From positions 12,598-76,597 of the forward strand of contig CAZTFF010000018.1 in NCBI GenBank assembly GCA_964612485.1: a DNA stretch of 64,000 nt, written 5' to 3'. The stretch is from an uncultured Caldilineaceae bacterium. GTDB lineage: Bacteria; Chloroflexota; Anaerolineae; 4572-78; J111. This document shows positions 1 through 64,000 of the stretch, piece by piece; within the stretch, counting starts at the first letter, position 1, and every line of letters begins with the position of its first letter. The notes under the pieces were generated by a model. It made no database searches. It was not told the DNA's origin and saw only the letters and a program-made list of their open reading frames with translations. Position numbers and translations under genes: made by a program.

Positions 1-418
1 TTACCAGTTCGCCGTTGCCAAAGCGCAGCGGCGCGGTTGAAGAGGGCGGCGGCATCGTCGACCGGCGCAGCACCGCCGAGACCCGGGCCAGCAGCTCATC
101 TTGTAAAAAGGGTTTGACCAGATAGTCGTCCGCGCCGGACTTCAACCCACGCACAATGTCGGCTTGAGATCCCAGGGCAGTAAGGATAATGATGGGGATG
201 GTAGACACCTTGCGAATCCGGTCGCAAAATTCCCAGCCGGTCAGGTGGGGCATCATAATATCCAAAATCACCAGATGGGGTTTGGTTTGATCCAGGAGTT
301 GCAGCCCTTCAACGCCATCTGAGGCTATAACAACCTCGTAGCCGTGCGTTACCAGGCTTTTTTCCATCAGTTGTAATAGAAAGGGATCGTCGTCAACAAC
401 AAGAATTTTTTCCGGCAC
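1..418 (-). CDS. Response regulator (CheY-like receiver, OmpR-type); C-terminal part cut off by the window edge
   Basis: My own translation of the minus strand from GTG 418 gives VPEKILVVDDDPFLLQLMEKSLVTHGYEVVIASDGVEGLQLLDQTKPHLVILDIMMPHLTGWEFCDRIRKVSTIPIIILTALGSQADIVRGLKSGADDYLVKPF... This carries the receiver signature (DD, D, T, K). The frame stays open to position 1, which is why it is absent from the ORF track. Confidence 0.85.
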   Translation of the reverse strand, partial: MPEKILVVDDDPFLLQLMEKSLVTHGYEVVIASDGVEGLQLLDQTKPHLVILDIMMPHLTGWEFCDRIRKVSTIPIIILTALGSQADIVRGLKSGADDYLVKPFLQDELLARVSAVLRRSTMPPPSSTAPLRFGNGELV

Positions 419-587
419 GTTTGTTTCCTTTGGGAGAAGGTGAGTATACAACGCTATAGTTAATTTTATTAAATTCCTCTCCTTGTGTCAATGTGTTAGT
501 AGTACTGGGGTCTATCCAAGATTTTAAGACCGACCGTAGTACTGTGTGGAACATGACATAATTTCTGTAGACGAAAAATTCAACTTG

Positions 588-605
588 TGTTATCATACCG
601 TTATG
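588..605 (+). promoter_or_regulatory. Extended -10 promoter (TGtTATCAT) just upstream of ATG 603; possible leaderless start
   Basis: TG at 588-589, TATCAT at 591-596, ATG at 603-605, with no Shine-Dalgarno sequence in between. Confidence 0.3.
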
Positions 606-1403
606 TCGCAATCTCGGAAATCTAACCCCAAAGCTAAATCAGCAAAAAAGGCCGGTACAAAGGCGAACCGCCGCCAGCCGGTGTTTGTCATCACCTTCGT
701 TTTGATGGCCTTTCTGGCCGTCTGGTTTGGCGTTGATTTGTTCAGGCCGGCAGAACAACCGGTCATCAGAATTCCCCAACCCACATCGCTGGTTTCCGCC
801 GAGGGTCAAGCGGCGACTAGGGATGAAGTCGCTGCGTCCCAACCGGCCATTGATCCCAGCCAACCCCTGGTGGGGATTGTGGCCGGCCACAAAGGGTATG
901 ATCCCGGCGCGGTTTGCGACGATGGTTTAACCGAAGCCGAGGTCAATTATACCGTGGCCGAAGAAGTGGTTGATCTGTTAAGACGGCGCGGTATTGCCGC
1001 CGATTTGTTAGATGAATATGATGATCGCCTGACGGATTATCAGGCCAATGCGCTGGTCAGCGTGCATGCCGATAGCTGTAATATTCCGGGCGCGACCGGC
1101 TTTAAAGTGGCCCGCGTAACCAACAGCGCTATCCCGGAAGATGAAGATAGACTGGTGGCCTGCATCAATCAGGAATACGCTAATTATACCGGCTTGCCGC
1201 AGCATCCCGCCAGCATCACCGATAATATGACCAATTACCACGCTTTTAACGAAATCCATCCTTCAACGCCGGGCGCGATCATTGAAACAGGTTTTCTGCT
1301 GGATGATCGATTTTTGCTGGAATCCCGCCCCAAAGTGGTGGCCCGAGGCATTGCCGCCGGGATCATTTGCTTTTTGGAAGGCGGCTCTTCAACCGGAGAT
1401 TGA
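603..1403 (+). CDS. N-acetylmuramoyl-L-alanine amidase (Amidase_3 family) with an N-terminal membrane anchor
   Basis: ORF 546..1403. Motifs VGIVAGHKGYDPGA, EAEVN, VSVHADS and ETGFL are typical of AmiA/B/C-type amidases. It has a basic N-terminus and the TM helix FVITFVLMAFLAVWFGV. I prefer ATG 603 over GTG 546 as the start. Confidence 0.85.
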   Translation: MSQSRKSNPKAKSAKKAGTKANRRQPVFVITFVLMAFLAVWFGVDLFRPAEQPVIRIPQPTSLVSAEGQAATRDEVAASQPAIDPSQPLVGIVAGHKGYDPGAVCDDGLTEAEVNYTVAEEVVDLLRRRGIAADLLDEYDDRLTDYQANALVSVHADSCNIPGATGFKVARVTNSAIPEDEDRLVACINQEYANYTGLPQHPASITDNMTNYHAFNEIHPSTPGAIIETGFLLDDRFLLESRPKVVARGIAAGIICFLEGGSSTGD

Positions 1404-1463
1404 CCATCCTCAAAACCCCTGATATAATTGGGGAGTGCGATTCTCCTCTGGAGGCAGGAAATT

Positions 1464-2081
1464 ATGAAAAGTATGAGTTGCCCCTCTTGCGGCGCCCCGC
1501 TGGATATTGATAACCGTTTTGTCAAAGTTGTGACCTGTGATTTTTGCAATCAGGTGATGCTGCTGCACGACTCCGGCCTTGATCCTACCGGCCAAACCGC
1601 CAAATTAACCGAACTGCCTTCCCCGTTGTATATTGGCGCCACCGGCCAGATATTCGGCAAACCATTTGAAGTGATGGGCCGCTTGCGCTACCAATACGAT
1701 GCGGGGTTGTGGGACGAATGGTTTGTGATGTTTGATAAGGATCGCCCCGGCTGGCTGCAAGAAGACGAGGGCGAATACATCCTCTTTCACAAAGAAACCT
1801 TAACCTCGCCCGTGCCGTCGTTTGACGAGGTGGCCGTGGGCAGCGTGCTGCCGGTGGGTAAACATCGGATGTTTATCACCGAGAAGGGAACCGCGCAGAT
1901 TGCGGGCGGCGAGGGCCAATTGGCCTTCAACATCCTGCCCGGCCAGGAAGTGCGCTACCTGGACGGCAACAGCGGCGAGCAGCAAGTCAGCATCGAATAT
2001 ACCCAAAACGAAATAGAACTTTCGGTGGGGCGGGCCGTTCCCCGCGATCAGTTGGTGGTAGATGAGGAAGCGTATTGGTAA
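1464..2081 (+). CDS. Zinc-ribbon + DUF4178 domain protein (soluble paralog 1)
   Basis: ORF 1428..2081, with ATG 1464 preceded by GGAGG at 1451. CPSCGAPL...CDFCN forms the zinc ribbon. The following GRLRYQYDAGLWDEWFVMFD...GWLQEDEGEY stretch is characteristic of DUF4178. Confidence 0.8.
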   Translation: MKSMSCPSCGAPLDIDNRFVKVVTCDFCNQVMLLHDSGLDPTGQTAKLTELPSPLYIGATGQIFGKPFEVMGRLRYQYDAGLWDEWFVMFDKDRPGWLQEDEGEYILFHKETLTSPVPSFDEVAVGSVLPVGKHRMFITEKGTAQIAGGEGQLAFNILPGQEVRYLDGNSGEQQVSIEYTQNEIELSVGRAVPRDQLVVDEEAYW

Positions 2082-3260
2082 ATGGACGATTTTAATCCGC
2101 AAGACGCATTGCAAAAAGGTATCCGGGCGGCGCGGCGCGGGCATAAAGAACCGGCGCAGGCGCTGCTCACTCAGGTAGTCCAGGCCGAACCCAACAATGA
2201 GGAAGCCTGGTTGTGGCTGGCGCGGGTGGTTGACGATCCCCTGCAAAAAGCCGAATGTTTGCAGCGGGTGATAGCCCTTAATCCCGGTAATAAATGGGCG
2301 GCGGAACAGTTAAATGCCCTGCAAAGCGGTTCTGCGCCCGCTGCCGGAGCCGCACCGCCCCCGGTGCCGCCGCAAGCGCCCGGCCCCTCGGAGATGAAAT
2401 TGGAAACGCTCAGTTGCCCTAATTGTGGCGGTTCGGTTGAACTCCAGGGCGGGGCCGATATTCAGACGGTGGTGTGCAGCTACTGTGGCAGCGTGTTGGA
2501 TCTTACGCCGGAACAGGCGGCGGTTATCGGCCAAACCGATCCCAAAGTCAAACCGGTCAAACCCATTGAGCTGGGGATGGAAGGCACGTTTGAAGGCAAG
2601 TTGCATCAGGTCGTCGGCTGGGTGCGGTACCAGGGCCGGGACGAGGAAGAAACCTGGGATTGGGATGAATGGCTGCTGGTTTCGGCGGATGGAGAGTATC
2701 GCTGGCTCACCTACGATTCTGAGCAGGGGTTTCATCTCTACAAAAAAATCACGCCCCGTGAGCCGTTTGACCCCAGAACGGCCACCTCTATCAAAATACC
2801 CGGCGGCGTGGCCCGCGTGGTAGAACGAGGCCGGGCGCGCATTGTGGCCCTGGCCGGCGAGTTGACCTGGCGCGGCAAAATTGGCGATGAGATCCAATAT
2901 ATCGATGCCAAACGGGGCCGGCAGCCCTACAGCATCGAATACAGCCGCGAAGAGATTGAGCTATTGGAAGGCCACCAGCTCAACGAGAGCCAGGTGTGGA
3001 AAGCCTTTGGCCGCGAAGATTTACAGCAGCAGGCCCGCGCCCAAGCCTCGCAGCGGCGGGTGGAGTTAAAGCAGATTCAGCGAGATCACGCCCGCTCCAG
3101 CCGCAGAATTTATATGATTTTAGCCATTATTGTGATTGTCTTTATTTTTCTAGTGTGCGTCTGTGGCAGTTGTTCGTCAACCGGTGTCTTTGGCCCCTCG
3201 GTCCGGTCCGGGAGTGTGTCCGGACCCTCAACCGGCGGTGGCTTTAATTTTGGTAAATAA
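2082..3260 (+). CDS. TPR + zinc-ribbon + DUF4178 protein with a C-terminal TM helix and Gly-rich tail (paralog 2)
   Basis: The ATG abuts the previous stop (TAAATG). The N-terminal TPR-like region reads EPNNEEAWLWLARVVDDPLQKAECLQRVIALNPGN. It continues with CPNCGG..CSYCG, then WDWDEWLL (DUF4178), the TM helix IYMILAIIVIVFIFLVCVCG, and the tail SGSVSGPSTGGGFNFGK. Confidence 0.8.
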   Translation: MDDFNPQDALQKGIRAARRGHKEPAQALLTQVVQAEPNNEEAWLWLARVVDDPLQKAECLQRVIALNPGNKWAAEQLNALQSGSAPAAGAAPPPVPPQAPGPSEMKLETLSCPNCGGSVELQGGADIQTVVCSYCGSVLDLTPEQAAVIGQTDPKVKPVKPIELGMEGTFEGKLHQVVGWVRYQGRDEEETWDWDEWLLVSADGEYRWLTYDSEQGFHLYKKITPREPFDPRTATSIKIPGGVARVVERGRARIVALAGELTWRGKIGDEIQYIDAKRGRQPYSIEYSREEIELLEGHQLNESQVWKAFGREDLQQQARAQASQRRVELKQIQRDHARSSRRIYMILAIIVIVFIFLVCVCGSCSSTGVFGPSVRSGSVSGPSTGGGFNFGK

Positions 3261-3293
3261 CCTTCCAAATTTTTATAAAAGGAGAAAATTCCG

Positions 3294-3596
3294 ATGAAAT
3301 TCAAAGTATTCGTTGCGTTTGTGATCGCTTCGCTGTTACCCACGGGTATTGCGCTGGCTCAGGATGCGCCGCCTTCGGCGCGGTATGATTTGGCCTGGCA
3401 GCCGTTTGTTTCAACCATTTTATATGGTTTAGTTGGCATTTTGCTGGCGGTGTTAGGCTATTTTGTGTTTGATCGTATTTTGGGTCTGGACCTAAAACGC
3501 GAGTTGGTTGAAGATCAAAACCAGGCGCTGGGTATTATGCTGGCCGGCGTCTTTATTGGCATTTCCATTGTGGTGGGTGCCGTGATGTTGTCATAA
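3294..3596 (+). CDS. DUF350 (YjfL-like) small membrane protein
   Basis: 100 aa with three hydrophobic segments and the central motif DLKRELVEDQNQALGIMLAGVFIGISIVVG, which is typical of DUF350. Confidence 0.75.
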   Translation: MKFKVFVAFVIASLLPTGIALAQDAPPSARYDLAWQPFVSTILYGLVGILLAVLGYFVFDRILGLDLKRELVEDQNQALGIMLAGVFIGISIVVGAVMLS

Positions 3597-3605
3597 CCGG
3601 AATTT

Positions 3606-3791
3606 ATGTCATCAAAAACTGTGACGTGGCTGGCTGTCTTTTTTATCATTTGCCTGCTGTCCTGTAATTTTGTGCTGTGTGGGTTTCTTTCTTACTGGGG
3701 AACCGGCATCGCGCAGATGAGTTCTCATTCCCTCCGCACGGGCAGCGTGAGCGGCCCGATAATTGGCGGCGGGCCGAATTCGGGCAAATAA
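3606..3791 (+). CDS. 61-aa single-TM mini-protein sharing the Gly-rich C-terminal tail of the 2082..3260 product
   Basis: The Cys-rich TM helix WLAVFFIICLLSCNFVLCGF is followed by SLRTGSVSGPIIGGGPNSGK. The paralog 2 tail SVRSGSVSGPSTGGGFNFGK matches this at 13 of 20 positions. The stop at 3789-3791 lies 2 nt before the next ATG. Confidence 0.55.
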   Translation: MSSKTVTWLAVFFIICLLSCNFVLCGFLSYWGTGIAQMSSHSLRTGSVSGPIIGGGPNSGK

Positions 3792-3793
3792 TT

Positions 3794-5389
3794 ATGGATG
3801 AACGCCAGCTCAATGAAATATTGCAAAACGGAATAAAAGCCGCCCGGCGCGGCCATAAGGAACCTGCGAGGAAACTGCTCTCGCAGGTTGTTCAGGTTGA
3901 CGCCAACAACGAGGAAGCCTGGTTGTGGCTCTCGCGGGTGGCAGATGATCCGCAGCAGCAGGCGCAGTGTTTGCAACAAGTGTTGCAGGTCAACCCCGAT
4001 AATCGATGGGCCGCCGGGCAACTGGCCGAATTGCAATCCCCACCCCCGGTTTCGGGGCAGGAGGCACCGCCGCCCCTGCCCGCCGAGCCGGCAGCACCGG
4101 CACAGCCCTCGGCAGATGAAAGTAGCAGCAAATACAAGCGCATTGAACCCAAATCATCCGAATTAAAACTGGAAACCCTCTCATGCCCCCACTGCGGCGG
4201 CACGGTTGATCTTAGAAGCGGGGCCGAGGCCAAAACCATGGTCTGCAATCACTGCGGCAGCGTACTTGATCTAACCAGCGAGCAGGCCGCCGTGATCGGC
4301 CAGATGAACAAGCGCGTTCGCCCGACGATGCCCATTAAACCGGGCATGACCGGCACCTTTGAAAGCGAAACTCACCAGGTAATCGGCTGGATCCGTTACG
4401 AAGGATGGGATGATGAGGAGCGATGGCGTTGGGATGAGTGGCTGCTGGTGTCGGCCGGCGGCAAATATCGCTGGTTGAGTTATGATGCTGAGACGGGCTT
4501 CATTCTCAACGAAAAAATCCAGCCCCAGGCTCCGTTTGACCCCTACCGCGCTTCCTCAATCCAGGTGCCGGGCGGAACGGCCCAGGTGACCGAGCGTTCG
4601 CCGGCCAAGGTGCTGGCCTTTGACGGCGAGTTAACCTGGCAGTGTAACGTTGGAGATCAGTTTCACTATTTTGATGCCCAACGCGGCAGCATTCCTTACA
4701 GCGTGGAGTACAGCAAAGATGAGATAGAGGTCTACCAGGGGCAGCCGCTGGCGGATGTTGAGGTCTGGCAGGCCTTTGGCCGCGAGGATTTGGTCAAAAA
4801 AGCCGGTGAAGTATCTACCTGGAACAGCGCTTACCGGGTGCTGGCCCTCTTTTGCTTGCTGTTGGTACTTTTGAGCTGCTCCGGCGCGCTATTTACCGCG
4901 TTCACCGGCCAACAGGTGGCCCAAGAAGAGTTCCAGATGAAGCAGGGGCTGGAAGTAAAAACCATGGGGCCGATCACCCTGCCCAAATCGGATGCCGTCT
5001 ACCGGATTTCTTTAGAGTCTGGCGGCTTGCCGGTAAATACCTGGGCGGTGGTGGATGTCTCGGCTCGTGATAGCGAGGGGAACGAAGCGTATCTTTTCTC
5101 CGGCGAGTTCTGGGACGAAGAGGGGCGGGACAGCGACGGTTACTGGCACGAAAACGACCTCAACGCCGATTATCTTTTCAAACTCGAAGAGGCCGGTGAT
5201 TATTACCTGAATGTTTCGATGGAAGATGCCACGGTCACATCAATGCCGCTGACCGTCACTGTCGAACGCGGCGTATGGCTGACGCGCTACTTTATCATTT
5301 TCCTGGTGATCGCCGCCGTGCTGGCTTTTGTATTTTTTAGCCTGAGTAACCGGCGGCTGGTCGGTAGCTCACTGTTGAAATCCCAATAA
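3794..5389 (+). CDS. TPR + zinc-ribbon + DUF4178 protein with a C-terminal TM-ectodomain-TM module (paralog 3)
   Basis: Track ORF 3677..5389. I prefer ATG 3794 because MDERQLNEILQNGIKAARRGHKEPARKLL aligns with the N-terminus of paralog 2 (MDDFNPQDALQKGIRAARRGHKEPAQALL). It contains CPHCGG..CNHCG and WRWDEWLL, plus two TM helices flanking a ~170-aa region. Confidence 0.8.
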   Translation: MDERQLNEILQNGIKAARRGHKEPARKLLSQVVQVDANNEEAWLWLSRVADDPQQQAQCLQQVLQVNPDNRWAAGQLAELQSPPPVSGQEAPPPLPAEPAAPAQPSADESSSKYKRIEPKSSELKLETLSCPHCGGTVDLRSGAEAKTMVCNHCGSVLDLTSEQAAVIGQMNKRVRPTMPIKPGMTGTFESETHQVIGWIRYEGWDDEERWRWDEWLLVSAGGKYRWLSYDAETGFILNEKIQPQAPFDPYRASSIQVPGGTAQVTERSPAKVLAFDGELTWQCNVGDQFHYFDAQRGSIPYSVEYSKDEIEVYQGQPLADVEVWQAFGREDLVKKAGEVSTWNSAYRVLALFCLLLVLLSCSGALFTAFTGQQVAQEEFQMKQGLEVKTMGPITLPKSDAVYRISLESGGLPVNTWAVVDVSARDSEGNEAYLFSGEFWDEEGRDSDGYWHENDLNADYLFKLEEAGDYYLNVSMEDATVTSMPLTVTVERGVWLTRYFIIFLVIAAVLAFVFFSLSNRRLVGSSLLKSQ

Positions 5390-5392
5390 TCA

Positions 5393-6907
5393 ATGCAACT
5401 TACAACCCGCCATTCTACCTCTCTTTTGGTTACCGTTTTTATCATTGCCATCTGCGGCCTGGTGTACGAGCTGATCATCGGCACCCTTTCCTCTTATTTA
5501 TTTGGCAATACCGTTACCCATTTTTCAATCACCATAGGTTTGTTTCTGAGCGCGATGGGCATCGGCTCGTTTGCCTCGCGGCGGATCAACGATTCGTTGT
5601 TGGGTTGGTTCATCGGCGTGGAACTATCGGTGGGGCTGGTGGGGGGATTCTCGGCGGCACTGCTGTACGCGGTGTTCGCCACCACCGATGTGTACCACGT
5701 AGCCATGGTGGTGCTGATCCTCATCATAGGCAGTTTGATCGGTATGGAAATCCCCCTGCTGACCCGTTTGCTGGGCGGGTGGGACAATATCAAAGATACG
5801 CTGGCCAACGTGCTGGCCTTTGATTATATTGGCGCGCTGATTGCCTCGGTGCTGTTTCCGCTGGTTTTACTGCCGGAACTGGGCCTGCTAAAAACCGCGT
5901 TTGCCACGGGCATTCTCAATGTTTTGGTGGTGGCGCTGAACATCTGGATCTTTCGGGACCGGCTGTCCCGCTGGCGTGGGCTTTCTCTCGCAACCGGCGG
6001 CATTGCCCTGCTGTTGCTGGGGGGCGCGGTCTGGTCTAACCTGTTGACCTCCGTGTTTGAGCAGCAACTCTACAAGGATGAGATCATCTACAGCCGCCAG
6101 ACGCCCTACCAGCGCATCATTATGACCCGTTGGGCCGACGATGTGCGCCTGTTTTTAGACGGCAACCTGCAATTCAGCTCGCGCGATGAATACCGTTATC
6201 ACGAACCGCTGGTGCATCCGGCCATGTCGCTTACCCGCTCCCGGGAGTCGGTGCTGGTGTTGGGCGGGGGCGATGGGCTGGTGGCCCGTGAGGTTTTTAA
6301 GTATGATGATGTGCAGCAGCTTGTGCTGGTTGACATCGACCCGGCCATGACCGAATTGGCCCTTACCCACCCGGCCTTGCTCGACATCAACGAGGATTCG
6401 CTCAGCGATCCGCGTGTGGAGATACTCAATCAGGATGCCTACACCTACCTGGCCGACACCGGCGAGCTGTTCGGCGTCATCATCATAGATTTGCCTGATC
6501 CCAACAACGAAAGTTTGGGCAAACTCTACAGCCGCGAATTCTACAAACTGGTACACCGCCACCTGGCCGGGGGCGGTGTCATTGTGACCCAGGCTACTTC
6601 ACCCTACTACGCCCGCGAAACGTACTGGTCCATTGCCCATACGATGGAATCGGTGGGGCTGCAAACTTGGCCGTATCATATGTATATTCCCTCCTTTGGC
6701 GATTGGGGCTTTATATTGGCCGCCGGCCACGAACTGGACCCGGCCAAGTTTTTACCCAGGGTTCCCATGCGCTATCTTGATGCCGATGTCTTTCAATCGA
6801 GCCTGGTTTTTGATGATGACATTGCCGAGATCGACACCGAAGTAAACACCCTGGATAACCAGATCATTCTGACCTATTACGAGCAAGCCTGGCGGCGGTG
6901 GCGGTGA
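5393..6907 (+). CDS. Polyamine aminopropyltransferase (spermidine-synthase fold) fused behind a polytopic membrane domain
   Basis: About 200 aa of TM helices come first. They are followed by YQRIIM...DGNLQFSSRDEYRYHEPLVHPAM, VLVLGGGDGLVAREV, IIIDLPDPNN and LYSREFY, which are spermidine/spermine synthase signatures. Confidence 0.85.
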   Translation: MQLTTRHSTSLLVTVFIIAICGLVYELIIGTLSSYLFGNTVTHFSITIGLFLSAMGIGSFASRRINDSLLGWFIGVELSVGLVGGFSAALLYAVFATTDVYHVAMVVLILIIGSLIGMEIPLLTRLLGGWDNIKDTLANVLAFDYIGALIASVLFPLVLLPELGLLKTAFATGILNVLVVALNIWIFRDRLSRWRGLSLATGGIALLLLGGAVWSNLLTSVFEQQLYKDEIIYSRQTPYQRIIMTRWADDVRLFLDGNLQFSSRDEYRYHEPLVHPAMSLTRSRESVLVLGGGDGLVAREVFKYDDVQQLVLVDIDPAMTELALTHPALLDINEDSLSDPRVEILNQDAYTYLADTGELFGVIIIDLPDPNNESLGKLYSREFYKLVHRHLAGGGVIVTQATSPYYARETYWSIAHTMESVGLQTWPYHMYIPSFGDWGFILAAGHELDPAKFLPRVPMRYLDADVFQSSLVFDDDIAEIDTEVNTLDNQIILTYYEQAWRRWR

Positions 6908-6914
6908 TTTGGTA

Positions 6915-6968
6915 GAGTGAGTGAAGAATGGTATCACTTCTCACTCGTCACTCGTCACTCCTTGTCAC
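6915..6968. repeat. Hairpin built from heptamer words (GAGTGAG / TCACTCG x3) at a convergent gene junction
   Basis: gagtgagtgaag (6915-6926) pairs with cttctcactc (6937-6946). This is followed by tandem gtcactc gtcactc and cttgtcac. It lies between stop 6907 (+) and stop 6965 (-). Confidence 0.6.
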
Positions 6969-7231
6969 GCCCTTTCTTCTTCAGCCGCCTTAACTCCCCG
7001 ATAACAATCGTTGAGTTGATCCACCATGGCGGCTCGTTGCTGGGCGGCTAAATATGCGCCGCGCAAATAGGCTGTGACCAGCAGCAAAAAGGCCAGGCCC
7101 AGCCCCACGGCGGGCCACCAGGTGGCAGCGCCCCAATCGGGCCGGAAGAAAAGCATCGGCAAAATGCCCACAACAGAAACAACGCTAATGATCAAAGCCA
7201 ATTTGCTGATATTTTTTGGTGATGTCATCAA
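6965..7231 (-). CDS. Hypothetical small membrane protein (88 aa)
   Basis: Two hydrophobic helices (LALIISVVSVVGILPMLFF and WWPAVGLGLAFLLLVTAYL). It starts 12 nt downstream of the HAD gene on the same strand. No family recognised. Confidence 0.45.
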   Translation of the reverse strand: MMTSPKNISKLALIISVVSVVGILPMLFFRPDWGAATWWPAVGLGLAFLLLVTAYLRGAYLAAQQRAAMVDQLNDCYRGVKAAEEERA

Positions 7232-7243
7232 AATCCCCCGTTT

Positions 7244-7834
7244 TTATAGAAGTTTACTTTTCATCCACAATCTTACATCAAACACCGCCATCCCGGCCTG
7301 TCGGGCCGCTTCCAGGCCCGAATCAGCATCCTCGAATACCTGGCAATATTGTGGCTCGATATTCATGCGGCGCGCGGCCTCTAAAAAAATGTCGGGCGCC
7401 GGTTTGCCGTGGGGCACCTGCTCGGCGGTGACAACCGTATCAAAAAAATTGTCCATGCCGATGGAGGCCAGGATTTTGGTAATCATCGGTAACTCCCCGC
7501 CGGACCCCACCGCCATCGGCATCTGCCGTCGGTATTTTTTGGCCAGGGCCACTACCGGTTCTACAGGCCGTACAGCGGACAGCTTGCGCTCAAATCGGGA
7601 TTCTTTATCAGCAGCGATGGTTTGCGGATCAAGTTGCAGGCCAAGTTTATTATTCAACAGCCCCACAATTTGAGAGTTTTGCATCCCGGCGGTACGGTAA
7701 AACAGTTCTGTGGGAAAGACGCTGCCCAGGGGGGCCATGGTCTCTTGCCAGGCTTCGTAATGAAGCGGCATGGTGTCGGCCAGCGTGCCGTCGCAATCGA
7801 AAATAAGTGCCCGGATATGGGGTTCAATGGCCAT
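7244..7834 (-). CDS. HAD-superfamily hydrolase (beta-phosphoglucomutase-like subfamily IA)
   Basis: LIFDCDGTLADT (DxDGT motif I), VGSGG (motif II region), GKPAPDIFL and FEDADSGLEAARQAGM (motifs III/IV). Confidence 0.85.
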   Translation of the reverse strand: MAIEPHIRALIFDCDGTLADTMPLHYEAWQETMAPLGSVFPTELFYRTAGMQNSQIVGLLNNKLGLQLDPQTIAADKESRFERKLSAVRPVEPVVALAKKYRRQMPMAVGSGGELPMITKILASIGMDNFFDTVVTAEQVPHGKPAPDIFLEAARRMNIEPQYCQVFEDADSGLEAARQAGMAVFDVRLWMKSKLL

Positions 7835-7855
7835 TTGTTGGGTACAAATCCTTTC

Positions 7856-8656
7856 TTATGTTTGGCAGTGGGCGCAAAAATGGGTAGATCGCCCGCCCAA
7901 AACAATGCGTTGAATCGGCATGTTGCACGTTGGACACGGCTGACCGGTGCGGCCGTAAACCTGAAAATAATTTTGGAATTCGCCGCCCCGGTATACGTCG
8001 TCCAGCGAAGCGCCTTTGTGTATAATGCCCTGGCTGAGCGCCTGCCGGATGGCGTTGTAAAGCTTTTCCAGTTCGCTTTCTGAAAGCGTGTTGACCTGCC
8101 GACGGGGATCGATCCCGGCCAAAAAACAACTCTCGTCGCCGTAGATGTTGCCGATGCCGGCGATAAAGTGCTGGTTGAGCAGCAGCGGTTTTAGCCGCCC
8201 GCTTCGCCGGCCAAACAGCGCTTTGAAATCAGCCACCGAAAAATTATCCGCCAGCGGCTCCGGCCCAAGTTGGCCGATGACCCACGTCGGGTCGTCTACC
8301 AGATAAACCCGGCCAAATTTGCGCGGGTCTTTAAAGCGGAGTTGGCGGCCGTTATCCAGATCAAAAATGGTGCGGATGTGCCGGTCCAACGGATCGGTGG
8401 CCGGTTCAACCAGCAAATCGCCGGTCATTTTTAAATGGATAAAAAGCGTGTCGCCGCGAGATAACTCGAATCTCAAATATTTGCCGCGCCGTTTAATGGC
8501 TTCGATACGCTGGCCGGGCAGCCGCGCTTCTATGGTAAAAGTGGGAGAGGTGCGGATGGCTTTAGGCCACAAGATAGTAATTCCGGTAAACGCGCGCCCC
8601 ACCAGCGGCCCGCGCAGCCCCCTGACCACGGTTTCTACTTCGGGAAGTTCAGGCAT
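7856..8656 (-). CDS. mutM: Formamidopyrimidine-DNA glycosylase
   Basis: N-terminal MPELPEVETVVRGL, the H2TH region, and the C-terminal zinc finger CPTCNMPIQRIVLGGRSTHFCAHCQ. Confidence 0.95.
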   Translation of the reverse strand: MPELPEVETVVRGLRGPLVGRAFTGITILWPKAIRTSPTFTIEARLPGQRIEAIKRRGKYLRFELSRGDTLFIHLKMTGDLLVEPATDPLDRHIRTIFDLDNGRQLRFKDPRKFGRVYLVDDPTWVIGQLGPEPLADNFSVADFKALFGRRSGRLKPLLLNQHFIAGIGNIYGDESCFLAGIDPRRQVNTLSESELEKLYNAIRQALSQGIIHKGASLDDVYRGGEFQNYFQVYGRTGQPCPTCNMPIQRIVLGGRSTHFCAHCQT

Positions 8657-8853
8657 GCTGTTTCCTCACAAGGCTGAATTGACAACCCCAACATTATAAA
8701 CGGCCCGGCCCGGATTATCAAACTGCGCTTTTTGCCGGGTAAAACAATTTACAATACAATGTGTTGAGTTGTGAGGGGATGATGGCCGGGGTTTTTTGCC
8801 AAACCGGTAATCATCTTCTAAATCGAAACTTCTTAAAGAGACCAGGAGGCACA

Positions 8854-9870
8854 GTGAAGAAAGCACTGATTACAGGCATTACGGGTCAAGATGGTTCGTA
8901 TCTGGCCGAATTTTTGCTTGAAAAAGGGTATGAGGTGGCCGGCATTGCCCGGCGGTTGAGCGTGCCCAATACGCGCAATATTGAACATATTCTGAGCGAT
9001 ATTTCGCTCTACGATGGCGATTTGAGCGATCAGGGATCGCTGGACCGGGTGGTGCGGAATTTTCAGCCGGATGAAGTTTACAATCTCGCGGCGCAATCGT
9101 TTGTGAAGGTAAGCTGGCAAGAACCCATTCTCACCGGCGACATTACCGGTTTGGGCGCGGTGCGGATCTTGGAAAGCGTGCGCAACAACAAACCCGATGC
9201 CCGCGTGTACCAGGCTTCGTCCAGCGAGATGTTCGGCAACAACCCGGTTGAATTTTTGGATGAAGACAGCCAGTTTTTACCCACCAGTCCCTACGCCATT
9301 GCCAAGCTTTACGCCCACCGGATGACGATCAACTACCGGGAAAGTTATGATATGTACGCCTGCGGCGGCATTCTGTTTAACCACGAATCGCCGCGCCGGG
9401 GCATGGAGTTTGTCACCCGAAAAATAACCTACGCCGTGGCCTGCATTGCGGAAGGCGTGATCCTCTCTAAAATGGGCAGCGAAACCAAAGACCCGCTGGT
9501 CAAAGACGGAAAATTCAAACTGGGCAATCTGGATGCCTCCCGCGATTGGGGCTACGCCAAAGATTACGTGGAAATGATGTGGCTGATGTTGCAGCAGGAC
9601 GAACCGGACGAGTACGTCATCGCCACGGGCCGCTCGGCCACGATTCGAGATTTTCTTGACATCGCTTTTAAGGTGATTGGGATTGACGACTGGCAGCCCT
9701 ATGTGGGCGTGGATGAGCGCTTCAAGCGGCCTTCGGAACTGCGCTATCTACGCGGCAACAGCAGCAAAGCGCAGAAAAATCTCGGCTGGAGTCCCCAAAC
9801 GTCGCTTGAAGGGCTGGTTGAGTTGATGATCGAATCCGACCGGGAACTGGTCAGAAAGTACGAACTGTAA
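8854..9870 (+). CDS. gmd: GDP-mannose 4,6-dehydratase
   Basis: Track ORF 8761..9870, with GTG 8854 preceded by AGGAGG at 8844-8849. Motifs: KKALITGITGQDGSYLAEFLLEKGYEV, YQASSSEMFG, SPYAIAKLYAHRMTINYRESY, LFNHESPRRG. Confidence 0.92.
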   Translation: MKKALITGITGQDGSYLAEFLLEKGYEVAGIARRLSVPNTRNIEHILSDISLYDGDLSDQGSLDRVVRNFQPDEVYNLAAQSFVKVSWQEPILTGDITGLGAVRILESVRNNKPDARVYQASSSEMFGNNPVEFLDEDSQFLPTSPYAIAKLYAHRMTINYRESYDMYACGGILFNHESPRRGMEFVTRKITYAVACIAEGVILSKMGSETKDPLVKDGKFKLGNLDASRDWGYAKDYVEMMWLMLQQDEPDEYVIATGRSATIRDFLDIAFKVIGIDDWQPYVGVDERFKRPSELRYLRGNSSKAQKNLGWSPQTSLEGLVELMIESDRELVRKYEL

Positions 9871-10008
9871 TTTGCGATGTCGCTAATGGACATATTTATG
9901 ATTTGAAAAATTTTTCTATGCACGACCACCAACGACTGATCACCAGGTCATCACGGTCGTCTGCCGTCTGTGCCCGGTGGTCCGGTTGCCAACAAGAAGG
10001 GACGTTTG

Positions 10009-10641
10009 ATGTCTGATAAATTTACAAAAGAAAACCTGGAAGCGTATTTGGAAGAACTTTATACGGATGATGATCCGATCCGCCAAGAGATGGAAGCCTT
10101 GGCCCAGGAGATAAAATTCCCTATTGTGGGGTTGTTGTCCGGGCGCGCGCTTTATCAAATGGCCCGTATGATCGGGGCCAGGCGTGTCTTTGAATTGGGG
10201 TCGGGCTATGGCTACTCGGCCCTTTTCTTTGCGCGGGCGGTGGGCGACACCGGCGAGGTTCATTGCACAGATCTGTCCGAAAAAAACATTGAGCTGGCCG
10301 AAGATTTTCTCAGCCGCGCCAACGTCTGGCCGCGGATTACCTATCACCAGGAAGACGCCATCGCCGCCTTGCGCCGGGTGGGGGGCACCTGGGACCTGAT
10401 CTACAACGACATCCAAAAAAGCGCCTACCCCGAAACCATCGAGCTGGCCTACAACCACCTCTGTCCCGGCGGGCTTTTTATCTCTGACAACCTCTTCCGG
10501 TGGGGGCGAGTGCTGGAGCAGGAACAGGAGGAAGGAACCCAGGGGTTGATAAAATTCACCCACATGCTGTTCGATCATCCCGGTTTTATGACCACCATTT
10601 ACCCGGTTCGGGACGGCCTGTCGGTGGCGCTCCGATTATAA
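10009..10641 (+). CDS. Class I SAM-dependent O-methyltransferase (caffeoyl-CoA OMT-like family)
   Basis: VFELGSGYGYSALFFARAV (SAM motif I), DLIYNDIQKSAYP, GGLFISDNLFRWG. I prefer ATG 10009 within ORF 9970..10641. Confidence 0.75.
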   Translation: MSDKFTKENLEAYLEELYTDDDPIRQEMEALAQEIKFPIVGLLSGRALYQMARMIGARRVFELGSGYGYSALFFARAVGDTGEVHCTDLSEKNIELAEDFLSRANVWPRITYHQEDAIAALRRVGGTWDLIYNDIQKSAYPETIELAYNHLCPGGLFISDNLFRWGRVLEQEQEEGTQGLIKFTHMLFDHPGFMTTIYPVRDGLSVALRL

Positions 10642-10662
10642 CATTCTGATTCTCAAAGAGAA

Positions 10663-11649
10663 ATGAACCTGACCGGCAAACGTATTTTTATAACGGGCGG
10701 AACCGGTTTGATCGGGGGTCGCCTGGCAGAACGATTGGCTGCTGAAGAAGGGGCCTCGGTGATTGCGCTGGCTCGAACCCCTGAAAAGGGCCGCTGGCTG
10801 CTTGAGCAAGGCGTTGATGTTGTCCGGGGCGATATTACCGGCCCCGCATCGCTCGATGCAGTTCATTCGTGCGAAATTGTTTTTCATACCGCCGGCTGGG
10901 TAAGCGAAAAGGGAACGCGGCGGCAGATTTATGCGGCCAATGTAGACGGAACCAACAATGTGGTTCAGGCCGCGCTGGCGGCTAAGATCAAACGATTTAT
11001 CCACATCAGTTCTTGCGCGGTTTACGGCTCTTTGCAGCAGTTTGATATTGATGAAACCACGCCAGCCCGGTTAACCGGCAACCGCTATGCCGACTCCAAA
11101 GTGTTGGCCGAGCGGATTGTTATGTCTCAAAAAGATCTGTCTTTTGTTGTGGCCCGGCCCTCGCAGGTGTACGGGCCGCGATCCTACCAATTTTCCATCC
11201 GGCCCATTGAATTGATCAAGGCCGGGAAAATGGTGCTGGTGGATGGCGGGCGTTATCTGGCCAAGCCGCTTTACATTGACAATCTGGTTGATGGCTTGAT
11301 AAAATGTGTGAAGGCAGATGCGGCGGTTGGCCAGGTCATCAACTTTACCGATGGCCACCCCGTTCCCTGGCGTGAATTTTTTGGCGCCTATGGCCGGATG
11401 GTGGGAGTCAACTCGTTTCCATCGGTGCCGTTTCCCGTGGCCTGGCTGGTGGCCTTGTTGAATGAAAGTGGCGCGAAACTTCGAGGCAAACAAACAAGTT
11501 TTACCCGGGGCATGGTGCGGGGCCTGCGAAGCTGCAACAGCTTTAGCATTAAAAAAGCGCATGAGCTGTTGGCATGGACGCCGGCGATTGATTTTGTTGA
11601 AGGTATGCAGCGCACCGAAGCCTGGCTTCGGGCGGCAGGATATATTTGA
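10663..11649 (+). CDS. NAD-dependent epimerase/dehydratase family protein (SDR)
   Basis: IFITGGTGLIGGRL Rossmann motif, HISSCAVYG, and YADSK (YxxxK catalytic motif). Confidence 0.85.
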   Translation: MNLTGKRIFITGGTGLIGGRLAERLAAEEGASVIALARTPEKGRWLLEQGVDVVRGDITGPASLDAVHSCEIVFHTAGWVSEKGTRRQIYAANVDGTNNVVQAALAAKIKRFIHISSCAVYGSLQQFDIDETTPARLTGNRYADSKVLAERIVMSQKDLSFVVARPSQVYGPRSYQFSIRPIELIKAGKMVLVDGGRYLAKPLYIDNLVDGLIKCVKADAAVGQVINFTDGHPVPWREFFGAYGRMVGVNSFPSVPFPVAWLVALLNESGAKLRGKQTSFTRGMVRGLRSCNSFSIKKAHELLAWTPAIDFVEGMQRTEAWLRAAGYI

Positions 11650-11667
11650 GTGAGCGAGGAGTAAAAA

Positions 11668-12447
11668 ATGGACTCAATTATCACCGCGGGCGGCGTTTGC
11701 AGCCCGGACGACCCTCTTTTTGAATTAACTGGCGTAGAAAAAAAGGCTTTGATTCCCCTGGCCGGCCGGCCTATGATTTCCTGGGTGGTTGACGCCGTCT
11801 GGAGCTCGGGCCTGGTAGATAACATTGCTATTGTGGGCCTGGAGTCGGGTGGCGTTGATTTTGGCGATGCGCCGGTCTATTTTACCGATGCCGTGGGTGA
11901 TCTGGTGAGCAATGTATTGGCCGGGCTGGACCGGCTCCGCGAGGTGAACCCGGCGGTCAAGAAAATCTTGCTGGCTTCATCAGATGTGCCCCTGATCACA
12001 CCGGACATTGTGCGGGGCTTTGTAGACGAATGCGGCTCTCAGGAATTTGATGCCTATTACGCCATTATCGAAGAGAAAACCATGGAGGCCCGTTTCCCCG
12101 GTTCTAACCGGATGTTTGTGCCCTTCAAAGGAGGGCGCTATGCCGGCGGCGATGTGCTGCTGCTGGATGTGGCCGCCGTAAACGCCAACCAGGAACTGGT
12201 CCGCAGTTTAACCGGATCGCGTAAAAATTATTGGCACCAGGCGCAGATGATTGGCTGGGCTTTTATCCTGCGTTTTATTTTCCGCACCATGACCGTCTAT
12301 GAGGCGGTGCAGCGCGCCGGACAGCGCGCCAACCTCAACGCCCAGGTGGTCGATACCCGTTTTGCCGAATTGGGCATGGATTTGGATAAGCCTCGCCATT
12401 ACCGGCTCATTAAGTCTATTTTAGAAGGGCAAGAAGTTTTATCGTGA
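11668..12447 (+). CDS. Nucleotidyltransferase family protein (MobA-like NTP-transferase fold)
   Basis: The N-terminal IITAGGVCS...KALIPLAGRPMISWVVDAV resembles the GxG..K..L...G.P nucleotide-binding loop of sugar-phosphate and MobA-type nucleotidyltransferases. Confidence 0.6.
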   Translation: MDSIITAGGVCSPDDPLFELTGVEKKALIPLAGRPMISWVVDAVWSSGLVDNIAIVGLESGGVDFGDAPVYFTDAVGDLVSNVLAGLDRLREVNPAVKKILLASSDVPLITPDIVRGFVDECGSQEFDAYYAIIEEKTMEARFPGSNRMFVPFKGGRYAGGDVLLLDVAAVNANQELVRSLTGSRKNYWHQAQMIGWAFILRFIFRTMTVYEAVQRAGQRANLNAQVVDTRFAELGMDLDKPRHYRLIKSILEGQEVLS

Positions 12448-12524
12448 TGATAATTGTCTGCCCGGTGGCTATTTGAGGGGCCATCATAATCATCGATCGG
12501 CAGGCTGTAAACCCTTGCCAGTCG

Positions 12525-12533
12525 TGCTATAAT
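12525..12533 (+). promoter_or_regulatory. Extended -10 promoter element TGCTATAAT
   Basis: TGcTATAAT at 12525-12533, followed by the SD AAGGAG (12541-12546) and ATG 12554. Confidence 0.4.
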
Positions 12534-12553
12534 AGAAGGGAAGGAGTTGAATA

Positions 12554-13003
12554 ATGGTAAGCATACAACAAACAGCCGTCATCGAAGCGCCTATGGCCGC
12601 GGTGATGCAGGCGCTCAACCGGGTAGAAACCATCCCTGAGTGGGCCACGGTCAAAGGTGTGGTAAACAACGTGCAAGGCAGCGGCGTCGGGATGAACTAC
12701 ACCTGGCATTACACCGTTCAGGGCGTTTCTTTCAATGGCCGCAGTGAAGTCATCGAGCGAAGCGAAGATACGTTGATTACCAAAACAACCGGCGATGTGG
12801 ACAGCCTCTGGACCATTACTTTAACCCCCATTAGTGAGAAAACAACGGCCTTGCAGGTGGTGGTAGAGTATAATCCGCCCAACAAATTTGTTGAGATTTT
12901 GGCCGACCGGATCATCGAGCAATATGCAACGCCTGAGGTTGCCGCCAAAAATCTGACCAACTTTAAACAATATATTGAGGCCAAAGTGAAACAGGGGGTG
13001 TGA
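12554..13003 (+). CDS. SRPBCC-superfamily protein (polyketide cyclase/dehydrase-like)
   Basis: 149 aa. Its size and the pattern (IEAPMAAVMQAL....IPEWA... then beta-rich core ... C-terminal helix) resemble the SRPBCC fold. The family call is tentative. Confidence 0.55.
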   Translation: MVSIQQTAVIEAPMAAVMQALNRVETIPEWATVKGVVNNVQGSGVGMNYTWHYTVQGVSFNGRSEVIERSEDTLITKTTGDVDSLWTITLTPISEKTTALQVVVEYNPPNKFVEILADRIIEQYATPEVAAKNLTNFKQYIEAKVKQGV

Positions 13004-13016
13004 ATTTACACAGTCT

Positions 13017-13667
13017 ATGAGTAAGTTGCCGGCTCTCTCCCTGTCTACCGACGATATTCGACAGGCTTTGAAGAATCCATTACCCGGAAGGGCCGGTCAG
13101 GTAAAAATGGCGCCTGAAATGGCCGATGGCCGGCCGGACCGATGGCAGGTAGAAACGCTTTGCCAGCAAGCAGCGGTTTTGCTTTTGTTTTATCCTCATA
13201 CCACTTATTCTGACTCAGAACTACACCTGGTGCTAACCCGTCGAACGGAATACCCCGGCGTTCACAGCGGCCAAATTTCGCTGCCCGGTGGCCGCCAGGA
13301 AGATGGCGAAACACTTCAAGCAACGGCTTTACGCGAGGCACACGAGGAAGTGGGCGTTTCGCCACAAGAATTGCAGGTTATCGGGAAATTATCGATGCTT
13401 TATACGCCGCCCAGTAATTTTTGCATTCAACCGTTTATCGCGTTTAGCCCGGCCCGGCCCGAATTTGAACTTGAGGCCAAGGAAGTTGCCGAATTGATTG
13501 AAACGCCGTTGAGCCTGTTGTTAAACCCAAAAACACGCCGGCAGGAAATATGGCATTTTCCAAACTATGGAGATCGTCGCGTCCCCTTCTACGATATTTT
13601 TGGACATAAAGTATGGGGCGCAACAGCCATGATTTTAAGCGAATTTCTGACACTTCTGGATATGTAA
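13017..13667 (+). CDS. NUDIX hydrolase, CoA pyrophosphatase-like
   Basis: Nudix box LPGGRQEDGETLQATALREAHEEVGV. An upstream LLTRR-type motif (LVLTRRTEYPGVHSGQISLPGG) is typical of the NudL/CoA pyrophosphatase subgroup. Confidence 0.8.
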   Translation: MSKLPALSLSTDDIRQALKNPLPGRAGQVKMAPEMADGRPDRWQVETLCQQAAVLLLFYPHTTYSDSELHLVLTRRTEYPGVHSGQISLPGGRQEDGETLQATALREAHEEVGVSPQELQVIGKLSMLYTPPSNFCIQPFIAFSPARPEFELEAKEVAELIETPLSLLLNPKTRRQEIWHFPNYGDRRVPFYDIFGHKVWGATAMILSEFLTLLDM

Positions 13668-13720
13668 GATCGTAATAACGGGGAGAGGTACAGTTTCCGC
13701 TGCTTCAGGTAAAAGAATTT

Positions 13721-14719
13721 ATGACCGAACTCCGACAAAATATGGCAACCAAAGAGTGGGTGGTTATTGCTAACGAGCGCGTCAAGCGACCCGACGATTA
13801 TGTGACGGCGCAAACCCCCGTGATCGAGCCGTCTTTGCCGGCTTACGATCCTCACTGCCCCTTTTGCCCTGGCCACGAGGAACTTGATCTGGAAGTGGCC
13901 CGCTATCCGGCAGTTGATTCCTGGCAAACCAGGGTGGTCAACAATCGATATCCCGCATTGTCTCGCACCGGTGAATTGGCCCGGACCTTCAACGGCGTTC
14001 ATCGTTTGATTACGGGCATCGGCTATCACGAAGTAGTTGTGGATCATCCGCAACACAACAAAACACTGGCGCTGATGGAGCCGGAAGAAATACAACTTTA
14101 TCTCCAGACCCTGTATGAACGCGGCTGGAGCATTCGCGGTGATTCCCGTATTGAACAAATTATCTATTTCAAAAATCATGGCGAACGCGCCGGCGCCTCC
14201 TTAAAACACCCGCACAGCCAGATCATTGGATTGCCGGTGGTTCCCACCGATATCCGGCACCGCATCGAAGAGGCGCGCCGCTATTTTGATGATAACGGCA
14301 AATGCGTTTTTTGCACTATGATGCAGGATGAACTGGATAAAAAGGAACGCTTGGTTACAGCCAGCCAGCAATTTGTGGCCTTTGTGTTGTATGCCTCCCC
14401 TTCGCCGTTTCATATTTGGATTCTGCCCCGGCAGCACAGCGTGAGCTTTTTGTATTCTCAAACGGAGCAAATGGCCGATTTGGCCCAAATTTTACACAAT
14501 GTCATGCGGCGTTTGTTTATTGGGTTGGAGGACCCGGCTTATAATTTGATTATTCGCTCGGCGCCGGTGAAAGAGATCAGTAATGATTATTTGCACTGGT
14601 ATGTCATTGTCATCCCCCGCGTGAGCCGCACCGCCGGGTTTGAGTTGGGAAGCGGAATGTACATCAATCCCTCGCTTCCCGAAGACTGCGCCGATTTTTT
14701 ACGAAACGTTAAGGTATGA
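13721..14719 (+). CDS. Galactose-1-phosphate uridylyltransferase-like (GalT/HIT-superfamily) nucleotidyltransferase
   Basis: CPFCPGHE zinc motif, KHPHSQIIG (HxHxQ active site), and a second half-domain with VFCTM. Confidence 0.8.
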   Translation: MTELRQNMATKEWVVIANERVKRPDDYVTAQTPVIEPSLPAYDPHCPFCPGHEELDLEVARYPAVDSWQTRVVNNRYPALSRTGELARTFNGVHRLITGIGYHEVVVDHPQHNKTLALMEPEEIQLYLQTLYERGWSIRGDSRIEQIIYFKNHGERAGASLKHPHSQIIGLPVVPTDIRHRIEEARRYFDDNGKCVFCTMMQDELDKKERLVTASQQFVAFVLYASPSPFHIWILPRQHSVSFLYSQTEQMADLAQILHNVMRRLFIGLEDPAYNLIIRSAPVKEISNDYLHWYVIVIPRVSRTAGFELGSGMYINPSLPEDCADFLRNVKV

Positions 14720-14747
14720 TTTTTGGTGATTAGCGAGTAAGGTTTTT

Positions 14748-15902
14748 ATGGAAGAGTTTATAAATAATTCCACATTGAATCAATTGTTGATACTGACCCT
14801 GTTCCCGATTGGGGCCGCAATTCTGTTAGTAGCGTTCCTGTTCTTTTATTATCGACGGGACCGAAACAAAACAAAGATGAAACTGGGAACTCAAGTTTCA
14901 GAAAAAGATGCTGCCGCTCAATCCCCGAAACACGCCGAACCGGAAGATGACGTGAGTCTGTTGCCTGACGAGTCTGAAACTGTGCCGGGGATGGATGACC
15001 AAATTACACCTGGGGAGAACGATCTCAATTTAGATATTTTGGGGAGAAAAATCGATACGGAGGGACCTGATATGCCATCATCATCTCAATCTGGCAAAGA
15101 GAAAATTGATATTGACGCCCGCTTAAGAGGGGCTGATTCCGCTCCGCCCGAATCTCGTACGGCGGCAGCTTCAGCTCAATCTGCGGAAACAACCACCGTG
15201 TCCGGCCCGGTGTCGAGTAACGAGCCATCGGAATTACTGCGGTTTCTCAAGCATCCTCAAACCGGACGGCTGGTGATAGAAGTAGCCGGCCAGCAATACC
15301 ACAAACTTACAGATATTGATGATCGGGAAGTAGGACAGTATATTTTAGAATTGGCCGCTCATTTATTGGCTTTTACCAACGGGGTGGTGGCTACCGATGT
15401 GGGCGTTAAATCTGTGTATCTTCCCAAGGTTGGCCCTACGCCCGCCCCGCTGGTGAAATTTACGCCCATTACCCAATTGCCGGACCCGGATGATGTTGCG
15501 CCGCCTGAAACTGAAACAGAGGAAGCGCCCTCGGAGCCGCTGGTACCCCCGCCTCCACCCGAAGCGGAAGCCGCTTTTTTGGCCTCACTGCAGGCGCAGC
15601 CGCCGCGGCCCGAGCCTGCGCCCCCCCAACGGCGCGGCATTTTTGGCAGGCCCGCAAAACCGGCGGAAGAGCCGGTGCTGATGCCGCAATTCAACCTGGC
15701 CGATGAAATCAATAAAATCGTTCAGGCCCGGCTCGTATCATCGCCATTGACAAATGTGGCTAAAATTGAAATTTTGTCCGATCTCAGTGGCGGCATTCGC
15801 ATCAACGTGGATGGGCACATCTATTCCAGCCCGGATGATGTCCCTGATCCTGAAGCCAAAGAACTCATCAAGGCCGCGATCAAGCAGTGGGAGCGCAGTT
15901 AA
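14748..15902 (+). CDS. Hypothetical membrane-anchored Pro/Ala/Glu-rich protein
   Basis: N-terminal TM helix LILTLFPIGAAILLVAFLFFYY, long low-complexity acidic and Pro-rich stretches, and a conserved-looking C-terminal ~60 aa. No family recognised. Confidence 0.5.
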   Translation: MEEFINNSTLNQLLILTLFPIGAAILLVAFLFFYYRRDRNKTKMKLGTQVSEKDAAAQSPKHAEPEDDVSLLPDESETVPGMDDQITPGENDLNLDILGRKIDTEGPDMPSSSQSGKEKIDIDARLRGADSAPPESRTAAASAQSAETTTVSGPVSSNEPSELLRFLKHPQTGRLVIEVAGQQYHKLTDIDDREVGQYILELAAHLLAFTNGVVATDVGVKSVYLPKVGPTPAPLVKFTPITQLPDPDDVAPPETETEEAPSEPLVPPPPPEAEAAFLASLQAQPPRPEPAPPQRRGIFGRPAKPAEEPVLMPQFNLADEINKIVQARLVSSPLTNVAKIEILSDLSGGIRINVDGHIYSSPDDVPDPEAKELIKAAIKQWERS

Positions 15903-16771
15903 AGTTCCTCGTTTTCGCCCAAAATCGCGTTGAAAATCGCCTGTAATTCTTCTTGCGAGTAAAAATGGATGGTAACTTTCCCGGTCTCTTCATCGCTGCG
16001 GGAAAGTTCTACTTTGGTGCCCAATTTCGACTCAAATTTAGCCAGCATCGTTTTATCGTGCGGCATTAGCGGCGGGCGTTTGGGTTTGGGGGTTTCCGTA
16101 CCCGTTAGAAGTTGGCGGACCAGGGTTTCGGTTTGGCGGACGTTCAACCCGCGCCGGATGATTGTTTCCATCACATTCAGTTGATCCCGCTGTTTTTTCA
16201 GGCTCAATAATGCCCGCGCGTGTCCTTCGGATATATCGCCGCCGGCCAGCGCTTCTTTGATGGCCTCCGGCAGGTTTATCAGCCGGATGGTATTGGCCAC
16301 GGCGGTCCGGCTTTTGCCCACTCGTTCCGCCACGGCTTCCTGGGTAAGGCCAAATTCTTCCATCAGTTGGGCGTAGGCTTCGGCCTCTTCCAATGGATTC
16401 AAATCGGCCCGTTGAATGTTCTCAACAATGGCCAACTCCAGCATTTGTTGGGGGCTGGTTTCCTTCACTATTACCGGCACCGCGTTTAACCCCGCCAGTT
16501 GGCTGGCGCGCCAACGTCGCTCTCCGGCGATAATCTGGTACCCTTCGCCGGCCCGCGTAACAATCAGCGGTTGGATCAACCCGTGCTCTTCAATAGAGTT
16601 GGCCAGGTCTTCCAGCTTGGCCGGGTCCATCACCTGGCGGGGTTGGTGCGGATTGGGCGAGATCTGGTTGACAGGTATTTCGATGGCTCCGGCCTGAACT
16701 TCCGGGCTGGCCGGCTGCGAAGGCGGGATCAGAGCGCCTAATCCTTTTCCTAAACCTCGTTTTTGAGACAT
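15899..16771 (-). CDS. parB: Chromosome partitioning protein ParB/Spo0J
   Basis: GLGKGLGALIP, the ParB box PHQPRQ...LIQPLIV...IIAGERRWRA, and the HTH region. Confidence 0.93.
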   Translation of the reverse strand: MSQKRGLGKGLGALIPPSQPASPEVQAGAIEIPVNQISPNPHQPRQVMDPAKLEDLANSIEEHGLIQPLIVTRAGEGYQIIAGERRWRASQLAGLNAVPVIVKETSPQQMLELAIVENIQRADLNPLEEAEAYAQLMEEFGLTQEAVAERVGKSRTAVANTIRLINLPEAIKEALAGGDISEGHARALLSLKKQRDQLNVMETIIRRGLNVRQTETLVRQLLTGTETPKPKRPPLMPHDKTMLAKFESKLGTKVELSRSDEETGKVTIHFYSQEELQAIFNAILGENEEL

Positions 16772-16792
16772 AGGGTGAATCCTTTCAACAGG

Positions 16793-17587
16793 TTAATCGG
16801 CAAGCTGGCGCCGGACCCGGCTGAGCAACTCTTCGGTGAGGGCGTGATAGGCTTTGCATCCCACCGAGTTAGGCGCGTAGGTGAGAATATCCTCCCCATA
16901 GCTGGGCGCTTCGCTCAACCGGATGTTGCGCGGAATGATGGTTTTGAAGGTTTCGTTGGGGAAATGGCTGCGGACTTCATCAACAACATCGCCGGCCAGA
17001 TTGGTCCGGCCATCGTACATCGTCAACACCAATCCGGCTACGTGCAATTGGGCATTCAAACTTTCCCGAACCAGGTTGATGGTGTAAATGAGCTGGCTCA
17101 ACCCTTCGAGAGCCAGGTATTCGCATTGCACCGGAATAATCACGCCCTGATCCGAAGCGGTCAGCGCGTTCACCGTGAGCAGCCCCAGGCTGGGCGGCGT
17201 GTCGATAAAAATAAAATCGTAATCAGCCAAGACAGGTTGAACAGCTTTTCTGAGAACCGATTCGCGAGCTAACTGCTGAACCAATTCCACTTCTGCCGCG
17301 GCCAGTTCCGGGGCAGCCGGCACCACAAAAAGGCGCTCTCGTTTGGTGGGTTTGATGATGTTGGCCAGCGGTGTTTGGTTGATAAAAACATCGTAGAGAG
17401 AAGAATCGCCGTCTTGCAGCTCAACGCCAACGCTTGAGGTGGCATTGGATTGAGGATCGGCATCAACCACCAGCACTTTCCCTTTGCGCGCGGCAATAAA
17501 GGCCGCCAGGTTGACGGCCGTGGTGGTCTTGCCCACGCCCCCTTTTTGGTTGGCGATGGTGTAAACAAAGGCAGTATGTTTGCTCAT
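16793..17587 (-). CDS. parA: Chromosome partitioning ATPase ParA/Soj
   Basis: Deviant Walker A NQKGGVGKTTTAVNLA, DADPQSNAT, and DYDFIFIDTPPSLG. Confidence 0.93.
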   Translation of the reverse strand: MSKHTAFVYTIANQKGGVGKTTTAVNLAAFIAARKGKVLVVDADPQSNATSSVGVELQDGDSSLYDVFINQTPLANIIKPTKRERLFVVPAAPELAAAEVELVQQLARESVLRKAVQPVLADYDFIFIDTPPSLGLLTVNALTASDQGVIIPVQCEYLALEGLSQLIYTINLVRESLNAQLHVAGLVLTMYDGRTNLAGDVVDEVRSHFPNETFKTIIPRNIRLSEAPSYGEDILTYAPNSVGCKAYHALTEELLSRVRRQLAD

Positions 17588-17672
17588 TGTGTTCTAAATC
17601 AAAAAAATTTATAGATTTATTGAATGGGCCTCATTGTAACATAGGCCGGGTTCACAAACAAAATAAACCGGC

Positions 17673-17709
17673 GGAATAAACAAAACCCACCCGTATACGA
17701 GGGTGGGTT
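17673..17709 (-). terminator. Intrinsic terminator downstream of jag
   Basis: aacccaccc (17684-17692) pairs with gggtgggtt (17701-17709), giving a 9-bp stem with an 8-nt loop. On the minus strand it is followed by UUUUGUUUAUU. Confidence 0.7.
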
Positions 17710-17735
17710 CGGTGCATTGTTGGCAGCGGGTTGCC

Positions 17736-18512
17736 CTATTTGGGAATAATGGTGACTTTTCGATTATCGTTGCTGCCAACGCTTTTGGTATAAACTTTTG
17801 GATGATCGCGCAGAGCCAGGTGGACCAGGCGGCGCTCGTGGGCGGGCATCGCTTCCAGCACCACGCGGCGGTTGGTGGATACGGCCCGTTCGGCCATTTT
17901 CTGGGCCATTTTTTGCAGCGAGCGGCGGCGGCGTACCCGGTATGATTCCACATCAATAATCACCGGCTCCCAGCGGTTGAAATGCTTGCTGACCATCAGC
18001 CGGATCATATATTGCAGCACCTGGAGCGTTTCGCTGCGGCGGCCAATTAAAATGCCCAGGTCTTTGCCGCTGATATCCAAGATCAGCGGCGGTGTTTCTT
18101 CAGATTCTACCAGTTCGGGGGCGTCGGTTACATTCACCTCGGCGTTAATACCCATCCGTTCTAACAGGCCGGAAAGATATTCAACGGCCACATCTGCTAC
18201 GTTTTCCTCATCCCCCGCGCTGACATCGATTTCAGCAACGTGTTGTTCCGTTTCCGGTTCAACCGCCGGCGCCGGTGTAGTTGCTTCGGCCTGGGGGGTG
18301 GCCTGTTCCCTGGGCGTCAGGCGAACCGTTGCTTCTTCTGCACCAAGGCCAAAGACACCGCGTTTGCCTTCGCTGATGATGTCAATCTCTACCTGGTCCT
18401 GGTTTAGCCCTAATTGGGCCAATCCCAATTCTATGGCGTCTTCAATTGTTTTGGCTTGTACCTGGATACTGTTATCGTTTACGTCGTTTTTTCTTTCGTT
18501 TTGATCTGGCAT
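17736..18512 (-). CDS. jag: Jag/SpoIIIJ-associated RNA-binding protein (Jag_N + KH + R3H)
   Basis: N-terminal KTIEDAIELGLAQLGL (Jag_N), GKDLGILIGRRSETLQVLQY (KH GxxG), and C-terminal ERRLVHLALRD (R3H). The annotated start overlaps the yidC 3' end by 41 nt, so the start is uncertain. Confidence 0.88.
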   Translation of the reverse strand: MPDQNERKNDVNDNSIQVQAKTIEDAIELGLAQLGLNQDQVEIDIISEGKRGVFGLGAEEATVRLTPREQATPQAEATTPAPAVEPETEQHVAEIDVSAGDEENVADVAVEYLSGLLERMGINAEVNVTDAPELVESEETPPLILDISGKDLGILIGRRSETLQVLQYMIRLMVSKHFNRWEPVIIDVESYRVRRRRSLQKMAQKMAERAVSTNRRVVLEAMPAHERRLVHLALRDHPKVYTKSVGSNDNRKVTIIPK

Positions 18513-19869
18513 CTTGTCTTTTTCTACTTCCTCCTGAAGCTGAATCTGCCGACACGCCTGATTCTACCGCAACCGGTACAGGTTCATTATTTTTTCCGTC
18601 GGTTGCTGCCGCCGGCTCGGTTTGGATCTGGGTTTTGGTGAAATATTGCTGGCCCATTGCCAAAATATTACTGGTAAACCAGTAGAGTGTCAACCCCGAG
18701 GGCACAATCAAGGCAAAATACCCGAACATCAACGGCATAAATTTCATCACGGATTGCATCGAGGCCTGTTGCGGATCGGCGGTGGCCGGCGTCATCATTT
18801 TTTGCATATAAAGCTGGGATACAACCAGCAATACCGGCAGCACCAGGTAGGCAATGGCATCGGCCCAACCTACAGACGGCGGCAGGGGCCACAGCCAGCT
18901 AATGCCGCCGCCCCAATCGGATACAGGCCCGGACAGGCTGGGAATCCAGAAAAATCCTTCGTTGAGTAGCCCTTCGCGGGAGAGTTGGATCAGAGACCGA
19001 TAGAGCGCAATCCAGATAGGCATTTGCACCAGCATCGGCAAACAGCCGCCCAACGGATTGACCCCGTGTTCTTTGTACAGGGCCATCTGTTCCTGGGCCA
19101 ATTTTTCACGGTCGTCTTTGTATTTTTCCTGTATTTTTTTGAGCTGGGGCTGTAATTCCTGCATCGCCTTAGACGATTTGATCTGCTGCATATTGAGCGG
19201 GAAGGTCAGCAATCGAATGGTCACGGTGAAGAGAATAATGGCGAAACCAAAGGAATAAGGTATGCTGGCGGTGTTCAAAAAGCGGTCAATCCAGACCAGC
19301 GAGATGGCGATGAGGTTGACAAATTGATCCCACAGATTTAGATCAGGTTCCACCGTGGTGACGGTTACCCCGGCTTGCAGGCTGGTGCCGCCAAACTCTA
19401 AAGAGGCTATGTTGCTCAACGTTTTTCCCGGCTCCGAGGTGGTGGGTGGAATAGCGCCATAGTAAAGGAAGGCTTCTTCCCCCTGCGCCAGGCTGCCCGA
19501 CCAGCGGAAGGTATTCTCCTCAAGATCATATTCAGCTGTGCCAAGGGTGGCGGATATAATTTTTTGAAGAACCAACTCTTCTGGAAGAGGGTCGATAAGG
19601 GTGGCGTTGATGGTTTCAGCGCCATCGTTTTTTACGGTGATCGTGAAAGGAACCACCTGGCCCAGGGCGATATTTTCAGTACCGGCCTCTTTTTCCAGCG
19701 TAACGCCGGCTTCCTGGGCGGTAGGGCCAAGGTTTAAGGCTCGATTATCAGGCGTGGCTGCCGTAGCCGGTTGAAATGATAGAGCCAGGATGAACAAAAT
19801 GGCAGCCGCCACAGATGTGGCGATAACCACCAGGGCTACAGTTGATAATTTTGTAAGCTTGACACGCAA
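18472..19869 (-). CDS. yidC: Membrane protein insertase YidC with an N-terminal DUF11-like beta-sandwich insertion
   Basis: TTG start at 19869. The 60 kDa insertase core includes MQELQPQLKKIQEKYKDDREKLAQEQMALYKEHGVNPLGGCLPMLVQMPIWIALY and a basic tail RKRQDARSKRKKKRRKR. Residues ~60-170 (GQVVPFTITVKNDGAETINATLIDPLPEELV...) look like a DUF11 conserved-repeat domain. Confidence 0.92.
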   Translation of the reverse strand: MRVKLTKLSTVALVVIATSVAAAILFILALSFQPATAATPDNRALNLGPTAQEAGVTLEKEAGTENIALGQVVPFTITVKNDGAETINATLIDPLPEELVLQKIISATLGTAEYDLEENTFRWSGSLAQGEEAFLYYGAIPPTTSEPGKTLSNIASLEFGGTSLQAGVTVTTVEPDLNLWDQFVNLIAISLVWIDRFLNTASIPYSFGFAIILFTVTIRLLTFPLNMQQIKSSKAMQELQPQLKKIQEKYKDDREKLAQEQMALYKEHGVNPLGGCLPMLVQMPIWIALYRSLIQLSREGLLNEGFFWIPSLSGPVSDWGGGISWLWPLPPSVGWADAIAYLVLPVLLVVSQLYMQKMMTPATADPQQASMQSVMKFMPLMFGYFALIVPSGLTLYWFTSNILAMGQQYFTKTQIQTEPAAATDGKNNEPVPVAVESGVSADSASGGSRKRQDARSKRKKKRRKR

Positions 19870-19902
19870 GATTGTTACCTCTCTAATAGTCAGACAGATG
19901 GT

Positions 19903-20112
19903 TTAGGGTACGGGATCGTAGCCGCCGGGATGGAACGGATGGCACCGGGCGATACGTTTGATGGTTAGCCAGCCGCCTTTAAAGAAACCATATTTGGCAA
20001 TGGCTTGATAACCATAATGAGAACATGTTGGATGAAAGCGGCAACTCGACGGCAAGGCGGGTGATATAAATTTTTGGTAAAAACGGATCGAACCTAAGGC
20101 AATATACTTCAC
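19903..20112 (-). CDS. yidD: Membrane protein insertion efficiency factor YidD
   Basis: The 69-aa sequence [58 protein letters not shown] is the canonical YidD sequence. Confidence 0.95.
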
Positions 20113-20156
20113 CAGACCAACCTGGATTGAAACTTAAAAAATGATGGTCACTTATT

Positions 20157-20528
20157 TCAAACGGATGCAGCATCTGTTTTCTTTGCTTGACTGCATATAA
20201 ACAAATCAGATTTTTTCAGCAGGTACAGCAACGTTTTTTCAATATTTTGGTAAGATGCTGTGCGGATGGGCTGCCGGGCGATGATGACTACATCAAACCC
20301 CGGTTTGATCTCCGGCAAGTGTAACCGGGCGGCCTCTCGCATGCGCCGTTTGATTTTATTACGCTCAACCGCTTTGCCTAATCGTTTGCTAACCACAAAC
20401 CCAAAGCGGCTGTGATCCAGTTCATTCCGAAGAAACGCCAGCACCATTAAGGGGCTGGCGTGAAATTTTCCATATTGCCGCACCTGCTGAAAATCTTTGT
20501 TGCGGCGTAATCGATATTTGCGCCTCAT
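20157..20528 (-). CDS. rnpA: Ribonuclease P protein component
   Basis: RLRRNKDFQQVRQYGK..., the RNR-like motif KAVERNKIKRRMREA, and the conserved position downstream of rpmH. Confidence 0.9.
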   Translation of the reverse strand: MRRKYRLRRNKDFQQVRQYGKFHASPLMVLAFLRNELDHSRFGFVVSKRLGKAVERNKIKRRMREAARLHLPEIKPGFDVVIIARQPIRTASYQNIEKTLLYLLKKSDLFICSQAKKTDAASV

Positions 20529-20579
20529 TCACTCGTCAACAACTTTGGCCCGCTACCCTTTCGTTACTCAGTCCGCGTT

Positions 20580-20744
20580 CCAGTTGGTGCGTTTCGGATG
20601 GCGGCGCTGGGTGGCTAATGATTGACGGCCCCGCGCGCGGCGCGATTTGAGTACTTTTTTGCCTCCACGCGTAGCCATTCGGGCGCGAAAACCATGAACG
20701 CGTGATCGGCGTCGTCGTTTGGGTTGATAGGTCCTTTTCGGCAT
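20580..20744 (-). CDS. rpmH: 50S ribosomal protein L34
   Basis: Not in the ORF track because it is under 60 aa. My codon-by-codon translation gives [54 protein letters not shown] (54 aa), with stop TGA at 20580-20582. Confidence 0.92.
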
Positions 20745-20786
20745 GTTTCTTAAAAAACCTCGCTTCTAATATTTAATGGACAAGAG

Positions 20787-20816
20787 ATTATACCTTACAA
20801 CCCTGGTGATTGGCAA
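20787..20816 (-). promoter_or_regulatory. Sigma-70-type promoter for rpmH-rnpA-yidD-yidC-jag
   Basis: On the minus strand: TTGCCA (20816-20811), an 18-nt spacer, then TATAAT (20792-20787), about 40 nt upstream of the rpmH ATG. Confidence 0.55.
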
Positions 20817-20878
20817 AAAAGCCCCGGATAGATGCCGTTTCTGAGAGGGATGTTTATTATATTTTTGTTACAAAAAAC

Positions 20879-20987
20879 GTATCTTCTCAATATTTTGGGG
20901 GAACGAGGTCTGAGCCTGTCGAAGACCGTTGGTTTCGACAAGCTCAACCAGCTCAACCAACTCAGCCCCAGATTATTGAGGAGGTAC
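20879..20987 (+). mobile_element. MITE-like element, copy 1 (109 nt) with imperfect ~23-nt TIRs and a perfect 8-bp TSD
   Basis: CAAAAAAC at 20871-20878 is repeated at 20988-20995. The ends gtatcttctcaatattttggggg and gtacctcctcaataatctggggc (reverse complement) match at 18 of 23 positions. A near-identical copy sits inverted at 31938-32037. Confidence 0.75.
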
Positions 20988-20988
20988 C

Positions 20989-21018
20989 AAAAAACCCCCA
21001 ATTTTTGGGGTTTTTTTT
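20989..21018. terminator. Bidirectional intrinsic terminator (A6-stem-T8)
   Basis: aaaaaac then ccccaa ttt ttgggg then tttttttt. The stem pairs 20996-21001 with 21005-21010, flanked by an A tract and a T tract. Confidence 0.6.
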
Positions 21019-21044
21019 ATGGAAAAGTTTGCTATACTAAGAAG

Positions 21045-21140
21045 CATAAGAGTGATTTAGTTTTTAGTGTTTTAGTTTTATTTTTCCTCCTCCTCCTTTC
21101 ATTGCCCCCGGGTGCTGCCCCCACCCGGGGGACTTTTTTG
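21045..21140 (+). ncRNA. Candidate small RNA (~95 nt): orphan extended -10 promoter plus U-rich body with CCUCCUCCUCC plus strong intrinsic terminator
   Basis: TGCTATACT lies at 21030-21038. There is no plausible ORF. The tract cctcctcctcc is at 21086-21097. A perfect 10-bp stem pairs cccccgggtg (21105-21114) with cacccggggg (21122-21131), followed by acttttttgttt. The 5' end is inferred, not observed. Confidence 0.4.
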
Positions 21141-21141
21141 T

Positions 21142-24100
21142 TTAAAAGCCGGTTTCCGGCAGCAGCGTCGGCCAGTTGGCCGGTACAGGAGTCTCCGGCA
21201 CAATCAGATCATTTTGATACCGAGGCAGCATGCGGTATTCATCCCGCGATGTTATGCCATCCTCTGAATATTGGCTGACAATGCCTACCACGGTCACGGT
21301 CGTGCCGCGTTCGATGAAGGGTTTGCGAATGCCGGTCCGCTGCCGGATGTACACTTTGGCCGGGTCGGTGCCGTCATCCACCCACATCGTTGCCCGGCCT
21401 TTGAAATCGACCGCCTGCCCCTGGATCATCACCAGCATGCCTTCGTATGGTTCCAGGATGGAGGTTGTCGCCACCGGCAGCGGCGGCGGGGGCGAGCCGG
21501 ATTCTACACATTTCACATCGCTCCGTTCGTTTACTTTTATCTCCAACTCTTCGTGGTAATTTTTAAGATAACCTTCCACTTCCACGGTATCGCCCAGATT
21601 GCAGATTTTATGATCTTTGGGCAAGTAGATCAAAATTCCCGAAGTTTCATCTTGAATGTACATTGTCCGGCTGCCCAGCAAGCCCGGCGGCGCGGTAACC
21701 TGCCCTTCGACCCGCACCCACGCGTCCAGCGTCAACTGTTTCGCCTCAAAAATACTGACTTTGAGCGGGCCGGACGCTTCTTTTTTCCAATTTTTCCTGT
21801 TGGGGGAAGGGCCGCAATCTTCACTCCAGGAAGTTTGTCCATCCGGCAGCCGGCACCAGGTTTCATCATAACCGGGCGAGTGGGTGTAAGTAAAGGTGTC
21901 TACCACGGTTCCGTTGGGATGGATCAACGATACCGTATCGCCATCATTGTTCAGAGAGAAGCCGGTTTGGGCCTGGTAAAAGGTGATGAATCCGCGGGCG
22001 GGAATGATGGTATCGAGCGGAATGGTGTAGCTCAAGTTGGAATTGTCCGTTAAACGCCAGCCGCCGAGACCTACCGGTTGATCCAAAAGGTTGTACAGTT
22101 CCACCCATTCGTCGGTGTGATCCGGCATTCCGTTGCCGTCCCAATCCCAATCGTAGGGGGCGGGCAGAATCTCGTTGATGGTGATGGGATCAGGCGAAGC
22201 TTCACCCGTAATCCAAATGGGGGCGCTATAGGCGGTGTCGCCATCGGCCTGGATGGCTTTAACCCAGAAAAAGTGGCCGGGCCGGGCGGTCACGGTGGTT
22301 GACCATTGCCCCGGGTTTGTGTCAAAGGGTACGGTCGCCAGCGGTAAATTGCCGTCGTAGAGCCATACCGTCACCGCTTCGGAGTCGGCGTCCGTCACAT
22401 CGATTGTCAGCGTTATGCGGCCGGTGGTGGTTATCACGCTGCCCATCCAATGGTTGTTCAGGCGCAGGGCCAGGGCCAGGTTGCTGTCTTCTGTGGCAAA
22501 AACACGCCGGGCGCGCATGGCGTCCAGAAGATCGGGTTGGGTCAGCGCCGGAGCCACAATGCCGGTTCGTGTGGCCGAGTCGCTTCCCCAGTGAGCCGTA
22601 TGGATGTCGCTGTTGTTGGTGGGGGCTACAGCCCATCCCATCATATTGCTCTGAATAAAGGCCGATTCGTAGGTGAGGTAGTCCCTGGCGTTGTTCCCGA
22701 TTTCTTGTAGCGTGATGATAGGAAATGCTTGGCTGTTGAAGGGAAAACTCTCAAAATCCCCATCATAATTGATACCGGGGTGGTTAAGTTGGGCGATGGT
22801 GTCGGGCTGCGTGGCCAGCCAGTCGTACATCTTGGTAAGGGTATCGAATTGGGGATCTTCCCGGCTCAAGAGGGCAGCGTTGTTGAAGATATTGATGTGG
22901 CCCTCGGTGCGGTGCGTCCATTCCACCCCCCGCAGCGCGACAAATTGGCCGGCTTCGGTGGCCTGGTTGGTTTGGGTCAGGGTTTGATTCCATTCGTGTA
23001 GTGATAAACTATGCCCATGGTCGGTAATGGCAAAAAAGTGATGCCCGGCGGCGCGGGCCAGTGCCAGGGCGTAATAGGGCGGCCCGGCCCCGTCGGAGTA
23101 AGAGGTGTGGGCGTGAAGATCACCCCAGTAGGCGTGCATGCCGTCCGGCAAATCGGCGGGGGGTGGGGCAGTGACCGGGGCAGGGGATGGAGGAATGGTG
23201 GGAACGCCGGGGTTGGGCCCAGCCCGAACGAAATCATAGGGCATAGAATTTGTATCAACGGGCCAGATGCGTTGCAGGCTGTGAGGTTCCGGTGCGGAGG
23301 CATCCGGCTCCAGATTGAGAATCTCATAATCGCCGTTGCGGTAGGCCACGCTGTCTAAAATTTCGTCGTTGGGGCCTAAAACGATCAACTCGTCGCCGTT
23401 GTTGGAGAGCGCCCAATTGCCGCTGCTCCAGGTTGTATATTTGTTTAGGGTGGGAATGGCGGGATCGCTCTCGATGATTTCATAATCTGGCCACTCGTCA
23501 AATCGAGCAAAAAAGTCGCTGCCGCTCTTGGCAATCACCAGGCAGTCATCGGGGGCCAGGATGATGCCGCCGGGCAGGCTGTACATCCCTTCACCGCCGC
23601 CGTTTGTTTCCTCATCACCTATTTTGTAGCCGGCGAGATCAAGCGGGGCGGAATTTGGGTTGCAAATTTCGATATATTCGTCGCCTTCGGTAGACGAGGC
23701 CGTTCCATCGTAGACAAATTCACTGATGAGAAGCGGATCGGGTGATGGCGGCGGCGCGATGGTAGTAAAGGTGAAACTGTGGTTTGCGTTGAGAGGGTCG
23801 GGACTGCCATCCTGGTCCACAACGCCGGTGGCCGGGATTACGACCGTACACGTGGTTTGATAAGGCAGGTTCGCCGCCGGGGTGAGGGCAAACGCGGTGG
23901 CTGTGATTGTAGGGGTCATATTGAAGGGAACCGGCGCGCCGGCGGGGCATTCAATAGCAAGGGCGGCGGCGCTGACGCTGACCATTTCGCTGAATTGCAG
24001 CGTAATGGAGGTATTAACAGGCACATCAATGGCCGTATCGACCGGGTTGGTAGCGGTTACGGTGGGCGGATTGTCGGGCGGGAGGCAGGAGCCGAACGGC

Positions 24101-25665
24101 GTGCCATCAACGTGAGTGCCGGGCGAGAAAAGCAGGCCGCCCGAACCGGCGGCGGTACTGTGCCGGACAAACGTCGAGCCGGTGAGGTCCGGGTCGCGGG
24201 TGAGCGATTGGTTATCGCCTCCCTCGCTGCCGTAAGTGTGCGCGGCCCGGTTGGTTGTTCCATCATTTAGGGTCAGCGCATCACCGCCGTTATTCAACCC
24301 CAGAGTTCCGGCTGTTTGCACGATGGCATCGCCAAACGTGCCGGTGGGCGTACCGCCGCCAAAAACCACTATCGCGCATTGGTCCGGCATGATGGTGTTT
24401 GGCGGAAACGTATGGCGAGGGCCGGTGTTGTCGGCAAGCGTCCAGCCGGAAATATCAACCGGGCTGCCGGTGTTGTTGATGAGTTCCACAAATTCATCAT
24501 CGCCGGTATCAACCATGCCGTCACCGTTGGCATCGCCCGCAGTGCTGTCGGGGTCGGCGTGAATTTCATTGATGATCCAGCCGCTGGTGGTGGTGAAATC
24601 AAACGTGTAGTCGGCGGCCATAGGATTGCCGGTGGCGTCAGTAATCTGAGCGCCCCATATTGAAACTGTACAGCTTTCATTGTTGGCAAAGCGGGTATCG
24701 GGATTTAAGGTGTATTGCTGCGGCCCACCGCTGACCGTGGCCGAATGGGAGCCGCTGTTGGCGCAGGTAATATCAAACCATGGTTCGATGACATTGACCG
24801 CCTCATTGAACATGATTTGGATATTCGTTTCCGCGGCCACATCGGTATCGTCGGAATTTGGCGTTGTGCCGGTGACAGACGGGGGTGCATCGCCGATTTG
24901 GATATTGTCAAGCCCGTATTCATCCCGGCTGCCGCCCCCGCTGATATCGTCGCCCGTCCATTTGAGATAGAAAAAATCACCGTTGTTGATGTTCAGGCCG
25001 GTGAGAGCGGTGGCGCGGTGTGCGGTTTGCCAGGGCAGGCCATCGGCGGCTTCCGGCGTGGTGAAATCGAGCGAGGGCATGGTGGTGTACGTCACATTAT
25101 CCGGGGAAAAAGAGAAGTTTAAGGCGTTGGCTCGATCTTCGTTGTTGAGGTAGCGGATGTCATATTCAACCGCCAACTCGGTCAATAGGGAGCCGCTGTT
25201 GTTTTGCAGTTGCAGCGTGATCTCGCCGGGGGCAAAGTCTGCGCCGGTGGGCTGCACGCCCAAAATGATGTCTCCGCCGCCGGCATCGAAGGCGTATACG
25301 CCGCCGGTAGTGGCGTTGCCGCTTGATGTTCCTCTGGCAAAATCGTCCGCTTCCCGCGCATCGCCAAAATTCATAGCGCCGTCAGACAGGCCATTGACAA
25401 TCCAGATATCAGAGTCCAACTGCCCCGGATTGGGCGCAGGGTTAAATCCACTCCCCGTAAAGCTATCAAAATTTTCTGTAAAGGGGATGGGACCGCTGGC
25501 CAATATTTTTGGCGGCGATACAAAACAAAAAACAATAAGTAAAATAAAAATAGTTGGTAATTTTGGCCCACGAAAAAAACCGCTATTCCACGCAAGACTG
25601 CCTGAAACAGCGGTTTTTAAGGTGGACCGTTTGCGGCAAACGATCACGGTGTTATCCTCCCTCAA
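21142..25665 (-). CDS. Secreted 1507-aa multidomain protein: 3 lamin-tail domains, SbsA/Big_5 Ig-like domains, PHP-family metallophosphoesterase domain, C-terminal OB-like domain
   Basis: Signal/anchor LPTIFILLIVFCFVSPPKILA. The three LTDs read INEIHADPDS...DEFVELINNTGSPVDISGWTLADN, LISEFVYDG...DEYIEICNPNSAPLDLAGYKIGDE and INEILPAPYD...DEWVELYNLLDQPVGLGGWRLTDN. The PHP domain reads YWGDLHAHTSYSDG...FAITDHGH. Ig-like segments show the P..TP....DV.....I.I.F.E.V pattern. Confidence 0.85.
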   Translation of the reverse strand: MREDNTVIVCRKRSTLKTAVSGSLAWNSGFFRGPKLPTIFILLIVFCFVSPPKILASGPIPFTENFDSFTGSGFNPAPNPGQLDSDIWIVNGLSDGAMNFGDAREADDFARGTSSGNATTGGVYAFDAGGGDIILGVQPTGADFAPGEITLQLQNNSGSLLTELAVEYDIRYLNNEDRANALNFSFSPDNVTYTTMPSLDFTTPEAADGLPWQTAHRATALTGLNINNGDFFYLKWTGDDISGGGSRDEYGLDNIQIGDAPPSVTGTTPNSDDTDVAAETNIQIMFNEAVNVIEPWFDITCANSGSHSATVSGGPQQYTLNPDTRFANNESCTVSIWGAQITDATGNPMAADYTFDFTTTSGWIINEIHADPDSTAGDANGDGMVDTGDDEFVELINNTGSPVDISGWTLADNTGPRHTFPPNTIMPDQCAIVVFGGGTPTGTFGDAIVQTAGTLGLNNGGDALTLNDGTTNRAAHTYGSEGGDNQSLTRDPDLTGSTFVRHSTAAGSGGLLFSPGTHVDGTPFGSCLPPDNPPTVTATNPVDTAIDVPVNTSITLQFSEMVSVSAAALAIECPAGAPVPFNMTPTITATAFALTPAANLPYQTTCTVVIPATGVVDQDGSPDPLNANHSFTFTTIAPPPSPDPLLISEFVYDGTASSTEGDEYIEICNPNSAPLDLAGYKIGDEETNGGGEGMYSLPGGIILAPDDCLVIAKSGSDFFARFDEWPDYEIIESDPAIPTLNKYTTWSSGNWALSNNGDELIVLGPNDEILDSVAYRNGDYEILNLEPDASAPEPHSLQRIWPVDTNSMPYDFVRAGPNPGVPTIPPSPAPVTAPPPADLPDGMHAYWGDLHAHTSYSDGAGPPYYALALARAAGHHFFAITDHGHSLSLHEWNQTLTQTNQATEAGQFVALRGVEWTHRTEGHINIFNNAALLSREDPQFDTLTKMYDWLATQPDTIAQLNHPGINYDGDFESFPFNSQAFPIITLQEIGNNARDYLTYESAFIQSNMMGWAVAPTNNSDIHTAHWGSDSATRTGIVAPALTQPDLLDAMRARRVFATEDSNLALALRLNNHWMGSVITTTGRITLTIDVTDADSEAVTVWLYDGNLPLATVPFDTNPGQWSTTVTARPGHFFWVKAIQADGDTAYSAPIWITGEASPDPITINEILPAPYDWDWDGNGMPDHTDEWVELYNLLDQPVGLGGWRLTDNSNLSYTIPLDTIIPARGFITFYQAQTGFSLNNDGDTVSLIHPNGTVVDTFTYTHSPGYDETWCRLPDGQTSWSEDCGPSPNRKNWKKEASGPLKVSIFEAKQLTLDAWVRVEGQVTAPPGLLGSRTMYIQDETSGILIYLPKDHKICNLGDTVEVEGYLKNYHEELEIKVNERSDVKCVESGSPPPPLPVATTSILEPYEGMLVMIQGQAVDFKGRATMWVDDGTDPAKVYIRQRTGIRKPFIERGTTVTVVGIVSQYSEDGITSRDEYRMLPRYQNDLIVPETPVPANWPTLLPETGF

Positions 25666-25730
25666 CCTATTCCGCGCTATTGTAAAAGAAGAGGGCTGAC
25701 ATCTCTCAGTAAAACTTTATGTAAAGACAA

Positions 25731-25762
25731 AGCAGGGCCAACAAGCAACTGTTGGCCCTGCT
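25731..25762 (-). terminator. Hairpin terminator between the PD40 gene and the giant LTD gene
   Basis: Perfect 12-bp stem: agcagggccaac (25731-25742) pairs with gttggccctgct (25751-25762), with an 8-nt loop. T-rich on both sides (tttgtcttt on the minus strand, ttttgc on the plus strand). Confidence 0.6.
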
Positions 25763-25812
25763 TTTGCAGATAAGAGTTCTATAAGGCAGGGTTAAGACAC
25801 GGTGTTACCACT

Positions 25813-26844
25813 TTATGGCGCCCAGGCGATGGTCTCCTCCAGCCAGCCCCAGGAGTTGGCCCGGTCTAGCTGAACTTGCCCATCTACCGGGCCGCCCAAC
25901 TCAAAAAGTTGTCGCTGGTTGCTGCCGTCGGGATTCATGGCCCACATCGCCCACGCCCCGACCCGGTCGGAAACAAAGGCAATCGTCCGGCCATCGGGCG
26001 ACCATACCGGCAGGCCGTCTCGCCTGGCGTCGTCGGTGAGCCGGCGGGCGTCGGAACCGTCGATATTGACGCGCCAAACGTCCCAGTTGCCGTCAACCTC
26101 CGACATATAGGCCACGGTTTGTTCATCCGGGGAGACAGCCGGGTTGGTGTCGCTCAAGTTGCTGGTAAGCTGCCGGGGATTGCTGCCGTCGAGATTGCTG
26201 AAAAACAACCCGCAGTCAATACCGATGCACGATTTATAGACAAAACTCTGCCCGTCGGGGGTCCAGGCCGGCGCTTCGCCCTGGATGGGGTTGGCCTCGC
26301 GGCGCAGCACGTCGTATTCCGTCCCTTCGGTTTTATAGATGGCGTATTTTTCGCCCGCTTCTTTGGAGTGGAACAGAAACGACATATCATCGGGCGCAAA
26401 CCTGGGCCGGCCCGCTTCAAAGTGCGTATTTATAGTCCAGCCGGGGCTGCCGTCAACGCCTTGTTCGATCAACCCGCGCTTATCGCCCTGCCAGGAGCGA
26501 TAAACAATGCGCGTGCCGTCGGAATTGAGATCGGGCTGGCTGGCTTCCGCGGCCACCATCTGGCGGTCGCTGCCATCAAAATTGGCGATGTAAAGGTTGT
26601 AGGTGCCGGCGGTTTCATCGTGCACCGGAAAAGCAAACTGCCCGCTCAGCGATGGTGCTTGCGCTGCCGGCGCTTCCGCTTCCGGCGTGGGAGTGTTGGT
26701 GGGCGCCGGGGTGGGGGTGTCGGCTTTTTCTTCGACCGGTTCCGGCGTGGGGGTAGCGGGGGGTTCCGTAGCCGAACTACAACCCACCAAAATTCCCGCA
26801 GCCAGAACGGTCAGAATCAGCAAAACAATAAATTCTTTCTTCAT
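25813..26844 (-). CDS. Lipoprotein with PD40/TolB-like beta-propeller repeats
   Basis: I prefer the MKKEFIVLLILTVLAAGILVGCSS lipobox start at 26844 over 26904. A Pro/Thr-rich linker follows, then repeated SPDG/TPDG..IVY.S......DIW motifs (WSPDGRTIAFVSDR, SPDEQTVAYMSEVDGNWDVWRVNIDGS). Confidence 0.85.
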   Translation of the reverse strand: MKKEFIVLLILTVLAAGILVGCSSATEPPATPTPEPVEEKADTPTPAPTNTPTPEAEAPAAQAPSLSGQFAFPVHDETAGTYNLYIANFDGSDRQMVAAEASQPDLNSDGTRIVYRSWQGDKRGLIEQGVDGSPGWTINTHFEAGRPRFAPDDMSFLFHSKEAGEKYAIYKTEGTEYDVLRREANPIQGEAPAWTPDGQSFVYKSCIGIDCGLFFSNLDGSNPRQLTSNLSDTNPAVSPDEQTVAYMSEVDGNWDVWRVNIDGSDARRLTDDARRDGLPVWSPDGRTIAFVSDRVGAWAMWAMNPDGSNQRQLFELGGPVDGQVQLDRANSWGWLEETIAWAP

Positions 26845-27098
26845 AATATTCCCTTCCTTCCGAACGTCTAAATGTTTATAAATAACGATTATTTCTGTTG
26901 ACAATGCTGCCCAACATTGCCGTTAACTACCGGCTTTGTGTCATAACCCGGCCCAACGATTTCACTATAGCACAAATTGTTAAGGAAGCCGGTTACAAAT
27001 CAGTTACAATTGCGATGGCGCGGAAATGCTTGCTCCTCACTGAAAAGTCTGGTAATATCGGATGATTAAACACGTAGAAGGGTTACAGTAACGATTTT

Positions 27099-27551
27099 AT
27101 GGCTAATACACAGTATCCTGATGCGCCCCGCGTGGCTGTGGGGGGCGTTGTTTTGTATCAAAATAAGGTGTTGTTGGTGCTGCGGGGACAGCCGCCGTCG
27201 GAAGGCAAATGGGCTATTCCCGGTGGCAGCGTGAATCTGGGCGAAACCTTGCAGGCCGCGGCGGAACGCGAGGTATTTGAAGAAACCGGCCTGCGGGTCA
27301 AAGCCGGCGAGGTAATCTTTGCCTTCGATACGCTGGTGCGCGATGAAGCAGGGCGAGTGAAGTATCATTACGTGATTTTGGATTTACGGGCCGAGCCGCT
27401 TGATGGGAACCAAACCCCGATTCCGGGTGACGACGCCCGCGATGCCGGCTGGTTCAGCCTGGAGGAGATCGCTGCCTTAGATACGCCGGTTACAGAGACC
27501 ACTCAGGCTTTAGTTCAGAAAATTATGGCGGAGATCAATGACCGATCCTAA
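27099..27551 (+). CDS. NUDIX hydrolase
   Basis: Nudix box GGSVNLGETLQAAAEREVFEETGL. Confidence 0.88.
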   Translation: MANTQYPDAPRVAVGGVVLYQNKVLLVLRGQPPSEGKWAIPGGSVNLGETLQAAAEREVFEETGLRVKAGEVIFAFDTLVRDEAGRVKYHYVILDLRAEPLDGNQTPIPGDDARDAGWFSLEEIAALDTPVTETTQALVQKIMAEINDRS

Positions 27552-28203
27552 CCAACCTCTTAAATATCGATTGCGATTGACGTTTGCCAAAAAAGCGCCG
27601 GTTAAATATATTTCTCATCTTGATCTGGCCCTGGCCTGGGAGCGCGCCCTGCGCCGGGCGCAGATACCGCTGGCCTATTCGCAGGGGTTCAATCCCCGGC
27701 CTAAAATGCAATTTGCCTCCGGCCTGCCGCTGGGCACGATGGGGCGGGCGGAAATCGTCGATACCATTGTCATCGAGCCGGTGGCGCCGGATGCCGCGCT
27801 GGCGCAAATTCAAAATGCCTTGCCCGCCGGCATCGAGCTGCGCACCGTAGAAGAGGTGCCGCTTAAAGCGCCGGCTCTGCAAACGCTGGTTCATCAGGCC
27901 GATTATCAAGTTACGGTGGAAACCGATCTCCCGTTTGATACCCTGGCCCAACGGGTTAACGCCCTGCTGGCCGCCGAACAAATCATCCAGACCCGCCGGC
28001 GCAAGAAAAAAATGGAAGACTTTGATTTGCGTTCCCTGCTGTACGGGCTACAGGTGGAATCCGTGGAGAATGGCGAAGCGCGGCTCAAGATGCGGCTGGC
28101 CGCCGGCCAATTTGGTAATTTACGCCCCGCCGATGTGCTCAAAGCCCTTGATCTGGCCGATAATTGGGCGGACATCGAGCGGCTTCGATTGATTTTTGAA
28201 TAG
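27538..28203 (+). CDS. DUF2344 (radical-SAM-linked protein family) without an adjacent radical SAM partner
   Basis: LRLTFAKKAPVKYISHLDLALAWERALRRAQIPLAYSQGFNPRPKMQFASGLPLG matches the conserved N-terminal core of the DUF2344 family. It overlaps the NUDIX gene by 14 nt. Confidence 0.75.
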   Translation: MTDPNQPLKYRLRLTFAKKAPVKYISHLDLALAWERALRRAQIPLAYSQGFNPRPKMQFASGLPLGTMGRAEIVDTIVIEPVAPDAALAQIQNALPAGIELRTVEEVPLKAPALQTLVHQADYQVTVETDLPFDTLAQRVNALLAAEQIIQTRRRKKKMEDFDLRSLLYGLQVESVENGEARLKMRLAAGQFGNLRPADVLKALDLADNWADIERLRLIFE

Positions 28204-28236
28204 GCCCCCAAGCTGCTTCTACTCCGGCGCGCTTCG

Positions 28237-28257
28237 TGGTATACTACCCCTACTATG
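28237..28257 (+). promoter_or_regulatory. Extended -10 promoter TGGTATACT 9 nt before ATG 28255; near-leaderless start
   Basis: TG at 28237-28238, TATACT at 28240-28245, ATG at 28255-28257. The intervening acccctact has no SD. Confidence 0.3.
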
Positions 28258-30918
28258 CACATCATTGTCACCCATCCCAATGCAGATTTTGATGCCATCG
28301 CTTCGCTGCTGGGCGCATCCCGCCTGTACGCCGAGGCGGTTCCGGTGCTGCCCAATACCGTTAATCGCAATGTGCGCGATTTTATTACCCTCTATGAAAA
28401 CCAATTGCCTTTTGTGCGGTTCAATGAGTTGGACCGCTCGCCTATCACGCATTTAACCGTGGTGGATACCCAGCAAATCCCCACCCTCAAACGCATGGCG
28501 TCCGATGTTGAAATTCATATCATCGATCACCACGACGTCCACGGCCCGCTGCCTGCCGGCGCTACGCTCAGCCTGGCCGAAACCGGGGCCACCGCCACCC
28601 TGTTGATCGAACAAATTCGAGAAGCCTCCCTGCCCCTGTCCTCCATCGAGGCCACCCTGCTGCTGCTGGGCATTTACGAGGATACCGGCTCGCTGACTTA
28701 CGCCAACACCAGCCCGCGCGATCTCCAGGCGGCGGCCTGGCTGCTGGCGGAAAAAGGCGCGCGGTTGGACATTATGCGCGAATATCTCAACTACGCCATG
28801 AGCGATGAGCAAAAAACGCTCTACGATCAACTGGTGGAGCGTCTGGAAACGCGCACCATCCACGGCCATACGGTCATCATCGGCATGGCCAGCGTAGAAC
28901 ACTACGTTGAAGAGATCAGCACCCTGGCCCACCGCCTGCGCGACCTGTACCAGCCCGAAGCCTTGTTCATTCTCATCGAAATGTCGGACCACATCCAAAT
29001 GGTGGCTCGCTCCGTAACCGAGGCCATCGATGTGGCCCGTATTGCCGAAAATTTTGATGGCGGCGGCCATCCCCGCGCGGCAGCAGCGCTGGTCAAAGAG
29101 AAATCGCTGCCGGAGCTGCGCCGGGACCTGCTCAACCTGTTGGATCTAGAGGTGCAGCCGGCCACCGTGGTGGCCCAGTTGATGTCGAAAGGGGCGCGAA
29201 CCCTGGCCCCCGGTGATACGGTGCGCCACGCCTCCCAAATGATGAACCGGTACGGCCACGAGGGATTCCCGGTGGTTGATCCAAAAGTTGGCAAAATTGT
29301 GGGCGTTCTCTCGCGCCGGGAGATTGATAAAGCCTGCCGCCACAAGCTGGAAGGCGCCGCCATCTATCAATTTATGAAAAAGGGCGAATTTTTTGTCACC
29401 CCCACCGACAGCGTGGATGTAGTGCAACGCTTGATGACCGAAGAAGGCATCGGCCAGGTTCCCGTAGTCAACCAGCCCGGCGGCGAGATCATCGGCATTG
29501 TCACCCGCACCGATCTGATCAACCTGTGGCAGCTCACCAACGGCGAGGAGCCGCGCCAGCCCGATTTGACTCCGCAGTTGGAAAATGCGCTGTCCAGTTC
29601 GCTGCTTCAACTTTTGCGCGAGGCCGGCGAACTGGCCGTGGGCCAGGGCGACACGCTCTACCTGGTGGGCGGTTTTGTGCGGGATCTATTATTGACCATG
29701 CGGGCTGAAGAACAGGGACACGCCCCCGCCAAAACCAGCCCCAGATTTGATCTGGATTTGGTGGTTGAGGGCGATGCCATTGCCCTGGCCCGGCGCTTGA
29801 GCGCGCGCCACAACGGGCGGGTACACAGCCACGGGCGTTTTGGCACGGCCAAGTGGCTGCTGAAAACTCCGCTGCCGTTTTCGCAAGACTCCGGCGGGCC
29901 GTTGTTGAACTCGCTGGATTTTGTGACCGCCCGCAGCGAGTTTTACCAACATCCGTCAGCGCTGCCGGAGGTGGAGCAGAGCTCTATCCGGCAGGATTTG
30001 CACCGGCGCGATTTCACCATCAATACCCTGGCCCTGCGCCTGACGCCGGAACGCTTTGGCGAGCTGCTGGATTTTTACGGCGGCCAGAATGATCTGGACG
30101 CCCGGCTGATCCGCGTGCTGCACAGCCTCAGTTTTGTAGAAGACCCCACCCGCATGCTGCGGGCGGCCCGGATCATGGCCCGGCTCGATTTTGCTCTGGA
30201 AGAGCGCACGGCTGAACTGCTGAAGAGCGCGCTCGACCTGCTCCGGCGGGTCAGCGGCGAGCGCATCGAGCATGAATTGGACCTGATCTTTCGGGAAGAC
30301 GCGCCGGAAAAGGTGCTGCAAGTGCTGGATCGTTTGGGTATTCTGACGGCCATCCATCCCGGCCTGATGGTTGACTCGTGGCTGGTGGACCGGGTTCAAC
30401 AGTTACGAACCGGTCTTTCCGGCACACCCTGGGCGGAGATGGAGCCGGGCCTGGCCCATTACCTGGCCCTGGTGGTGTTTTGGCTGGCCGGGGATGAGCT
30501 GACCGAATTCATCGAACGGCTCAATTTGCGTTCTGAACAGCGCAAAATTATCCGAGGAACATACCAGATTCGCGCCAAGAAACAGGCCATTATGGAGGCT
30601 AAAAAGGCCAGCGAGTTGTATCGATGGCTGTCATCAACCACAAAAGATTCTCGGATGGTGGCCTGGATCGGCTTGCGGCATGAGGCTGAGGCGGTGTGCC
30701 GCCAACTGGAACGTTTTGAGGTTGAGTTGCGAGACGTCGCTCCCATCATTGATGGCCACTATCTGAAAAGCGAATTCAATCTAAAACCGGATCCCATTTT
30801 TAGAACCATTCTTGATTCGCTGCGCGATGCCCGGCTGGATGGGGACGTTCACACGCTGGATGATGAACGGGCCTTGGTGCGGAAGATTTTGGCGGATCAG
30901 GATTTTGCGCCAGAATGA
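28255..30918 (+). CDS. Fusion protein: DHH/DHHA1 phosphoesterase + CBS pair + poly(A) polymerase/CCA-adding nucleotidyltransferase
   Basis: HPNADFDAIASLLG and IIDHHD (DHH), GGGHPRAAAA (DHHA1), and two CBS modules. These are followed by LVGGFVRDLLL...DLDLVVEGDA (polymerase-beta head of the tRNA nucleotidyltransferase/PAP family) and RDFTINTLA. Confidence 0.88.
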   Translation: MHIIVTHPNADFDAIASLLGASRLYAEAVPVLPNTVNRNVRDFITLYENQLPFVRFNELDRSPITHLTVVDTQQIPTLKRMASDVEIHIIDHHDVHGPLPAGATLSLAETGATATLLIEQIREASLPLSSIEATLLLLGIYEDTGSLTYANTSPRDLQAAAWLLAEKGARLDIMREYLNYAMSDEQKTLYDQLVERLETRTIHGHTVIIGMASVEHYVEEISTLAHRLRDLYQPEALFILIEMSDHIQMVARSVTEAIDVARIAENFDGGGHPRAAAALVKEKSLPELRRDLLNLLDLEVQPATVVAQLMSKGARTLAPGDTVRHASQMMNRYGHEGFPVVDPKVGKIVGVLSRREIDKACRHKLEGAAIYQFMKKGEFFVTPTDSVDVVQRLMTEEGIGQVPVVNQPGGEIIGIVTRTDLINLWQLTNGEEPRQPDLTPQLENALSSSLLQLLREAGELAVGQGDTLYLVGGFVRDLLLTMRAEEQGHAPAKTSPRFDLDLVVEGDAIALARRLSARHNGRVHSHGRFGTAKWLLKTPLPFSQDSGGPLLNSLDFVTARSEFYQHPSALPEVEQSSIRQDLHRRDFTINTLALRLTPERFGELLDFYGGQNDLDARLIRVLHSLSFVEDPTRMLRAARIMARLDFALEERTAELLKSALDLLRRVSGERIEHELDLIFREDAPEKVLQVLDRLGILTAIHPGLMVDSWLVDRVQQLRTGLSGTPWAEMEPGLAHYLALVVFWLAGDELTEFIERLNLRSEQRKIIRGTYQIRAKKQAIMEAKKASELYRWLSSTTKDSRMVAWIGLRHEAEAVCRQLERFEVELRDVAPIIDGHYLKSEFNLKPDPIFRTILDSLRDARLDGDVHTLDDERALVRKILADQDFAPE

Positions 30919-30952
30919 TTGGGGTTAGGATTGAACAATTTCCACATTTAGA

Positions 30953-31018
30953 AAATTGGAGATTAGAGATTTCAGGCTAAAAACCTCCCAATCTCTAATC
31001 TCCTGACAAATTGGAGAT
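30953..31018. repeat. Perfect 14-bp inverted repeat made of the heptamer word GAGATTA, at a convergent junction
   Basis: ggagattagagatt (30958-30971) pairs with aatctctaatctcc (30990-31003), with an 18-nt loop. There is an extra direct copy of aaattggagat at 30953-30963 and 31008-31018. Confidence 0.7.
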
Positions 31019-31037
31019 ATTAACCAATTCTCATTCT

Positions 31038-31883
31038 TTAGCCATACAATTCCTTCTCGCGCGTCACAATCTCGGCCAGGTTGGGGATGCTTTCCAAACC
31101 AGTTCCTTTAACCGACAACGAAGCGCAGGCATTGGCAAACTGGGCAGCCTTGATCATATTCTGGGTTTGGTAGTAGCGGATAAAAAAGGCCGCCGCGAAA
31201 ATATCCCCCGCGCCGGTAGGGTCGGCTTCCTCAATAGGATCCACGGGAACGTGAATGGTATTGCCCTGGTGAAAAATTCGGCATCCCTGTGGCCCCAGCG
31301 TTTCCACGCCCAAACGAACCGAATTTAGATAATGGGCGCACATTTCTTCATCCCCATCCACATCAGCCAGGCTGATCACCAGAATATCAATATGCGATAA
31401 CCACGCCTCCAGATCAGGATGGGGCTGGTAAATAACCGTGTGTTCCTCATCCCGGCCCCGCAGCCAGCCCTGCATGGTTACACAAACCAGGCTATCCGGG
31501 AAGTGGCTGCACATCGCGGGCGACATTTCCTGGGCCATTGGGGCCAAATGGATAATAGGAACCGCGCGCCATTTTGCCGGGAGCGACTCAAAAGATAAGG
31601 GCGTACTGTCCCCAAACCATTTTTGGGTGCGCGCGCCATTTTGATAGATATTTTCAAAGGTTGTACTCTGCTCGGAGGTCAGTTTTTCAATTTCTATCCC
31701 ATTGAGGGGAGCCAGCGAGGGGAGGTCCGGCCCGTAACTGGTAAAAACAGCCGTCTGCGCGCCGAGCTTGCGGGCCGTCAACGAGGCATAGCTGCCGGTT
31801 CCGCCCAGCATCGCGCCGCCGGGAATATTATCTTTGAGAATATGGCCGATGATCAGATAATCGGGTGTTAGTTGATTTGACAT
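31038..31883 (-). CDS. PfkB-family carbohydrate kinase
   Basis: N-terminal GGAMLGGTGSYASL (GG motif) and C-terminal DPTGAGDIFAAAF (the PfkB ATP-binding/anion-hole signature). Confidence 0.85.
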   Translation of the reverse strand: MSNQLTPDYLIIGHILKDNIPGGAMLGGTGSYASLTARKLGAQTAVFTSYGPDLPSLAPLNGIEIEKLTSEQSTTFENIYQNGARTQKWFGDSTPLSFESLPAKWRAVPIIHLAPMAQEMSPAMCSHFPDSLVCVTMQGWLRGRDEEHTVIYQPHPDLEAWLSHIDILVISLADVDGDEEMCAHYLNSVRLGVETLGPQGCRIFHQGNTIHVPVDPIEEADPTGAGDIFAAAFFIRYYQTQNMIKAAQFANACASLSVKGTGLESIPNLAEIVTREKELYG

Positions 31884-31937
31884 GCCCTTACTCTAATTTT
31901 ATAAGATTATTGTTGTGCGTAATTTAGACCTTTGAGA

Positions 31938-32037
31938 ATACCGTCTCAATAATTTGGGGCAGAGTTGGTTGAGCTTGTCGAAACCAACGGTCTTCGACAG
32001 GCTCAGACCTCGTTCCCCCGAAATATTGAGATGATAC
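31938..32037 (-). mobile_element. MITE-like element, copy 2 (100 nt, inverted relative to copy 1) with a 7/8 TSD
   Basis: The reverse complement aligns almost base for base with 20879-20987, apart from a 9-nt gctcaacca duplication in copy 1. It is flanked by CTTTGAGA (31930-31937) and CTTTGAGG (32038-32045). Confidence 0.75.
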
Positions 32038-32139
32038 CTTTGAGGTTTATAAATCGGTTTTGTATGAAAGTTGACTTGGCAAACCAGAAAAATTCTACAA
32101 AAAGTTAATTTAGAAATCTCAAAGGCCTTTGGGCGCCAA

Positions 32140-33096
32140 TTATGCGTAATCTGTTACGAATATTTTTTGGGGCGCGTCGGCGGGAACAATAACATTGAGC
32201 GCCAGGGGCGCAATCTCAATCTCAACCGGCGTAGTGCCAAAGGGTTCCGCATCAACATGAACCGGCAGCGTTTGTTTGGCGGTCAGGCTGAGGCGTGTGG
32301 TTCGGTATAGCAGAAAATCCGGGTCTTTCACGTGTTGTTTGAGCGCAATGCTAATGATGTGCCGGAAGGTTGAGGGCCAGCCATGGCCCGTCATCACCGC
32401 CAGGTCCAGCAAGCCGTCATCCATTTTGGCGTCGGGCGCCAGCCGCCAGACACGCCCGTACAATTGGCCGTTGCTGACCACGGCCATCAGCACCCGTTTT
32501 TTGATGGTTTGGGTATCGATGGTGATGTTGGCCGACGTGCCCATAAATTCGTAAGCCACCATCAGGCCGGATAAGGCCCAGGTGGCGTAATTGAGTTCCC
32601 GCATCTGGGTTGAGGGAGGTTTGACTTGCGTGATGGCGGCGTCCAGGCCGATGCCGCACCACATCAAAAAGTAGCGGCTGTTCCCTTCGGCGGTATGCAC
32701 TTTTCCCAGATCAATCCGGCGGCGGCGGCCGGAGAGGATGACGTCGGCCCCTTTGATGATCGCATCCGGGTTGAGCAGGCTCCAGATGGGAATGCCTAAT
32801 TCGGCGGCGTAGACATTGCCGGTTCCGGCCGGCAGTACTGCCAGCGCGGTGCCGGTATGGTAAGCCAGGCCGTTGCAAACCTCATTGATGGTGCCGTCGC
32901 CCCCCACGGCTACGGCCACATCAAAACCACGGTCGGCTAACTGCCGGGCCAAACGAACGCCATCGCCTTTATTTTGGGTTTTGAGCAATTCAACCGCGCA
33001 GCCTTGTTTTTCCAGGTGATGTATGGCTTTGTGGAGATGTTTTTGGAATCCGGCTGCCGATCCTGAGGCCGGATTTACAATAAAGCCAATTTTCAC
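32140..33096 (-). CDS. Diacylglycerol-kinase-family lipid kinase (YegS/BmrU-like)
   Basis: KIGFIVNPASG, VAVGGDGTINEV, and LPAGTGNV. The GTG start at 33096 directly abuts the stop of the upstream response regulator. Confidence 0.88.
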   Translation of the reverse strand: MKIGFIVNPASGSAAGFQKHLHKAIHHLEKQGCAVELLKTQNKGDGVRLARQLADRGFDVAVAVGGDGTINEVCNGLAYHTGTALAVLPAGTGNVYAAELGIPIWSLLNPDAIIKGADVILSGRRRRIDLGKVHTAEGNSRYFLMWCGIGLDAAITQVKPPSTQMRELNYATWALSGLMVAYEFMGTSANITIDTQTIKKRVLMAVVSNGQLYGRVWRLAPDAKMDDGLLDLAVMTGHGWPSTFRHIISIALKQHVKDPDFLLYRTTRLSLTAKQTLPVHVDAEPFGTTPVEIEIAPLALNVIVPADAPQKIFVTDYA

Positions 33097-33828
33097 CTAC
33101 GTTTCTCCCATTTCTTTGCGACGAAAATCAACAAAGCGATAGCCAATGCCCCGTTCGGTGAGGATGTAACGCGGGCGGCTGGGATCAGGCTCAATTTTTT
33201 GGCGCAAATAGGTGATGTAGAGCCGCACGTACTGGCTCTCGTCCTGGTATTCGTAGCCCCATACTTTAGAAAGAATGACTTCGTGAGTGAGCGTGTAACC
33301 GGCGTTTTGTACCAGATGGTACAGCAAGCGATATTCGGTGGGGCGCAGTTTGATGGGTTTCCCGTCAACATAGACCTGTCGCTGGTTAAAATCAATCTGT
33401 AGATAGTCGTCAATCCGCAGCAGGCCGGATGTATCCCCGCCGCCGGCGTCCATTTCGGTGCGGCGGATCACGGCCTTGATCCGGCTGGCTAACTCGCGGG
33501 GGCTGAAGGGTTTGGTCACGTAGTCGTCGGCGCCCAGTTCCAACCCTTTCACCTTGTCTTCTTCATCATCCCGCACTGTCAGCATGATCACCGGCACGTT
33601 GGAAGTTTCACGGATGATGTGGAGCGCTTCAAAGCCGTCCATTTTGGGCATCATCACATCCAGCAGCACCAGATCGGGCAGGTCTTCCCGCACCCGGTCG
33701 ATGGCTTCCATGCCGTTGCTGCCTTCGATCACCCGGTAGCCTTCCAGTTCCAGGTTCATGCGCATAAAGCGCCGCATGCGGGCCTCGTCATCTACAATGA
33801 GCACAAGTTTGGAGTCTGCTTTAGCCAT
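33097..33828 (-). CDS. OmpR-family response regulator (receiver + winged helix)
   Basis: [12 protein letters not shown]...[13 protein letters not shown]...[13 protein letters not shown], followed by the winged helix [31 protein letters not shown]...RGIGYRF. Confidence 0.92.
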
Positions 33829-33872
33829 AGTTTTTTCCTGATAATTTGTAACTCTATTATCTAACGTACTTC

Positions 33873-36086
33873 TCAGTTGTCAATTTCACTGCTTTTCAAT
33901 CGTTCGGTGAGGGCCGACCAGCGCGCGGCAATTTTATCGTTGCGAACGGCCATAGCGATGGCTTTGCGCGTGCCCACGATCACCACCATTTTTTTGGCCC
34001 GGGTGATGGCGGTGTAAAGCAAGTTGCGTTGCAGCATCATATAATGTTGGGTGAGCATCGGCAGTACCACCACCGGATATTCACTGCCCTGGCTTTTGTG
34101 GACGCTCATGGCGTAAGCCAGTGTCAATTCGTCCAGATCGCTGAGTTCGTAAGCCACACTGCGCCCTTCAAAATTTACCGCAAATTCGCCTGCTTCCAGG
34201 TCGATGAGTTCAATCTGGCCCACGTCGCCGTTAAAAACATCTTTGTCATAATTGTTGCGCAATTGCAGCACCCGGTCGCCCATCCGAAACACCCGGCTGC
34301 CGCTGCGATATTCCGGCTGATCGTACCGCAGCGGATTCAGCCGGGCCTGGAGTTTTTCATTCAGCGCCCGCGCGCCCACCGCGCCGCGGTGCATGGGGCT
34401 GAGCACCTGAATATCGGCCGCGGCCACGCCAAATTTTTCCGGGATGCGCCGGGCCACGATGTCCACGATCAGGTCGGCGGCTTCGGCGGGGTCTTCTTTG
34501 CCAAAAAAGTAAAAATCCTGTTTGTCTTTGGGAAACATGGGCCGCTCACCACGATTGATGCGGTGGGCGTTGGTAATGATGGTGCTGTCGGCGGCCTGGC
34601 GAAAAATTACATCCAGTCGGGTAACGGGCACCACCTGGCTGGCAATCAGATCTCGCAGCACGTTGCCCGCGCCCACGCTGGGAAGTTGATCGGCATCGCC
34701 CACCAGCAGCAGGTGGGCGGCGGGCGGGATGGCCTTCAATACGTTGTTCATTAGCACCATATCGATCATCGAACACTCATCCAGGATCAACAGGTCACAC
34801 TCCAACGGGTTGTCCTGGTTTCGCTGAAATTTGAATCCTTCGCTGGGGCTGACTTCCAGCAGCCGGTGGATGGTTTTGGCCTCATAGCCCGTACTTTCCG
34901 ATAACCGTTTGGCGGCGCGGCCCGTGGGCGCGGCCAGCAGCGCACTTTTTTGCTTGCTCTGCATCAATCGCAAAATGGCCTGCACGGTGCTGGTTTTGCC
35001 CGTGCCCGGCCCGCCGGTGAGGAGGCCCACTTTTTGGGTAAGCGCCATCTGCACGGCCTCACGCTGCCGTTCGGCCAGGTCAACATTGATTTTTTTGGCA
35101 GACACCAGCCAGGCAAAGGCTTTAGCCCATTCAATCCCGGCAAAAACTTTTAAAGTGCTGGCCTGATTGGCCAGCAACTGCCGCACCTGCCGGGCCACGC
35201 CAATCTCGGCAAAGTAAAAGGGTTTAAGATACACGGCGTCGATGGGGGGCGCGCCGCTCTCTGCGGGGGTGATGGTTTCAATTTTGATCCGGTCTTCTGT
35301 TTGCAGCGCATCAACCTGCGCGTTCACCTGTTCTGCCTGAACGGCCAGTATTTTTACGGCGGCTTCAATCAGGTGCTCGCGGGGGGCAAAAAGATGGCCC
35401 TGGTCGGCCAGTTGGTTGAGCGTGTATTCAATGCCGGCAGCGATGCGTTGGGGCGCGTCGGCGGCAATGCCCACGTTGCGGGCAATTTTATCGGCGGTGA
35501 GAAAGCCGATGCCAAAAATATCGCGGGCCAGGCGGTAGGGATCATCTTTCACCACGCTGATGGCGCTGTCGCCGTAGGTTTTGTAAATTTTCACCGCCAG
35601 GTTGGTACTCACCTGGTGGCTTTGCAGAAACAGCATGATCTCTTTGATCTGCTTTTGCGCTTCCCAGGCATTGGCGATCATTTTGATGCGTTTGCGGCCA
35701 ATGCCGTCCACTTCTTGCAGGCGCTGAATGTCGGTTTCTATTACGTCGAGCGTGTAAGGCCCAAATTTTTCGGCAATACGTTTGGCCATCACCGGGCCAA
35801 CGCCTTTGATCAACCCGCTGCCCAAATAACGTTTGATGCCCTCGACGGTGGCGGGCATTTCTTCCACGTAGTGGTTAATCTCAAATTGTTCGCCGTATTT
35901 GGGGTGGGTTTTCCAGCGGCCTTCCAGTTTCAGGCGGGCGCCGGGGTTGACGTTTGCCAGCGCGCCCACAATTGTCACCAGGCCAAAGTGCCGGTCGGCC
36001 TGGAAACGGGCCACAGTGTAGCCGTTATCTGGATTGGTATACGTAATGCGCTCTACAACGCCTTTGAGGGTGACAGATGGGTTCAT
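33873..36086 (-). CDS. recD2: RecD2-type SF1 ATP-dependent DNA helicase (RecD/TraA family)
   Basis: N-terminal OB/HhH region, Walker [41 protein letters not shown], and C-terminal [17 protein letters not shown]...[11 protein letters not shown]. Confidence 0.92.
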
Positions 36087-36122
36087 GATGCCTCTGGGCT
36101 GGATTTTAGCACAAATTGGTGG

Positions 36123-36151
36123 GATTGCTGAATCAAAAAAGGGCGCGTGAG
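36123..36151 (-). terminator. Intrinsic terminator downstream of the 98-aa gene
   Basis: The minus strand reads caaagggcg tctcacg cgcccttttttg, a GC stem followed by a T6 run. Confidence 0.65.
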
Positions 36152-36204
36152 ACGCCCTTTGCTATGATTTGTTTGCAGGGTCTAATTTGCCCGGAAGTAG
36201 GAGA

Positions 36205-36501
36205 TTATTTCTTTTTTTCCTCTTCAAACAAGCCCAGGGCTTCTTCTTCGTCCCAGGTTTCGTCCAGTTCTTTGGCAATGGCGGCGGCCACGTCGGCGGC
36301 TTTACCGTCTCGTTCCTGTTCTTTGCCCCACTTGAACATGGAGGTATAGGCCGCGGCGCCGGTTGCGCCGCCTCGGGCCGCCGCTTTTTCAACGGCTTCC
36401 TGAAATCTGGCCGGTAAATTTTCTCGTACGGTTCCGTTTACATCGGTGGCTTTCACGCCTAACGGAATGTGCTCCCAATACAGTATTTGATATCGGGCCA
36501 T
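36205..36501 (-). CDS. Conserved hypothetical small protein with an acidic C-terminus
   Basis: MARYQILYWEHIPLGVKATD... followed by the acidic tail ELDETWDEEEALGLFEEEKKK. I could not confidently assign a family. It has its own terminator. Confidence 0.55.
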   Translation of the reverse strand: MARYQILYWEHIPLGVKATDVNGTVRENLPARFQEAVEKAAARGGATGAAAYTSMFKWGKEQERDGKAADVAAAIAKELDETWDEEEALGLFEEEKKK

Positions 36502-36747
36502 CTCCTCGGTTTACCTCCATTACTCAACAATTGGCAGTGGGTGAGCAAGCTTGATGTTTTTACTGTCAACGCGCTATCAATAAAATTCGAGCCGAATCGT
36601 TCACGGCAATCCACTGGTTAGTTTACACGTTCCACCCTAAAATTGCAACTTTTTTGCCACCCAAAGGTGTAGAAATGGCCCGTAGCAATCAATTTTAATG
36701 TTTTGATCCTGGAATTTGACCGGCCAAAAACCGGCCCCTCTTTCTTT

Positions 36748-36776
36748 TTGACGTGTTACCGGCTCTATGTTATTAT
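36748..36776 (+). promoter_or_regulatory. Sigma-70-type promoter (TTGACG-17-TATTAT)
   Basis: TTGACG at 36748-36753, an exact 17-nt spacer, and TATTAT at 36771-36776, 32 nt upstream of ATG 36808. Confidence 0.55.
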
Positions 36777-36807
36777 CATTCCCACATCGCGTTATGGAAA
36801 GATAATT

Positions 36808-37386
36808 ATGATTACCGAAGAGACCATTCGTCAATTTGTGGCCCGTGTAAGCGACCAGCATTATGCCATGACCGGGGCGGTTATCGCTGTTTCGGCGGCC
36901 CATGCCACCGCGCTGGGAGAAACATGCATGCAGATCAGCCTGGATAATCAGGTGGATACGCTCGATTGGCGGGATGTTGCCGCCCGCATCCAAAAGATGG
37001 CGCGGCTGAGAGCCGATTTGCTGGCCTGGACGGATCAGGATGCCCAGGCCATCACCGAGCACGTCGCTCCCCGTGAAGCCGGCAGCCAGATAGGCGGCCA
37101 GCGCCTCTGGTTTGAGAGCGCCGCCGAGATCAGCCGCCTTTCAATCGATGCCGCCATGCTGCTGCAAGATTTTCGGCCTCTGGTGTATAAAGATGTGAAA
37201 GATGATCTGGAAATCACCATCAGTTTGCTGACCAGCATCGCCTACAACGCCCTGCTTTTGCTCGACAGCAATTTTAACCTCTGGCCCGAAACCGTTTTAC
37301 GCGCCGAATACGAGGAACTCCGCGCCGAATTGCAGGAGATGCTGCAACAACTAACGCCTGTAGACCGGCTGAAGCCGGAGCATTAA
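36808..37386 (+). CDS. Cyclodeaminase/cyclohydrolase family protein (FTCD C-terminal-like)
   Basis: I prefer ATG 36808 within track ORF 36703..37386. The all-helical sequence begins TIRQFVARVSDQHYAMTGAVIAVSAAHATALGETCMQISL, which resembles the FTCD_C N-terminal motif. The family call is moderate. Confidence 0.55.
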   Translation: MITEETIRQFVARVSDQHYAMTGAVIAVSAAHATALGETCMQISLDNQVDTLDWRDVAARIQKMARLRADLLAWTDQDAQAITEHVAPREAGSQIGGQRLWFESAAEISRLSIDAAMLLQDFRPLVYKDVKDDLEITISLLTSIAYNALLLLDSNFNLWPETVLRAEYEELRAELQEMLQQLTPVDRLKPEH

Positions 37387-37415
37387 GGACCTTAAGACTT
37401 AGAAAGGAATTCACC

Positions 37416-39335
37416 ATGGCTCGTAGAAAATTTAAACGCGCGCCGGACAAATTACCCCAGCATGATGAAATCTGGCACGTGCTCACCCATCACCTGCGGG
37501 TGTGGATTACGCCGGAGTTCGAGGAACCATATCGCCCCTATGTGGTGTTGGCGCTTAACCTGGAGCAGGATATACTTCAATGTATGGAACTGGTTGAAGA
37601 AAAGCCCACCCCTGAACAAATCAGCCAAATTTTGACCAAAGCCATGCAAAAACCGCCGTTGAGCACCGGGCAAAAAGCCCATCGCCCCACCCGCATTCAG
37701 ATTGAAAATGCCGATTGGCTAGCGCCCCTCAAATCCGAATTCGGCAAGCTTGAGATTGGCGTGCAGCAGTACCCCCGCACCGAACAATTGAACATCATAG
37801 TGGCCGATCTGGAACAACATATGCGCAGCCAATCGCCTGAATTTCCCGGCCTGCTCTCCGTAAAAGGAGTTACCCCCGCCTTTCTTGAGACTCTTCTTGC
37901 CGCAGCCGCCGAATTCTATCGGCTTGCGCCGTGGGTCTATTTTGACGACCGGCATCCGTTCGCAATCTGGCTTGAGTCGAAAAAGGAGACCCGTTATTTC
38001 CATGTGATGGGCAACGCCGGTATGGAATACGGCCTGGCCATGTATCGCCGCTGGAGCGACGTGGAACGAATGTACACCTTTGTCGATGATCCTATGGAAA
38101 AATTACCTGAGGACGGCGGCAATTCTTTCTTTTTTTCACCGGTTCATGAGATTCCCGTTGATGATTGGGATGCCATAGAACAATACGGTTGGGATGTAGC
38201 CGACGATGAGCAGGCGTATCCCTTCCCGATGCGATTCTTGCGATACGACAAACCCCAACGCCCGCCGCTGGAAGATTTGCAGTGGTACGAAGCCGTATTG
38301 CGGGCCGTGCCGATCTTTCTGCAAGAGCATTTCTTGCCCCGGGAAAACGATCCGCCCTCTGCCGCCGATCCACTTACGGCCACAATTACGGTTGAGACCC
38401 ACGACGGCCCGCAAGATGTTTCAATCACACTTCCCGGTGGTGAACTGTCTACCATTGATTTTCCGGCGGGCGCAGAGGATTGGCCGGATGATGATGACGA
38501 AACGGCAGACGAGTTGGCCTTTGATCGCCGGGGCATGGAAGGCGCGATGCGGATGTTTGGATCCGGCTTCGACGACCCGGCCCTGAACGAAGCGCAGGAT
38601 TTGATGTACCAGGCTTTTGAAGAAAAGAATCCGGCCAAACGCATCATCCTGGCCCACGAAGCGCTGGAAATCTCTCCCGATTGCGCCGATGCCTACGTGC
38701 TTTTGGCCGAAGAAGAAGCCGATACCGTGGGCCGCGCCCTGGAATATTACCAGAAAGCGGTCGAAGCCGGCGAGCGCGCCCTGGGAGAAGATTATTTTGA
38801 GGAGAACGAAGGCCATTTTTGGGGCCTGCTGGAAACCCGTCCCTACATGCGCGCCCGGCAGGGCCTGGCCGAAATTCTCTGGCGATTGGACAAAACTGAG
38901 GACGCCATGGCCCATTACCGGGATATGCTGCGCCTCAATCCCGATGATAATCAAGGCATTCGGTATTCATTGCTGAACCTGTTGGTACACAACAATCAAG
39001 ATGGTGAAGCCATGGACCTGATTGATGAATATGAAGATGACGCTATGGCCGAGTGGCTTTATACCAATGCCCTGTTGGTTTTTCGGGCCGAGGGAGCCGG
39101 TTCTGAAGCCAACCGCCGGTTGCGTGAGGCGCTGGAACAAAATTCGCACGTGCCGGATTATTTGACCGGACAAAAACGATTGCCGATCAAACGCCCTCCC
39201 TATATGTCCTGGGGCGGTGAGGATGAAGCTGTTCACTATGCCGCCGGCTATCTCGATGCCTGGCGCAAAACACCGGGCGCGCTGGACTGGCTGAAAAGCC
39301 AGCACAAATCGGGATCAAAAAAGAAGAAACGTTAA
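37416..39335 (+). CDS. Hypothetical 639-aa protein with a C-terminal TPR-like region and Lys-rich tail
   Basis: Long clean ORF with typical coding composition. The C-terminal half shows TPR-like helices (AYVLLAEEEADTVGRALEYYQKAVEAGERAL, AMAHYRDMLRLNPDDNQGIRY). The N-terminal half is unrecognised. Confidence 0.6.
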   Translation: MARRKFKRAPDKLPQHDEIWHVLTHHLRVWITPEFEEPYRPYVVLALNLEQDILQCMELVEEKPTPEQISQILTKAMQKPPLSTGQKAHRPTRIQIENADWLAPLKSEFGKLEIGVQQYPRTEQLNIIVADLEQHMRSQSPEFPGLLSVKGVTPAFLETLLAAAAEFYRLAPWVYFDDRHPFAIWLESKKETRYFHVMGNAGMEYGLAMYRRWSDVERMYTFVDDPMEKLPEDGGNSFFFSPVHEIPVDDWDAIEQYGWDVADDEQAYPFPMRFLRYDKPQRPPLEDLQWYEAVLRAVPIFLQEHFLPRENDPPSAADPLTATITVETHDGPQDVSITLPGGELSTIDFPAGAEDWPDDDDETADELAFDRRGMEGAMRMFGSGFDDPALNEAQDLMYQAFEEKNPAKRIILAHEALEISPDCADAYVLLAEEEADTVGRALEYYQKAVEAGERALGEDYFEENEGHFWGLLETRPYMRARQGLAEILWRLDKTEDAMAHYRDMLRLNPDDNQGIRYSLLNLLVHNNQDGEAMDLIDEYEDDAMAEWLYTNALLVFRAEGAGSEANRRLREALEQNSHVPDYLTGQKRLPIKRPPYMSWGGEDEAVHYAAGYLDAWRKTPGALDWLKSQHKSGSKKKKR

Positions 39336-39344
39336 TATAGTCTC

Positions 39345-40313
39345 GTGACCTTTGATAAACAGACTCTAACCCGGCTTGTCCAACCCTTTCTGCCTGTTCA
39401 AAACTCCATTGATTTCACGCCGCTGCAAACCGGCAAACACAACGTCTCGTTTTGGGTTGATTCCGATGAGGGCCGTTTTGTGCTGCGTATTGCCCCGCCC
39501 GATGACGCCGGCTTTTTGTTTTACGAACGCCGGATGATGCGCCAGGAGCCGGACCTCCACACCCTCATCCGCGCCAAAACCGATCTGCCGGTGGCCGAAA
39601 TTATCGGCGCCGATTTCAGCCGCGCCCTCATAGACCGGGACTATTTGCTGATGACAGCGCTGCCCGGCACGCCTCTGAGCGATGCGCCCGGCCTGACCGC
39701 CTCAATGTTTGAGCGGGCGCTGCGGCAGGTGGGCGAATATTTACGCCAATTGCACGGCCTGACGACTGCCGAACATCTGGCGCGCGAACAATTTGGTTAT
39801 CTGGGCGCGCATCGGCCTATGGAGCCGCAGCCTACCTGGGCCGAGGCGTTTCGGGTAATGTGGAATCAATTGCTGGATGATGTGGTGGCCTGCGGCGGCT
39901 ACAGCGAGGAGGAAGGCAGCGCCATGCGGAATCTGCTGGAGCTTCACGACGAGCATTTCAACCGCCCGGCGACGCCCCGCCTGTTGCATATGGACATCTG
40001 GAGCCAGAACATCCTGATCGATGAAAACGGTAATGTCACCGGCCTGGTAGATTTTGACCGGGCGCTGTGGGGCGATATTGAGATAGAGTTTGCCGTGCTC
40101 GATTACTGCGGCATCAGCCAACCGGCCTTTTGGGAAGGATACGGCCTGCCGCGCGACGAGTCGCTGCCCGCGATGATTCGCCGCCAATTTTACCTGCTGT
40201 ACGAAATCCAGAAATACATTCCCATCCGCATCTGGCGGGGCAATGATCCCGCTGCCGCCCGTCAATATAAACAGCAGAGTTTTCAGATGGCGGCTCAACT
40301 GCTCCCGGAATGA
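39345..40313 (+). CDS. Aminoglycoside/choline-kinase-type phosphotransferase (APH family)
   Basis: LLHMDIWSQNILIDENGNVTGLVDFDRALWGD contains the HxDxxxxN catalytic loop and the DFD motif of the APH/ChoK kinase fold. Confidence 0.82.
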   Translation: MTFDKQTLTRLVQPFLPVQNSIDFTPLQTGKHNVSFWVDSDEGRFVLRIAPPDDAGFLFYERRMMRQEPDLHTLIRAKTDLPVAEIIGADFSRALIDRDYLLMTALPGTPLSDAPGLTASMFERALRQVGEYLRQLHGLTTAEHLAREQFGYLGAHRPMEPQPTWAEAFRVMWNQLLDDVVACGGYSEEEGSAMRNLLELHDEHFNRPATPRLLHMDIWSQNILIDENGNVTGLVDFDRALWGDIEIEFAVLDYCGISQPAFWEGYGLPRDESLPAMIRRQFYLLYEIQKYIPIRIWRGNDPAAARQYKQQSFQMAAQLLPE

Positions 40314-40317
40314 GACC

Positions 40318-40896
40318 ATGACCCAAACCCTGCTTTTTTATGGCGATTCCCGCGCCGCCGATTGGCCCGCCCCCGATGTGCCCGGTTATGCCGTGGTCAA
40401 TCGCGGCGTGGGCGGCCAAACCTCGGCGGAGGCAGTGGCTTATCTGGATAGCGCGCTGGCGGGCCTACAGCCCAACATTGTGGTGGTGCAAATTGGGGTC
40501 AATGATCTTTCGATGCTCACCTTCAACCCCAACCAGCGCGCGGCAATTGTAGAGACGTGCCGGCGCAATATCCGGCAGCTTGTGGCCCGGTTAGCAGACA
40601 TCAGCGAGTGCGTAGTTTTGACCACCATTTTCCCCATAGGCGATGCGGAGCTATTCTTTTACGATGTTAGTGAAATGATCGACGCGCTGGATGAGGTGAA
40701 CGACTTTATCCATGCCCTGGCCGGCCCTCAGATAACCATTTTTGACGCCTATGCCGTTTTAGCGGCGGACGACGGCCTGGTTCAGCCCGATTATGCTCTG
40801 GATATGCTGCATCTCAATCCGTTGGGCTACCGGGCGCTGAATCGGGCTTTGATCGATGTTTTTGCCACGTTAGTAGGGCCGCAATCCCCAGTGTAA
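40318..40896 (+). CDS. SGNH/GDSL-family hydrolase
   Basis: ATG 40318 within ORF 40243..40896. LLFYGDSRA (GDS block I), NRGVGGQTS (block II), GVNDL (block III), and DMLHLN (block V DxxH). Confidence 0.82.
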   Translation: MTQTLLFYGDSRAADWPAPDVPGYAVVNRGVGGQTSAEAVAYLDSALAGLQPNIVVVQIGVNDLSMLTFNPNQRAAIVETCRRNIRQLVARLADISECVVLTTIFPIGDAELFFYDVSEMIDALDEVNDFIHALAGPQITIFDAYAVLAADDGLVQPDYALDMLHLNPLGYRALNRALIDVFATLVGPQSPV

Positions 40897-43213
40897 CCAA
40901 TACTCCCACCGACAGCCACACTCCCATGCGAAATGAGATTGGTTTGTACGAAAATACAATCTCGTGTTCCCCGGCGGGCACCAACACCGCCCGGCCAATG
41001 GTGTTGGCGCGATAGATTGGCGTTGGGGTGCCGTCCACTGTCGCCACCCAGCCCGGATAAAACGTATCGAGTAGCACCAGGTAGCCGTCGGCAGTCAGGT
41101 TGGCTTTCAGGCGGATCATTTGAGGATTTTCGTCGATGATGGTGGCTGTGCCGGTGACGCCCTCTGGCGGAGCAGCCGGAGCCGGGAGTTCGGCATCAGT
41201 TTCCAGCACCACGGTTTCAGCGGGATTGATGCTGCGGCCCTGGAGATAGCCCAGCGCCTCTTCCGGCGAGTTGGCCGGCACCACGTCGTGAACAATGAAA
41301 GCGCGGGGCAGCGGGTTCGGGTTTTCGTAAACAAACGACGCCCCCATCTCATCTGAGGCCGCCTCGCTGTAAACCAGGGGATAGGTGGCGGCCACGTCCG
41401 CGCCCATCTGGCCCAGCGTGAGCAGATATTTGGCCCCCACCACCTGGATGGCCTGCACCGGATCGGCTTCGTGCAAAAAGGTATTGTACCGGGCCATCAA
41501 CAGCGACGAGCCGTGGCCGCCCGCGCTCCGCACCCGGTACACCGAGGGAAAATATTGCCCCAAATGGCTGACCGCCGCCGCCTCGCTGCCCATCCCCAGC
41601 GGAAAGACCCGCGCCTCGCCTGCGTTGTCCAAAACGTACTGCGCCCCGCCGGACAATTCTTGCCACCATTCCGCCGGTTTGGTGGGGTTGATGGTGGTGC
41701 CGCCCGCCGCGGCCAGCTCAAGCGCGAGGACCAGGATGAGCAGGATCGCAAAACTCTGCCGGCTGAGTCGTCGAAAGGCGTAGAGCGAGAAAAGCGCAAC
41801 AGTCAAAATAATGTTGACTCCCAGCAGCGCCGCCGGTGTACTTAGCCCAACCAAAAATGAAGGCCACAACCGTTGCCGGTAAATTTCGTCAAAGGTGAAG
41901 GCTTTGTCGAGGATGGCCTGAGTTAGTTTGTGCTGCGGTTCCACGCTAAACCGCCAGATGAGGCCGCCAACCACCAGCAGCACCAGCATACCGATCAAAA
42001 TGGCCAGCGCCCGGCGGGAAACGCTGCGTTGCAGCACGGCGTCCATGCCCAGGCCGGCCAGCACGGCCAGGGCCAGATTGACACCCATCAGCCAGCGGGA
42101 CGGAATGCGGAACAGGTCGAAACCGGGCAGGTATTGGATTACCGTTTGGTACAGCGGCGTGTACTGCCCGGCGGCCAGCAGCCCGGCCCCGATCAGCAGA
42201 AAAACAAAAAATAGCGCGTCTCGTTTGCGGCGCTGCGGCCAGGCAAAAAAAACCAGCACCAGCGAAATGAAGCCCGCGTAAATAAAATCTTCCTGAAAGG
42301 GATCGCCGCCTTCAAAGCCAACCACGTTGTTGCCAAAGGCGCCGGGCAAAAGCAGGTTGAGCCACATGGCCGGCGGCAGCGAGTTTTCGGTAAGGAACTC
42401 AAAGCCGCGTTCCTGAGACCGTACGGAAAGTTGCTGTAGTTCCAGCGTGGGCAGCAGTTGGGGCGCGGCCAGCAGCAGCCCGGCAATGATGACCACGGCC
42501 AGCAGCAAAAGCGTGTGCGCTGCATATTTTAATTTTTGAGATACAGGCCCCATGCCGGAGAAAAAATCGACCGGAAGACGGTACGCGCCATAACTCACCA
42601 TCATCACCAGCGTGTAGAATACAATTTGGGGCTGGGACGTAAAGATTTGCAGCGCCAGCGGAAGGCCCGCCAGCAGCGCCATCAGCCGGCTTCGCTGCCG
42701 GATGGTTTGGATCACGCCATACAGAATCAATGGCAGCCAGGCCGCGCCGGTCATAATGTTGAGGTTGGGAACTTGCCCCATCAAAAAGCCGCCAAATCCA
42801 TAGGCTAAACCGGCTACGGCTGCGGCGGCCCAGCTCAACCCCATTGAGCGGGCCAGCAGCACGGTAAAAAAAGCTGCCAGAGGAAAATGGAGCATAATAA
42901 ACAGCGAGAGTTCCAACGAGGGCGACAGCGAACTCAAAAAGAGCAGGCTGAAGGGGTACAACACGCCTACCTGGGATTCGGCCAGCAGGGGAATACCGGT
43001 ATCTTCGTAGGGGTCCCACAGCGGCACGCGCCCGGCCAACCATTCGGAGGCGGCAAAAATGTGGCGCGGGTAGTGGATCCAGCTCAAATCTGTCCAGTAG
43101 AGCGTTTTGCCGCCCCAAATCAGTTCAGGAAATGCCAGGAATGGGAGGGTAAGAAAAAGAAGCGCGATCCAAAACAGGGGATGATGTGTCATTTTCTGGA
43201 AAAAAATTTTCAA
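40814..43213 (-). CDS. YfhO-family polytopic membrane protein (putative glycosyl-transfer/glycan-modifying)
   Basis: 799 aa with more than 12 TM helices and a large C-terminal extracytoplasmic domain ending in a final TM helix. This architecture and the N-terminal WDPYEDTGIPLLAESQ-type motif are typical of YfhO. Confidence 0.7.
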   Translation of the reverse strand: MKIFFQKMTHHPLFWIALLFLTLPFLAFPELIWGGKTLYWTDLSWIHYPRHIFAASEWLAGRVPLWDPYEDTGIPLLAESQVGVLYPFSLLFLSSLSPSLELSLFIMLHFPLAAFFTVLLARSMGLSWAAAAVAGLAYGFGGFLMGQVPNLNIMTGAAWLPLILYGVIQTIRQRSRLMALLAGLPLALQIFTSQPQIVFYTLVMMVSYGAYRLPVDFFSGMGPVSQKLKYAAHTLLLLAVVIIAGLLLAAPQLLPTLELQQLSVRSQERGFEFLTENSLPPAMWLNLLLPGAFGNNVVGFEGGDPFQEDFIYAGFISLVLVFFAWPQRRKRDALFFVFLLIGAGLLAAGQYTPLYQTVIQYLPGFDLFRIPSRWLMGVNLALAVLAGLGMDAVLQRSVSRRALAILIGMLVLLVVGGLIWRFSVEPQHKLTQAILDKAFTFDEIYRQRLWPSFLVGLSTPAALLGVNIILTVALFSLYAFRRLSRQSFAILLILVLALELAAAGGTTINPTKPAEWWQELSGGAQYVLDNAGEARVFPLGMGSEAAAVSHLGQYFPSVYRVRSAGGHGSSLLMARYNTFLHEADPVQAIQVVGAKYLLTLGQMGADVAATYPLVYSEAASDEMGASFVYENPNPLPRAFIVHDVVPANSPEEALGYLQGRSINPAETVVLETDAELPAPAAPPEGVTGTATIIDENPQMIRLKANLTADGYLVLLDTFYPGWVATVDGTPTPIYRANTIGRAVLVPAGEHEIVFSYKPISFRMGVWLSVGVLVTLGIAALLTWQKHRSKPDSAPGSPTD

Positions 43214-43451
43214 ATCACGTCTCCTGACGGTTGGGTGATGCGGCTGCCTATTCTACCATAAAGTTCTCAAACGTAAAACGTAAAAAACATCGGAGTGATC
43301 TTCCATTCGTGTAGGTCAAAAAGATTATTGCGATTCAACCGGGTGTGAGGTACAATTATCCCAGATTTAACCCAACGGAAGGGGTGGCCTTATCAACGAG
43401 CAAGAAAAACAGGTTCTAAAATCTAAACGACGCGCGGCGTTTCCCACCATC

Positions 43452-43949
43452 TTGGGGCTGGGGGCCGTTATTTTTGCGCTGGATCAGGCGTCTAAATATC
43501 TGGTGCTGCGGCATATCCCCGAAGGCGAGTCGTGGAGTTTCATCCCGTATTTTTCCCGGCTCTTTCAATTTACGCATATTACCAATACAGGGGCGGCTTT
43601 TGGATCGTTCCCCGGCCTGGGTGAGATATTGTTTAAATGGGTGGCGGTGGTGGTAATCCTGGCCATTTTGGCCGAGATTCTGTTTTTTCACAATTTACCC
43701 ACTGAAAACATCGGTGTGCGTCTCAGCCTGGGCCTGGTTATTGGCGGGGCAATGGGCAATTTGATGGATCGGCTGGTGCGGCCCGAGGCGGCGGTGGTGG
43801 ATTTTGTGGATATTGGTTTTTGGCCTATCTTCAACGTGGCCGATATGTCTATTGTTTGCGGCGTCTGCATTCTGGCGTATTATTTGTGGAACGAAGATCA
43901 TCAGCCGGACCAAAGGCTCCATTTATCTAACGAAGGGGGAGAAATATGA
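43452..43949 (+). CDS. lspA: Lipoprotein signal peptidase II
   Basis: LDQASKYLV, NTGAAFG, and VDFVDIGFWPIFNVADMSIVCG (catalytic Asp motifs). The start (TTG 43452) is uncertain. Confidence 0.9.
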   Translation: MGLGAVIFALDQASKYLVLRHIPEGESWSFIPYFSRLFQFTHITNTGAAFGSFPGLGEILFKWVAVVVILAILAEILFFHNLPTENIGVRLSLGLVIGGAMGNLMDRLVRPEAAVVDFVDIGFWPIFNVADMSIVCGVCILAYYLWNEDHQPDQRLHLSNEGGEI

Positions 43950-44233
43950 GTCAATTACCGGATCGACTGTCGATGTTGCGCGGCGCGTTGGTTGATAAAT
44001 TATCCGCCTACGGCCAAAAAGCGGGTGATTTGGGGCAGCAAGTCCGCAAACGGGTGTTTGGATTTCGACAACGGTCAACATTTTTCATCGACCGCTCTTC
44101 TTTTTCGGTGAAACTGTTGCACGAACATAAATTGGTCCAGCGCAAACGGGCCTTCCAGCAGGGCGGCGGCGAGCGGTCCGGGATGGTGCGCTATGCCCTG
44201 GATAAAGTGCGCCACCGAAACCAACAGCCCTGA
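43946..44233 (+). CDS. Hypothetical basic 95-aa protein, translationally coupled between lspA and rluD
   Basis: ATGA overlap with the lspA stop (43946-43949) and TGATG overlap with the rluD start (44231-44235). No family recognised. Confidence 0.45.
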   Translation: MSQLPDRLSMLRGALVDKLSAYGQKAGDLGQQVRKRVFGFRQRSTFFIDRSSFSVKLLHEHKLVQRKRAFQQGGGERSGMVRYALDKVRHRNQQP

Positions 44234-45183
44234 TGGCTTCGGCGCAGACCCTTCAAATTCAGGTTGACGGCCCGGCCACGCGCCTCGACCACTTTTTGGC
44301 CGGCACTGTCTCTCATCTCTCTCGATCCCAACTGCAAAAACTCATTCGCCAGGGCGCTGTGACCGTGACTTCGCCGGAGCGCCCGCCCGATCCTGTGACG
44401 CGCCCGGCTGTCACCGTGCAGCCGGGCGATGTGATTACGCTGCAATTACCGTCTCCCCCCCCCGCAGACCTCCAACCCGAAGAAATGCCCCTGGACATTG
44501 TGTTTGAAGACGATGATCTGGTTGTCGTCAACAAACCGGCGGGCCTGGTGGTGCATCCCGCCCAGGGACACCAAAGCGGCACGCTGGTCAACGCGCTGCT
44601 GGCCCGCTATCCTGATTTGGACGCGATGCGCGGCGGTACTGCATCTGACCGGCCCGGTATTGTTCACCGGCTCGACCGCGATACCTCGGGCTTGATCGTG
44701 GTGGCCCGCACGCCCGAAGCTTTGAAAAATTTGCAGCGCCAGTTCAAAAATCGAACAGTGGAGAAAATCTACCTGGCCCTCGTTTTTGGCCGGCCCGACG
44801 CGCCGGAAGGGGTGATCGACGTGCCGCTGGGGCGCGATCTCCGCCGCCGGCAAAAATTCGCCGCCCGCCCCGACGGAAAACCGGCCCGCACCCACTACCG
44901 GCTCAAAGCCGATTACGGCGCGTACAGTTTGCTGGAAATCGGCCTGGAAACGGGCCGCACCCACCAGATCCGGGTGCATCTGGCCTGGCTCAAATGCCCG
45001 GTAGTGGGCGATACAGTGTATGGCCGCAAAAAGAACAATCTCGGACTCAAACACCAATTTCTGCACGCCCGGCAATTGCGGTTTGACCACCCGCGCAGCG
45101 GGGAGACGCTTCGGTTGAAAGCGCCGCTGCCCGATGATCTACAGCATGTCATCAATGGGTTGGACAAGCGGATTTGTAATTAG
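44233..45183 (+). CDS. rluD: RluA-family 23S rRNA pseudouridine synthase (RluD-like)
   Basis: N-terminal S4 domain, VVNKPAGLVVHP, the HRLDRDTSGL catalytic motif, and THQIRVHL. Confidence 0.92.
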   Translation: MASAQTLQIQVDGPATRLDHFLAGTVSHLSRSQLQKLIRQGAVTVTSPERPPDPVTRPAVTVQPGDVITLQLPSPPPADLQPEEMPLDIVFEDDDLVVVNKPAGLVVHPAQGHQSGTLVNALLARYPDLDAMRGGTASDRPGIVHRLDRDTSGLIVVARTPEALKNLQRQFKNRTVEKIYLALVFGRPDAPEGVIDVPLGRDLRRRQKFAARPDGKPARTHYRLKADYGAYSLLEIGLETGRTHQIRVHLAWLKCPVVGDTVYGRKKNNLGLKHQFLHARQLRFDHPRSGETLRLKAPLPDDLQHVINGLDKRICN

Positions 45184-45188
45184 GCGGG

Positions 45189-45233
45189 TTGTTGATTAAG
45201 TTGATGTGGATTATAATGTATATCATTATCCAT
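45189..45233 (+). promoter_or_regulatory. Promoter with overlapping palindromic operator upstream of the RHH-MazF pair
   Basis: TATAAT at 45212-45217 is embedded in the imperfect palindrome tggattataatg ta tatcattatcca (45207-45232). TTG-rich -35 candidates lie at 45189-45197. Confidence 0.4.
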
Positions 45234-45250
45234 ATTTCAACAGGACGTGA

Positions 45251-45487
45251 ATGATGAAAACCATCCAAATGACCATTGATGAGTCGCTGTTAGCTGAAGT
45301 TGATCGGGTGACCCAAAATATGGATCTCAGCCGTTCCGCTTTTATTCGAGAGGCTTTGCAACTGGCTTTACGGCGTTACAAAATCCTTGAGTTGGAACGA
45401 AAGCAGGCCGAAGGGTATGCCCAACACCCCGTTGAACCGGGCGAGTTTGATGTTTGGCCGGCTGAACAGGTGTGGGGGGAGGCATGA
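45251..45487 (+). CDS. Ribbon-helix-helix (CopG-like) antitoxin
   Basis: In MMKTIQMTIDESLLAEVDRVTQNMDLSRSAFIREALQLALRR, a beta-strand followed by two helices gives the RHH signature. Its stop overlaps the toxin ATG (ATGA). Confidence 0.8.
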   Translation: MMKTIQMTIDESLLAEVDRVTQNMDLSRSAFIREALQLALRRYKILELERKQAEGYAQHPVEPGEFDVWPAEQVWGEA

Positions 45488-45816
45488 AATGGGGCGAAGT
45501 TCGCTGGTATACCTTCAAAGAGCCTGATAGACGTCGCCCGGTTCTCATATTGACTCGTACCTCGGCCATTAGCTTTTTGAACGCCCTGACGGTTGCACCC
45601 ATTACCACAACCATCCGTGATATTCCTTCTGAAGTTTTTTTGAGCCGTGAAGACGGACTTTTTGCTAACTGCGCCGTTAATTTGGATAATGTGCAAACTG
45701 TACCCAAATCTCAACTCGGTGAATTGATAACCCACCTCTCGACGGACCGAATGGAAGAGATAAAACACGCCCTGATTTTTGCTTTGGGGTTTGACTCGCT
45801 GCTTTTTAGGGATTGA
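45484..45816 (+). CDS. mazF: MazF/PemK-family endoribonuclease toxin
   Basis: ATG 45484. GEVRWYTFKEPDRRRPVLILTR....VAPITTTIRDIPSEVFL... matches the PemK/MazF core. Confidence 0.85.
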   Translation: MKWGEVRWYTFKEPDRRRPVLILTRTSAISFLNALTVAPITTTIRDIPSEVFLSREDGLFANCAVNLDNVQTVPKSQLGELITHLSTDRMEEIKHALIFALGFDSLLFRD

Positions 45817-45926
45817 TCGAGCGGTGTGTTTTTTGTCAGCCAAAGAAAGTGGTAAGTGATTGGTGAGTCATTCCTCACTCATCATTTTTGATTCATTATG
45901 TTAACTCTTGAAAAAAGGATAAATAG

Positions 45927-47429
45927 ATGAAACAGAAACTTACAACCTTGAATACCAAACTCAAACAGGTCAAAAACCTCAACAGCGCCGCCGCCGTGCT
46001 GCATTGGGATCAGCAAGTCAATATGCCGCCGGCAGGGGCCGCGGCCCGCGCCGAGCAGATCGCCACCCTGGAAACATTGGCCCACGAAATGTTTGTGGTG
46101 GATGAAATCGGCGCGCTGCTGGATGATCTGGCCGGGGTCGGTTTTGATTATGATTCGGTCGAGGCCAGCCTGGTGCGCGTGGTCAAACGAGATTACGACC
46201 GGGCGCGCAAGCTCCCTTCCGAACTGGTCGAAAGAATGAGCCGCACCTTTGCCCGCGGCCATCAAATTTGGGTCAAAGCCAGGGCCGAAAAGGACTTTGC
46301 CCAATTTCAAGATACGCTGGCGGAAATTGTCGATCTCAATATTGAAAAGGCCGAAGCCTACGGCTACGACGACGCTATTTACGATGCCCTGCTGGATGAA
46401 TTTGAACCGGATATGAAATCCGCCGAGGTAAACCGGGTGTTTGATGAATTAAAGGCCGAGATGATCCCGCTGGTGCGCGCCATCTCGGAGCAGGTGGATG
46501 CGGTGGACAACGCGGTGGTTCATCAGGAATTTGACGTGCGAACGCAGTGGGATTTTGGCCTGGAAGTGCTCAAGGCGATGGGCTACAATTTTGACGCGGG
46601 CCGGCAGGATAAATCGGCCCATCCTTTCACCACCAGTTTTTCCATCAACGATGTGCGGGTGACAACCCGTTATTATGATGACTGGCTGAACCCGGCCCTG
46701 TTTGCCACCATGCACGAGGGCGGCCACGCGCTGTACGAGCAAAATATCGATCCGGCGCTGGAAGGTACGCCGCTGGCCGACGGCACCTCGCTGGGCGTTC
46801 ACGAATCGCAATCGCGGTTGTGGGAAAATGTGCTGGGCCGCAGCAAACCCTTCTGGCAGCATTACTATCCTCGTTTGCAGAAATATTTTTCGGCGCAGCT
46901 GCAAGATGTTGAACTGGAGACCTTCTACCGGGCCATCAACAAAGTCAGCCCCTCCTTCATCCGGGTAGAAGCTGATGAAGTGACCTACAACATGCACATT
47001 TTTCTCCGCTTTGAACTGGAACAGGCTTTGCTGGAAAAACAGATCAAGGTGGCCGGCCTGCCGGAGGCCTGGAACGCCAAAATGGAAGAATATCTGGGCA
47101 TTGTTCCGCCGGATGATGCGCTGGGCGTGCTGCAAGATGTCCACTGGTCCGGCGGCGCGATGGGCTATTTCCCCACCTACACCTTGGGAACCGTGCTGTC
47201 GCTGCAATTTTACAACCGTGCCCTGCAAGATATTCCCGATTTACCGGACCAATTCAGCCGGGGCGAGTTAGATTCGTTGCTGACCTGGTTCCGCGAGCAC
47301 ATTCACCGCCATGGCCGAAAGTACACCGCCAACGAACTTATCGAGCGCGTCACCGGCGCCCAACAGATCGAAGTTGGCCCCTACCTGGGGTATCTCAAAC
47401 AAAAATTTGGCGAAATTTATCAGTTGTAA
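45927..47429 (+). CDS. M32 carboxypeptidase (Taq-type metallocarboxypeptidase)
   Basis: LHWDQQVNMP, the HPF motif (SAHPFTT), the HEGGHALYEQ zinc site, GVHESQSRLWEN, and IRVEADEVTYNMHI. Confidence 0.92.
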   Translation: MKQKLTTLNTKLKQVKNLNSAAAVLHWDQQVNMPPAGAAARAEQIATLETLAHEMFVVDEIGALLDDLAGVGFDYDSVEASLVRVVKRDYDRARKLPSELVERMSRTFARGHQIWVKARAEKDFAQFQDTLAEIVDLNIEKAEAYGYDDAIYDALLDEFEPDMKSAEVNRVFDELKAEMIPLVRAISEQVDAVDNAVVHQEFDVRTQWDFGLEVLKAMGYNFDAGRQDKSAHPFTTSFSINDVRVTTRYYDDWLNPALFATMHEGGHALYEQNIDPALEGTPLADGTSLGVHESQSRLWENVLGRSKPFWQHYYPRLQKYFSAQLQDVELETFYRAINKVSPSFIRVEADEVTYNMHIFLRFELEQALLEKQIKVAGLPEAWNAKMEEYLGIVPPDDALGVLQDVHWSGGAMGYFPTYTLGTVLSLQFYNRALQDIPDLPDQFSRGELDSLLTWFREHIHRHGRKYTANELIERVTGAQQIEVGPYLGYLKQKFGEIYQL

Positions 47430-47436
47430 GAACAAA

Positions 47437-47534
47437 GTAGCAGGGTAGCAGAGTAGCAAAGTAGCAGCGCTTGCCTTGCTACCCTGCTACCTTGCTACCC
47501 TGCTACCTTGCTACCTTGTAACCCTGCTACCCTG
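47437..47534. repeat. Inverted arrays of an 8-nt word: 4 x GTAGCARR facing 7.5 x YYTGCTAC
   Basis: gtagcagg gtagcaga gtagcaaa gtagcagc (47437-47468), the spacer gcttgc, then cttgctac cctgctac cttgctac cctgctac cttgctac cttgtaac cctgctac cctg (47475-47534). It can fold into a hairpin of about 30 bp in several registers. Confidence 0.85.
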
Positions 47535-47539
47535 ATTCT

Positions 47540-48463
47540 ATGAACTCCCTCCTTGTCATCGTTGGCCCCACCGCGGTGGGTAAAACTGGATTATCGCTGC
47601 AACTGGCCCGGGCGTTTGAGGCGGAAATCATCTCGGCGGATTCGCGGCAAATTTATTGCGGGTTGGATATTGGCACGGACAAAGCCACGCCCCAACAACG
47701 CGCCCAGGTGCCGCACCACCTGATTGATGTGGTTGACCCGGACGAAATTCTCTCCCTGGCTGATTTTCAGGAACGAGCCTATTATCTGATTGACGACATC
47801 CACCGCCGCCATCGACTGCCGCTGCTGGTGGGGGGCACCGGCCAGTGGGTCTGGGCGGTGGTGGAAGGCTGGGGCGTGCCCCGCGTGCCGCCGGATTATG
47901 AGCTGCGGGCTAAGTTACAGGCCCGCGCCGAGGCCGTCGGGGTTGAGGCTTTCCACGCCGAATTGGCCGCGGTTGATCCCGCTGCGGCCCAAAAACTCGA
48001 CCCGCGCAATGTGCGCCGGGTTATCCGGGCGCTGGAAGTGTACCAAAAAACCGGCGTTCCCATCAGCCAGCATCAAAAAAAATCTCCGCCGCCGTATGCC
48101 ATCTTGATCATCGGTTTGACCCGCCCCCGCGAGGCGTTGTATGAGCGCATCGACCGCCGCATCGACCGGATGATGGAAGGGGGATTGCTGGCGGAAGTGG
48201 AGCAGTTGGTGGAGGCCGGATATGGGTTGGATCTGCCCTCGATGTCCGGCCTGGGCTATCGTCAGATTGGGCAGTATTTGCAGGGCGAGATCAGCCTGGA
48301 CGAGGCGGTGGCCCTCATCAAAAAAGAGACCCGCCGTTTTGTGCGGCAGCAGTACAACTGGTTCCGCCTGGACGACGAGCGTATCCGGTGGTTTGAGGTT
48401 GATGAATCAGAAGATGTGTATCGCCGGGTGAGCGATTGGGTCAAAAATAGTCTGCGTTCCTGA
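47540..48463 (+). CDS. miaA: tRNA dimethylallyltransferase
   Basis: LVIVGPTAVGKTGLSL P-loop, ISADSRQIYCGLDIGTDK, and HHLID. Confidence 0.93.
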   Translation: MNSLLVIVGPTAVGKTGLSLQLARAFEAEIISADSRQIYCGLDIGTDKATPQQRAQVPHHLIDVVDPDEILSLADFQERAYYLIDDIHRRHRLPLLVGGTGQWVWAVVEGWGVPRVPPDYELRAKLQARAEAVGVEAFHAELAAVDPAAAQKLDPRNVRRVIRALEVYQKTGVPISQHQKKSPPPYAILIIGLTRPREALYERIDRRIDRMMEGGLLAEVEQLVEAGYGLDLPSMSGLGYRQIGQYLQGEISLDEAVALIKKETRRFVRQQYNWFRLDDERIRWFEVDESEDVYRRVSDWVKNSLRS

Positions 48464-48481
48464 TAGACGGGAAAACCACCC

Positions 48482-50128
48482 ATGCTGCATGTTTCCAACA
48501 TTTCCAAAAGTTACGGAGTTGATACCGTGCTGGCCGGTATTTCGTTTGTAGCCAATGCCGGCGAGCGGATTGGGTTGGTCGGCCCCAACGGCTGCGGCAA
48601 AACTACCCTGCTGCGGATCATCGCCGGCGCGGAAGCGGCGGACAAAGGCCGGGTCCGCTTTGGTCCGCCCGATTTGTCTGTGGGCTACCTGGCCCAGGCC
48701 CTGGAATTTGCGCCGGATGAAATAATGGATCAGGCCCTCAAACGGGCCACCGCCGGCCATCATCGGGCCTGGAGCGAAATGCAGCGCCTGGCCCGTCAAA
48801 TGAGCCAAGAAAATGCCGATTTGTCTACGCTCAATCGGACCTACGCCCAGGCCGAAGCTCGTTTTGAAACAGCCGGCGGTTACGCGTTGGAAGCACGGTT
48901 GGAGATGGTGCTGGACGGCCTGGATTTGGCCGATGTTCCGCGCGATTTGCCGGTTGAACGTCTGAGCGGCGGGCAAAAAACCCGGCTGGGTCTGGCGGGG
49001 CTGCTCACCCGGCAGCCACAGCTGCTGCTGCTCGATGAACCGACCAATCATTTGGATTTGGACGCGCTCGATTGGCTGGAAAAATGGCTGCGCGATTACG
49101 AAGGCGCGGTCTTGATCGTATCGCACGACAGGACTTTTTTGGATGCGACGATTACCCGCACCCTGGTTATTGATCCCGACTCTCACACCCTGCGCGATTT
49201 TGCCGGAAATTATATGGCTTACACCGAGGCGCGCGCGCGGGAAATCGATCAGCAGTGGCAAACCTATCAAGATCAGCAGGAAGAGATTTTACGGCTGCAC
49301 AATGCCGCCCGGCGGCTGCGCGGCCAGGCTGTGATGAAACGCGGCGGCAAAGCCGACAGCGGTGATAAATTTGCCAAAGGGTTCTACTCCGATCAGAGCG
49401 CCCGCAGCGTGGGCCGGGCCAAACAAATTGAGCGCCGCCTGGAGCGCTTACAAAACGAAGTTCGGGTTGACAAACCGTCGCGGCATTGGAAACTCAAAGT
49501 AGATTTTGCCGATGACACCGGCGGCGCGCGCGAGGTGCTGCGGCTGCAAGATGTTGCTATGGGCTTTGGGGGTCGAACCCTTTTCAAAAATGTGAATCTG
49601 ACCCTTACGCACGGCCAGTGCATTGTTTTCATCGGCCCCAACGGGATGGGTAAAACAACACTGTTACGCTTGATTATGGGCGAGTTGTCGCCCACAGCCG
49701 GCGAGATTTTCATCGGATCGGGGGTAAAAGTAGGGTACGGCGCGCAAGAGCAAGAGGTTTTAGACCTCCGCCTGACTCCTTACGATACCCTCCGGGCCGA
49801 AGCGGAAGACATGGATCAAACCGATATCCGCCGGTTTCTGCATCAGTTCTTGTTTACGGGAGATGATGTGTTTGTTCCGGTCGAACATTTAAGTTTTGGC
49901 GAACGCGCCCGGCTCAGCCTGGCCTTGCTGGTGGCGCGCGGCTGTAATTTTTTGCTGTTGGACGAACCCATCAACCACCTGGATATTCCCGGCCGGGAAC
50001 AGTTTGAAGACGCGCTCCTGCAATTTCCGGGCACCACGCTGGCCGTAGCCCACGACCGGCGCTTTATTGAACGGGTTGCCACGGGTATTTGGGAACTCAA
50101 AGACCAACAAATTTATGCGGCAGTATAA
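48482..50128 (+). CDS. ABC-F family ATPase (two ABC cassettes, no TMD)
   Basis: Walker A motifs GLVGPNGCGKTT and FIGPNGMGKTT, signature motifs LSGGQKTRL and LSFGERARL, and a charged interdomain linker. Confidence 0.9.
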   Translation: MLHVSNISKSYGVDTVLAGISFVANAGERIGLVGPNGCGKTTLLRIIAGAEAADKGRVRFGPPDLSVGYLAQALEFAPDEIMDQALKRATAGHHRAWSEMQRLARQMSQENADLSTLNRTYAQAEARFETAGGYALEARLEMVLDGLDLADVPRDLPVERLSGGQKTRLGLAGLLTRQPQLLLLDEPTNHLDLDALDWLEKWLRDYEGAVLIVSHDRTFLDATITRTLVIDPDSHTLRDFAGNYMAYTEARAREIDQQWQTYQDQQEEILRLHNAARRLRGQAVMKRGGKADSGDKFAKGFYSDQSARSVGRAKQIERRLERLQNEVRVDKPSRHWKLKVDFADDTGGAREVLRLQDVAMGFGGRTLFKNVNLTLTHGQCIVFIGPNGMGKTTLLRLIMGELSPTAGEIFIGSGVKVGYGAQEQEVLDLRLTPYDTLRAEAEDMDQTDIRRFLHQFLFTGDDVFVPVEHLSFGERARLSLALLVARGCNFLLLDEPINHLDIPGREQFEDALLQFPGTTLAVAHDRRFIERVATGIWELKDQQIYAAV

Positions 50129-50254
50129 TCTTCAATGGTTTGGATTTGTCTGGCGAATTCCCCACCGTACCGCCCACTTTAACACCAACACACTCGGATT
50201 GTTTGACAAGACTCTGACCTTTATGTTACGCTTGACCGACGGAGTTGTAGAAAA

Positions 50255-51826
50255 ATGACTCATCCCCCGGAATTAGATTACGACACGATCATCATTGGCA
50301 GCGGCTTTGGTGGTTCGGTGGCGGCGCTGCGGCTGGCCGAGAAAAGCGAGCGCGTGCTGGTGCTGGAAAAAGGCAAATGGCTGGCCGCCGACGATTTTCC
50401 CCGCTCCAACTGGAATCTCAAACGCTGGCTGTGGCTGCCCGCGCTGCGCTTTTTTGGCCTGTTCAAAATCACCTTGTTTCGACACATTACTGTGTTATCG
50501 GGCGTGGGCGTGGGCGGCGGTTCGCTGGTGTATGCCAATACGCTGGCTAAACCCCGACCGGAGTTTTTCCAATCCGGCTCCTGGGCGCATCTGGCCGATT
50601 GGCAGGCCGAACTCGGAGAATTTTATCAAATCGCCCGAACGATGCTGGGCGCGGTCCCCAACCCGCAGTTGCAGGTAGGCGATCAGGCTTTGCAGCAGGT
50701 GGCCCGGCACTTGGGGCGCGCGCAAGCGTTTTCTTCTACCGATGTTGCCGTTTACTTTGGCGAACCGGACGTCACCGTATCCGATCCCTATTTTGCGGGG
50801 CGCGGCCCGGCGCGCGCGGGCTGTACCTTTTGCGGCGGCTGTCTGCTGGGCTGCCGCCACAACGCCAAAAATACGCTTGATAAAAATTATCTGCATCTGG
50901 CCCGGCGATTGGGAGCCAAAATTCAGGCCGAGTCTGAGGTTTTCGATGTAGCGCCGCTGGATGGTGAACGCGGCACTACAGGGTATCGAGTGGGGTGGCG
51001 CTCGTCAACCAGGTTGTTCAAACAAAAAAGTGATTTTACCTGCCGGCGCGTGGTATTTGCCGGCGGCGTGTTGGGTACTGTTAAATTGATGCTGGAACTG
51101 AAGAAATCATCACTCCCGCGCCTGTCGGATAGCGTGGGCGATTTTGTGCGCACCAATTCGGAAAGCTTGCTGGGCGTGACCGCGCTGGATCGAAAAACCG
51201 TTTTTTCCGACGGCGTGGCTATTGGTGCAATTCTTCACACCGACGATCATAGCCATCTGGAGCCGGTGCGTTATCCCGCCGGATCGGGGTTTTGGCGCTT
51301 GCTGCAAATGCCCATGGTGCAGAGCAAAAATATCTTTGTCCGCCTGTCAAAAATTGTAGCCGATTTCATCCAGCGCCCGGTAGACAATCTGAAAGTGATT
51401 TTTGTGGATGATTGGGCCAAGCGCACCCAGATTTTGCTTTTTATGCGTACGCTTGAGGGCCATTTGCGGCTGTCCAAAGGATTGTGGGGATTGAAGACGT
51501 CAATTCGACAGGGCCAACAGCCTACCGCCTTTATCCCCGAAGCTCAGGAACTGGCGCGGCAATTTGCCGGGCAGGTCAACGGTAAGCCTACCGCTCTGCT
51601 CACCGAAACCCTGCTGGGAATCCCTACCACCGCCCACATTTTGGGCGGCTGCGTGATGGGTCAAAATAGTGATGAGGGCGTGATCGATAAAGATAACCGC
51701 GTATTTGGCTACGAAAACATGCTTGTGTGCGACGGTTCGATGATCTCGGCCAATCCGGGGGTGAATCCGGCGCTCACTATAACCGCGCTTACCGAACGAG
51801 CGATGAGCAAAATACCGAAAAAATAG
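50255..51826 (+). CDS. GMC-family FAD-dependent oxidoreductase (cholesterol-oxidase-like)
   Basis: IIIGSGFGGSVAALRLAEK (FAD GxGxxG), GVGGGSLVYAN, and C-terminal DGSMISANPGVNPALTITALTERA. Confidence 0.85.
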   Translation: MTHPPELDYDTIIIGSGFGGSVAALRLAEKSERVLVLEKGKWLAADDFPRSNWNLKRWLWLPALRFFGLFKITLFRHITVLSGVGVGGGSLVYANTLAKPRPEFFQSGSWAHLADWQAELGEFYQIARTMLGAVPNPQLQVGDQALQQVARHLGRAQAFSSTDVAVYFGEPDVTVSDPYFAGRGPARAGCTFCGGCLLGCRHNAKNTLDKNYLHLARRLGAKIQAESEVFDVAPLDGERGTTGYRVGWRSSTRLFKQKSDFTCRRVVFAGGVLGTVKLMLELKKSSLPRLSDSVGDFVRTNSESLLGVTALDRKTVFSDGVAIGAILHTDDHSHLEPVRYPAGSGFWRLLQMPMVQSKNIFVRLSKIVADFIQRPVDNLKVIFVDDWAKRTQILLFMRTLEGHLRLSKGLWGLKTSIRQGQQPTAFIPEAQELARQFAGQVNGKPTALLTETLLGIPTTAHILGGCVMGQNSDEGVIDKDNRVFGYENMLVCDGSMISANPGVNPALTITALTERAMSKIPKK

Positions 51827-51856
51827 ACATGACGTTAATCGAAAGGAGTTTTTGAC

Positions 51857-52789
51857 ATGACAGTTTTTGTAACCGGGGGATACGGACAGATCGCCTCCTG
51901 GGCGGTTTATTACCTGGCCAAAGCGGGCCGGGATGTGGTGGTGTATGATCTCAACCCGCAGCCGCCCGATTATCTGGATGAGGTGGCCGGCAAGATTACC
52001 TTTGTAAAAGGCGATGTGCTGGACATGGCCCGGCTGGCCGACACCATCAAAAAATACCAATCTCAGATTGACGGTATTATTCACACGGTCGGCATCATGG
52101 GCGAGTTAGTGCAGCAAAACGCTTATTACAATATGAGGCTGAATGTGATGGGCCTGGTGAATGTGATGGAAATGGCCCGCATCTTTAACATCAAAAAAGT
52201 GCTTTACACCAGCACCGGCGCGGTGTATGGCTTGGCGCAGGGCATTGTGCCGGAAGATACCCCGCTGGCCCCCACCGATTTATACGCCTCGACCAAGGTT
52301 TCCAGCGAGCATCTGGGCATGCAATTTGCCAACACGTTTGGACTGGATTTTCGCGTAGCCAGAGTTTATTTTGTTTATGGGCCGGGCAAACTGCCGTCTA
52401 ATTTTATCAACCTCTATCGTATGGCGTTTGGCGCGTTGCAGGGCATTCAAGGGTTGAAAATGGATAAAGGTGGCGAGCAAAAGCTGGATTTCACTTACGC
52501 CGAAGATGCGGGCCGGGGGGTGGCCGTGCTGTACCAGGCCGAAAACCCGCCCCATCAAATTTATAATCTGGCCACCGGCAAAGCCAGCAGCGTGGGTGAA
52601 GCCATTGAGCTTTCTAAAAAGTACACCCACTACCCGGTTGAGGTTGACATCGGCCCCGGCGAGTTGATGAAACGGTGCGAAGCCCTGGATGTCAGCCGCG
52701 CCGAAGCCGAGTTGGGTTTCAGCACGCAATACTCGCTGGAAGACGGTATCAAAAGTTACGCCGGCTGGCTCAAAAAACAGTTGGGGTGA
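51857..52789 (+). CDS. NAD-dependent epimerase/dehydratase (SDR)
   Basis: VFVTGGYGQIASW Rossmann motif, YTSTGAVYG, and YASTK (YxxxK). Confidence 0.82.
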   Translation: MTVFVTGGYGQIASWAVYYLAKAGRDVVVYDLNPQPPDYLDEVAGKITFVKGDVLDMARLADTIKKYQSQIDGIIHTVGIMGELVQQNAYYNMRLNVMGLVNVMEMARIFNIKKVLYTSTGAVYGLAQGIVPEDTPLAPTDLYASTKVSSEHLGMQFANTFGLDFRVARVYFVYGPGKLPSNFINLYRMAFGALQGIQGLKMDKGGEQKLDFTYAEDAGRGVAVLYQAENPPHQIYNLATGKASSVGEAIELSKKYTHYPVEVDIGPGELMKRCEALDVSRAEAELGFSTQYSLEDGIKSYAGWLKKQLG

Positions 52790-52804
52790 GACATCAACCC
52801 TGAT

Positions 52805-52952
52805 TTGTCCATTCGGTAGGAGTGTGCTATACTGCAATCCCGGTGCGAACTTACAGAGGATGAATGATGGCTCATTTTCGCCTGGATAAAACTATAACAT
52901 ATCGTCAACCCAACAATCACTGACCCGATTCTCCGGAATCGGGTATTTTTTT
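52805..52952 (+). promoter_or_regulatory. Candidate pyr leader/attenuator: promoter + 19-codon leader ORF + intrinsic terminator
   Basis: TTGTCC (52805-52810), a 17-nt spacer with TG, and TATACT (52828-52833). SD AGAGGA is at 52855-52860. The leader ORF ATGATG... runs 52864-52923 (MMAHFRLDKTITYRQPNNH). A 9-bp hairpin pairs acccgattc with gaatcgggt (52923-52944), followed by T7 (52946-52952). Confidence 0.5.
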
Positions 52953-54048
52953 GCCTAAATCACAGAAAGCGAGCAATATTTTGAGATTACCCGGTTTGAT
53001 CGATGTGCATACCCATTTACGGGTTCCCGGCGGCGAACACAAAGAGGATTTTGCCACCGGCACCGCCGCCGCGCTGGCCGGCGGCTTGACCATGATCCTG
53101 GCCATGCCCAACACCTCGCCGCCGCTCACTACAGTTGACGTGTTGCGGGAAACCCGTCGGAAAGCCCAACAATCCATCTATTGTGATGTTGGGCTTTTTG
53201 CCGGCGCTGGCCCGGCGCAGCGAGATCATTTGCCGGATTTAGCCCCCCACGCTGCCGGCTTGAAAATCTACCTGAACGACACCTTTGGCCCGCTGCGGGT
53301 GGAAGATTTGCTAACCCTAATTGCATGCTTCAAAAATTGGCCGCGCAACAAAATGATCGCCATGCACGCTGAAGGGCAGAGCGTGGCCGTGGGCATCGGC
53401 CTGGCCGCGGCTTACGATCACCCCGTTCACCTTTGCCACATCAGCCGCCAAACCGAAATTACATTGATTGCCGCCGCCAAACAGCGGGGCCTGCCGGTAA
53501 CGTGTGAGGTTACGCCGCATCACCTGTTCATGACCCAGGCTGATACCGAACGGTTGGGATCACGCGCCGATATGCGCCCTACGCTGGCCGCTCAGGCCGA
53601 TGTGGACACGCTGTGGGCGCACCTCGACACTACCATCGATTGCATTGCCACCGATCACGCCCCCCACACGCTGGAAGAAAAAAAATCGGACAACCCGCCG
53701 CCGGGCATTGTGGGGCTGGAAACCTCGCTGCCGTTGATGTTGACGGCTGTCAAAAATGGCCGTCTTTCGCTCGACCGGCTTGTAGAGTTGATGTCCACCA
53801 ATCCGCGCCGAATTTTTAACCTGCCGCCACAGCCCGACACCTACATTGACGTTGATTTTGATACTCCATACACCATTTCCAATGCCGAACTCCAGACCAA
53901 ATGCGGCTGGTCTCCCTTTGACGGCTGGAACGTGACCGGGCGGGTGCAGCAAGTCGTCCTGCGCGGCCAGCCTGTCTACGATTTTTCCCAACCCGATCTG
54001 AAACGCAGAATTTTGGCCCAACCCGGCAGCGGGAAACTTATTCCGTAA
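52951..54048 (+). CDS. pyrC: Dihydroorotase (short, CAD-DHOase-like type)
   Basis: [43 protein letters not shown] (HxH metal site), GLKIYLN (carboxylated Lys region), HAEG, CHIS, and ATDHAPH. The start is uncertain: TTG 52951 lies inside the terminator T tract, and the alternative is TTG 52981. Confidence 0.88.
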   Translation: [365 protein letters not shown]

Positions 54049-54072
54049 AAAAATACACAACGGAGGCATCTC

Positions 54073-55488
54073 TTGAAAAACAAAAGCTTTGTAGAAAAAC
54101 TCACCGGCGCGATTACCCGCAATAATTCGCTGCTGTGCGTCGGTTTGGACCCCAACCCGCAAAAATACCCCGATCATTTTGGCTCCACTATCGATGAAGA
54201 AACATTGTTCCAATGGGGCCGCCGCATCGTCGAACAAACCGCCGATCTGGTATGCTGTTACAAACCCAACAGCGCTTTTTACGAGCAGTACGGGGCCGCT
54301 GGCTGGCAGGCCCTGTGCCGGACCATCGCCGAAGTCCCCAACGATATTCCCGTTCTGCTCGATGCCAAGCGCGGCGACATCGGCAGCACCGCCGAAGCCT
54401 ACGCCCGCGCTGCTTTTGAAACCCTCGACGCGGATGCCATCACCGCCAACGCCTACCTGGGCGGGGACAGCATTGCGCCGTTCCTGGCTTATCCAGGCAA
54501 GATGGTGTTTGTTTTGTGTTACACCTCTAACCCGTCGGCCCAAGAAATGCAGGAATTTGGCCCGGCGGACGAGCCTTTGTTTGAATTTGTGGCGTATCAG
54601 GCCCAAAGCTGGGGCAGCGAGGCACAGATTGGCTTTGTGGTTGGCGCTACGCAGCCGCAAGCCCTGGCCCGGTTTCGGGAACTCAACCAAAACTGGGTAT
54701 TGGCTCCCGGCGTCGGCGCTCAGGGCGGCGATCCGGCAGCGGCACTCTCTGCCGGTCTGAATAGTGATGGTCTGGGCATGATCGTGCCTGTATCGCGGGG
54801 CGTGATTTATGCTGATGACCCTCGCGCGGCAGCGGCAGCCCTGCGAGACGAGATCAATCTGGCCCGGCAGCAAGTTGGGTCAAAACAGGCTGTTTCGGCT
54901 CATACAGACCTGATCCTCAAATTGCACGAGGCGGGCTGCGTTCAGTTTGGCGATTTTACCCTGGCTTCGGGCCGGCAGTCGCCGTTTTATATTGACCTAC
55001 GCCGCGTGCCCGGCGATGCCGCGTTGTTAAAACAGGTGGCCCGCGCTTACGCCGCCATGCTTCGCCCCCTTTCTTTCGATCATATTGCCGGCGTGCCCTA
55101 CGCCGCGCTGCCCATTGGCACCGCCGTGGCCCTGTTGCTGAACAAACCGTTGATCTATCCGCGCAAAGAGACCAAAGCGCACGGCACCGGTAAAAGCATC
55201 GAAGGGGTTTTTGCGGCGGGCGACCGGGCGGTGATGATCGAAGATTTGGTGACCAGCGGCGGCAGCGTGATCCAAGCGGCTGAGTTGTTGCAGGCCGCCG
55301 GGCTGGAGGTGTCGGATGTGGCCGTGTTGATAGACCGCGAACAGGGCGGCGCTAATAACCTGGCCGAAAAAGGCTACCGTCTCCACGCCGCGCTGCAACT
55401 ATCAGAAATTCTTACCGTTTTACATCAAACAAATCGAATTTCCACCCAACAATACCAACGGGTACAAGCGTATTTGGCCGAAAATTAA
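54073..55488 (+). CDS. pyrFE: Bifunctional OMP decarboxylase (type 2) / orotate phosphoribosyltransferase fusion
   Basis: N-terminal half: LCVGLDPNP and LLDAKRGDIGSTAEAYA (type-2 PyrF). C-terminal half: GDFTLASGRQSPFYIDLRR and VMIEDLVTSGGS (the PyrE PRPP loop). TTG start at 54073 after GGAGG. Confidence 0.88.
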   Translation: MKNKSFVEKLTGAITRNNSLLCVGLDPNPQKYPDHFGSTIDEETLFQWGRRIVEQTADLVCCYKPNSAFYEQYGAAGWQALCRTIAEVPNDIPVLLDAKRGDIGSTAEAYARAAFETLDADAITANAYLGGDSIAPFLAYPGKMVFVLCYTSNPSAQEMQEFGPADEPLFEFVAYQAQSWGSEAQIGFVVGATQPQALARFRELNQNWVLAPGVGAQGGDPAAALSAGLNSDGLGMIVPVSRGVIYADDPRAAAAALRDEINLARQQVGSKQAVSAHTDLILKLHEAGCVQFGDFTLASGRQSPFYIDLRRVPGDAALLKQVARAYAAMLRPLSFDHIAGVPYAALPIGTAVALLLNKPLIYPRKETKAHGTGKSIEGVFAAGDRAVMIEDLVTSGGSVIQAAELLQAAGLEVSDVAVLIDREQGGANNLAEKGYRLHAALQLSEILTVLHQTNRISTQQYQRVQAYLAEN

Positions 55489-55537
55489 CCGTTCACAATT
55501 ACAAACTCACAATTGACAAATATACAGGAGTGACGTT

Positions 55538-56527
55538 ATGACAACCCTAAAACCCCTTTTTGATTTAGATGAACTGACCTCGGCCCCGGCCATCGGCAAC
55601 GGGATGACGGGCCAGGACATTTTGTCGGTTGCCCAATTTGACCCGGAAAAACTCTCTTACATTTTTACCCGCGCCCGCGAAATGCGAGACATGGTGCAGA
55701 AAGTGGGCGGTACCACCATGCTGGCCGGCTCGGTGCTAACATGTCTGTTTTACGAACCCAGCACCCGCACCAGCGCCTCGTTCATTGCCGCCATGGAACG
55801 GCTGGGCGGCAGCGTCATCCCCATCACCCAGGGCGTGCAATTCAGCTCGGTGAGTAAGGGCGAAACGCTGGCCGATACCATCCGCACCCTGGAACAGTAT
55901 TCCGACGTGATCGTGCTGCGCCACCCGGAAATCGGCGCGGCCAAAACCGCGGCAGATTATGCTGATGTGCCCATCATCAATGCCGGCGATGGCACCGGTG
56001 AGCATCCAACCCAGGCGCTGCTCGATCTCTTTACCATCCGGGAGGAGTTGGGCACGGTTGATGGATTGAAAATAGTCATGGTGGGCGATTTGCGGTACGG
56101 GCGCACGGTTCACTCCTTAACCAAGCTGCTGGCCCAGTATGATGTCAGCCTGCGCTTTGTCTCGCCGGAAATTTTGCGGATGCCGCTGGTGATCATGAAT
56201 GAGGTCATCGACGCCGGCATGGATGTCCGCGAGACTCACGATGTGGCCGACGTGATTGAAAATGCCGATGTGCTGTACGTGACCCGCGTGCAAAAAGAAC
56301 GTTTTACCGATCTGGCCCAGTACGAAGAGGTGAAAAATCAATACGAGATCACCTCGGAGTTGATGCAAAAGGCCAAAGACAAAATGGTGGTGATGCACCC
56401 CCTGCCTCGCGTGGGCGAAATTCATTACAATGTTGATGACGACCCGCGCGCGGCTTATTTCCGGCAGGTGAAAAACGGGATGTACATTCGTATGGCGCTG
56501 CTGGCCGCGGTTTTGGGCAAGGCATAA
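55538..56527 (+). CDS. pyrB: Aspartate carbamoyltransferase catalytic subunit
   Basis: [24 protein letters not shown], and [11 protein letters not shown]. Confidence 0.93.
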
Positions 56528-56530
56528 TAT

Positions 56531-56735
56531 CGAATCCGCGAAGTCACTCGAAGAGTCGCTAAGAATTTTTTCGGTTCATGTATAGAATCTGTGCATGTCA
56601 TTGCGAGCGAAGCGAAGCAATCCCCATTCGGTGAGGGTGGAGACCGCTCCGCCTTCGGCTCGCGGTGACATGTCCGCACTTGTTTTTTCCATGAGTTAAA
56701 TCCCCTTGGCGTGACTTCGCAGCCCTTCGCGGATT
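56531..56735. repeat. Nested palindromic repeat block at a convergent junction
   Basis: Outer inverted repeat: aatccgcgaag (56533-56543) pairs with cttcgcggatt (56725-56735), plus gcgaagtcac with gtgacttcgc. Inner inverted repeat: catgtcattgcgagcgaag (56594-56612) pairs with cttcggctcgcggtgacatg (56653-56672). Confidence 0.75.
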
Positions 56736-56756
56736 TTGTTTCCTGTACTTTTTGTT

Positions 56757-59714
56757 TTAAACGGTTCGCCCGAACCGCCACCCCTGCTTGCGATAAAGAT
56801 ACCAGCCCAACATCAGCGCGGCCAGCCCCATCAACAGCCATTCTTCCGGTTCCGGCACGCCGGTGACCATCGGATTGTTTTCGGGAATCGTTTCGCCGAT
56901 CTCTTCGTATTCGCGCTGGAAGCGATCTTCTCCGGCCTCTAAATTATCGAGCGTTTTTTCTTGCCGCTCGGTAACCAGCACAATCATCGATGAATAGGGG
57001 GTTACAATGCTGTGTTCTTTGGCCATGGCGTGGATGTGGTCCAATACGTCTAATTGCTTCAACGCTTGTTGTTGATCGTGCATCGTAGCCAGGATAAGAC
57101 GCCGGGCGGCCAGGGCTGCAAAATTATCATTGGGCGTGTGGAAGTTGGTTATGTTGGCAAATTCAACCGGAGCCTCCGGCGGGAAGGTAAGCCACAGGTA
57201 ACCATCGATCAGATCGGCCCGGGTTCCGGCCGGCGCGTCGGGCCAGCCGCCCATCATCGCCAGGTTCAGGCGGGTGAGCGCCTCATCCACGCTGCCGGCC
57301 ACGCCGCCGCCGCTGGCCTGAATGGCTTCCAGCGTGGCATCATCGTAACCCAGGGGAAAGTTGCCGTTCAAATGAACCATCCACACCGGGGCGTTGGGCG
57401 TGGGCACATCCAGGGCTTCATCGCCCAACTCGTAGCCGGTGTCGTCGGTGATGACCAGCACGGCATCGTATGTTTCATCTTGATGCAGTTTATCGTACTG
57501 AATCAGGAGTTCCGCCGCGTTTTGCCCGCCGTAGTACAAAATATCGGAATTCAATTGGCTCAACGAAACCCGCGACGGAGCCTCGCCCCGGTATTCCGAG
57601 GCGGTCAGGTAAATGTCGATGGTTGCGCCGTTATCGATCAAATTTTGAAGTTGGGGCCAGATGGCGTCCATTTCATCGGCATAGACGGCCATACTGCGGG
57701 AGCGGTCCAGCACAATGGCCAGTTGCACGTCATCAGCAAGGGCCGGTGTTTCCGCCGCGACCGGGGCGGGCTGCAGCACCACTGTTTCGCCGCCGGGAAA
57801 CTCAACTTGATGCGCCACCGGCGTTACTTCCACGTCTGCCGCTACCGTTTCCGGCAGCCAGGCATCTTCTGCGGCCTGCATCGGTTCGCCGTTGATCTGC
57901 CGCACCGACTCGTCGTTCCAATAGACGTTGCGTTTTTCGGCCAGGTGGGGCATCGGCCAAGCGTTGCCTTGGGCCAGCACGCGCCACGTCACCCACATAT
58001 GCAGCGGCGGGGCTTCGTCGAACCTGGTGCGGTTGGTGTCGGCGTCCCAACGGATGTTCACGGGTTCCACCGGGAAAATCCGCAGCCGGTACTGGCGCGG
58101 GCCAATTTGCTCCAGCAAGGCAGGGTCGCGATTGTACCGGACTTCGCGGCGATAAATCTCCTGGGCCGCTCCTCGCGGCGAAACACGGTAGACAAAACGC
58201 GCGTCCCGGTCGCTGCTGTTGCCCAGCCACACGCCCGTCATCACCGCGGACTCCGGCAGGCTGAAATAGTAAATCACTTCCTGCCGTTGGCCGGTCTGGT
58301 TTTGGTACACTTCGTATAGTTCCACATCGGCCCAATCGCCATACTCCGTAATGTTGATTTCTTGATGCGTCAGCAGCACTTCGCGGTCGTCCACGGCCTG
58401 CCAGGCGGCTTCGGCCTGGTCGATGGACCAGGTAGAGCGGGCGGCCCGCACCACGGCCTCGCGTTCGCCGTCGTTGATCGGTTGGTCGAAAAAGGCTTCG
58501 TAGAGTTCGGCAGCCTCGTGGGGTTCGCGGCTCAGGGCGCGATTCTCCCAGCGGAATCGCCCGCCGTTAAACTGGTCCAGTTCGGCGGCCAGCTCGTCGG
58601 TGGATTGGACCGGCTGGTAGAGGATGGGCCGAGCCACGGTTTCGTACATTCCCTGGATTTGTCTAGCTTGATCGGGCGTCATATCAAAAGCGCCTTTGTA
58701 CATCTGGCTGACGTGGTCTACCTCGCCGGCGGCGCTAAAGTAGCGCTGGGGGGCCAGATAAGCATTGAGCAGCCCGGCCCGGATCGTCTCCTGCCGGTCA
58801 AGCAGGGCCTGGGCCTCGGCAGGGGTGGTGGGGATGTTTTCCAGCAGGGCAAAGGCTTGCTGCTGCGGCTGCCGATTGGCCGGAATGAACAGGGCCACAC
58901 AGACCACTACGGCGCCGGCGCTCAGGGCCGCGGCCCGAGGCCACGGATAACGCGTTATAAAAGCGCGGACCCCCTGCCACCAGGCCCGGCTGTATAAAAT
59001 GGGCACGGCGATGGGCATGGCGATAAACAACGTGGCGGTGTAAGCAAATAGCAGAAATCCCAACACAAAAAACGGGATCGACCACCAGGGGAAATCGCTC
59101 TGGCCACTGAACGCCCGGCCTGCTTCTCTGAGAAAATCGGGAATCCCCCGGATCATCTCCACAAAAAACTCCCAGGCAAAAACGCTGAGTGGCAGCGCGT
59201 AGAAAGCCAGCCACACAGCGGCATACAGCCCGGTCAGCAGCAACAGGGTCAGCCCGACCACCCGCAGGTGGGTGAGGGTGGGGGCGCGTTCATCGATGCG
59301 GCGGTCAATGATTTGCCATAACAGGGTGAGAATGCCCAGGCCGGCCACGGTTAGCAGAATGGTGACCGCCGGGGTCATTTCTCGCACCACAAAAAAACGA
59401 ATGGCGATCATCAGCATCAGCGGCCCTTCCACGCCGTAGCCCAGCAGCAGAAGTTTGCCGGGCGAGGCGCGTAAAAGCGTAAAGCCGATGACCACCGCGG
59501 CAATGGGAATTGAGGTGAGGATGATGGCGTACAGCAGAAAGGTCCAGGGGATGGTTTCGGTTTGCACGGCTACGATCATTTCCGGCAGCAGTTGGGGAGC
59601 AAACCCCAATACCATAAATGCCAAAAAAATAGTGTTCCACGACCAGAACAGGCCGTAGGCCCAGCCTTCCCAGGTGATGACGGCGCGAATAAATTTGAAA
59701 GTCTTTCTCATCAT
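56757..59714 (-). CDS. Polytopic membrane protein with VIT-like + vWA domains and a C-terminal PEP-CTERM sorting signal
   Basis: About 10 N-terminal TM helices. The VIT-like stretch reads YYFSLPESAVMTGVWLG....YRVSPRGAAQEIYRRE...LLEQIGPRQYRLRIFPVEP. The vWA MIDAS motif is AIVLDRSRSM ... VLVITDD. The C-terminus VTGVPEPEEWLLMGLAALMLGWYLYRKQGWRFGR gives PEP + TM + basic. Confidence 0.85.
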   Translation of the reverse strand: MMRKTFKFIRAVITWEGWAYGLFWSWNTIFLAFMVLGFAPQLLPEMIVAVQTETIPWTFLLYAIILTSIPIAAVVIGFTLLRASPGKLLLLGYGVEGPLMLMIAIRFFVVREMTPAVTILLTVAGLGILTLLWQIIDRRIDERAPTLTHLRVVGLTLLLLTGLYAAVWLAFYALPLSVFAWEFFVEMIRGIPDFLREAGRAFSGQSDFPWWSIPFFVLGFLLFAYTATLFIAMPIAVPILYSRAWWQGVRAFITRYPWPRAAALSAGAVVVCVALFIPANRQPQQQAFALLENIPTTPAEAQALLDRQETIRAGLLNAYLAPQRYFSAAGEVDHVSQMYKGAFDMTPDQARQIQGMYETVARPILYQPVQSTDELAAELDQFNGGRFRWENRALSREPHEAAELYEAFFDQPINDGEREAVVRAARSTWSIDQAEAAWQAVDDREVLLTHQEINITEYGDWADVELYEVYQNQTGQRQEVIYYFSLPESAVMTGVWLGNSSDRDARFVYRVSPRGAAQEIYRREVRYNRDPALLEQIGPRQYRLRIFPVEPVNIRWDADTNRTRFDEAPPLHMWVTWRVLAQGNAWPMPHLAEKRNVYWNDESVRQINGEPMQAAEDAWLPETVAADVEVTPVAHQVEFPGGETVVLQPAPVAAETPALADDVQLAIVLDRSRSMAVYADEMDAIWPQLQNLIDNGATIDIYLTASEYRGEAPSRVSLSQLNSDILYYGGQNAAELLIQYDKLHQDETYDAVLVITDDTGYELGDEALDVPTPNAPVWMVHLNGNFPLGYDDATLEAIQASGGGVAGSVDEALTRLNLAMMGGWPDAPAGTRADLIDGYLWLTFPPEAPVEFANITNFHTPNDNFAALAARRLILATMHDQQQALKQLDVLDHIHAMAKEHSIVTPYSSMIVLVTERQEKTLDNLEAGEDRFQREYEEIGETIPENNPMVTGVPEPEEWLLMGLAALMLGWYLYRKQGWRFGRTV

Positions 59715-59761
59715 AGCCCTCCATTAATTGTGAATTTTTAATTTTTAATTGATTCGCTGAA

Positions 59762-61297
59762 TCACTGACTCGCTGATTCGTTCAAATGCTGGATTACAGC
59801 CTTTTGTAATTGGGTGTAAAAAATTTCTATCCGTTTCGTGTTGGGATTGTGTACCTCATCAAACAAAATTGAAACCAGCATCCAGCGGTCGCGTTGCGGG
59901 GACAGGTCGGCCCAGATGCGGGTGGCGTAGTCGTCGGTGGTGCGGGTGGGGGATTGGAACCAGTAGGCGGCGGAGAGCAGGCTGCGGCCCTCGCCATCGC
60001 CCAGCGAGACGAGCCGTAAAGGAAAGCCGGGGTTGACCAGGTGGGGATGGGAGTTGTCGATGGTGAGGCCGTAGACTTCAAAACAGCGTTCGGGCCGGTG
60101 GTGGGCGCGCCAGGTGCGGCTGGTGACCAAGATCATCGAGCCGGTGAGTCGTTGCTCGCCATGCTGCCATTCGAAGCGGAAGCGGTCGGCGGATTCGGCG
60201 CCGTCGCGGGTGAACCATTCCTGCTCATCCGGTTTGAGGGGCAGCGGCGTGGTGGTAAATTCGGAGGGGAAGTTCCACGGTTGGGCGGTGTGCGTCAGGC
60301 CGGTTTGCGGGCGCTGCGCGTACAGCAAGCCCATCGCTAAAAAGGTGATAACCAGGACGGGTGCCAGCCACCGGGGACGGAGTGGAATTACAGTCGGCGT
60401 TGGCGGTGTTGATGGAAGGGACGGTTGGCGGCGCAGCAGGATCATCACCGCCGCGCAGGCGGCCACAAATCCTAATACGCCCAGCGGAATGTGCAGCATC
60501 TCGGCGGCCAGCATCCAGCCCTGCACCTGCCCCACAAGGACCAAAATACCGACCCGGATTAGATTGACTCCAAACAGCAGACCGGAAAACACAGCCGCGA
60601 TCACCAGCCAACGCCCATCGAGACGGCGCTGTTCGATCCAGGTGGCCGCTATCAGAAACAGCATCCCGGTCCACAGGCTTTTGACGCCGCTGCACGGCAG
60701 ATCGATCTGAGAAACGCCGTTTTCCAAAATCAAAATGGTGTCCACGCCCACCGAGCCGATCCCGGCGGCGGCCAGGCCATCGCGCACAATGCCGGCGGTG
60801 AAGATACGCATGGGGTAGCCGATGAAGGTTTGCATGTGGTCGCCAAAAGGGAGGGTGCCCATCAGCAGCAGGGCAGCGGGCAACCCCTGCCGCCACTGGT
60901 GAGGTTGCATCCACAGGCCCAGCAGGCCGTAGCCGGCCAGGGCAAAAAGGCTGGCGGAGATCGTATTGATGTCGAAAAATCGTTCCTCCAGCAGGTAGAG
61001 GGCCGAGCCGCCCAGGGCCAACGCCAACCCAGGCCAAAAGAGACGAGGCGCTGCCGCCAAACGGGGGCGAAAGGTGCCGCTGCGAATTTGGAAGGCAATC
61101 AGGAGGCCCACGCCCAGCAGCACCCACTGGTTGGTGCGGAAATCTTCGCGGCCAAAGATGACGGAAAAATAACCAAACATCCCCCGGTAGAGCCAGAGCC
61201 AGGCCAGTAGAACAACCAAATTGAGGGCCGGTTGTCTGATGTTTGTCAGAGTGATCGCGCGTTTATTTGATTGAGTTGGGGACTCCATTGTTGTCAT
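59762..61297 (-). CDS. Exosortase fused to a C-terminal EpsI-family domain
   Basis: Eight-TM core with QIDLPCSGVKSLW (catalytic Cys), VNLIRVG (Arg) and MLHIPLG (His). After a further TM helix comes a ~190-aa domain (WNFP...FEWQHGEQRLTGSMILVTS...HRPERCF...YWFQS) resembling EpsI. It lies 47 nt upstream of its putative substrate gene. Confidence 0.85.
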   Translation of the reverse strand: MTTMESPTQSNKRAITLTNIRQPALNLVVLLAWLWLYRGMFGYFSVIFGREDFRTNQWVLLGVGLLIAFQIRSGTFRPRLAAAPRLFWPGLALALGGSALYLLEERFFDINTISASLFALAGYGLLGLWMQPHQWRQGLPAALLLMGTLPFGDHMQTFIGYPMRIFTAGIVRDGLAAAGIGSVGVDTILILENGVSQIDLPCSGVKSLWTGMLFLIAATWIEQRRLDGRWLVIAAVFSGLLFGVNLIRVGILVLVGQVQGWMLAAEMLHIPLGVLGFVAACAAVMILLRRQPSLPSTPPTPTVIPLRPRWLAPVLVITFLAMGLLYAQRPQTGLTHTAQPWNFPSEFTTTPLPLKPDEQEWFTRDGAESADRFRFEWQHGEQRLTGSMILVTSRTWRAHHRPERCFEVYGLTIDNSHPHLVNPGFPLRLVSLGDGEGRSLLSAAYWFQSPTRTTDDYATRIWADLSPQRDRWMLVSILFDEVHNPNTKRIEIFYTQLQKAVIQHLNESASQ

Positions 61298-61663
61298 TCG
61301 GTTTCCCCGCCGAACTTCTCTTCTCCACGAGTATTGTGTTTAAACAATATTGGAAATAGAAAAAAACTCAAATTCCACTGAGAAAAATCGGCCGGATTTA
61401 TGGAATCAAAAATAGCCTTTAAATTATACGTTGCTTTTGGGAAAAACCTTTGATTATCTTTTGTGAGGTCAAAAACCGTGTCCCGGCGTGGCTTCGATAC
61501 CGTCTCACTCTTTGTGTAGGTATCCACTTCATTTCGCAGCTACTCAAGGCGGAATTTGAGGAAAATCATCTTGAATAGGCCGTAAGTCTGTATCGGAAGC
61601 TACTTTTGAACAGAAGGTAGCTCTGCATTAAACCGTGATTGTACGTAATGAGGCCCAATCTGC

Positions 61664-61743
61664 CACGAATTAGCACGAATTTCACTAATTTTACTAATTT
61701 TTTCTCTTAATTCGTGTAATTCGTGACGAGAAACTTCCGTCAC
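61664..61743. repeat. Hairpin built from tandem 9-nt words (CACGAATTA-type) downstream of the enolase-superfamily gene
   Basis: cacgaattagcacgaatt (61664-61681) pairs with aattcgtgtaattcgtg (61709-61725). tcactaattttactaatt lies in the loop region. A second small stem pairs gtgac with gtcac (61723-61743). Confidence 0.7.
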
Positions 61744-61799
61744 GGTTAACTGCGGTCTTACCGAACAGAATATTGTCCTGTTTTTACTCTTGTTATTTT

Positions 61800-62984
61800 C
61801 TACACCGGCTGCTCCGCCACCTGCAAATGAAGCTGCTGGCCGGTGTAGGGGTGGCGGGCGGCTACGGCTTCATCCAGCTCAACGCCCAGCCCCGGCGCGG
61901 TGGGGGGAATAACGTAGCCGTTGTCCCACTGCACCGGCTTTTTGAGGATTTCGGCGTGGAAGCCGCCCCAGGTTTCGATGCTTTCCAAAATCAGAAAGTT
62001 GGGGCTGCATGTGGAAAGTTGAATATTGGCCGCGCCCACAATCGGGCCGCAGTAGAGGTGGGGCGCAATTTGGGCGTAGTGCGCTTCGGCCATGCCCGCG
62101 ATTTTTTTGGCTTCCAGGATGCCGCCCACGCGCCCCAGGTTCATCTGCAAAATCGAGGCCGCCTGTTGGGCCAGCAGCCGGGCAAATTCGTATTTGGTGG
62201 CCAGCCGTTCGCCGGTAGCAATGGGGATACTGGTGGAACGGGCCACGCGGGCCATTTCGGCGGTATTTTCCGGCGGCACCGGCTCCTCGAACCAGAGCGG
62301 GTCAAACGGCTCCAATCGTTGGGCCAGCCGGATAGCGCTGGAGGTGGTCATCTGGCCGTGGGTACCAAACAGCAGATCGGCCTGGCTGCCCACCGCCTGG
62401 CGGATTTTTTTGACAAACGTCTCGGCCCGGTCCAGCGCCTCCAGCGAGAGTTGGCGGGGATCAAACGCGCCGTACGGCCCCACCGGGTCAAACTTAACGG
62501 CGGTGAACCCCTGCTGCACGTATTCCGCCGCGCGTTGGGCGGCCAGGTCGGGGTCGCGGTACACGTTGCTTTTATCGCCTTCCTGGGGGTAGATGTAGGT
62601 GTACGACCTGAGTTTATCGTGAACCTGTCCGCCCAGCAGCTCGTAGACCGGCTTGCCGACTTCTTTACCCACAATATCCCAGCAGGCCATTTCGATGGCG
62701 CTGAGTACGGCCACCAGCGAGAGATCGGGGTGTTGGGTGTAGCCGCTGGAATAGATAATGCGCCACAGCCGCTCGATTTTGAAAGGATCGGCCCCCATCA
62801 CCGAGCGGTGGCACACATCTTCTACCATTTGGGCCACCACGTGGGGGTGAAAAGGAACGGCGTAAACCTCGCCAAAGCCTTCCACGCCGCTGTCGGTGGT
62901 GAGTTTGAGAAATACAAAGAACGGCCCGCCAAAATGGGGCGGGGGATTCTCGACAACGTAGGTTTTTACATCCGTAATTTTCAT
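61800..62984 (-). CDS. Enolase-superfamily enzyme (mandelate racemase/muconate lactonizing, sugar-acid dehydratase-like)
   Basis: MKITDVKTYVV....GVEGFGEVY capping domain, AIEMACWDIVGK, FDPLWFEEP, and ATGERL barrel motifs. Confidence 0.88.
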   Translation of the reverse strand: MKITDVKTYVVENPPPHFGGPFFVFLKLTTDSGVEGFGEVYAVPFHPHVVAQMVEDVCHRSVMGADPFKIERLWRIIYSSGYTQHPDLSLVAVLSAIEMACWDIVGKEVGKPVYELLGGQVHDKLRSYTYIYPQEGDKSNVYRDPDLAAQRAAEYVQQGFTAVKFDPVGPYGAFDPRQLSLEALDRAETFVKKIRQAVGSQADLLFGTHGQMTTSSAIRLAQRLEPFDPLWFEEPVPPENTAEMARVARSTSIPIATGERLATKYEFARLLAQQAASILQMNLGRVGGILEAKKIAGMAEAHYAQIAPHLYCGPIVGAANIQLSTCSPNFLILESIETWGGFHAEILKKPVQWDNGYVIPPTAPGLGVELDEAVAARHPYTGQQLHLQVAEQPV

Positions 62985-63006
62985 AATCGTTCAGCTCCAA
63001 TCTTCA

Positions 63007-64000
63007 TCAAAATACAATGACATTCCGCAAGGCATCGCCCTGTTTTACCGCCGTGATCGCCTCGTTGATTTTGGCCAGGGGGTAGCGGGCGGTAATCAAT
63101 TCATCCAGTTTGAGGCGGCGCTGTTGGTAGAGGGCCACCAGCCGGGGTATATCGACGCCAAGGCGGGTAGACCCCATTTTGCTCCCCAGGATGCGCCGGG
63201 TGGCCCCGGCAAAGTTGGCGGCCTCGATCTGCAATTTAACCCCGCTGGCCGGCATGCCAACCACTACCAGCGCGCCGGTCTGGTGTAACAGCGCCAGCCC
63301 CTGTTCCATGGCTTGGGCGCTGCCTACGGTTACAAACACATAATCCGCGCCGCGCCCGCCGGTGAGAGCTTTGACGGTTTCTAGCGTATCCTGCATTGCC
63401 GGGTTGATGGTGTGTGTCGCCCCAAAGGTTGTGGCCGCGGCCAGTTTGTTGTCTCGCAGATCCACGGCAATGATCGGCTGCGCGCCGGATAACACCGCCC
63501 CCTGAATACTGTTGAGGCCCACCCCACCCACGCCAATGACCACCACGCTGCTGCCGGTGGGCACTTGCGCCGTATTGGTCACTGCGCCCAGCCCGGTGAT
63601 CACGCCGCAAGCCAGCAAAGAGGCGCTGTCCAGCGGCATCTCCGGGGGAATGGGCACGGCCTGCGATTCTTCCACCACGACTGCTTCGGCAAAGGCCCCG
63701 GTACGCATCGCTTGATGCAGCGGTTGGCCCGCCTGGGTGCAGATGCGGCTTTCACTGTCCAGGGGAAAGGTGGCTTCGCACATATAAGTGTGGCCCTGGG
63801 CGCAGTAAAAACATTTTCCACAGGAGCGGATGAGGGAGACTACCACGCGATCCCCCGGCTTGACTCGCGTGACGCCGGGGCCAATCGTTTTGACCACGCC
63901 GGCGGCTTCGTGGCCATACACGGCGGGCAAAATTCCGCCCCACGCGCCGTCCATATAGTGAATATCGCTGTGGCAGATGGCGCAGGCGGCCAATTCAACT
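63007..64000 (-). CDS. Zinc-dependent alcohol dehydrogenase family protein, N-terminus beyond the window edge
   Basis: CAICHSDIHYMDG...GHEAAGVV (catalytic Zn), the structural-Zn Cys cluster CGKCFYCAQGHTYMC, and the GVGGVGLNSIQGA Rossmann motif. The frame stays open to position 64000. Confidence 0.9.
   Translation of the reverse strand, partial: VELAACAICHSDIHYMDGAWGGILPAVYGHEAAGVVKTIGPGVTRVKPGDRVVVSLIRSCGKCFYCAQGHTYMCEATFPLDSESRICTQAGQPLHQAMRTGAFAEAVVVEESQAVPIPPEMPLDSASLLACGVITGLGAVTNTAQVPTGSSVVVIGVGGVGLNSIQGAVLSGAQPIIAVDLRDNKLAAATTFGATHTINPAMQDTLETVKALTGGRGADYVFVTVGSAQAMEQGLALLHQTGALVVVGMPASGVKLQIEAANFAGATRRILGSKMGSTRLGVDIPRLVALYQQRRLKLDELITARYPLAKINEAITAVKQGDALRNVIVF

Follow-up and report, generated by a model that had tools for sequence, protein, structure and literature searches.

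Clusters combining AdoMetDC, a fusion resembling MFS and spermidine synthase proteins (MFS-SpdSyn-like) and DUF350 were reportedly described in 2019 by Li, Kurihara, Kim, Liang and Michael. Bacteria with both the fusion and AdoMetDC are said to lack spermidine, the fusion reportedly cannot rescue E. coli cells mutated in speE, and the authors are said to have concluded that it probably aminopropylates something other than putrescine; that work is not known to discuss DUF4178, a mini-protein or topology. The locus described here lies in a 64-kb window, by which we mean the whole stretch of DNA that was analyzed, and has the same fusion family and the same DUF350 neighbor, but AdoMetDC is missing: tblastn with two class-1b queries from sister loci did not find it in the window, and an adjacent AdoMetDC is missing in the nearest relatives as well.

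Operons that unite a 7TM-spermidine-synthase with DUF350 and DUF4178 and are linked to PspA or Band-7 were described by Ravi, Anantharaman, Aravind, Gennaro et al. (Ravi et al. 2024; PMC11237479; mSystems 9:e00847-23), with Shewanella AAN56744-AAN56747 as an example; the sections of that paper drawn on here also raise "aminopropylation of other substrates" and a link to membrane dynamics. The example operon and the window have in common a 7TM synthase-like protein, DUF350 (YjfL) and the beta-rich DUF4178, whereas the CesT/Tir-PspA dyad, the Ctha_1186 lipoprotein and the RHH regulator of the former are missing in the window, where neither PspA nor Band-7 occurs. The window in turn has three DUF4178 genes, two with TPR-like heads and transmembrane (TM) anchors and one with an ectodomain, and a lysine-tailed mini-protein, of which those sections make no mention. 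They agree with what the initial annotation had given as background, namely that DUF350 and DUF4178, neither with an established biochemical function, recur beside polyamine enzymes and PspA-type envelope-stress genes. The gene association is thus not new, having already been described with its function unsolved. We consider it very likely that the locus is a conserved module of this known kind, of which it is a variant with TPR-headed, membrane-anchored DUF4178 paralogs and without PspA, Band-7 or AdoMetDC.

The six genes, g1 to g6, are ORFs on the + strand between 1464 and 6907, and an ORF check of the window found them co-directional and nearly end to end as first annotated, with the junctions TAAATG (2079-2084), TAA-TT-ATG (3789-3796) and TAA-TCA-ATG (5387-5395). 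Since the gaps from g1 to g6 are, in order, only 0, 33, 9, 2 and 3 nt and one strong promoter-like site lies upstream, we conclude that the genes form one operon (Table 1). That site is the best of 12 in a scan for which 4.6 were expected, and the g1 ATG is preceded, at a distance of about 10 nt, by a GGAGG ribosome-binding site. Searches with Pfam and NCBIfam models recovered DUF4178, DUF350 and spermidine-synthase domains; the HMMs back the earlier domain calls for g1 and g5 (DUF4178), for DUF350 and for the synthase, whereas the call of DUF4178 in g2 and those of the TPR heads stayed below threshold.

Table 1. Features of the operon and their positions in the window
Feature	Position	Strand	Evidence
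Promoter-like site, TTGACC-17 nt-TATAAT with TG extension	1400..1428	+	consensus match only, 11/12 matches
g1, soluble, 205 aa, zinc ribbon + DUF4178	1464..2081	+	Pfam PF13785, 9.7e-15, 55 bits
g1 four-Cys zinc ribbon (C6, C9, C25, C28)	1479..1547	+	
g2, 392-aa accessory paralog	2082..3260	+	homology to g5 and g1; tail similar to g4
g2 zinc ribbon (C112-C135)	2415..2486	+	
g2 TM helix (residues 343-361)	3108..3164	+	
g2 C-terminal tail, SVRSGSVSGPSTGGGFNFGK-COOH	3198..3257	+	
g3, 100-aa DUF350 (YjfL-type) membrane protein	3294..3596	+	Pfam PF03994, 2.4e-13
g4, 61-aa single-pass mini-protein	3606..3791	+	alignment across two phyla
g4 TM helix (residues 8-31)	3627..3698	+	
g4 tail, SLRTGSVSGPIIGGGPNSGK-COOH	3729..3788	+	
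g5, 531-aa core long DUF4178 protein	3794..5389	+	Pfam, 8.2e-14, 52 bits
g5 zinc ribbon (C131, C134, C151, C154)	4184..4255	+	
g5 conserved WxWDEW	4424..4447	+	
g5 conserved GELTW	4625..4639	+	
g5 TM helix (residues 347-370)	4832..4903	+	
g5 ectodomain (residues ~373-492)	4910..5269	+	
g5 conserved acidic/aromatic loop, EFWDEEGRDSDGYWHEND	5105..5158	+	
g5 TM helix (residues 499-517)	5288..5344	+	
g6, whole gene	5393..6907	+	
g6 N-terminal domain (residues 1-216), seven TM helices	5393..6040	+	AlphaFold pLDDT 90.4
g6 C-terminal aminopropyltransferase (PABS) domain (residues 217-504)	6041..6907	+	Pfam PF01564, 1.2e-36
g6 motif GGGDG	6263..6277	+	
g6 motif D-L-P-D-P	6488..6502	+	

Among the DUF4178 paralogs, g1 (domain at residues 57-193) has neither a TM segment nor a signal peptide and is therefore predicted to be cytoplasmic. 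Its gene heads the cluster in every related locus, and its orthologs in Anaerolineae and Rubricoccaceae are exactly 205 aa long at 45-81% identity. The long protein g5, with 66 full-length or partial relatives, carries a TPR-like head (residues 1-83) and DUF4178 (residues 182-319), and a confident AlphaFold model (pLDDT 88, pTM 0.70) backs the TM-ectodomain-TM architecture first proposed for it. The ectodomain is a nine-strand beta-sandwich that is Cys-free in 54/54 homologs and has only generic beta-sandwich matches in Foldseek (GOLD, TNF-like, CBM). In g2, a TPR-like head (residues 1-83) precedes a putative DUF4178 domain (about residues 163-313) that Pfam did not match at E<0.01 and that is assigned by homology only: 55% identity to g5 over 346 aa (g5 residues 1-337; E 3e-131) and 30% to g1 (E 1e-21 to 1e-23). 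The TPR heads of g2 and g5 score about 20-22 bits in Pfam against cut-offs of 23.5-25, and several of their homologs carry recorded Pfam TPR families. The initial annotation had noticed a tail common to g2 and the 61-aa gene and had taken this no further; similarity (E 1e-7) and an alignment confirm the shared tail. Judged from these sequences, g2 is in effect the N-terminal two thirds of g5 joined to a g4-type TM helix and tail. Such fusions occur in 8 further 90%-identity clusters (P0035, P0041-43, P0045, P0047, P0054; P0044 is g2 itself), and g2 is a conserved fusion of a DUF4178 protein to the mini-protein tail. It is not present in the closest relatives, L001 and L006, and this third DUF4178 gene is an accessory paralog. 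A hetero-oligomeric scaffold of DUF4178 paralogs around the synthase, as initially suggested, is plausible.

The most informative part of the locus is the mini-protein gene g4. Positions R44, G46, S47, G50, P51, G54-G56, G60 and K61 are invariant, giving across phyla the signature R-x-G-S-x-x-G-P...GGG...GK with an invariant terminal Lys; the N-termini are Arg-rich, and neither Pfam nor NCBIfam has a model for this family. In 49/54 metagenome loci, the interval from DUF4178 to the synthase contains a TM mini-ORF that ends in K, compared with 0/54 on the reverse strand and 10/434 random windows (2.3%). With dN/dS of 0.05-0.22 and synonymous sites near saturation, the mini-protein is under purifying selection. 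Its neighbor g3 scores 50.7 bits for DUF350 (Pfam cut-off 26) and has a signal-peptide-like N-terminus (residues 1-23) followed by TM helices at residues 38-59 and 78-99; in related loci the DUF350 gene adjoins the synthase.

Thirteen loci from the phyla Chloroflexota and Bacteroidota (Anaerolineae, Caldilineaceae, Anaerolineales and Rubricoccaceae/Rubrivirga) share the operon gene set, as do 6 further, more divergent loci. In a metagenome sample of 44 loci whose synthases are 44-58% identical and whose upstream flank covers at least 3 kb, DUF4178 is found in 39, AdoMetDC in 28 (directly beside the synthase), Band-7 in 26 and DUF350 in 23. The adjacency is therefore conserved outside this genome and far beyond chance, and the earlier proposal of one functional unit, in which DUF350 and several DUF4178 proteins accompany a membrane-fused aminopropyltransferase, is supported. 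The variants DUF350-Band-7-DUF4178 (L005) and DUF4178-DUF2617-DUF350-synthase (L037) contain the same blocks and a K-terminal mini-protein, but they include Band-7 or DUF2617, which the window lacks, and their DUF4178 proteins have no TPR heads. We take the DUF2617 variant to resemble the M. tuberculosis Rv2597-Rv2601 region.

The enzyme itself, g6, matches Spermine_synth at 126 bits, NCBIfam NF002956 at 650 bits (cut-off 472) and NF037959, "fused MFS/spermidine synthase", at 45 bits (cut-off 40). It keeps every motif that specifies use of decarboxylated S-adenosylmethionine (dcAdoMet) and amine deprotonation, with GGGDG, D366 and D369-P370 invariant in 78 sequences; the catalytic domain has 0-1 Cys in ~288 aa. 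For residues 229-457 the best solved-structure sequence matches (E 1e-32 to 7e-36) are 7xif, T. thermophilus SpeE (1uir/3anx) and thermospermine synthase ACL5 (6bq2), which share GGG(D/E)G and D-L-[TP]-D-P with g6 but are soluble, cytoplasmic enzymes without a TM domain, acting on free polyamines or agmatine. The TM domain is shaped like one MFS-half-like six-helix bundle plus one extra helix, and its best Foldseek matches are mostly MFS transporters (TMq 0.47-0.52 at weak E of 0.1-1). Its polar residues Y25, E119, P121, D144 and N176 are invariant in both homolog sets, and E26, E77 and Y145 do not vary in the closer set and reach 90-99% conservation among the metagenome homologs. A precedent for this design, a ~215-aa seven-TM domain followed by a spermidine-synthase-like domain, is the fungal N-terminal histidine methyltransferase NHMT (AN4663; Batth et al. 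2023, Nat Commun 14:4202, PMC10349129), which acts on the ends of secreted proteins and is dependent on its TM domain for activity. NHMT is eukaryotic and ER-resident whereas g6 is bacterial; the catalytic domains alone align (hhalign E 3e-4, probability 39%), and no homology was detected between the TM domains. In NHMT an Ile replaces the acid of GxG(D/E)G and the methyl group comes from SAM, whereas GGGDG is retained in g6 and points to dcAdoMet and the transfer of an aminopropyl group.

The numbers of K+R per loop in 120 homologs of g6 are 2.1 / 0.0 / 2.4 / 0.0 / 2.6 / 0.04 / 3.2, an alternation that recurs in 77 further homologs and predicts seven TM helices with the N-terminus inside. The likeness to an MFS half agrees, the N-terminus and the loop after TM6 being cytoplasmic in such a half. 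Because charge bias and fold assign the N-terminus, like the loops that follow TM2, TM4 and TM6, to the cytoplasm, the catalytic domain would, on balance, lie on the outside. In g2 a basic stretch comes before the TM helix leading to the tail, and the g2 and g4 tails and the g5 ectodomain would lie outside the membrane like the catalytic domain. The Arg-rich N-termini of the mini-proteins and the near absence of Cys from the catalytic domain and the g5 ectodomain agree with this placement. No experimental topology was found for any member of the g6 family, and we know of no extracytoplasmic dcAdoMet-dependent enzyme in bacteria. Classical spermidine synthesis makes little sense at the predicted outer face, and g6 is probably not a classical spermidine synthase.

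Given the mini-protein family, the g2 fusion, the charge-bias topology and the MFS-half-like fold, we tentatively favor, at somewhat short of an even chance, a module for aminopropylation that faces outward rather than a spermidine synthase of the cytoplasm. Four parts recur in the widespread membrane module of which the operon is a variant: the 7-TM aminopropyltransferase, DUF350, at least two DUF4178 proteins (one soluble, one membrane-anchored) and the Lys-ended mini-protein. As a dcAdoMet-dependent, MFS-half-like 7-TM fusion, g6 would hold its catalytic domain at the outer face of the cytoplasmic membrane together with the g5 ectodomain and the Gly-rich, Lys-ended tails of g2 and g4. Produced in the cytoplasm, presumably by the dedicated AdoMetDC beside the synthase in most sister loci, dcAdoMet would pass via the acidic-lined TM domain to the outward-facing active site, where an extracytoplasmic amine, and not cytoplasmic putrescine, would be aminopropylated. 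The leading candidate acceptor, itself an unlikely one, is the invariant lysine at the C-terminus of the mini-protein and g2, through its epsilon-amine; its modification would yield a cationic tail that resembles a polyamine and is anchored in the membrane. Against this acceptor speaks the second Asp of D-x-x-D-P, which normally holds a distal amine and would, with a C-terminal Lys, face the peptide backbone or carboxylate. The cytoplasmic zinc-ribbon, DUF4178 and TPR parts and DUF350 would form a regulatory or scaffolding side.

The same topology evidence would also fit an outward-facing g6 that acts on a non-protein envelope amine, which we regard as unlikely. The acceptor could then be phosphatidylethanolamine or another lipid head group, a wall polymer, peptidoglycan or an exported polyamine, and the effect would be an adjustment of surface charge by analogy with EptA, ArnT, MprF and Dlt. 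The mini-protein would then be a structural or regulatory partner and not a substrate, for example a ligand of DUF350 or of the acidic loop of the g5 ectodomain, whose conserved acidic and aromatic residues could bind a basic tail. Indeed, in L005 the mini-protein accompanies DUF350, Band-7 and DUF4178 with no synthase within 8 kb, so that it may be a component of the DUF4178/DUF350 side and not what the enzyme modifies; the g6 catalytic domain is moreover closest to enzymes that take long or varied amines. However, in L090 the mini-protein is kept directly upstream of the synthase while DUF4178 was not found within about 6.7 kb upstream, genes for lipid or wall modification are not conserved in the examined clusters, and the sequence names no candidate small-molecule acceptor.

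We also think it improbable that g6 is a polyamine sensor, or a spermidine or polyamine synthase that is tethered to the membrane and faces the cytoplasm, with the DUF4178 proteins and DUF350 as a localizing or regulating scaffold. NCBIfam labels the g6 family as the equivalog "polyamine aminopropyltransferase", the catalytic motifs are all intact, dcAdoMet is a cytoplasmic metabolite, and the W/E-rich DUF4178 motifs (WxWDEW, GELTW, xEY) would suit a cation or polyamine pocket. Yet the charges around the seven TM helices follow the positive-inside rule very cleanly and put the domain outside, this reading leaves the lysine-tailed mini-protein and the ectodomain without a role, and organisms bearing the fusion reportedly lack spermidine and the fusion reportedly fails to complement speE. 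The initial description of the module as polyamine-making is not supported as worded, given the charge bias of both homolog sets and the AdoMetDC undetected in the window.

In Braun's lipoprotein (Lpp) a C-terminal Lys is linked to peptidoglycan, and the invariant C-terminal Lys of the mini-protein and g2, on a flexible Gly-rich spacer predicted to lie outside, might likewise serve covalent wall attachment in a membrane-wall tether monitored by DUF4178 and DUF350, with the synthase only loosely related. We consider this very improbable: neither an L,D-transpeptidase nor a sortase-like gene is conserved in the examined clusters, and the tight linkage to an amine-alkylating enzyme and AdoMetDC would go unexplained. 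Finally, fortuitous adjacency or a spurious g4, for which speak the generally high rate of false calls among short ORFs and the mere 3 relatives returned by a single-sequence search, is ruled out for practical purposes by synteny across phyla, the conserved motif, the mini-ORF controls and the dN/dS values.

Beyond the initial annotation, the analysis adds the mini-protein family, the fusion of its tail in g2 and the predicted outside placement of the catalytic domain, the tails and the ectodomain. Because related modules are wired elsewhere to SPFH/Band-7 or PspA, the outward-facing aminopropylation module would be one for envelope maintenance or stress rather than for bulk polyamine supply.

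The six genes g1 to g6 appear from their arrangement to be laid out as a single operon. All six plus-strand reading frames were recovered where the initial annotation had placed them, junction strings included, and the gaps between successive genes are 0, 33, 9, 2 and 3 nt. A promoter-like site with a TG extension precedes g1, a GGAGG ribosome-binding site stands between it and the g1 ATG, and the gene next downstream of g6 is convergent. We base the single-operon layout on these four features together. Between the g6 stop and the convergent ORF (6908-6964) there is a run of near-repeats, TCACTTC TCACTCG TCACTCG TCACTCC; a scan of this interval found no terminator-like hairpin. The flanking genes, that is, an upstream amidase gene and, downstream, the convergent ORF of ~87-88 aa without a Pfam match followed by genes for a HAD hydrolase and Fpg, were considered as members of the system and rejected because their adjacency to the cluster is not kept in relatives.

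Coordinates of the operon genes and associated features (window positions unless a comparison locus is named)
Feature	Position	Strand	Remark
Amidase_3, membrane-anchored N-acetylmuramoyl-L-alanine amidase	546-1403	+	stops 60 nt before g1
Promoter-like TTGACC-17-TATAAT + TG extension	1400-1428		11/12 matches, best site in region
g1, soluble DUF4178 protein	1464-2081	+	
g2, DUF4178-TM-tail protein	2082-3260	+	
g3, DUF350 protein	3294-3596	+	
g4, 61-aa mini-protein	3606-3791	+	
g5, long DUF4178 protein	3794-5389	+	
Predicted g5 ectodomain loop EFWDEEGRDSDGYWHEND	5105-5158	+	residues 438-455; family consensus EFWDExGxDSxGxWxExD
g6, fused synthase	5393-6907	+	
Two lysine-tailed proteins, locus L011	7908-8375, 10587-11027		
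Two lysine-tailed proteins, locus L013	7836-8231, 10561-10962		

Profile searches of all six products bear out the domain content first proposed, and the initial description of the genes was accurate apart from two details, which concern g2 and the TPR heads. DUF4178 (PF13785) was found in g1 (55.4 bits) and g5 (52.4 bits against the Pfam cut-off of 25), DUF350 (PF03994) in g3 (50.7 bits against a cut-off of 26, covering model positions 51-133 of 133, one half) and Spermine_synth in g6 (126 bits), which as a whole protein also matches NCBIfam NF002956 (PRK03612), the membrane-fused "polyamine aminopropyltransferase" family, with 650.3 bits (cut-off 472; model positions 15-521 of 522). The third supposed DUF4178 protein, g2, gave no match to the Pfam DUF4178 model at E<0.01; it is counted here through its homology to g5 (55% identity over 346 residues, across the DUF4178 domain) and g1 (~30% identity) and not through a profile. 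The TPR heads that had been assigned to g2 and g5 emerged solely as matches below threshold, and sequence comparison confirmed the similarity of the Gly-rich C-terminal tails of g2 and g4.

The operon very probably represents a conserved module of an already known kind. Li and colleagues reportedly described in 2019 thousands of bacterial genomes in which a class-1b AdoMetDC is found together with DUF350 and an MFS-SpdSyn-like fusion, and they are said to have found bacteria with such combinations but without spermidine, and a member of the fusion family that fails to complement an E. coli speE mutant. In those clusters the AdoMetDC reportedly lies beside the fusion, whereas tblastn with two class-1b AdoMetDC queries gave no match in the 64-kb window. 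A second description, by Ravi et al. (2024; PMC11237479), concerns operons in which DUF350 (YjfL) is accompanied by a Ctha_1186-type lipoprotein, a beta-rich DUF4178 protein with a predicted intracellular location and a CesT/Tir-PspA dyad, which is replaced in variants by Band-7, DUF2617 or DUF4247; what these systems monitor, the authors propose, is polyamines or "aminopropylation of other substrates." Those operons and the window have in common a 7TM-synthase, DUF350 and DUF4178 in one operon, whereas the CesT/Tir-PspA dyad is absent from the window operon. We found no PspA-like ORF in the window by phmmer, a weak test with an approximate E. coli PspA sequence as query, and by eye no lipobox-type N-terminus among the six products. 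Thus, in view of these two descriptions, the gene association is not new, and the initial annotation was right that DUF350 and DUF4178 recur next to polyamine enzymes and PspA-type envelope-stress genes. The system has already been described by comparative genomics, and the window holds a variant without PspA, Band-7 and AdoMetDC, in which the DUF4178 proteins are elaborated.

Neighbourhood statistics also show that the gene adjacency, first noted in this genome, is kept beyond it in Chloroflexota, Bacteroidota and metagenome loci. The nearest relatives of g5 and g6 come from metagenome-assembled genomes of Anaerolineae and other Chloroflexota (an NCBI contig of 99.6 kb encodes a recorded protein with the identical sequence to g6), and the gene set was found again in Anaerolineae, Caldilineaceae, Anaerolineales and Bacteroidota of the Rubricoccaceae/Rubrivirga group. 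The commonest order is g1-type DUF4178, mini-protein, long DUF4178, DUF350 and synthase, then often AdoMetDC (PF02675), with an SPFH/Band-7 gene added in those Bacteroidota loci whose downstream sequence is long enough. The g1-type protein is exactly 205 aa long in four aligned orthologs, and more divergent synthases, of 53-57% identity, stand in the same gene context. A scan of genome contigs with the g1 alignment, with very specific peptide patterns, gave only 10 loci, and the statistics were therefore taken from a metagenome scan with the synthase alignment (80 loci, 44-58% identity). In 44 of the metagenome loci the sequence extends 3 kb or more upstream of the synthase; among these, tblastn detected DUF4178 near the synthase in 39, AdoMetDC in 28, Band-7 in 26 and DUF350 in 23, counts that are lower bounds for short, fast-evolving proteins.

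The window and its two closest relatives (loci L001 and L006) depart from the common order in that DUF350 and the mini-protein have moved ahead of the long DUF4178 gene and AdoMetDC is not adjacent to the cluster; it is clustered with the fusion in L003, L004, L008-L012, L014 and L016-L018. The g2 gene is an extra paralog that L001 and L006 lack, and its fusion architecture recurs in at least eight other 90%-identity clusters. Two Rubricoccaceae/Rubrivirga loci, L011 and L013, each carry a second TPR-DUF4178 paralog upstream of g1 and two lysine-tailed proteins, which end ...SYGGGPSYGK and ...SSGGGYSGGK and in which the TM helix is followed by a long helical linker of high charge; DUF4178 and tail genes have thus been duplicated there independently of the duplication that produced g2. 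In L019 (8541-9042), and also in L020, the synthase is directly followed by an insertion that comprises a 94-aa ORF and a gene for a HicB-like antitoxin, and ~1.6 kb beyond this insertion L019 has a DUF2617 and DUF350 pair on the opposite strand, which places two DUF350-type sub-modules side by side in one genome. In L003, an 847-kb contig, genes for a DNA methylase and a DDE transposase (IS) lie at 3828-6329, just upstream of the cluster, a hint that the surroundings of the module may have been mobile or rearranged.

We regard g6 as probably not a classical spermidine synthase. Its catalytic half is most like 7xif, T. thermophilus SpeE (1uir/3anx) and thermospermine synthase, with the motifs GGGDG at residues 291-295 and DLPDP at residues 366-370, and GGGDG, D366 and D369-P370 are invariant in 78 sequences. 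The Asp of GGGDG separates users of decarboxylated S-adenosylmethionine (dcAdoMet) from SAM-dependent methyltransferases (PMC10349129). The N-terminal 216 residues form seven helices (AlphaFold pLDDT 90) whose best Foldseek matches are for the most part transporters of the MFS fold, of which g6 has only one six-helix half (TMq ~0.5, with weak E values of 0.1-1), and g6 scores 45.2 bits against the cut-off of 40 for NF037959, "fused MFS/spermidine synthase." Within the helices, Y25, E119, P121, D144 and N176 are invariant, and in the metagenome set E26, E77 and Y145 reach 90-99% conservation. Of the earlier interpretation as a membrane-localised polyamine-making or polyamine-sensing module, a conserved functional unit centred on the synthase is upheld, and "polyamine-making" is its least likely part.

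A similar architecture occurs in the fungal enzyme NHMT (AN4663), in which a seven-TM domain (residues 1-215) precedes a spermidine-synthase-like domain; NHMT is ER-resident, methylates the N-terminal histidine of secreted LPMOs, loses activity on removal of the TM domain and has Ile in place of the acid of GxG(D/E)G (PMC10349129). In g6, too, a TM domain of ~216 aa is followed by the catalytic domain. Unlike NHMT with its Ile, g6 and all 77 homologs keep the GGGDG Asp, and for this reason we do not class g6 as an NHMT-type member. When the g6 family profile was compared by hhalign with the AN4663 protein, rebuilt from supplementary DNA with a few residues uncertain, only the catalytic domains aligned (E 3e-4, probability 39%) and the TM domains gave no alignment. 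An "E-x-I-P-L-L" string common to g6 and NHMT sits in different helices and was dismissed as chance. NHMT is thus a working analogy for g6 and not a demonstrated relative; it does show that nature has 7TM proteins whose SpdS-like domain acts on protein termini on the far side of a membrane.

The membrane orientation of g6 can be predicted from the charges of its loops. Across 120 homologs the mean number of Lys and Arg residues, from the N-terminus to the TM6-TM7 loop, is 2.1, 0.0, 2.4, 0.0, 2.6, 0.04 and 3.2, and in 77 further homologs (44-58% identity) loops 1-2 to 6-7 have 0.01, 1.96, 0.03, 3.44, 0.49 and 2.22. Judged by these values, the pattern is that of a textbook positive-inside protein with its N-terminus in and seven crossings. 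The loop charges agree with the MFS fold, which has its N-terminus and post-TM6 loop in the cytoplasm. With the N-terminus in and seven crossings, the chain would emerge from TM7 at the outer face, which should make the whole aminopropyltransferase domain extracytoplasmic, and on this prediction we lean towards an outward-facing catalytic domain. The tail of g2 is predicted to lie outside as well, since a strongly basic segment and a single TM helix separate it from the cytoplasmic zinc-ribbon/DUF4178 part. Mini-protein N-termini are rich in Arg and Lys, and the g5 ectodomain is flanked by two TM helices. The distribution of Cys is a weak but consistent sign of an outward catalytic domain and ectodomain, with 0-1 Cys in the ~288 residues of the g6 catalytic domain, none in the g5 ectodomain of 54/54 homologs and the four zinc-ribbon Cys in cytoplasmic parts. 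A literature search found no published experimental topology for any member of the synthase family.

The mini-protein encoded by g4 is, to judge from its orthologs in L001, L006 and L007, a genuine gene and not a stray ORF (dN/dS 0.05-0.22, with synonymous sites near saturation). Alignment of Chloroflexota and Rubricoccaceae orthologs with the g2 tail reveals the invariant pattern R-x-G-S-x-x-G-P...G-G-G-x-x-x-G-K-COOH, and at least one copy of such a tailed protein occurs in all scanned loci of L001-L014 except L005, which has instead a 47-aa mini-protein ending ...YHK. Mini-proteins of more distant loci end ...GGGPGSGK, ...GGTGSGK or ...GYRGGK, and those of a large soil and freshwater metagenome clade have an Arg-rich N-terminus, a TM helix and the sequence YRGWS...NVPKSVRDNPGSYRSVY..YHHYTGGK-COOH. 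Among 54 metagenome loci with a DUF4178 gene at most 2.5 kb upstream of the synthase, 49 have a Lys-terminal small TM ORF between the two genes, compared with 0/54 when the opposite strand is tested and 10/434 for equally large random windows. Pfam models matched none of ten representative mini-proteins and NCBIfam models none of the six of these that were searched, and the family appears to be unmodelled in curated libraries. Since phmmer with g4 against 1.84 billion representatives returned just three true relatives and one spurious 1038-aa match, the family becomes visible through synteny and the tail motif.

The mini-protein has several gene partners. It is fused to a DUF4178 protein in g2 and its orthologs, and in L037 it occurs in a DUF4178-DUF2617-DUF350-synthase variant. 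In the high-GC locus L090 (6291-9099) its ORF runs into the beginning of the synthase ORF, behind which an 8TM double-DUF350 protein is encoded; the 6.7 kb upstream gave no DUF4178 match, and from its gene content the locus resembles a module pared down to mini-protein, synthase and DUF350. L005 (6532-10087) encodes a 133-aa DUF350 protein, Band-7, a 647-aa protein with two zinc-ribbon/DUF4178 units and a TM-ectodomain-TM part, and the 47-aa mini-protein, which ends ...GGSSGGSSRVYHK, with no synthase within 8 kb. This gene set shows that the synthase is not the mini-protein's only companion and that DUF4178 and DUF350 accompany it too.

The DUF4178 proteins themselves offer few functional clues. 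The soluble g1 consists of a four-Cys zinc ribbon and a DUF4178 domain, and g5 has, in order, a TPR-like head, a zinc ribbon/DUF4178 part, a TM helix, an ectodomain and a second TM helix. An AlphaFold model of g5 residues 120-531 (pLDDT 88) predicts the ectodomain to be a nine-strand beta-sandwich, for which Foldseek returned only generic beta-sandwiches (GOLD, with a target-normalised TM of ~0.6, and TNF-like, CBM and Cry-toxin domains), and we therefore make no functional call for DUF4178 or the ectodomain; a sequence search of solved structures with g5 found nothing meaningful. The conserved positions of DUF4178 are aromatic and acidic (WxWDEW, GELTW, xEY), and the tabulated g5 loop, also acidic and aromatic, resembles a Ca2+- or polyamine-binding loop; by their composition, these motifs and the loop would suit cation binding. 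We rejected a LysW-like amino-group carrier, as the Zn_ribbon_LysW matches are weak (E 0.0015-0.005, sub-threshold) and reflect a generic zinc ribbon only. TPRs of the PEX5 and Hsp70 type bind C-terminal peptides; such binding of the tails was likewise rejected, since the predictions put the TPR heads in the cytoplasm and the tails on the other side of the membrane.

Based on the dcAdoMet-type enzyme, its predicted outward orientation, the presence of AdoMetDC in most sister loci, the acidic TM domain and the Lys-tailed partner, we propose that the module aminopropylates an extracytoplasmic amine. The dedicated AdoMetDC of most sister loci would feed the enzyme, and the transporter-like domain of g6, lined with conserved acidic residues, would deliver the dcAdoMet. 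The leading candidate acceptor, tentative as it is, would be the terminal Lys of the mini-protein, which a flexible Gly-rich spacer would place on the same membrane side as the enzyme and which is the sole universally conserved chemical handle of the peptide. One or more aminopropyl units could be added to this Lys, with g2 representing such a tail fused to DUF4178, which would give a polyamine-like cation that is anchored in the membrane and exposed on its outer face. The long DUF4178 protein might then read the state of the tail through its acidic ectodomain and relay it to DUF350/SPFH/PspA-type membrane-stress machinery, the DUF4178 proteins and DUF350 forming a regulatory or scaffold side that is tied to Band-7/PspA systems elsewhere. 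That all these parts hold jointly (an extracytoplasmic g6 that receives dcAdoMet by way of its own transporter-like domain, an aminopropylated mini-protein Lys, and a state read by g5 and relayed to the stress machinery), we consider improbable.

Four points count against the proposal. The gene set of L005 suggests that the mini-protein may partner DUF4178 and DUF350 rather than the enzyme, and a C-terminal carboxylate is not what the second Asp of D-x-x-D-P would be expected to face. In addition, we know of no extracytoplasmic dcAdoMet chemistry in bacteria, and AdoMetDC was not found in the window. One alternative, which shares the predicted topology, is an outward-facing enzyme whose substrates are amines of lipids or of the wall, the tail being its partner and not its substrate; we hold this to be possible, if rather unlikely. 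Another is a cytoplasm-facing polyamine synthase or sensor, which the loop charges and the reported failure of a fusion to complement speE make doubtful. An Lpp-like wall tether, for which the Lys-ended, membrane-anchored tail might speak, is very improbable in view of the association with a dcAdoMet-type enzyme.

Extracytoplasmic aminopropylation, with the tail Lys as candidate acceptor, bears on a wide class of proteins, since membrane-fused "spermidine synthases" carry a polyamine-enzyme annotation in thousands of genomes, including the speE (Rv2601) region of M. tuberculosis, and the sole biochemical study of fused synthases known to us is reported to have found no spermidine and no complementation. 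Three leads on their substrate follow from the present analysis, that is, the predicted outward-facing catalytic domain, the co-encoded Lys-ending mini-protein (49/54 loci) that is absent from Pfam and NCBIfam, and g2, a natural fusion tying the tail to the DUF4178 proteins. These leads sharpen a vague "polyamine/envelope stress" association into the testable question of what fused synthases modify. Should the lysine-tail idea be wrong, the default annotation would still be corrected and the real core gene set of the module defined. If the joint reading were true, bacteria would have a post-translational modification that is new, dcAdoMet would for the first time be seen to drive a reaction outside the cytoplasm, and the thousands of AdoMetDC/fusion clusters that Li and colleagues are said to have described would gain their missing substrate.

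Follow-up and report, generated by a model that had tools for sequence, protein, structure and literature searches.

Within the window, which is the whole stretch of 64,000 nucleotides analysed here, an operon was found to harbor a genuine and conserved gene for a predicted single-TM microprotein ending in lysine, which is a fixed part of this type of operon (Table 1). The same operon encodes a second protein with this tail (paralog 2), which protein comparisons and a tree identify as a derived fusion particular to this genome, in which a TM helix and a copy of the tail follow the cytoplasmic half of a long DUF4178 paralogue. Tentatively, and at somewhat less than an even chance, the tail may be the peptide on which the membrane-bound aminopropyltransferase of the operon works, most likely with its terminal lysine as the acceptor and otherwise as a docking handle, the microprotein and the DUF4178 proteins then belonging to one complex.

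Table 1. Features of the operon and its upstream flank (positions are those of the window)
Feature	Position	Strand	Evidence or remarks
N-acetylmuramoyl-L-alanine amidase gene	546-1403		directly upstream of the operon; an amidase also lies near the G006 locus
Promoter-like site (TTGACC, 17 nt, TG-TATAAT)	1400..1428	+	11/12 consensus matches (consensus match only); ahead of the operon
Short soluble Zn-ribbon and DUF4178 protein	1464..2081	+	PF13785, E=1.1e-14
Paralog 2, 392 aa: TPR, Zn ribbon and DUF4178-like cytoplasmic part, with fused TM helix and Lys-ended tail	2082..3260	+	
Paralog 2, predicted TM helix	3108..3173	+	preceded by the basic stretch RDHARSSRR; sequence and alignment
Paralog 2, tail, SVRSGSVSGPSTGGGFNFGK-COOH	3198..3257	+	keeps R, S, GGG and GK
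DUF350 (YjfL-family) membrane protein	3294..3596	+	PF03994, E=2.4e-13
Lys-ended microprotein, 61 aa: predicted helix 3-31, flexible tail 32-61	3606..3791	+	conserved ORF; AF2
Microprotein tail, SLRTGSVSGPIIGGGPNSGK-COOH	3729..3788	+	R, S, G, GGGP, G and K at fixed C-terminal distances
Long DUF4178 paralogue (paralog 3), 531 aa	3794..5389	+	PF13785, E=8e-14; tail-less
7TM-fused spermidine-synthase-like aminopropyltransferase, 504 aa	5393..6907	+	PF01564, E=1.2e-36

The position of the promoter-like site implies ATG 1464, not TTG 1428, as the start of the first gene; orthologues of its product, the short DUF4178 protein, come first in every related operon. The operon of the window carries three DUF4178 genes, whereas the other loci carry two. 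Paralog 3 has its true start at an ATG located 2 nt past the stop codon of the microprotein gene and comprises TPR, Zn ribbon, DUF4178 barrel, TM, beta-sandwich ectodomain and a further TM (AF2 model with a mean pLDDT of 81.8); a fold search with the ectodomain returned generic beta-sandwich (GOLD/jelly-roll-like) matches only. The absence of the tail from this paralogue had been pointed out in the original prediction and was borne out.

The microprotein ORF is intact in the related genomes and loci G001, G002, G006, G009, G038 and L040, and 61 distinct tail sequences were collected; thus neither a broken ORF in relatives nor a lack of such tails elsewhere, each of which would have spoken against the prediction, was encountered. 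Profile searches were needed to find them, since a word-indexed search with the single microprotein sequence returned the query itself as the sole match: one profile search gave 23 matches at E<=1e-3 among 1.84 billion representatives and a second one gave 39 clusters. None of the Pfam and NCBIfam families matches the microprotein, even at E<=10, and a full-text literature search for the tail string GGGPGSGK found no match. When 400 Chloroflexota genomes evenly drawn across the phylum were scanned with the profile, the result was noise only (E>=0.002), and the best tail-like matches were neither Lys-ended ORFs nor near DUF4178 genes, which indicates that the family is patchy and not phylum-wide.

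Across these 61 tails the family is characterized by one TM helix with a predicted N-in/C-out orientation, a [SA]Y.G.G motif and the tail R.GS..GP.V.GGGP..GK-COOH. Its members are about 55–85 aa long, with a single N-terminal TM helix (best 19-mer with a mean KD of 2.40) and a basic N-flank, a description that the microprotein of the window fits; it carries SYWGTG and then ...LRTGSVSGPIIGGGPNSGK, its spacer being one residue short of the usual length. Each of these 61 tails has G(-6), G(-2) and K(-1), most have R-19 (57/61), S-16 (59/61) and P-5 (56/61), and almost every sequence can be aligned over its last 19 residues free of gaps, in keeping with the conserved C-terminal signal that had been proposed. 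Tail types differ (GK, HK, VK) and the terminal lysine alone is common to all of them. In the AF2 model, helix residues 3–31 show a pLDDT of 87–96 and tail residues 32–61 one of 38–59, so that the tail is predicted to be flexible.

Two other classes of envelope protein were considered and rejected. A bacterial lipoprotein would require a lipobox, which is lacking here, and the cysteine is not conserved: that of the 'LLSC' stretch is absent from the G006 and G009 orthologues, and 32/50 family members have no cysteine at all. The Cys-rich helix stressed in the original prediction is thus a local trait and not a feature of the family. C-terminal sorting signals (LPXTG, PEP-CTERM, GlyGly-CTERM, PGF-CTERM) consist of the motif, a TM helix and a basic C-terminal cluster, whereas the microprotein shows the reverse order, TM helix first and then a soluble Gly-rich tail; none of the sorting-signal models of Pfam and NCBIfam matched it.

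The association of the microprotein with its operon appears to be strict. In all 22/22 DUF4178-containing loci examined, drawn from Chloroflexota, Actinomycetota, Bacteroidota, Gemmatimonadota and Alphaproteobacteria, a Lys-ended microprotein is located within an operon of DUF4178 x2, DUF350 and 7TM-aminopropyltransferase (19/19 GK-type loci and 3 loci with other tail types), where its gene neighbours that of the long DUF4178 protein, that of 7TM-SpeE, or both. The suggestion that the tail would track with DUF4178/DUF350 loci therefore holds perfectly for the loci examined. The same 6 of 41 related genomes carry both the microprotein and the enzyme. Loci found from the microprotein present the order short DUF4178, long DUF4178, microprotein, 7TM-SpeE, with the microprotein stop codon abutting or overlapping the enzyme start codon, and loci found from the enzyme contained a tail-bearing ORF in 4/4 cases, two of these ORFs being uncalled as genes. 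Lys-ended TM microproteins of other types occupy the same position in Novosphingobium, Tritonibacter and Gemmatirosa, and the enzyme locus of Ralstonia showed no DUF4178 gene and no obvious microprotein, which counts against the tail as the target of the enzyme.

Paralog 2 ends in ...FLVCVCGSCSSTGVFGPSVRSGSVSGPSTGGGFNFGK and the microprotein in ...CNFVLCGFLSYWGTGIAQMSSHSLRTGSVSGPIIGGGPNSGK. The original prediction had described a tail shared by both at 13 of 20 positions; the shared tail was confirmed and the count corrected, 14 of the last 20 residues being identical. The two proteins align by BLASTP at E=1e-7 over 60 aa, and the similarity resides in the tail, as the tail halves give z=9.4 (0/2000 shuffles as good) and the TM halves z=0.7; against TM1 of a long paralogue the TM helix of paralog 2 gives z=3.8, and it may derive from either source. 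Identical tail residues use the same codon at only 4/14 positions, which indicates that the tails are not a recent DNA copy of each other and that their match is kept at the protein level; a recent DNA duplication or gene conversion between them was rejected as the sole explanation for this reason. Synonymous sites are saturated already within the genus and the tail residues are nonetheless kept. Additionally, a one-residue deletion that is unique in the 61-sequence comparison is common to the tail of paralog 2 and the microprotein of the same genome, which suggests that both answer to the same partner.

The cytoplasmic part of paralog 2 (residues 1–322) shows 59–63% identity to the long orthologues. 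PF13785 does not match it at E<=0.1 and the gathering score is not reached, but residues 99–319 are 59% identical to paralog 3 (E=7.7e-93), which does match this family, so that paralog 2 is homologous by transitivity. In this protein the tail takes the place of the ectodomain and second TM of the long paralogue, and it is the sole tail of the family in which F stands for P at -5; the SY.G.G motif is absent from it. The DUF4178::TM::tail fusion was seen in the genome of the window only (G000, among 41 genomes searched), and paralog 2 branches outside the genus clade of long orthologues in the tree; together with the shared deletion, these observations identify the fusion as the derived state. 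An assembly artefact was rejected, given a 391/392-identical copy on an independent contig. A split of the TM and tail module from a DUF4178 protein had originally been proposed, and the direction appears to be the reverse: in every relative a free microprotein stands beside a tail-less long DUF4178 protein, and by this comparison the free-standing form is the widespread and ancestral state.

With respect to the enzyme, the aminopropyltransferase motifs GGGDG and DLPDP are invariant in 120/120 homologues. The D/E of GxG(D/E)G marks dcSAM-type enzymes (PMC10349129). Among solved enzymes, long-chain/agmatine and thermospermine aminopropyltransferases come nearest to it (E=2e-36); they act on bulky acceptors and handle long or branched polyamines. 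Topology was derived from positive-inside charge counts, over 120 homologues in the case of the enzyme, whose K/R-rich segments are the N-terminus and the loops TM2-3, TM4-5 and TM6-7; this placement puts the catalytic domain, which follows TM7, outside the membrane. In the microproteins, 2.08 positive charges precede the helix and 0.46 follow it. In paralog 2, the Zn-ribbon/DUF4178 module has no signal peptide and is followed by RDHARSSRR, the TM helix and the tail, so that the positive charges lie on the DUF4178 side and the tail should point outward. An outer location also agrees with the Tat signal peptides at the start of the amine-oxidase-like genes that come after the enzyme in Proteobacteria. 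By these counts the N-terminus of the microprotein is probably cytoplasmic, with its tail outside and on the same outer face as the catalytic domain of the enzyme.

This common location of tail and catalytic domain suggests that the tail is the target peptide of the enzyme. The likeliest acceptor of an aminopropyl group would be the epsilon-amine on the terminal lysine, a group similar to putrescine or cadaverine; as a minimum role the tail would be a handle that docks into the enzyme complex, of which the DUF4178 modules may form the cytoplasmic part. The fusion suggests that the microprotein and the long DUF4178 protein are direct neighbours within the membrane, and the single enzyme of this genome would be presented with two tails. 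The fully stated version, in which the invariant C-terminal lysine of the microprotein and of the fused copy is the acceptor, the operon aminopropylates a protein lysine on the outer face, DUF4178 acts as cytoplasmic control or scaffold and the fusion reflects one complex, is possible and is regarded as doubtful on the present evidence of comparative genomics and predicted topology. In canonical enzymes putrescine is bound at its distal amine by the second Asp of DLPDP. This Asp is kept in the present enzyme, for which a peptide-bound lysine is therefore not an obvious fit, a point against an acceptor role. Likewise, the strong conservation of the whole 19-residue tail, with only the lysine common across tail types, is as compatible with a docking peptide as with a substrate.

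The same observations bear on another possibility, rather unlikely by our estimate, that the microprotein stays unmodified and serves as a structural or regulatory subunit. Its helix would pack on either the 7TM enzyme or the long DUF4178 protein and its tail would dock non-covalently into the beta-sandwich ectodomain or the SpeE domain, thereby assembling or gating the complex, while the true acceptor would lie elsewhere, for example in lipids, cell-wall polymers or free amines. KdpF, AcrZ and MgrB are small membrane proteins that bind larger membrane proteins. Conservation of the entire register and not of the lysine alone is typical of a docking peptide, the exchange of ectodomain and second TM for the tail in the fusion argues for physical association, and the ectodomain of the long paralogue, predicted to be well folded, could receive the peptide. 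Against such a subunit, an absolute C-terminal lysine across GK, HK and VK tails exceeds the usual needs of docking, the tail is Gly-rich and predicted to be unstructured, and distant loci mostly place the microprotein gene against the enzyme gene and not the DUF4178 gene.

The supply of dcSAM also has to be considered. If the tail lysine is aminopropylated, dcSAM must reach the outer face, and its export is an assumed role of the 7TM domain. AdoMet decarboxylase was found in G006 and G009, with the gene placed right after the enzyme in G009 and in loci L082–L085. It was not found in the genome of the window (96.8% complete) or in G001 and G002 (95–97% complete), all of them incomplete genomes, and the type-A loci L076, L079 and L081 have no AdoMetDC gene within 7 kb. 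The aminopropyl donor in the genus is thus unexplained, which counts against the tail as acceptor, and the retention of the operon in a genus with no detectable AdoMetDC speaks for the unmodified subunit.

It is improbable, although conceivable by analogy, that the tail serves as a carrier tethered to the membrane and that the modified protein is not the end product. A polyamine-like chain would grow on this carrier before being released or trimmed, with trimming done by the exported amine oxidase of other operon versions. LysW, an amino-group carrier protein, carries biosynthetic intermediates on a flexible C-terminal tail, and diatom silaffins bear lysine-linked long-chain polyamines. Such a carrier would agree with the flexible tail of the AF2 model, with the long or branched polyamines on which the closest solved enzymes act, and with the FAD amine-oxidase-like genes with Tat signal peptides that are found immediately after the enzyme gene in Novosphingobium and Ralstonia; the operon of the window has no oxidase gene, the missing AdoMetDC of the genus weighs here as well, and analogy is the entire basis of the proposal.

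Less probable still is a covalent attachment of the terminal lysine to the cell wall, by which the tail would tether the membrane complex as in Braun's lipoprotein Lpp, whose C-terminal Lys epsilon-amine L,D-transpeptidases join to peptidoglycan. In favour of this role, the microprotein is small, anchored in the envelope and ends in an invariant lysine on the predicted outer face, and there are the amidase genes directly upstream of the operon (546-1403) and near the G006 locus. The amidase, however, lies outside the conserved gene set of the other loci, the microprotein co-occurs with an aminopropyltransferase and not with any transpeptidase, and the phyla in which the family occurs differ greatly in their envelopes.

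The membrane-fused "spermidine synthase" is carried by thousands of bacterial genomes, and comparative genomics links it to envelope-stress (PSP-type) operons. The microprotein, often missed by gene callers, makes the question of the enzyme's acceptor directly testable by offering one defined C-terminal peptide. To this the window adds a natural tail::DUF4178 fusion, a Rosetta-stone link between microprotein and scaffold, and a genus that keeps the whole system with no recognisable AdoMet decarboxylase; cultured Tritonibacter mobilis (F1926), Novosphingobium (sp. ES2-1) and Gemmatirosa (G. kalamazoonensis) carry versions of the same gene set.

Several known systems resemble the one described here. 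Clusters of AdoMetDC, a membrane-protein/SpdSyn-like fusion and DUF350 were reportedly described in 2019 by Li, Kurihara, Kim, Liang and Michael (Biochem J 476:2579), whose fusion enzyme is said to make no spermidine and not to complement an E. coli speE mutant, reportedly with no mention of a microprotein. The fusion enzyme and the DUF350 partner are the same here, and the difference lies in the AdoMetDC, which was not found in this genus. Another such system is a PSP-associated operon, exemplified by the SO_3765 region of Shewanella oneidensis, with a 7TM-spermine/spermidine-synthase fusion, YjfL/DUF350, DUF4178 and a 'LipoSIG + Ctha_1186 + low-complexity' lipoprotein, for which 'aminopropylation of other substrates' was proposed (Ravi et al., 2024; PMC11237479). 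Both operons share the enzyme architecture and combine it with DUF350, with DUF4178 and with a small protein, anchored in the envelope, whose C-terminal part is of low complexity. They differ in that the present one has no PspA/CesT pair and has two (in the window three) DUF4178 genes, and in that its small partner, about 60 aa in length, is anchored by a TM helix and is not a Ctha_1186-domain lipoprotein; the Lys-ended tail is not described in that study (PMC11237479).

In fungi, NHMT combines a 7TM domain with a SpeE fold and methylates the N-terminal histidine of secretory proteins using SAM; Ile replaces the D/E of GxG(D/E)G, and its 7TM domain has no detectable bacterial sequence relatives (Batth et al., 2023; PMC10349129). 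Both enzymes thus join a seven-TM domain to a spermidine-synthase-fold domain, and NHMT, which modifies a protein terminus on the secretory side, is a precedent for the role proposed here. Unlike NHMT, the enzyme described here keeps the dcSAM-type GGGDG in 120/120 homologues, and its candidate target is a C-terminal lysine and not an N-terminal histidine; METTL13, with a SpdS-like domain, is grouped with NHMT as a related system. Alkylamine groups are moved onto the epsilon-amine of protein lysines in deoxyhypusine formation on eIF5A/aIF5A and in silaffins. Neither system is bacterial, membrane-bound or extracytoplasmic, and deoxyhypusine synthase uses spermidine and NAD, not dcSAM. Finally, Lpp is likewise a small envelope-anchored protein with an invariant C-terminal lysine, on whose epsilon-amine its function depends, but it is a helical, trimeric lipoprotein linked to peptidoglycan, whereas the microprotein is anchored by a TM helix, its Gly-rich tail is predicted to be disordered and its gene stands in a different context.

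The operon in the window is of an already published type. Ravi et al. (2024) described a 7TM-spermine/spermidine-synthase fusion together with YjfL/DUF350, DUF4178 and a 'LipoSIG + Ctha_1186 + low-complexity' lipoprotein and, citing Li et al. (2019), proposed 'aminopropylation of other substrates' for such operons (PMC11237479). Its genes are closely packed: the short DUF4178 gene and paralog 2 abut at TAAATG (2079-2084), 2 nt separate the microprotein gene from that of the long paralogue, and the gap before the enzyme gene is 3 nt. The first DUF4178 gene is immediately preceded by a strong promoter-like site; since the listed TTG start (1428) falls inside this site, ATG 1464 is the likely start.

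Table. Features of the operon locus in the window and of comparable genes on other replicons
Feature	Position	Basis or remark
Amidase_3 gene	546-1403	Pfam
Promoter-like site, sigma-70-like (TTGACC, 17 nt, TG-TATAAT)	1400-1428	11/12 matches; consensus match only
Short Zn-ribbon DUF4178 protein	1464-2081	Pfam
Paralog 2	2082-3260	Place in gene order
DUF350	3294-3596	Pfam
Microprotein	3606-3791	Place in gene order
Long DUF4178 paralogue	3794-5389	Pfam
504-aa protein, seven N-terminal TM helices + Spermine_synth domain	5393-6907	Pfam
Other-type microprotein, Novosphingobium	L094 5527-5673	
Other-type microprotein, Tritonibacter	L097 5534-5728	
Other-type microprotein, Gemmatirosa	L096, ORF ending at 5677	
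FAD amine-oxidase-like gene, Novosphingobium p1	L094 7442-9058	STRRQVL + lipobox
FAD amine-oxidase-like gene, Ralstonia megaplasmid	L095 7553-9175	TRRSFL

Both tail-bearing ORFs are present in the ORF listing and the raw sequence as the original prediction described them: paralog 2 (392 aa) ends in ...RDHARSSRRIYMILAIIVIVFIFLVCVCGSCSSTGVFGPSVRSGSVSGPSTGGGFNFGK and the microprotein (61 aa) reads MSSKTVTWLAVFFIICLLSCNFVLCGFLSYWGTGIAQMSSHSLRTGSVSGPIIGGGPNSGK. The entire microprotein aligns with the C-terminus of paralog 2 (BLASTP, E=1e-7), and the likeness claimed for the last 20 residues holds, with 14 matches rather than the 13 first counted. The similarity sits in the tail, since shuffling gave z=9.4 for the tail halves (equalled by 0 of 2000 shuffles) compared to z=0.7 for the TM halves. 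The codons agree at just 4 of the 14 identical positions, so the likeness is kept at the level of protein and does not stem from fresh copying of DNA. Paralog 3, the long DUF4178 paralogue (531 aa, true start ATG 3794), does lack the tail and ends ...SNRRLVGSSLLKSQ.

Judged by comparison among genomes, the mini-ORF is a genuine gene. An ORF of like architecture, 61-62 codons long, sits in the syntenic operon of two congeneric genomes (G001, G002), of genomes from two further genera (G006, G009), and also of a Caldilineaceae MAG (L040) and the related genome G038, so the ORF is conserved as such and homologous tails exist in relatives. A profile of five microproteins searched against 1.84 billion representative proteins gave 23 matches (E<=1e-3), about 20 of them proteins of 56-85 aa matching through the last residue; a second search with 24 input sequences gave 39 clusters, one named from a Kineosporiaceae (Actinomycetota) MAG. 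In nearly all of 61 distinct tails the last 19 residues align gap-free from the C-terminus, with R-19 in 57, S-16 in 59, G-13 in 57, G-8 in 60, G-7 in 58, P-5 in 56, and G-6, G-2 and K-1 in all 61. The cysteines first emphasized in the helix are not a family feature (absent in 32/50 members). Synonymous sites are nearly saturated even between the source genome and G001, where identical residues have the same codon in only 42% of cases, yet the tail residues are kept; the tail is therefore under purifying selection. Pfam and NCBIfam gave no model that matched the microprotein, and the literature search found no paper containing the tail motif. Public gene calls are empty over the microprotein genes of two operon-bearing loci (L082 3904-4137 and L085 5453-5647), thus the family is under-annotated.

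The tail tracks with the operon: it occurred in each locus with DUF4178 that was tested. Five metagenome loci reached via distant microproteins (35-48% identity) all carry, in this order, short DUF4178, long DUF4178, microprotein and 7TM-SpeE genes, and three more, located through exact look-up, repeat this gene order, the microprotein stop codon there overlapping the enzyme start codon. As an independent test of linkage, four enzyme homologues were chosen without regard to the microprotein; a tail-bearing ORF was found in 4/4 loci, twice in gaps between called genes and once as a 122-aa variant ending ...RSVRGSRSSGGGYSGGK. Searched across the source genome and its 40 relatives, microprotein profile and enzyme match exactly the same six genomes and 0/35 others; related genomes are not independent, but these six represent four genera and two families. 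At the same operon position, annotated plasmids from bacteria in culture carry lysine-ended TM microproteins of other sequence types: Novosphingobium sp. ES2-1 (48 aa, ending ...GYTGPSHK), Tritonibacter mobilis F1926 (ending ...GGGGYLNSNRVK, that is ...RVK; profile E=5e-8) and Gemmatirosa kalamazoonensis (ending ...SSARFRHGK), all three being carriers usable for experiments. A TM anchor and a lysine-ended tail are universal, and the GGGP..GK register marks one large subfamily.

Paralog 2 shares 59-63% identity with long orthologues over residues 1-322 and departs from them after ...VWKAFGREDL, where TM1, ectodomain and TM2 give way to a basic linker with a single TM helix and the tail behind it. 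Relatives (G001, G002, G006, G009 and L040) have short and long genes only, and in a tree of the cytoplasmic part paralog 2 falls outside the long-orthologue clade of its genus (support 94/97), its placement among the family sequences not being resolved. The GP-to-GGG spacer is one residue shorter in only 2/61 tails, those of paralog 2 and of the microprotein of the same genome, which match at 14/20 positions compared to 10-12/20 for paralog 2 and any other orthologue; the tail copy therefore derived from, or co-evolved with, the genome's own microprotein. Gene content and tree indicate that the fusion is the derived state, the reverse of the proposed splitting-off of a TM+tail module, as no relative carries paralog 2. 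Assembly error was ruled out, since a contig assembled independently carries a 391/392-identical protein.

Microproteins have one strongly hydrophobic 19-mer with 2.08 positive charges in the short N-flank vs 0.46 in the 12 residues past the helix, which indicates an N-in, C-out orientation. The layout of paralog 2 (a Zn-ribbon/DUF4178 module without signal peptide, then RDHARSSRR, helix and tail) agrees with this, the DUF4178 module being predicted intracellular by Ravi et al. (PMC11237479). An alignment of 120 enzyme homologues shows seven hydrophobic segments with K/R-rich (N-terminus 1.5, TM2-3 2.4, TM4-5 2.5, TM6-7 3.1) and K/R-poor loops (TM1-2 0.0, TM3-4 0.1, TM5-6 0.6), thus the catalytic domain is predicted outside. 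Tail and catalytic domain would, we infer, share the outer face; that such a tail serves as an Lpp-like wall tether is very improbable. In Proteobacteria the FAD amine-oxidase-like gene directly after the membrane aminopropyltransferase begins with a Tat signal, which likewise points to an extracytoplasmic amine chemistry. In the AF2 model of the microprotein, a helix (residues 3-31, pLDDT 87-96) leads into a low-confidence coil (32-61, pLDDT 38-59). That of the long paralogue (mean pLDDT 81.8) starts with TPR, linker, Zn ribbon and beta barrel, after which a beta-sandwich ectodomain lies between two TM helices. This ectodomain, well folded in the model (~120 aa, residues 373-492) and exactly the part missing from paralog 2, has only weak matches to generic GOLD-domain/jelly-roll sandwiches as closest solved folds.

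These comparisons establish the microprotein family and its linkage to the operon, the fixed register of the tail and the derived nature of the fusion. Tentatively, the epsilon-amine of the terminal lysine, borne on a four-carbon chain as in putrescine, may be the aminopropyl acceptor, or the tail may at least be a peptide gripped by the enzyme. The 7TM-SpeE fusion enzyme studied by Li et al. in 2019 reportedly does not make spermidine. Among solved structures, the enzyme comes closest to Thermus-type long-chain/agmatine aminopropyltransferases and to thermospermine synthase, whose acceptor sites are roomy. It is rather improbable that the tail carries a chain that is built up and then trimmed. 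One observation does not fit aminopropylation: AdoMet decarboxylase was not found in the source genome (96.8% complete), G001 (97%) or G002 (95%) with PF02675 or the G009 SpeD as query, despite full conservation of the enzyme's dcSAM motif and the tail in this genus. Both sister genera, G006 and G009, possess the gene, in G009 directly after the enzyme, and none lies near the enzyme in three type-A loci (L076, L079 and L081). That the microprotein is an unmodified docking or regulatory subunit is possible, if doubtful.

Several neighbouring genes were also observed. RimK, an ATP-grasp ligase that extends protein C-termini, is encoded immediately ahead of the operon in two loci that are not related (L083 1701-3195, with a RimB-like gene, and L084 1-1015) and could be another C-terminus-acting enzyme. 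In G006, operon and amidase gene are separated by an arginase/agmatinase-family gene (L037 2515-3429), so that a further gene of the polyamine pathway is found close by. In type-A loci L076, L077 and L081, DUF2617 and DUF350-like genes follow just past the enzyme on the opposite strand, an arrangement that fits the DUF2617 variant to which Ravi et al. refer (PMC11237479). GGGDG and DLPDP are invariant in 120/120 enzyme homologues; according to Batth et al., the D/E of GxG(D/E)G separates dcSAM-using aminopropyltransferases from a related fungal 7TM methyltransferase (PMC10349129), and by this criterion the enzyme is an aminopropyltransferase. The fungal enzyme, which modifies the N-terminal histidine of secreted proteins, sets a precedent, being a 7TM + SpeE-fold enzyme that works at the end of a protein chain and on the secretory side (PMC10349129).

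Follow-up and report, generated by a model that had tools for sequence, protein, structure and literature searches.

Bacterial MITEs such as the Correia elements, RUP and MITEAba12 are short, non-coding elements that carry terminal inverted repeats (TIRs), are bounded by target-site duplications (TSDs) of fixed length, fold into a strong hairpin, occur as many dispersed and mostly intergenic copies, and have an insertion sequence as a partner (PMC10969869). A text search of this 2024 review of prokaryotic MITEs (PMC10969869) for "IS66" and "Chloroflex" returned neither term. The ISBst12 group of the IS66 family is represented here by ISBst12 and by ISDge4 from Deinococcus geothermalis, the latter of which has a single open reading frame (ORF), a TIR that reads GTGACTACTCAGCA and an 8-bp direct repeat, and whose transposition has been observed experimentally (PMC12898284).

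Here we describe a short repeated element of an uncultured Caldilineaceae bacterium that resembles the bacterial MITEs in all of the properties listed above, yet differs from them in that its core bears no relation to the partner insertion sequence, of which it is not a deletion remnant. The element is very probably a MITE with the ends of single-ORF IS66-family (ISBst12-group) insertion sequences, likely moved in trans. It shares with these partner insertion sequences their ends and the length of their TSD and, unlike the members of the ISBst12 group, is devoid of any ORF. As such, it adds a well-supported MITE case from a poorly studied branch of the IS66 family, the single-ORF (ISBst12) branch.

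Results and Discussion

Anatomy of the element upstream of rpmH

The window, by which we mean the whole 64-kb stretch of DNA that was analysed, corresponds to contig C18:12598-76597 of assembly G000, which comprises 6.17 Mb in 161 contigs and is 96.8% complete. The preliminary description placed a 109-nt element between perfect 8-bp direct repeats, with imperfect TIRs around a core hairpin, and all of these features are read in the sequence at the coordinates collected in Table 1. The left TIR, GTATCTTCTCAATATTTTGGGGG, and the reverse complement of the right end, GTACCTCCTCAATAATCTGGGGC, are identical at 18 of 23 positions, as had been claimed, and the right TIR closes with ...CCCCAGATTATTGAGA(A/T)GATAC, the same end as is found in intact insertion sequences. 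The length of 109 nt holds for this copy (copy 1) but not as the norm of the family, for which 100 nt is usual; the additional 9 nt of copy 1 stem from a tandem duplication of GCTCAACCA within the element, and when one of the two units is left out, its identity to the 100-nt family consensus is 97%. As RNA, copy 1 is predicted to fold at -50.1 kcal/mol (z = -6.3). Its coding capacity is none, and only spurious read-through ORFs cross it. These ORFs (window 20832-21278 (+) and similar ones) would yield peptides such as ...LSLSKTVGFDKLNQLNQ..., which gene callers may list as hypothetical proteins, and knowledge of the MITE keeps such read-through "proteins" across hairpins out of gene calls.

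An inverted second copy had also been reported in the window, and it is confirmed with a length of 100 nt. Repeat detection in the window recovers copies 1 and 2 as the inverted repeats I1/I2, which are 95% and 86% complementary. Copy 2 is absent from the orthologous intergenic regions of two genomes of the same genus, G001 and G002; these regions are much shorter, and they are too short, divergent and non-aligning to provide a clean empty site for this copy.

Table 1. Coordinates of the two MITE copies in the window and of the features that surround them.
Feature	Position in window	Strand	Remarks
rnpA	20157-20528	-	
rpmH	20568-20744	-	
Promoter-like site upstream of rpmH, TTGCCA-18-TATAAT, 11/12	20787-20816	-	region conserved in G001 and G002
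TSD, left copy, CAAAAAAC	20871-20878	.	read directly in the sequence
MITE copy 1	20879-20987	+	109 nt, consensus orientation
Left TIR of copy 1, GTATCTTCTCAATATTTTGGGGG	20879-20901	+	
Core hairpin of copy 1, GAGCCTGTCGAAGACC-GTT-GGTTTCGACAAGCTC	20912-20945	+	
Copy-1-specific tandem duplication of GCTCAACCA	20942-20959 (units 20942-20950 and 20951-20959)	+	alignment of 127 copies
Right TIR of copy 1, GCCCCAGATTATTGAGGAGGTAC	20965-20987	+	
TSD, right copy, CAAAAAAC; minus-strand T-tract GTTTTTTG of the adjoining hairpin	20988-20995	.	
Hairpin CCCCAATTTTTGGGG with T8	20996-21018 (hairpin 20996-21010)	.	terminator-like on both strands, predates the insertion
Flank of copy 2, CTTTGAGA (TSD copy)	31930-31937	.	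7/8 match to CTTTGAGG
MITE copy 2, 100 nt	31938-32037	-	96% identity to consensus
Flank of copy 2, CTTTGAGG	32038-32045	.	7/8 match to CTTTGAGA

An empty site and the fate of the terminator

Copy 1 lies between a terminator-like hairpin and the promoter-like site of rpmH, about 63 nt upstream of the -35 hexamer of the latter. In-silico excision of the element together with one repeat yields ...GTTACAAAAAAC|CCCCAATTTTTGGGGTTTTTTTT, in which a consensus scan calls a terminator-like hairpin on both strands. The scan thereby bears out two statements of the preliminary description, namely that removal of the element restores a bidirectional terminator and that the insertion occurred in the A-tract flank of this terminator, upstream of the rpmH promoter. 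Genomes G001 and G002 are syntenic at this locus, with flanking genes that are only ~72-75% identical. At the orthologous site of G002, ...CTTCAAAAAACCCCCAAAAATTGGGGTTTTC, a single CAAAAAAC stands directly before the same hairpin and the element is absent, such that an empty site of the kind looked for in relatives exists with one target copy and is clean at one locus, that of copy 1. The orthologous site of G001, ...TCAAAAACCCCCAAAAATTGGGGTTTTC, has CAAAAAC before the hairpin and likewise no element. The CCCCAA...TTGGGG hairpin is kept in both genomes, and the hairpin with ~100 nt to its right is better conserved than the neighbouring genes, while to the left of the empty site the same-genus sequence does not align. 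From the TSDs and this one empty site, we infer that the element has been mobile.

What did the insertion do to the terminator? Since CAAAAAAC was duplicated, the hairpin keeps a T-tract on both strands: the minus-strand GTTTTTTG abuts it, and the plus-strand T8 is untouched. The terminator and the rpmH promoter are left intact and no strong biological consequence is expected, and the insertion was probably near-neutral. The element is clean but ordinary selfish DNA. An inserted copy would add a stable hairpin to any read-through transcript. In addition, both TIRs carry an outward-facing TTGAGA hexamer 6 nt from the tip, and a -10-like hexamer follows TTGAGA after 16-18 nt at 17.5% of the ends, as compared to 6.5-8.8% in shifted controls. 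In the window, a scan reports TTGAGA-18-AAAAAT (9/12) directed towards rpmH, and TTGAGA could conceivably serve as the -35-like part of an outward promoter towards this gene.

Terminator targeting was considered as a rule for the whole family and was rejected, as a terminator tail lies over the TSD at 5 of 91 reconstructed empty sites, versus an expectation of 1.5 derived from the same 8-mers elsewhere. The placement of copy 1 reflects a preference for AT-rich targets, not terminator targeting.

The hairpin itself lies between the rpmH promoter and a candidate small-RNA unit that is accompanied by a giant gene. On the side of the latter unit, window 21030-21140 (+), between the hairpin and the next terminator (21105-21131), is better conserved in G001 and G002 than the flanking genes, harbours CCTCCTCCTCC and is closed by a strong plus-strand terminator, a pattern that would be compatible with a small RNA.

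A genome-wide MITE family with locus-specific target-site duplications

A BLASTN search of the whole genome with the element returned 169 family loci, which are spread across many contigs in both orientations. Full-length copies with usable flanks account for 127 of these loci and are nearly all 99-100 nt long. The family consensus of 100 nt is GTATCTTCTCAATATTTCGGGGGAACGAGGTCTGAGCCTGTCGAAGACCGTTGGTTTCGACAAGCTCAACCAACTCTGCCCCAGATTATTGAGAAGGTAC, with TIRs of 22-23 nt (GTATCTTCTCAATATTTCGGGG versus GTACCTTCTCAATAATCTGGGG, the reverse complement of the right end; 18/22 matching), and GTATC... and ...GGTAC are the precise points at which similarity from copy to copy ends. The copies have a median identity of 96% to this consensus, with 45 of the 127 reaching 97% or more. 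Perfect 8-bp TSDs flank 72 of the 127 full-length copies, where 0.5 would be expected by chance when left flanks are paired with the right flanks of other copies, and 92 of the 127 match at 7 or more of the 8 positions. Each of the eight TSD positions matches in 81-87% of the copies. The octamers are specific to each locus and AT-rich (29% GC versus 54% for the genome), with T disfavoured at the first position and A at the last. About a quarter of the full-length copies are without a good TSD, which may reflect decay or misplaced alignment ends. Neither flank falls within an ORF of at least 120 aa for 59 of 130 copies, though such ORFs cover 90% of the genome. These are the hallmarks of a transposed, mostly intergenic MITE family.

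If the window is viewed in isolation, its two copies could be taken for a local segmental or inverted duplication in which the flanking repeats arose by chance, as only two copies lie within these 64 kb. The genome-wide census refutes this explanation, which we consider vanishingly improbable: the 169 loci lie on many contigs with differing flanks and TSDs, and similarity stops exactly at the TIR ends. Because the TSDs differ by locus, the flanking repeats are not part of a segmental duplication. The two outcomes that the preliminary description had named as fatal to a MITE, namely a family of only two copies lacking TSDs at other loci, or flanking repeats belonging to a longer segmental duplication, are both contradicted by the copy number and by the 72 perfect TSDs.

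The repeat makes up roughly 0.3% of the genome, and its consensus, boundaries, TSD rule and partner group are now given. The family (169 loci of ~100 nt) breaks several contigs, and the result aids the annotation and assembly of Chloroflexota MAGs.

The ends match single-ORF insertion sequences of the IS66 family

Which transposase recognizes these ends? The trail to the partner began at a solo TIR on another contig of the same assembly (C98:5372-5387), into which a preceding ORF of 120 codons extends. Relatives of this C98 peptide adjoin the same type of end in another genus; G003 reads ...CCCCGGATTATTGAAAAGATAC, and G018 holds a frameshifted full-length transposase gene. A protein search with the G003 fragment gave thousands of matches, the best full-length ones being 545-555 aa long and typically residing on contigs of 1.8-2.3 kb. 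Three full-length homologues, of 548-549 aa, pass the Pfam model PF03050 (DDE_Tnp_IS66) with 48.6, 45.3 and 44.2 bits (cut-off 23.1), and in addition these three have a coiled-coil or bZIP-like stretch at the N-terminus. The 120-aa C98 remnant and the pieces of the G018 pseudogene gave no Pfam match, and it is only the full-length homologues that reach the IS66 model.

The insertion sequences on metagenome contigs have a left end of GTATC(A/T)TCTCAAT...GG and a right end of ...CCCCAG(A/T)TTATTGAGA(A/T)GATAC, and one copy is flanked by a perfect 8-bp TSD, AATTCGTG. A search of genome contigs with a single transposase query found nothing, but an alignment of 27 homologues did: scanning with the resulting profile, one genome per species, gave 273 relatives, of which 80, all in named genomes, were kept. 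Most of these 80 loci belong to Chloroflexota MAGs (Anaerolineales, Ardenticatenales, Thermoflexales and Candidatus Amarolinea aalborgensis), and some come from bins labelled as other phyla. Both TIRs are present, 1.72-1.86 kb apart, at 49 of the 80 loci, and a perfect 8-bp TSD is seen in 18 of these 49 insertion sequences, including all four copies of Candidatus Amarolinea aalborgensis. On short contigs, assemblers can join the flanks of different copies; most of the 18 insertion sequences with perfect TSDs lie on long contigs and most failures on short ones. The partner insertion sequences are 1.72-1.86 kb long and are nearly filled by one 1.6-kb ORF that encodes a transposase of ~548 aa, and within them no accessory tnpA/tnpB genes were found.

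At one such locus (L037) the right TIR, GTATCTTCTCAATATTTCGGGGGAAA, equals the left end of the family-consensus MITE at 25 of 26 positions. The autonomous partner that the preliminary description had envisaged, an insertion sequence with matching TIRs and 8-bp TSDs, is of this single-ORF IS66-family type. One ORF, a DDE domain of the IS66 type, 8-bp duplications and an end of the form GTA...CTCA... together agree with an assignment of the partner to the ISBst12 group of the IS66 family. Like ISBst12 and ISDge4, it has a single ORF that passes DDE_Tnp_IS66, a TIR that starts with GTA/GTG...CTCA, and 8-bp repeats (PMC12898284). It differs from ISDge4 in that its transposase is ~548 aa long, with a weak match to PF03050 (44-49 bits), as compared to 449 aa, and in that the TIR is GTATCTTCTCAATA here and GTGACTACTCAGCA in ISDge4, which agree at 9 of 14 positions by eye.

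Several insertion sequence families produce 8-bp TSDs, and the assembly contains no IS66 transposase. For these two reasons one could suppose that the MITE is moved by another family with 8-bp TSDs, such as ISL3, IS256, IS1595 or IS6, and that the likeness of its ends to the IS66 type is coincidental. However, the likeness extends over 22-26 nt, with up to 25 of 26 positions matching, the sole coding remnant adjacent to a TIR is the C-terminus of an IS66-type transposase, and within 6 kb of the solo ends no inverted TIR pair was found outside the MITEs. We regard a mobilizer from another family as very unlikely.

We hypothesize that the family moved and spread as follows. An ISBst12-group transposase supplied in trans most likely binds both ends of the MITE and would cut 8 bp apart in an AT-rich target, and repair of the gaps would produce the 8-bp duplication. 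Expansion to ~170 copies would have followed the split from the two sampled species of the same genus, and copy 1 would have landed at CAAAAAAC, the A-tract directly before a conserved terminator-like hairpin. The source of transposase would by now be lost or unassembled, with the C98 remnant left behind.

The source of transposase in this genome

Is the transposase still present? The preliminary description stated that the window contains none, which is correct, and a tblastn search with three full-length transposases extends the statement to the whole assembly but for a single match at C98:5050-5355, which covers residues 447-549 with 79-89% identity. This remnant is a C-terminal transposase piece of ~100 codons with its TIR (C98:5017-5387). 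A search of the whole genome with PF03050 gave no match. A genome-wide search up to 6 kb from every solo TIR-like end revealed no inverted TIR pair outside the MITE copies, and 30 further genomes from the same taxonomic family yielded no intact transposase, only the pseudogenes of G003 and G018. With only the C98 remnant, an empty PF03050 search and relatives that hold nothing but pseudogenes, the family looks orphaned. As the assembly has no intact transposase, mobilization is not tied to a resident enzyme.

Multi-copy insertion sequences of such size often drop out of fragmented MAG assemblies. The family might accordingly still be active, with an intact partner that is present in the organism but was left unassembled or unbinned. 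This is a serious possibility, if one to which we would give less than an even chance. It is favored by the 45 of 127 copies that lie at or above 97% identity to the consensus, by the existence of close full-length metagenome transposases (P0060 is 89% identical to the C98 remnant) and by the typical occurrence of the partner insertion sequences on orphan contigs of 1.8-2.3 kb. Against continued activity stands the lack of an intact copy in G000 and in the 30 same-family genomes, of which G003 and G018 have pseudogenes.

Two further observations were made around solo TIR-like ends. A solo TIR of the MITE type on contig C15 (76261-76276) adjoins a Tn5-like IS4-family transposase gene (G000 C15:74271-75542; L012 4271-5542; 423 aa, PF14706 and PF01609, probably truncated). 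This transposase was considered as the partner and rejected, being of the Tn5-like IS4 type (PF14706/PF01609) and unrelated to the TIR; at this site, one mobile element may have inserted into another. Two identical weak TIR-like matches, 10,822 bp apart, occur both on C10:102876-113713 and on C66:15690-26527, which suggests that a segment of at least 11 kb is duplicated or was assembled twice.

Distribution and families with the same ends

Of 40 relatives searched, G023 has clear full-length MITE copies (37 matches, 79-87% identity) and represents the one other genus with such copies; in a few further genera the matches are weaker or partial. The same-genus genomes G001 and G002 have almost no copies. 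MITEs with the same ends and a different core are present in G002, G006 and G012, where the 8-bp TSDs match at 8/8, 8/8 and 7/8 positions, respectively. Several non-autonomous families with the same ends are as expected if one transposase type serves all of them. In G002, one member of such a second family (C171:578-672; L010) has the same 22-nt ends around the core TAGGGACAGAATATTATTCTGTCCCTA and a perfect TSD, CCAAATTC. A degenerate relative of the TAGGGACAGAATATTATTCTGTCCCTA-core MITE lies in G000 around position 31040 of C51.

The core hairpin and its 24-nt word

The core of the MITE has no counterpart inside any of the sampled partner insertion sequences. Similarity is confined to the ends, which rules out that the MITE is an internal-deletion derivative; as judged by this comparison of sequences, it is a MITE of the "TIRs plus foreign core" type. 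In this genome the core hairpin motif occurs 123 times inside MITE copies and 0 times outside them. The core holds a 24-nt word, GTTGGTT-TCGACARGCTC-AACCAAC (core-word form GTTGGTTTCGACARGCTCAACCAAC), and an exact 19-mer from it has 116 occurrences here, always inside the MITE. Of 150 other genomes sampled across the class, a single one contains this 19-mer, namely G175, which belongs to another family of the same class and has it 30 times. At these 30 sites (for example L133, L136 and L148), GTTGGTT-TCGACAGGCTC-AACCAAC stands without TIRs as a small hairpin. Over 25 copies its stem is extended by locus-specific palindromes of 0-13 further pairs, which amount to 95 Watson-Crick and 4 G-T pairs over the 25 loci. 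No Rfam family scores above gathering for the G175 hairpins.

The hairpin-forming core raises the question of whether the element could instead be a REP-like palindrome, dispersed by the action of a Y1 (RAYT) transposase, or a structured RNA gene selected in many copies. In support of this reading, the RNA of the consensus is predicted to fold very stably (-49.2 kcal/mol, z = -7.1), and other genomes contain the 24-nt core word in the absence of TIRs. However, the element has locus-specific 8-bp TSDs and 22-nt TIRs shared with insertion sequences, whereas REPs have neither; its copies lie in both orientations; and no Rfam family reaches the gathering score for it. REP/RAYT palindromes are short, imperfect and TSD-less, with a tetranucleotide head and a Y1 transposase, and the TSDs and long TIRs present here do not conform to this description. 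We therefore place very little credence in either a REP-like palindrome or an RNA gene and retain the interpretation as a MITE. A Phe_leader match (38.9 bits, gathering 55) that spans the element and the terminator was dismissed as an artefact of a hairpin followed by a terminator.

A longer form of the hairpin, GAGCYTGTCGAAGG...TTCGACAAGCTCAACCAAC, is found in unrelated repeats of G012, G018, G019 and G025 (L005, L006, L009 and L116-L125). The repeats that hold it are of several types and are without ends of the IS66 type, and with them the word extends, in its longer hairpin forms, to at least four additional genera.

The core looks like a putative module common to several repeat families. 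The MITE core might be more than filler, namely a copy of a self-standing palindromic DNA module that the element has captured, a conjecture we consider rather unlikely to be right. If it were true, a small hairpin module would move between repeat families and lineages, and it would either extend its palindrome by a DNA-level process or be a binding site for a protein of the host or of a mobile element. Finally, three G000 copies, at C1:142713-142811, C10:56111-56209 and C14:87739-87837, have a core whose apical segment is inverted relative to the TIRs (GAGCTTGTCGAAACCAACGGTCTTCGACA...), and these inverted apical cores, along with the stem extensions of G175, fit template switching at hairpins at the level of DNA.
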